From positions 1 through 12,081 of the forward strand of contig JANRJA010000146.1 of NCBI GenBank assembly GCA_033764315.1: a stretch of DNA of 12,081 nucleotides, given 5' to 3'. Positions within the stretch are counted from its first letter, which is position 1. Each line of letters opens with the position of its first letter. The notes beneath the pieces were generated by a model. It saw nothing but the letters and a program-made list of their open reading frames with translations. It was not told the origin of the DNA and ran no database searches. The stretch comes from Oculatellaceae cyanobacterium bins.114 (GTDB lineage Bacteria; Cyanobacteriota; Cyanobacteriia; Elainellales; Elainellaceae). Of this stretch, positions 1 through 12,081 are shown piece after piece. Made by a program: the position numbers and the translations under genes.

Positions 1-1
1 A

Positions 2-901
2 GCGATGATGACCGATGGGCATCGGGTCGAAGTCGTTGCTAATATTGGGGCAGCACCCGAAGCCGAACAAGCCGTCAACGCTGGAGCCGAGGGAGTGGGC
101 TTGCTTCGGACTGAGTTTTTGTTTTTGCAGCGATCGCACCCCCCTTCAGAAGACGAGCAATTCGCGGCATATCAGCAGATGACGCAAGCCCTCAACGGGT
201 TGCCGTTGATCATTCGCACGTTGGATATTGGGGGCGATAAAGCGGTTCCCTATCTAAACTTGCCTGCTGAAGACAATCCCTTTTTGGGAGTGCGTGGCAT
301 TCGCCTCTGTTTGCAACGTCCTGATTTGTTTAAACCTCAGTTACGAGCGATTTATCGTGCAGCTCAAACGGGTTCCGTCAAGATCATGTTTCCGATGATT
401 GCGACCTTAGAGGAACTGCAAGCCGCCAAAAAAATAGCAGAAGACATTCGGCTCGATCTCGATGCTCCCAAAGTTGAGATTGGCATGATGATCGAGGTGC
501 CTTCAGCCGTGATGATGGCAGATGAATTTGCTCAAGAGGTCGATTTCTTCTCCGTCGGCACAAACGACTTGACGCAATATGTGTTGGCGATGGATCGCGG
601 TCATCCTGCTCTGGCAAAACAAGCGGATGGATTGCATCCGGCGGTATTGAGAATGATCAACCAAACTGTCAAGGCAGCCAGTGCTTCTGGTAAGTGGGTA
701 GGGGTTTGCGGCGGCATGGCAGGCGACCCCAAAGGGGCAGCAATTTTGGCGGGGTTGGGCGTGAGCGAACTCAGTATCAGCATCCCCAGTGTGGCAGCAG
801 TCAAGGCGAAATTGCGCAGCCTCTCTTTGGCTCAAACCCAAGACCTGGCAACACGAGCGTTGAAATGTCGCAATGCTCAAGAAGTGCGTGCCCTATTGTG
901 A
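2..901 (+). CDS. ptsP: PTS Enzyme I (PEP-protein phosphotransferase), C-terminal PEP-binding domain; 5'-truncated by the window, possibly the end of an EIIA-HPr-EI multiphosphoryl transfer fusion
   Basis: Frame is open from base 2. EI motifs seen: GVGLLRTEF, RTLDIGGDK, EDNPFLGVRGIRL, IMFPMI, MIEVPSA, DFFSVGTNDLTQY and WVGVCGG (active-site Cys). The N-terminal His domain is not in the window. The fusion is inferred only from the EI-fruK-fruA gene order. Confidence 0.95.
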   Translation, partial: AMMTDGHRVEVVANIGAAPEAEQAVNAGAEGVGLLRTEFLFLQRSHPPSEDEQFAAYQQMTQALNGLPLIIRTLDIGGDKAVPYLNLPAEDNPFLGVRGIRLCLQRPDLFKPQLRAIYRAAQTGSVKIMFPMIATLEELQAAKKIAEDIRLDLDAPKVEIGMMIEVPSAVMMADEFAQEVDFFSVGTNDLTQYVLAMDRGHPALAKQADGLHPAVLRMINQTVKAASASGKWVGVCGGMAGDPKGAAILAGLGVSELSISIPSVAAVKAKLRSLSLAQTQDLATRALKCRNAQEVRALL

Positions 902-905
902 GTGC

Positions 906-953
906 GCTGAATTGTGGCTGTGCTGAATTGTGGCTGTGCTGAATTGTAGTTGC
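906..953. repeat. Tandem 16-bp direct repeat, 3 copies
   Basis: GCTGAATTGTGGCTGT at 906-921 and 922-937 (identical), and GCTGAATTGTAGTTGC at 938-953 (degenerate), starting just after the EI stop codon. Confidence 0.9.
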
Positions 954-999
954 ACTGCACTGTGATTGCTTTTGAAACCTTTAATATCTCCATGTCATC

Positions 1000-1938
1000 A
1001 TGCCTCCCAATATTGCTACGATTACCCTCAATCCAGCGGTCGATCACACCGCTTCCATTCCCCATTTCAAAGCGGGAGAAGTGAATCGGGTAGAGTGGGA
1101 ACAAATTGACCCCGGTGGCAAAGGAGTCAATGTTGCCTCATTTCTCACCGATTTTGGTTTCTCTGTCTCTGTCTCTGGCTTTCTAGGCAAAGACAACGCC
1201 GATCTGTTTCAGCAATTTTTTGAGCAAAAACAGATTCAGAACCGATTTGTGGCGATCGCCGGTAAAACGCGAGTCAACATCAAAATCATTGATGCGGCTC
1301 AAAATCAAGTGACGGATATCAACTTTCCAGGGCAGACTCCCACAGCAGCCGATGTGGTGAATCTGTATGGGGCGATCGCTGATTTGACTCCTACCTGTGA
1401 CTGGTTTGTGTTGTCGGGCAGCGTTCCATCGGGTTTGTCACCAGATATTTACGGCAAATTAGTGGCTCACCTAAAAGCCCAAGACAAAATTGTGGTGCTG
1501 GATGCCAGTGGTGAGAGCTTGCGCCAAGCCATTTCCTTTACGCCTTACGCGATCAAACCCAACATTGATGAGTTGCAAGAACTCGTTGGGCACTCCCTTG
1601 TCGGAGAAAAGGTAATTGCTCAAGCCGCCCAAACCTTGGTGAATCAAGGCATTCACTCAGTTATTGTGTCGATGGGATCTAAAGGAGCCATTTTTGCAGA
1701 GGCAGATCAGACGCTGCTGGCTCGTCCTCCTCACATTGAGGTGTTGAGCACTGTTGGTGCGGGGGATGCGATGGTGTCAGGACTGATTACCGGAAAACTG
1801 AGAGGCTTATCGCTTGCTGATTGTGCCCGACTGTCAACCGCCTTTTCCATCGGCGCACTCACTCAAGTCGGCCCCCGCCTTCCCCCTGTCAAAGTCATCG
1901 AATCCTTCATGGACACCGTCGAGATTCAACCCTTGTAA
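1000..1938 (+). CDS. fruK: 1-phosphofructokinase (PfkB/ribokinase family)
   Basis: 312 aa with TITLNPAVD, PGGKGVNVA (PfkB signature 1), GFLG, TRVNIK, LSGSVP, LDASG, IKPNIDEL, VSMGSKGA and STVGAGDAMVSG (signature 2). It sits between EI and a fructose-family EII. Confidence 0.93.
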   Translation: MPPNIATITLNPAVDHTASIPHFKAGEVNRVEWEQIDPGGKGVNVASFLTDFGFSVSVSGFLGKDNADLFQQFFEQKQIQNRFVAIAGKTRVNIKIIDAAQNQVTDINFPGQTPTAADVVNLYGAIADLTPTCDWFVLSGSVPSGLSPDIYGKLVAHLKAQDKIVVLDASGESLRQAISFTPYAIKPNIDELQELVGHSLVGEKVIAQAAQTLVNQGIHSVIVSMGSKGAIFAEADQTLLARPPHIEVLSTVGAGDAMVSGLITGKLRGLSLADCARLSTAFSIGALTQVGPRLPPVKVIESFMDTVEIQPL

Positions 1939-1971
1939 AGGGAAGAATAAAAAACGAAAAATGAAGAGAGC

Positions 1972-2162
1972 AAGAGGTTGGTAGTCAACGGTTGTCACCA
2001 GAAACACCCGCACTGGGAATCGATGCGAAGCGCGCCTGACTACCGTTCCTACACACCTTGCGGAGGGAGTCTGAGGGACGCGCTTCGTCTCTCAGCAAGG
2101 GGGATTGGGGGAAGATTCCCCCAAGGCTTGGTTCTCACCCTTAAAGAAATAACCAACCTCTT
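1972..2162. mobile_element. MITE-like non-autonomous element, about 190 bp
   Basis: Perfect 11-bp terminal inverted repeats AAGAGGTTGGT (1972-1982) / ACCAACCTCTT (2152-2162). Internal hairpins CTGAGGGACG-cgctt-CGTCTCTCAG (2071-2095) and TTGGGGGAA-ga-TTCCCCCAA (2105-2124). GC-richer than its flanks, with no credible ORF. Mobility is inferred. Confidence 0.65.
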
Positions 2163-2220
2163 TCACCATAAACACTGCTCGTACCATTTCTAGAAATTTG
2201 AGACACGCATCACTATCTCC

Positions 2221-2248
2221 GCAAGGGCGTTTCGCCAAACGTCCCTAC
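2221..2248. repeat. REP-like imperfect palindrome (GTAG-type on the - strand)
   Basis: GCAAGGGCGTTT-CGCC-AAACGTCCCTAC. The arms are complementary at 9 of 12 positions and the element ends in CTAC (GTAG on the other strand). Confidence 0.55.
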
Positions 2249-2336
2249 CGCTGATCTGTAACTGTGATTGGTTGAATTGGCATAAAACCATTACGACTGA
2301 AAGCCCCAACATTCCATCAACAAACCATAACCCTTT

Positions 2337-4151
2337 ATGAAACCCATTCAAAAAATTGTCGCAGTCACCGCCTGCCCCACCGGAATTGCCCACACCTTTA
2401 TGGCCGCCGAAGCCTTGAGAAAAACTTCAGAAGTCATGGGTTACGACATCACCGTCGAAACGCAGGGTGCTGAGGGAGTCAAAACGCCCCTCTCTAATCA
2501 AGATATTGCTGAAGCCGATCTCGCCATTATCGCAGCAGATATTCACGTTGACCCTGCTCGTTTTGCGGGTAAACCCGTGTATGCCACCTCCACGAGCAAC
2601 GCCATCCGCAATACCAGAGCCGTGATTGAAGGGGCGATCGCCGAAGCACAGCAAGCCGACGTGGAACCCGTTACACCAACTCCTTCTGTCCCTGTGACTG
2701 CATCTGCCACTCCTGCCACGACCTCATCCAATGCTCCCAAACATCTCGTGGGTATTACCTCCTGCCCCACTGGCATTGCTCACACCTTTATGGCAGCTGA
2801 AGCCCTGCGCAAAGCAGCCGTTGAACTCGGTCATGAAATTAAAGTTGAGACTCAAGGATCAGTCGGAGCCAAAAACCAATTGACCCCAGAGGATATTGCT
2901 GAAGCTGATGCTGTCGTCATTGCCGCCGACACCCATGTTGATCTATCGCGGTTTGCGGGTAAGCGACTCTATGAAACCTCCACAAAACAGGCACTCAAAG
3001 CAGGCAAGACCATCATTAATGAAGCCCTAGCCCTACCAGAGCCAACGGCACAAGCAGCAACCGCAAACGGTCAGGGTGACTATTTACAGTCCGTGCAGCG
3101 AGCCAAAGCCGAACAAAGTGCCAAGCGATCCGGTCCCTATCGGCACTTGTTAACAGGCGTATCTTATATGTTGCCTGTGATTGTGGCAGGGGGTTTAATC
3201 ATTGCCCTCTCGTTTGTATTTGGGCTAAATCCAGAACCGGGTACTATTGGTGCAGCCTTACTGCAAATTGGCGGAGAATCTGCTTTTGCGCTAATTGTGC
3301 CAGTGCTCTCAGGATTTATTGCCTTCTCCATCGCCGATCGCCCTGGTTTAGCTCCTGGTCTAATCGGTGGCATGTTAGCGGCTAACTTGGGTATGGGGTT
3401 TTTAGGGGGCATTTTATCGGGTTTTTTAGCAGGATATATTGCCTTGCTGGTGCGCGACAAAGTAACGTTACCCGCCAACTTAGAAGGACTCAAACCCGTT
3501 TTAGTTATTCCGTTGTTATCTACACTAGCCGTAGGATTGTTGCTAGTGTTTGTCTTTGGTGCCCCCGTAAAAGCGATTTTGGATGGATTAACTGCATTTC
3601 TGCAAAGCATGGGTCAGACTAATGCCGTCATTCTCGGCTTGATTTTGGGTGGCATGATGGCCGTCGATATGGGTGGCCCGGTCAACAAAGCGGCGTACAC
3701 CTTCTCAGTCGGCTTATTGGCGAGTAATGTGTTTGCCCCGATGGCAGCAGTTATGGCAGCAGGCATGACCCCTCCCTTGGGATTGGCATTAGCCACCTTA
3801 ATTGCAAAACGGCAATTTACCACAGAAGAAAGGGAAGCCGGACGAGTCGCCACGGTTCTCGGTATTGCCTTTATTACCGAAGGAGCCATTCCCTTTGCAG
3901 CGAAAGACCCAATTCGGGTATTGCCTGCCTGCATTCTAGGTTCAGCGGTTGCCGGAGCACTCTCGATGCTATTTGGCTGTACGTTGCGTGCGCCTCACGG
4001 GGGCATTTTTGTACTGGCAATTCCCAATGCGGTCAGTCACGGTGGGTTATATGTTGTGGCGATCGCCGCTGGCACTTTGATAACAGCTGTGGCGATTACC
4101 CAACTCAAACGTTGGAAATCAACTCCAACAACAGCCGTTGCAGAAGGGTAA
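2337..4151 (+). CDS. fruA: PTS fructose-family permease, EIIB-EIIB-EIIC
   Basis: 604 aa. Two IIB(Fru) domains, each with CPTGIAHTFMAAEAL and VETQG, joined by a Pro/Thr/Ala linker. The hydrophobic IIC domain has HLLTGVSYMLP, IAFSIADRPGLAPG, DMGGPVNKAAY, FITEGAIPFAAKDP and APHGGIF. Confidence 0.96.
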   Translation: MKPIQKIVAVTACPTGIAHTFMAAEALRKTSEVMGYDITVETQGAEGVKTPLSNQDIAEADLAIIAADIHVDPARFAGKPVYATSTSNAIRNTRAVIEGAIAEAQQADVEPVTPTPSVPVTASATPATTSSNAPKHLVGITSCPTGIAHTFMAAEALRKAAVELGHEIKVETQGSVGAKNQLTPEDIAEADAVVIAADTHVDLSRFAGKRLYETSTKQALKAGKTIINEALALPEPTAQAATANGQGDYLQSVQRAKAEQSAKRSGPYRHLLTGVSYMLPVIVAGGLIIALSFVFGLNPEPGTIGAALLQIGGESAFALIVPVLSGFIAFSIADRPGLAPGLIGGMLAANLGMGFLGGILSGFLAGYIALLVRDKVTLPANLEGLKPVLVIPLLSTLAVGLLLVFVFGAPVKAILDGLTAFLQSMGQTNAVILGLILGGMMAVDMGGPVNKAAYTFSVGLLASNVFAPMAAVMAAGMTPPLGLALATLIAKRQFTTEEREAGRVATVLGIAFITEGAIPFAAKDPIRVLPACILGSAVAGALSMLFGCTLRAPHGGIFVLAIPNAVSHGGLYVVAIAAGTLITAVAITQLKRWKSTPTTAVAEG

Positions 4152-4239
4152 AAGAACCATGTAACCAGGAGCTGATGTGGGTTAAAAAATTGATTTGGTA
4201 AAAGAAGTGCGAGTGAGATGCCCGTACGACGATTCAAAT

Positions 4240-4283
4240 TGTCATAAGTACGCCATAACTCTGTCATCTTTTATTCCTAAAAT
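4240..4283 (+). promoter_or_regulatory. Candidate OmpR/PhoB-family-regulated promoter: three direct repeats at 11-bp pitch plus a -10 box
   Basis: TGTCAT (4240-4245), CGCCAT (4251-4256) and TGTCAT (4262-4267), then 10 bp later TAAAAT (4278-4283). Confidence 0.45.
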
Positions 4284-4403
4284 AAACAGAGTCTTAATTT
4301 TAACTAGACGGTGGTGATGAGAAACGTTTAAGCCTAACTCCAATCTCAGAGGAGCAGGTGTTTTCTTTGAAACCACAGCCACTGTCTTGCAGGAAATATA
4401 AAG

Positions 4404-4559
4404 ATGATGCCTTTTATCCTTTCGATCGCTGCTAGTCTGTTGATGATCGGGTCGCTGGTCGTTATTGTGATCAAAATCATCTATGTTCTATTCCCTGACC
4501 CAAGCAACGACAGACAGCGTTCTAAGTCGAGAGCCTTTAAGCATCTTGAGAAGTTTTAG
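4404..4559 (+). CDS. Small single-pass membrane protein, 51 aa, not in the ORF track
   Basis: Hand translation: MMPFILSIAASLLMIGSLVVIVIKIIYVLFPDPSNDRQRSKSRAFKHLEKF*. Hydrophobic N-terminal stretch followed by a basic tail. AGGA at 4391-4394 is 9 nt before the ATG. Confidence 0.55.
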   Translation: MMPFILSIAASLLMIGSLVVIVIKIIYVLFPDPSNDRQRSKSRAFKHLEKF

Positions 4560-4581
4560 GGATCAGGCATGACATCAGCTA

Positions 4582-4788
4582 TTAACGCCGATGTTCCTTA
4601 CCCATATACCAGGTGTTGCAATTCTCTAAATCTTCTAGCTTTTGGGTTGCCTGCTCAATAGCCGCGTTGACCTGAGCTAAAAAATCTTGCCAAACCCAGA
4701 CAGGACTAAAACAGAAATAATCCGTAGACCTACAGAGTGATGGTTCATCGTAAATCCTCCAAATTTGAGAATGGATAAACACTATCAT
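4582..4788 (-). CDS. Hypothetical small protein (about 68 aa if it starts at MIVFIHSQ)
   Basis: 3' part of track ORF 4582..4929. The longer start overlaps the CAP gene. The C-terminus looks like an amphipathic helix (DFLAQVNAAIEQATQKLEDL). No family recognised. Confidence 0.3.
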   Translation of the reverse strand: MIVFIHSQIWRIYDEPSLCRSTDYFCFSPVWVWQDFLAQVNAAIEQATQKLEDLENCNTWYMGKEHRR

Positions 4789-4874
4789 CCAGTTGTGATG
4801 AAGTGATGTTGAAGGTGTGTCAATGAGATGGTGTCTGCGAAATATAGCAATTGTCTTGACAGTTGCTATAGGTT

Positions 4875-5498
4875 TTATAGCGATCGCATCAATAGCTGAG
4901 TGAAGTAATAGGTATTGCCTTTGCGCCACACCCCAATCCCCATTTCTCGATACTCAGACCGCAAAATATTACGGCGATGTCCTGGGCTATTCATCCACCC
5001 TGTGACCGCTGCAGAAGCAGGCTCAGAGAGATTGGTACCTTTAAATAAATTCTCCCCTAAAGCAAAATAAAAGATTCCAACCGAGCGGACTCGATCTACC
5101 ATCGTGTCTCCTTCAGGAGCCGTATGGCTAAAGAAGTTTTGCTCCGCCATGCGTTGACTATAGCGTCTCGCGACTTGAGCTAATTTAGGATTATTTTTTA
5201 AGGGACTCAATCCACGTTGTTGTCGAATGACATTAATTTGCTGCCAAACTTCTGCCTCCAGTTGAGCTTCGGTGGCCGATTGGGTTGCATCGGCGATCGC
5301 TGACGGTGGCGGCGCGGGTAAAGGAAAAGTTGGCAAAATTGGGGGAATATCACGAATCAAATCACAACCCGACAATAGCAGAAGAGTGATTACCCCCCAG
5401 AGAGAGCGACTTCGCATCACGCCTGAGCATCCTCGTTGTAATTGGTCTTGCCAGCAGAGCGGCTTTTTCTCATTTGGTTTCATCTCACTTGAGATCAT
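4875..5498 (-). CDS. CAP/SCP (YkwD-like) domain protein, probable lipoprotein
   Basis: Motifs INVIRQQRGLSPL, LAQVARRYSQRMAEQNFFSHT, GENL and WMNSPGHRRNIL...GIGV...YFTQ. Signal peptide with lipobox MRSRSLWGVITLLLLSG-C. The real start may be the ATG at 5417, although the ATG at 5498 overlaps the upstream stop (ATGA). Confidence 0.9.
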   Translation of the reverse strand: MISSEMKPNEKKPLCWQDQLQRGCSGVMRSRSLWGVITLLLLSGCDLIRDIPPILPTFPLPAPPPSAIADATQSATEAQLEAEVWQQINVIRQQRGLSPLKNNPKLAQVARRYSQRMAEQNFFSHTAPEGDTMVDRVRSVGIFYFALGENLFKGTNLSEPASAAVTGWMNSPGHRRNILRSEYREMGIGVWRKGNTYYFTQLLMRSL

Positions 5499-6067
5499 CT
5501 CAGCTTAAACGCGGCCTCTGCTTGATGGCGTGCAATCCACGACCACGCCCATTGAAACGGCACCTCTGCCCGACGTGCGGCTTCCTGATCTTCAGGGCGA
5601 TCGCCAATATAGAGACAATCTTCAGGCAAATGGTTATGCCGCACCATCGCCAGCTTTAACAACCCAGGATGGGGCTTACAATATTGTCTAAACCAACGGG
5701 TTTGACTGTGATTATCAATCCTGTGACGAGTTACCCGCAAACAGCGTCTGCCGTCAAAATCAGGGCAAACGTAAATCTCTTGCAGTTCAGGAACCAACTG
5801 AAGGGTATATTGCTGTTCTTCAATGCACTCTTGCAGCGATTTATATCCTGCGGCAACGCCAGCGTCATTCGTGATGCCGACCACAATCCAATTCTCTTTG
5901 TAAGCTCTAAGGGCTGTGTCCACTCCTGTGATAATGCACTGATCTTGAGGATGTTGGGAGTAAAGTTTCTCGCTGAGTGGCATGCGGAGCGTACCGTCCA
6001 TATCTATCATTAATAAGCTCATTGGTTGATTAGCTGATATTGACGATCCACTCTTTAATTTTGACAT
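5495..6067 (-). CDS. HAD-superfamily subfamily IIIA phosphatase (GmhB/HisB-N/polynucleotide 3'-phosphatase-like)
   Basis: Motif I DMDGTL, motif II GITNDAG, motif III CKPHPGLL and motif IV YIGDRPED. Alternative start at 6022 (MSLLMIDMDG). The substrate cannot be assigned. Confidence 0.85.
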   Translation of the reverse strand: MSKLKSGSSISANQPMSLLMIDMDGTLRMPLSEKLYSQHPQDQCIITGVDTALRAYKENWIVVGITNDAGVAAGYKSLQECIEEQQYTLQLVPELQEIYVCPDFDGRRCLRVTRHRIDNHSQTRWFRQYCKPHPGLLKLAMVRHNHLPEDCLYIGDRPEDQEAARRAEVPFQWAWSWIARHQAEAAFKLR

Positions 6068-6196
6068 ATAGCTTAGAGGCAGCTATCAACCTTGAGTTTA
6101 TGAGTCGCTCTACATCACGATATATTTTGATGTTAAACACTTCACAGCGACAGTTCATTTAACTGCTCACACAGCACTACTCTTTTATCCCCAACA

Positions 6197-6829
6197 TTAT
6201 CCAGAAGAACGCTGACACGCCTGCTCTTGCAGCCAACGCTCCAATAATTCGTTGAGTAAAGACTGTTTAACAAAGTCATCAAATTGAATGGGAATAATGG
6301 CTTCTAATCGAGTAATCACAATCCATTCGTCGATCGCCAGGGGCTCCCATAGTTGCCCCGGACGCGCTCCATAAAAAAGATGAGCCAGATCAGGGTGAAG
6401 CTTGCCCAACTCAATTGGCCCGACCTTGCCATCAGCAGATGCATCAAATTTTTGTGAGTAAGTGAGGGCTACTTCAGCCAGCGATTGTTCTCCTTCAGCA
6501 ATCCGAAAGTAAAGTTCTTGAGCAATGTTTTTATCTGTTAAATAAATAAGAGAGAAGACCACCCGATCGAGTTGATGTTTGCGATCGAGAAAATAAGAAC
6601 TGACCTTTTTACCCCATTGCCGCTGTTGAAACTTGCGGATGGCAAGCTCTCGCTTAACCCATGCCTCAAACGTCTCTGACTGAACTTCTTGTTGTTGGAG
6701 CCAAATCTGATATTTTTTCTCGTGTTGAAATTGCTGGAGAAATCGTTCCCATTCTTCCTGGGTGTAATCAATGGTTGCAATTACTGAATCAAGAATCAAT
6801 TCATACGATGAGGGCAACATAACGCTCAC
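6197..6829 (-). CDS. Cyanobacterial PpiC/parvulin-type peptidyl-prolyl isomerase, divergent and possibly 5'-eroded
   Basis: Family-typical segments KFQQRQWGKKVSSYFLDRKHQLDRVVFSLI, AQELYFRIAEGEQS, GPIELGKLHP, PGQLWEP and WIVITRLE. The GTG start is directly preceded by an in-frame TGA. Confidence 0.8.
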   Translation of the reverse strand: MSVMLPSSYELILDSVIATIDYTQEEWERFLQQFQHEKKYQIWLQQQEVQSETFEAWVKRELAIRKFQQRQWGKKVSSYFLDRKHQLDRVVFSLIYLTDKNIAQELYFRIAEGEQSLAEVALTYSQKFDASADGKVGPIELGKLHPDLAHLFYGARPGQLWEPLAIDEWIVITRLEAIIPIQFDDFVKQSLLNELLERWLQEQACQRSSG

Positions 6830-7021
6830 TCATTGACGCCACATGATTAATCAGCCGTTATTCATTAGCCGTTGAGGATCGGTTGCCGATATACCGTGAT
6901 GCTTAGCAGAGATTTTAGAGAGGCATTTCAGGCAGGTGCGATCGCAGAATTAGATTATCCTAGCACTCGCTATACGAAATGCCCTCATCCTTAGAGCGAG
7001 CCCTTTCGCTTCCTGCAAATC

Positions 7022-7058
7022 AAAAAAACTCTGCCCCTATCGTCTTGATGAGGCAGAG
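7022..7058 (-). terminator. Rho-independent terminator for the 7105..7782 gene
   Basis: Stem CTCTGCC (7029-7035) / GGCAGAG (7052-7058) with inner TATC/GATG pairing. A7 at 7022-7028 reads as U7 on the - strand, about 50 nt past the stop codon. Confidence 0.8.
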
Positions 7059-7104
7059 CTTAGCAAACTGAGAATGACACAGGTATGACACCGTGTGTCG
7101 CTTC

Positions 7105-7782
7105 TTAAATGCTCTTGGGCTTAGCTTGAGTCGAGCGAGGCTTGCGTGGGGTTGATGTGCTTGAGGTTTTCTTAGCTGTTGTCTTTGTCGTTGCCTCAGA
7201 TGTTTTAGCCGCTTTAGTCGTTTTCGCTTTAGTCGGCTTAGTTGCTTTTGCTGGCTCAACTACTTTTTCAGCAACCGAGGGTTTGGCTTTAGCTGCCGCT
7301 CGACTAGAGGGAGGTTTAGGCGTACCCTTTGCAGGGCCGCGTCGCTTTGCAGGAGTAGGAGCGGTTTCAGCGGCAGCGACTGACTCAGTTGCAGTGGACT
7401 CAGCAGGGGTTGCAGTTGAGATACCTGCCGCTTCAGCTGCTTTTTCAGCCTTTGTGCGACGTGGTTTACGAGTCTTGCCTTTGGTCTTGGGAGCTTGCTG
7501 ACGAAACCTCAACATGTAGTACTGCAAAGATGCAGGGGTGATTTCAATGCCTTTGTCATTCAGCAATGTGACAACTTCTTCGCGGCTATACCCTTTTGCT
7601 AAAGCAGCGGTGATGGGGTCTACCAGCAATTGAATCGCTTCTCGCAACTGCAACGTTTCCTTTGGCTTCTCTGGTAAGTCGGCAAGTGTGAGAGAAGCTT
7701 TTTCAATCATTGATTTAGGAACAGCAGCAGTAGTTACTCGTCTCTTGGACTTGCTTGGCGATCGCTCTTGTGTGGTAGCCAT
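7105..7782 (-). CDS. Putative DNA-binding protein: N-terminal MobC/TraK-like helical HTH domain plus Lys/Ala/Pro/Thr-rich histone-H1-like tail
   Basis: 225 aa. AGGAGA Shine-Dalgarno upstream (tctcct at 7795-7800) and its own terminator. Core LREAIQLLVDPITAALAKGYSREEVVTLLNDKGIEITPASLQYY, followed by a low-complexity basic tail (AKATKPTKAKTTKAAKT...). The family resemblance is from memory. Confidence 0.75.
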   Translation of the reverse strand: MATTQERSPSKSKRRVTTAAVPKSMIEKASLTLADLPEKPKETLQLREAIQLLVDPITAALAKGYSREEVVTLLNDKGIEITPASLQYYMLRFRQQAPKTKGKTRKPRRTKAEKAAEAAGISTATPAESTATESVAAAETAPTPAKRRGPAKGTPKPPSSRAAAKAKPSVAEKVVEPAKATKPTKAKTTKAAKTSEATTKTTAKKTSSTSTPRKPRSTQAKPKSI

Positions 7783-7900
7783 GTTTGGTATAGTTCTCCT
7801 TTTATGGATTGGTGATTGGAATTCTAGTTGGAATTCTGTGATGCTGCGGCGACTGGTCAGTTATTACTGAACTGATCGTGCTGATGACTAATGAGCATTC

Positions 7901-7920
7901 ATCATACTTGCTATCATACT
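7901..7920 (-). promoter_or_regulatory. Duplicated AGTATGAT, candidate tandem -10 boxes for the 7105..7782 gene
   Basis: ATCATACT at 7901-7908 and 7913-7920. Each contains TATGAT on the - strand, about 120-140 nt upstream of the start codon. Confidence 0.3.
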
Positions 7921-8104
7921 CGTTCGGATCAAATTTTCATCATTTTGTTCCTAAATTTATGCATTGGTGTGTAAGATCGCGAAACTGTAGAAGTACAACT
8001 CTTAGCAGTTTAAAGACTGCTCTGGGCAGCAATCGATTCTCATGTACGGTTTAGAACGAAACGACTCATCGACATGATCAACCCTCATGCCAAAAACTTT
8101 TAGA

Positions 8105-11100
8105 TCACGTTAGCTCCCGAAACTGCCAGGGCAGAGAAATGGAGAACCTGACCCAGTCCTTTTCACTCGTAACAGAAATATTGCCTTGCAACAGGTCTAC
8201 TAGTTTTTTGACTAATGCTAATCCCAACCCGGTTCCTCCATGTTTCCAGGGGTCACTGTTGGGAATGCGGTAGAACTTTTCAAAAATGCGATCGCACTCT
8301 GTAGGCGGAATATTGGCTCCAGAATTGTGAATTGTAATTTTCACAAATGGATCAACCTCATCGACAACGACCCTAATGGATTCACGCGGTGGCGTATACT
8401 TACAAGCATTTTGCAATAGTTCGGTCAAAATGCGGTCAAGACAGGAAGGGTCTGTTGTGAGAGATGGTAAATCAGAAGGGATCTGAACCTGGATGTGTTG
8501 CTGTGCCTGTTGAGTGCGTTCGAGAAATGGCTCTACAATTTGAGGAATCCAGGTTTGTAAGGTCAGTTGAGCCAAGTTGAGTGACAGGGTATCCGCTTCT
8601 AATCGTGTTAAATCTAATAAGTCATTAATCAAGCCGGTCTCTCGTTGGCATTCCTGATGCAAGATTTGGAGATATTGCGTGGCTTTTACCCGGAACTGGG
8701 GTGAGGGGTCGCTAACAGACGTGATAACCTCTTGGCTTTGGGTAAACAGGCTCAACTGCAACATCTGAGTTGCCATTCTAATGTTGGCCATCGGTGCCCG
8801 TAGTTCATGGGAAACCGTACTCAAAAAATCATCTTTGAGATGATTGAGACGTTCCAACTCTATGACTTGAGCTTGGGCTGTTTGATAGAGCCGAGACTGA
8901 CGCAGGGCGATCGCACATTGATTGGCTACCTGTTGCACCAATCGCACTTCCTGCTCATTAAAACGGGTTTCAGAGGGTTTAAACAGCCACAAGTCGCCCA
9001 ACACTCCCTGATTATCTCGAATGGGACAAGCCAGAATGGTCAGCAAAAGTTGATCTGAGCGGATCAAATCAGGTTTTAAGTTGCAAAACTGACACAGTTG
9101 ACCCTGCATCAAATGAATATAGACATCTGGGTGGGAAGCCGTTGCGATCGCAAAGGTTTGTCCTTGAACTGAACTGAAGTTTTGAGTAAATTCGTAGACA
9201 ATCGTAGACGTGGTCTGATCAGGGTTATAAATTCCTGCATCACAACACTCTAAATTCAATCCTGCGGCTAGTTCATTGACTACCGTTTGCAAAATTTGCT
9301 GCTCATCTAAGCTATCGCGAACTTTATCGGTAATCCGTTTTAACAGGGCTTCAAACTCTAATAGTTGTTGCAGTTGTGCCGTGCGCTCATTGACTTGTTG
9401 CTCCAACGTTTCATAGAGATGCACATTTTCAATGGCGATCGCAGTGGCATCGGCTAACGATTTCAACAGGTTTACCTCTCCAGGCGTTGGGGTATAGGGA
9501 GTTGCCCAATAACTGCCAATCGCACCCAGGGGTTGAGTCCCACCCAGCGGTACCATGATGAGGCTTTTAATAAACGTAGCTTGATACAGCTCGCTAGAAA
9601 TTCGCGGATCATTACAAATATCAGGAACGATAGCTGGCTCACGATGCTGTATGACCCAACCACTGATGCAATTTTCTATCGGAAATCGTTGCCCTTTCCA
9701 AAGAGGAGCGATCGCATCCTCTTCAACGTAATGACACATATCTCCATCGCGCAAAACAAATGTGGCACCATCGGTTGCCATTAATCGACGAATGGTGCCT
9801 TGCACCGCCGTCAGAATCGTTTGTATGTCACGGGCAGCTACCAATTGCTGAATGGTTTGAATGAGATATTGGAGTTGTTGGTTGAGGCGATAGGCTTCGA
9901 TCTCGATTTGCTTGCGATCGGCTTCAATTTTTTTACGTTCTGTAATATCGTTTGCCATCGCAACGACGAGGTTTCTGTTATCTAAGAGTTGCCCTAATGG
10001 AGAAGCATAAACATCCCAGATGCGGGTTTCACCCATCGATGTTGTCACCGCATATTCGCCCATAGCCGTTGGGTGTTTTAATGGAAACACCTGGCTGATT
10101 TTGTCTTGCACCTGGTCTTTATGAGTGCCATAGGCTTTTTCAAGCCAATCATCAAGCGTTGGAATATCAGAAATGGTATATCCTGTACTGTCTACCCAGG
10201 CTTGGTTAAGCTGGAGCACTTCGCCATCTTCTGTGTGTAGCATGATGGGCAAAGGGGCATTGAGAATTCCCAGGCGAAATCGTTCTTCACTCCCTTCCAA
10301 TGCTATCTCTGTCTGTCTGCGATCGGTAACATCAAGGATGACTCCCAACATACGTTGGGGTTGCCCAGATGAGTTATAAATGGCCTGCCCTTTGCCAATT
10401 AACCAACGAATGTCACCATTTGGATGAATGACCCGATAATGCGCTTCGTAACAAGTTTGGTCGGTCAAGGCGGATTGAATAGCTAACTCAACCGCATGCA
10501 AATCATCAGGATGCACGCGATCGCACCAAGTTTGATAACTGACCTCCGTGGTTTCTGGATCTAAGCCAAGTAAGCGAAAATGGTTTTCATTCCAGATCAC
10601 CTGATTGGTTTGGGGGTTCCAATCCCAGGTTCCAATCTGACCAAAGTCGAGGGCTAGACGCAGTTGTTCTTCACTGACTCGTAACTTGGCTTCAGTTTGG
10701 TGTAGTTGGGTCTGTAATCGTACCGTTTCAAGGACTCCACTCACCGCTATTTCAAGTGTCTCTGGGGTGATCTGCCCTTTAACCAAATAGTCTTGTGCAC
10801 CTGCTTTAATCACTTTAACTGCGATCGCCTCATTGCCCTGACCAGTCACCACAACAATCGGCAAAACAGAGTGCTGTATTTGTTGTTGCAGGTGAGATAG
10901 AAACTCTAACCCATTTAAGTCAGGCAATTGATAGTCTAGAATCACCACATCAGGGCGGCTCTGTTGCCATTTCTCCAACCCTTCATATCCCAGAGCAGCT
11001 TCTACTAATATGTAAGACCGTTCTTTGTTGCTCAATAAATAGCGTCGATACAGTTCTCGATCTTCTGGAGAGTCATCAATGATCAAAATAGTGCAGGGTT

Positions 11101-11110
11101 GTTGACTCAT
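8105..11110 (-). CDS. Cytoplasmic hybrid sensor histidine kinase: REC-PAS-PAS-GAF-GAF-HisKA-HATPase_c
   Basis: 1001 aa. REC: ILIIDD...DVVILDYQLPDLNG...VTG...DYLVK. PAS: GTWDW...VHPDD...DVTDR and a second ending NDITER. GAF1: LWKGQRFP...SLIMVPL. GAF2: LACPI...GDLWL...VANQCAIALRQ. H-box FLSTVSHELRAPM, N-box ELLQNACKYTP, F-box IFEKFYR and G-box GGTGLGL. AGGAG upstream. No TM segment. Confidence 0.95.
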   Translation of the reverse strand: MSQQPCTILIIDDSPEDRELYRRYLLSNKERSYILVEAALGYEGLEKWQQSRPDVVILDYQLPDLNGLEFLSHLQQQIQHSVLPIVVVTGQGNEAIAVKVIKAGAQDYLVKGQITPETLEIAVSGVLETVRLQTQLHQTEAKLRVSEEQLRLALDFGQIGTWDWNPQTNQVIWNENHFRLLGLDPETTEVSYQTWCDRVHPDDLHAVELAIQSALTDQTCYEAHYRVIHPNGDIRWLIGKGQAIYNSSGQPQRMLGVILDVTDRRQTEIALEGSEERFRLGILNAPLPIMLHTEDGEVLQLNQAWVDSTGYTISDIPTLDDWLEKAYGTHKDQVQDKISQVFPLKHPTAMGEYAVTTSMGETRIWDVYASPLGQLLDNRNLVVAMANDITERKKIEADRKQIEIEAYRLNQQLQYLIQTIQQLVAARDIQTILTAVQGTIRRLMATDGATFVLRDGDMCHYVEEDAIAPLWKGQRFPIENCISGWVIQHREPAIVPDICNDPRISSELYQATFIKSLIMVPLGGTQPLGAIGSYWATPYTPTPGEVNLLKSLADATAIAIENVHLYETLEQQVNERTAQLQQLLEFEALLKRITDKVRDSLDEQQILQTVVNELAAGLNLECCDAGIYNPDQTTSTIVYEFTQNFSSVQGQTFAIATASHPDVYIHLMQGQLCQFCNLKPDLIRSDQLLLTILACPIRDNQGVLGDLWLFKPSETRFNEQEVRLVQQVANQCAIALRQSRLYQTAQAQVIELERLNHLKDDFLSTVSHELRAPMANIRMATQMLQLSLFTQSQEVITSVSDPSPQFRVKATQYLQILHQECQRETGLINDLLDLTRLEADTLSLNLAQLTLQTWIPQIVEPFLERTQQAQQHIQVQIPSDLPSLTTDPSCLDRILTELLQNACKYTPPRESIRVVVDEVDPFVKITIHNSGANIPPTECDRIFEKFYRIPNSDPWKHGGTGLGLALVKKLVDLLQGNISVTSEKDWVRFSISLPWQFRELT

Positions 11111-11379
11111 GCTGACTCCTGTAGAGAATCAAACAAGCAATGGGTTTTGCACCAATCATTTACTCTAGCTTGAATGGCATATTCAAAGGGATTACCATCC
11201 GTTGTTGATGGGATTTTGTGCAGAAAAGCTCTATTTGGATCGAAATTTTGATTAAGATTAGTGTTGTTAGGAGGGGTTAAAGCAACAACAGAAATTTTGT
11301 TTAGGGTTTGATCAAAGTTGAGGTGGCATAGAGCTTTTTGTCCCTCGATTTCAAATAGATTTAGAGTCAGCGCAATCAT
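11107..11379 (-). CDS. Hypothetical protein, 90 aa, overlapping the kinase start
   Basis: ATG start. Its TGA overlaps the kinase ATG (ATGA, 11107-11110). No family recognised. Confidence 0.5.
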   Translation of the reverse strand: MIALTLNLFEIEGQKALCHLNFDQTLNKISVVALTPPNNTNLNQNFDPNRAFLHKIPSTTDGNPFEYAIQARVNDWCKTHCLFDSLQESA

Positions 11380-11710
11380 GGTAGAGTGTGAAGCAACCTC
11401 TGCATCAGTGTACCCATCCTGATAAAGAAAAAACAGAAACTCCTGATGGCTGTTAATACAATGATGAATAAATCGCTATTCAGGAATATATTCTATATTT
11501 ATCAGCTTATAACCATAGTTGTAAATTGCTTGAACTCAGCATCAAAATTTTAACGAAAGAGTTGATAGTGGCAGGGGGATAAGGGTAGAACTCCCATTCG
11601 CTTGCTCTAACTATTTTGATGATGACTCTATAGTGATGTGTAAGTTGCTTCAGTATAAGGGGGCTGATTGACTGACAAATCTTTAAGTTGCAGAAAACTT
11701 GAATAGAGTC

Positions 11711-11875
11711 ATACCTATTTGAGCTGAAAACGTGCAAACGCGAACCCTCCCAACCTTCCCTTGCTAAGGGGAGGTGCCGTAGGACGTTTGGCAAAGCTCA
11801 GACATTCGGCGAAGCTCAGTCGAGCCGTCGAGCCGCAGTGGGGTCAAGTGCAAGGTTCGCTGTTTAAATGGGTAT
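11711..11875. mobile_element. MITE-like palindromic element containing a nested 2 x 26-bp insertion
   Basis: Imperfect terminal inverted repeats ATACCTATTTGAGC (11711-11724) / GTTTAAATGGGTAT (11862-11875), matching at 11 of 14. Inner inverted repeat GCGAACC (11740-11746) / GGTTCGC (11854-11860). Hairpin ACCTTCCCTT-gct-AAGGGGAGGT (11753-11775). AABB repeat at 11783-11834. Confidence 0.7.
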
Positions 11876-11952
11876 TAGTCTGTGCATGTGGACTTCGATC
11901 GGGTCGGTGCGGACTCATCCGCCAGCCACTGACTATAAAGATAGCTTTCAAT

Positions 11953-11996
11953 CAAAACAAACCCCCTAAAAGCTCTTAAAGAAGACTTTAGGGGGT
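11953..11996 (-). terminator. Probable intrinsic terminator for a - strand gene entering from the right edge
   Basis: Perfect 10-bp stem ACCCCCTAAA (11961-11970) / TTTAGGGGGT (11987-11996). The A-rich run on the left reads as a U-rich tail on the - strand. Confidence 0.65.
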
Positions 11997-12015
11997 CAAT
12001 TCTTTATTTGCGACA

Positions 12016-12081
12016 TTACAGAAGGGCTATGACGGAGTGCAGTTTACCCTCATACCCCTTCCTAACCAACTCTTTAGTTGC
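12016..12081 (-). CDS. Possible 3' end of a gene starting outside the window
   Basis: Open frame ...ATKELVRKGYEGKLHSVIALL* ending at TAA (12016-12018), about 20 nt before the terminator hairpin. Too short to identify. Confidence 0.4.
   Translation of the reverse strand, partial: ATKELVRKGYEGKLHSVIALL

Follow-up and report, generated by a model that had tools for sequence, protein, structure and literature searches.

Genes and domains of the locus

The window, that is the whole contig of 12,081 bp, starts inside a gene, fruB, whose 3′ part lies at 1..901 on the + strand (frame 2-901, stop at 899-901) and is followed on the same strand by fruK (1000..1938; + strand), coding for a 1-phosphofructokinase of 312 aa (TIGR03828), and by fruA (2337..4151; + strand), coding for a predicted fructose-type permease of 604 aa with the layout IIB′-IIB-IIC. 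Profile matches bear out the first-pass annotation in placing here an intact C-terminal domain of Enzyme I (EI), a 1-phosphofructokinase and a IIB-IIB-IIC permease, all on the + strand. The gene order given there stands as well, except that the first gene does not encode an EI on its own and seems to be the 3′ end of an EIIA(Fru)-HPr-EI fusion.

The stretch 2-901 matches PEP-utilizers_C (PF02896) with 392.4 bits and the PTS Enzyme I model TIGR01417 with 360.7 bits (cut-off 341.7), the latter over model positions 262-564 of 565 only, so that what the window holds is the C-terminal, PEP-binding part of EI, truncated by the contig end. This domain aligns to the structure 6vbj (E 2e-92) with its Cys motif and GTNDLTQY conserved, the former reading VCGGMAGDP here and MCGEMAGDP in solved EI, whilst the GGRTSH of E. 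coli EI is GGPTSH in this protein. The catalytic His and Cys would be those of the TSH and CGG(M)AGDP motifs, respectively, both of which align to solved EI.

The 5′ part of fruB is found on the minus strand of another contig of the assembly, C212 (C212:1-1571), where profile matches place the EIIA-Fru, HPr, and EI N-terminal and mobile His domains. EIIA_2 (PF00359; 115-118.1 bits), HPr (PF00381; 78.6-83.6 bits) and EI-N (96.4 bits) each have one match in the genome, and the three share a single open frame, with which C212 begins, in the order EIIA-HPr-EI. FruB has a single EIIA_2 domain, and its EI is the sole one in the assembly. The His motif of EIIA, AIPHG, corresponds in the alignment to AVPHG in IIA-Mtl (1a3a, E 1.3e-32), and the HPr motif GLHARPAT to GIHARPAT of solved HPr, where the active-site His lies. 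Between them, the window and C212 make EI complete in its domains (PF05524, PF00391 and PF02896). The first 18 bases of the window are an exact in-frame overlap with the end of C212, the joined FruB being a stop-free protein of 817 aa, 87.3% identical to that of a same-genus genome over 818 columns, and fruB is unbroken at the corresponding point in 20/20 fetched loci of the family and 13/13 other cyanobacterial loci. Because fruB is split over two contigs, it is from this overlap that we infer an intact gene, in which case FruB would be one EIIA(Fru)-HPr-EI multiphosphoryl transfer polypeptide. The EIIA and HPr domains, on whose presence in the genome the first-pass annotation had made its reading depend, are both there, fused upstream in fruB, and with EIIA(Fru)-HPr-EI(N) supplied by C212 the operon takes the form of a proteobacterial-style fruB-fruK-fruA. 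A nitrogen-type regulatory PTS (EI-Ntr, NPr, EIIA-Ntr) was ruled out, as the profile search found no GAF domain of EI-Ntr type in FruB and a IIC permease is linked to it.

FruA consists of a IIB′ domain (residues 5-97; 2349..2627, + strand) with the Cys motif TACPTGIAHT conserved, a IIB domain (residues 136-229; 2742..3023, + strand) with the phospho-acceptor Cys motif TSCPTGIAHT, and a IIC membrane domain (residues 256-595; 3102..4121, + strand), no other PTS EIIC having been found in the assembly. The IIC domain scores 439 bits against TIGR01427 (cut-off 157.55; residues 256-590), and TIGR00829 (IIB) is matched in two stretches with 226.2 bits (cut-off 76.85). The IIB Cys motif was aligned to the solved fructose/mannose IIB domains 2r48 and 2r4q, and is present at the corresponding site in 52 of 58 FruA rows, the other 6 giving no match in the first 260 residues scanned.

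The spacer between fruK and fruA (1939..2336) is 398 nt long, where the same-genus genome has about 24 nt and locus L016 has 17 nt, and carries two dispersed repeats (about 1995-2154 and 2170-2288), the first of which folds strongly (window 1990-2139, -62.9 kcal/mol, z -2.8). These two insertions could weaken the co-transcription of fruA. Taken further, the same features could mean that the operon is silent or decaying in this genome, with the permease uncoupled from its promoter, the more so as one family member has its fruA broken in two and the operon was lost from many relatives. This is quite unlikely, however, since none of the three reading frames is broken or shortened, and dN/dS against the same-genus copies (0.077 for fruK, 0.056 for fruA, 0.038-0.077 for the operon genes as a whole, i.e., 0.04-0.08) indicates purifying selection. 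In addition, no terminator-like site was found in the scan of the spacer, the count for the scanned region not being above that of shuffled sequence.

A native part of a cyanobacterial genome

The contig is short (12 kb), begins within a gene, comes from an assembly of 251 contigs (90.7% complete), and shows no synteny with the same-genus genome 3′ of fruA, all of which would suit a contaminant or a chimera carrying PTS genes of some heterotrophic bacterium in the sample. Nevertheless, the evidence against this is of several kinds. That the host is a cyanobacterium, as the first-pass annotation held, agrees with 15 phycobilisome and four photosystem II reaction-centre matches in the assembly and with a density of the HIP1 sequence (GCGATCGC) of 1.6 per kb over the whole assembly, whose estimated contamination is 0.42%. 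HIP1 occurs 17 times in the window, five of these within the 4,151 bp of the PTS genes, giving the operon 1.2 sites per kb, similar to the 1.21 per kb of cyanobacterial copies and unlike the 0.10 per kb of homologous non-cyanobacterial loci. The tetranucleotide make-up of the operon is typical of the genome (correlation 0.828, compared to 0.839 +/- 0.056 for random chunks). The spacer repeats are genome-specific and match 42 other places in the genome, across many other contigs (with as many as 18 and 11 copies that overlap them, respectively, at E <= 1e-8), including two, C8 and C187, that also bear phycobilisome genes. Upstream of fruB, beyond the exact overlap with C212, ppsA, ynfA and a desaturase gene follow in the same order as in the same-genus genome, and a further 25 family genomes, of which several are closed or almost so, carry the operon too. 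A foreign origin of the contig, the first concern raised by the earlier annotation, is therefore largely refuted and, in our view, hardly credible any more: no sign of foreign DNA was met in HIP1, tetranucleotides, repeats or upstream gene order, and these, together with dN/dS, concur in that the fru operon is native to this cyanobacterial genome. What the window and C212 contain together is very probably, judging from the encoded protein families, a complete three-gene fructose PTS, fruB-fruK-fruA, resident in the genome of a filamentous-type cyanobacterium.

Substrate and proposed working

FruA seems to be a permease of the fructose family which is not classed as an equivalog of the E. coli protein, as it scores 737.1 bits against NF007984 where the cut-off is 793, and the identity of its substrate thus rests on the linkage to fruK and on its position in the tree. 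Given that FruA also scores on models of mannosylglycerate and fructose-like permeases, and that the NCBI name of its close cyanobacterial homologues is just ‘PTS fructose-like transporter subunit IIB’, the transported sugar might be another one (mannose, another ketose or a fructose-like compound), with the kinase acting on the phosphate of that sugar. We consider this unlikely. FruK exceeds the cut-off of the 1-phosphofructokinase equivalog TIGR03828 over its full length (327.8 bits, cut-off 292), its best solved relative is the 1-phosphofructokinase 9qv0 (E 8e-64, residues 3-311 of 312), and the GAGD motif is conserved in the alignment to a solved 1-phosphofructokinase. Moreover, fruK lies between fruB and fruA in 33/33 related cyanobacterial loci examined, the order fruB-fruK-fruA being constant, and the clade neighbouring that of the cyanobacterial FruA holds Rhodobacter capsulatus, and transporters with such a gene context internalise fructose according to PMC2405797. 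Fructose would then be the substrate, and inward transport, by which external fructose is scavenged for mixotrophic or dark growth, the presumable direction and role.

The steps of the relay proposed here follow from the protein families to which the components belong. PEP would phosphorylate FruB at the His of its EI domain, from where the phosphoryl group would move within the same protein to the HPr-like domain and on to EIIA(Fru), then to the IIB Cys of FruA and finally to fructose during its passage through IIC, yielding fructose-1-phosphate. With ATP, FruK would convert the latter to fructose-1,6-bisphosphate, entering metabolism at the aldolase/FBPase node, whilst the pyruvate set free could be recycled to PEP by the PEP synthase whose gene stands divergently beside fruB.

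In many bacteria PTS proteins also take part in regulation, and no LacI- or DeoR-type regulator adjoins the operon in 13 cyanobacterial loci (56 flanking ORFs), so that one may ask whether the system is mainly a regulatory phosphorelay, sensing carbon status, and not a means of net sugar uptake. This appears very improbable, because in every locus examined a complete IIC permease is linked to it, as is a catabolic kinase, FruB is devoid of the GAF domain of EI-Ntr, and the genes are arranged as in catabolic fru operons. Net uptake of fructose remains the preferred reading. Going beyond it, we would only speculate, as a rather unlikely extension, that PTS uptake (of fructose here, of glucose in many relatives) might be a main route to mixotrophic and dark growth in one thin-filamentous family, that PEP synthase and photosynthetic ATP might sustain a light-assisted PEP cycle, and that the phosphorylation state of EIIA-HPr-EI might also inform central metabolism of the carbon status, a part played by PTS proteins in heterotrophs.

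Distribution, origin and comparison with known systems

To our knowledge, cyanobacteria have long been said to lack a sugar-transporting PTS. A literature search found no description of one, in line with the first-pass annotation, and passages of a 2023 review on cyanobacterial heterotrophy (PMC10515406) give sugar uptake as of Glc/GlcP and Frt type only. Those refuting conditions of the first-pass annotation that could be examined by computation all turned out in its favour. Close homologues in many cyanobacteria are already auto-annotated in public databases. The fructose PTS which the first-pass annotation ascribed to this strain is present but not peculiar to it: within the family, a fructose IIC above cut-off is found in 26 of 57 genomes and in 17 of 25 genera, and among the 38 high-quality genomes in 22. 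Elsewhere it occurs in 2 of 14 genomes of another family and, with the genome of the window counted, in 2 of 401 genomes of a phylum-wide sample. The fru operon is common in its own family and rare elsewhere in the phylum, and its being wanting in 16 of the 38 high-quality family genomes shows that it is dispensable. The cyanobacterial FruA proteins form a single clade (SH-aLRT 100 with 58 rows in the tree, 97 with 39 rows), next to which stand FruA of purple bacteria. Most likely, a single transfer from a proteobacterium brought the cassette into an ancestor belonging to this family, after which it was inherited, repeatedly lost, and passed to a few other cyanobacterial lineages.

The fructose PTS of R. 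capsulatus (loci L033 and L035), in which FruA has been established by experiment as a fructose permease (PMC2405797, section 12), has the identical gene order, a FruB of EIIA(Fru)-HPr-EI type and a FruA of IIB′-IIB-IIC type, with identities of 60% for FruA, 49% for the N part of FruB, 67% for EI-C and 43% for FruK. It differs in that its IIB′ has no Cys motif, whereas that of the window's FruA has one, and in its host, a purple bacterium as opposed to an oxygenic phototroph. By published description (PMC2405797, section 12), FruB is a single IIA-HPr-EI protein in Xanthomonas, Ralstonia and Deinococcus, and IIA-IIA′-HPr-EI in Pseudomonas, all of which resemble the system described here in the fused protein, in its own EI and in the linkage to fruK and fruA, with Pseudomonas having an extra IIA′ domain compared to the one EIIA_2 of the window's FruB. 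The fruB-fruK-fruA order and the duplicated IIB domains of FruA are shared with Escherichia coli FruBKA. Enterobacterial FruB (FPr), however, has lost its EI domain and relies on the general EI (PMC2405797), unlike the cyanobacterial FruB, which bears its own.

Within cyanobacteria, a comparison can be made to the DhaM-type EIIA(Man)-HPr-EI fusions of other species, one of which, in genome G029, adjoins a Dak1 dihydroxyacetone-kinase gene. They share HPr and EI with FruB but have another class of IIA and no permease. The system described here does not fit a PTS-dependent dihydroxyacetone kinase of this type, which would have a mannose-class EIIA fused to HPr-EI and DhaK/DhaL alongside, EIIA-man having no match in the window's genome (at 90.7% completeness). 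These fusions, together with the presence of EI-N above cut-off in 35 of the 401 sampled phylum genomes, indicate that the phylum is no stranger to PTS phosphoryl-transfer proteins. Finally, GlcP (MFS) and FrtABC (ABC), as treated in passages of PMC10515406, would have the same job as that proposed for the fru operon, importing hexoses in support of mixotrophic or heterotrophic growth, but they are unrelated proteins with other energy coupling that deliver free sugar in need of hexokinase, whereas the PTS would spend PEP and deliver fructose-1-phosphate.

The fruBKA operon and the state of its proteins

The window, which is the entire contig C147 (12,081 bp) of an assembly of 6.64 Mb in 251 contigs (90.7% completeness, 0.42% contamination), begins with three plus-strand genes of a fructose phosphotransferase system (PTS). 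At 2–901 lies the 3′ part of fruB, open at its 5′ end, whose 299 residues form the C-terminal, PEP-binding domain of Enzyme I (EI); in profile searches it scores 392.4 bits for the PEP-binding domain typical of PEP-utilising enzymes and, with a cut-off of 341.7, 360.7 bits on TIGR01417 (PTS Enzyme I), of which it covers positions 262–564 of 565. Next come fruK (1000–1938), which at 327.8 bits clears the cut-off of 292 set for the 1-phosphofructokinase equivalog TIGR03828, and fruA (2337–4151). The 604-aa product of fruA combines a fructose IIC (TIGR01427, 439 bits, cut-off 157.55) with two IIB stretches of the fructose type; on NF007984, the equivalog model for E. coli-type FruA, it reaches 737.1 bits and falls narrowly under the cut-off of 793.

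The first-pass annotation had read these genes as an EI-fruK-fruA operon, and had left the presence of EIIA and HPr in the genome to be checked. The EI C-domain, the kinase and the IIB-IIB-IIC permease are all confirmed by the profiles, but the layout proves to be a different one. The genome has a single copy each of HPr, of EIIA(Fru) and of the N-terminal domain of EI, all fused in one open frame at the start of another contig, C212 (1–1571, minus strand), in the order EIIA_2, HPr, PEP-utilisers_N and mobile His domain. Reverse-complemented, the end of C212 overlaps the first 18 bases of the window exactly and in frame, and the FruB joined by script has 817 aa and no internal stop, aligning end to end with its same-genus counterpart (87.3% identity, 2 gaps). 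None of 13 other cyanobacterial loci, and none of 20 loci from the window organism's own family, shows a break in fruB at the join point. Given these uninterrupted relatives, the in-frame overlap and the intact joined frame, the sequences indicate that the operon is fruB(EIIA-HPr-EI)-fruK-fruA. Profile searches of the assembly find no EI besides FruB and no EIIC besides FruA.

Alignment to solved structures finds GGPTSH kept in EI, AIPHG in EIIA, GLHARPAT in HPr, the Cys motif and GTNDLTQY in the EI C-domain, TSCPTGIAHT in IIB and GAGD in FruK, motifs which we take to hold the catalytic residues. The N-terminal IIB′ (2349–2627) also keeps a full Cys motif, TACPTGIAHT, a feature shared with the rest of its subclade and with several proteobacteria; R. 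capsulatus and the cyanobacteria of the Nodosilinea group have lost it. Compared to the same-genus copies, dN/dS is 0.038 for the EI C-domain, 0.077 for FruK and 0.056 for FruA, at a dS of about 1.1–1.5, which is near saturation.

Host, surroundings and control

That the contig is cyanobacterial, a point on which the first-pass annotation wanted confirmation, is borne out by several agreeing lines of evidence. In the host genome, 15 matches to phycobilisome families and 4 to photosystem II reaction-centre families go with 1.6 HIP1 sites per kb. The operon part of the window has five such sites (1.2 per kb), the mean being 1.21 per kb in 13 cyanobacterial operon copies versus 0.10 per kb in 67 non-cyanobacterial loci. 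Its tetranucleotide correlation with the rest of the genome is 0.828, random chunks of 4,151 bp giving 0.839 ± 0.056. Matches to the repeats in the fruK–fruA spacer include contigs C8 and C187, which also bear phycobilisome genes. Finally, upstream synteny with the same-genus genome extends over ppsA (92% identity), ynfA (86%) and a desaturase (79%). The idea that the operon is a contaminant is therefore rejected on HIP1 density, tetranucleotides, genome-specific repeats and upstream synteny. Downstream of fruA no synteny with the same-genus genome is found; it ends at the fruA stop. A misjoin inside the contig, downstream of fruA, is conceivable, but would leave the operon unaffected.

All remaining genes of the contig lie on the opposite strand, and code for a CAP-domain protein, a HAD-IIIA hydrolase, a PpiC-type isomerase, unassigned ORFs, and a hybrid sensor kinase of 1001 aa (8105–11110, minus strand) with receiver, PAS, PAS, GAF, HisKA and HATPase domains; judging by family assignments, none of the window's non-PTS genes is linked to sugar use. 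Segments of the kinase gene (8160–9418) resemble paralogues on other contigs. The region 3′ of fruA (4152–4929), where GC falls to about 43%, comprises a non-coding stretch of 430 bp and an ORF of 115 aa without family match. Near the contig end, a dispersed repeat (11703–11879), of which other contigs carry up to 8 overlapping copies, lies inside a short unassigned ORF (11507–11794).

Two further small dispersed repeats are inserted in the 398-nt spacer between fruK and fruA (1995–2154 and 2170–2288). They match the genome at 42 other places, and up to 18 and 11 overlapping copies, respectively, lie elsewhere in it (E ≤ 1e-8). The first forms a long hairpin (−62.9 kcal/mol, z −2.8), as would be expected of a miniature mobile element, and the second folds no better than its shuffles. 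Promoter and terminator counts in 850–4700 of the window are not above those of shuffled sequences, no Rfam family reaches its gathering score in the window or in C212 1–14000, and a Pfam search of the 56 ORFs flanking 13 cyanobacterial loci finds no adjacent regulator of the LacI or DeoR families.

The flanks of the operon vary between these 13 loci. A PEP synthase gene, ppsA (NF005057, 1211 bits), lies divergently 504 bp upstream of the fruB frame, an arrangement which, besides the window genome, recurs in 1 of 13 cyanobacterial and 2 of 20 family loci. This rules out PEP synthase as a conserved partner of the operon, the adjacency being confined to the closest relatives. In the ppsA–fruB intergenic regions of all four genomes with this arrangement there is a conserved block of about 60 columns, at about 1840–1900 in the C212 locus (L012) and at the corresponding places in loci L121, L128 and L020. 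Situated about 300 nt upstream of fruB, it looks promoter-like, of the −35/−10 type, with TTGAGC and a TATAT-rich stretch separated by about 17 nt.

Distribution and origin

The survey of homologs by profiles and trees which the first-pass annotation had called for yields a very uneven picture. Fructose IIC exceeds its cut-off in 2 of the 401 genomes of a phylum-wide sample, the window genome and G029, and any PTS EIIC in 6 of the 401. Synechococcus elongatus, a member of the control set, which does match phycobilisome and reaction-centre families, has no match to any PTS family searched. The window's order consists of one family, and 26 of its 57 genomes have fructose IIC above the cut-off (22 of the 38 high-quality genomes, 17 of 25 genera); in G029's family it is found in 2 of 14 genomes (one genus of three). 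A scan of named genomes (20 of 64 parts) adds at least 12 loci labelled cyanobacterial, with FruA 67–86% identical to that of the window; another, labelled ‘uncultured bacterium’, has 17 HIP1 sites in 10 kb and is evidently, by this signature, cyanobacterial as well. In a protein collection FruA matches at least 119 further clusters beyond the window's own (74–88% identity), and among the matches listed all 26 organism-named rows are cyanobacteria. These proteins bear source names such as ‘PTS fructose-like transporter subunit IIB’ and ‘PTS system fructose-specific IIC component’, and the genes have thus already been labelled by automated annotation. One family member has its fruA broken into two frames (L046:6001–7503, with an ORF of 514 aa; the broken fruA at G417:C1:2032913–2033916 gives two separate IIC matches), and may lend itself to physiological work as a natural loss-of-function control.

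Other PTS proteins occur alongside. A second sugar PTS in the family has an EIIA(Glc)-HPr-EI fusion (852 aa) adjoining a glucose-family IIC-IIB permease of 640 aa (L114:2806–7539, genome G017; 636.9 bits on the glucose-specific IIBC model TIGR02002, cut-off 591.8). Of the 57 family genomes, 31 have the glucose-type EIIB domain, the window genome and its genus-mate not being among them; 11 genomes have the fructose system only, 14 the glucose-type only, 17 both and 15 neither. Many other cyanobacteria have an EIIA(Man)-HPr-EI fusion without any permease (e.g., L113:6539–9052 in G098 and L115:4611–8562 in G029), which in G029 stands two genes upstream of a dihydroxyacetone kinase gene (Dak1). 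Of the 401 sampled genomes, 35 have an EI N-domain above the cut-off, and 26 of these belong to one family (f6, 45 genomes); phosphoryl-transfer proteins of the PTS are therefore not rare in the phylum, though permeases are.

In a quick maximum-likelihood tree of 58 FruA rows, from which 6 broken or cut ORFs and 18 surplus Bacillota/Fusobacteriota rows were dropped, 13 cyanobacterial rows and the HIP1-rich ‘uncultured’ one form a single clade (SH-aLRT 100). It pairs, at a support of 85 (unstarred), with a clade of proteobacteria that includes Rhodobacter, Roseospira, Chromatiaceae and Accumulibacter. A second tree of 39 rows, with 20 family genomes added, recovers the cyanobacterial clade (97) with all 10 non-cyanobacterial rows outside, and non-family cyanobacteria (the Nodosilinea group, G029 with Symplocastrum, and a Coleofasciculaceae-labelled MAG) nest inside the family's diversity. 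The simplest reading would be one gain from a proteobacterium, in or before the family, followed by many losses and a few transfers within the phylum. Since the root was not inferred and the trees are quick ones, we can only infer the donor and the order of these events.

Proposed function and comparison with known systems

By analogy with what is established for the fructose PTS family, phosphate would pass from PEP to a histidine of EI, then to those of HPr and EIIA, all within FruB, and from the latter to the IIB cysteine of FruA and on to fructose, FruK then making fructose-1,6-bisphosphate. Carbon would in this way feed the aldolase/FBPase node, bypassing hexokinase and 6-phosphofructokinase. 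The PEP synthase gene beside fruB suggests, in the closest relatives to which the adjacency is limited, a recycling of pyruvate. In the section of the 2008 survey drawn on here (PMC2405797, section 12), transporters in such a gene context are said to take up fructose in E. coli, R. capsulatus, Salmonella and Xanthomonas. The claim at the gene level, a fruBKA operon in a cyanobacterium, is sound; the physiological one, use of fructose via the PTS, is plausible and readily testable, as cultured strains with close homologues in public records make tests feasible.

Cyanobacteria were described as lacking a PTS in the portion of the 2008 survey consulted (PMC2405797), and the Glc/GlcP and Frt types of sugar uptake are the only ones named in the parts seen of a 2023 review of cyanobacterial heterotrophy (PMC10515406). 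The first-pass annotation knew of no characterised cyanobacterial sugar PTS, and no description of one appears in the full-text literature searched, whose coverage leaves out most subscription journals, so that an earlier mention is possible. Databases already annotate close cyanobacterial homologues automatically. One cyanobacterial family, then, commonly has a complete fructose PTS under purifying selection, many of its members having a glucose-type PTS as well, whilst PTS permeases are nearly absent in the rest of the phylum. This offers a cheap and concrete hypothesis for sugar use by some soil and subaerial filamentous cyanobacteria, one predicting carbon entry as fructose-1,6-bisphosphate rather than via hexokinase, and a native, self-contained uptake cassette (with its own EI and HPr) which could be transferred to model cyanobacteria. 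The mechanism being a textbook one, it is distribution and physiology that are altered, not principle. The system is of a known kind, and the novelty lies in its host and its pattern, a family-level trait in a phylum described as PTS-less. The window operon itself is a fruBKA with the single-IIA type of FruB, nearest to the version of the purple bacteria.
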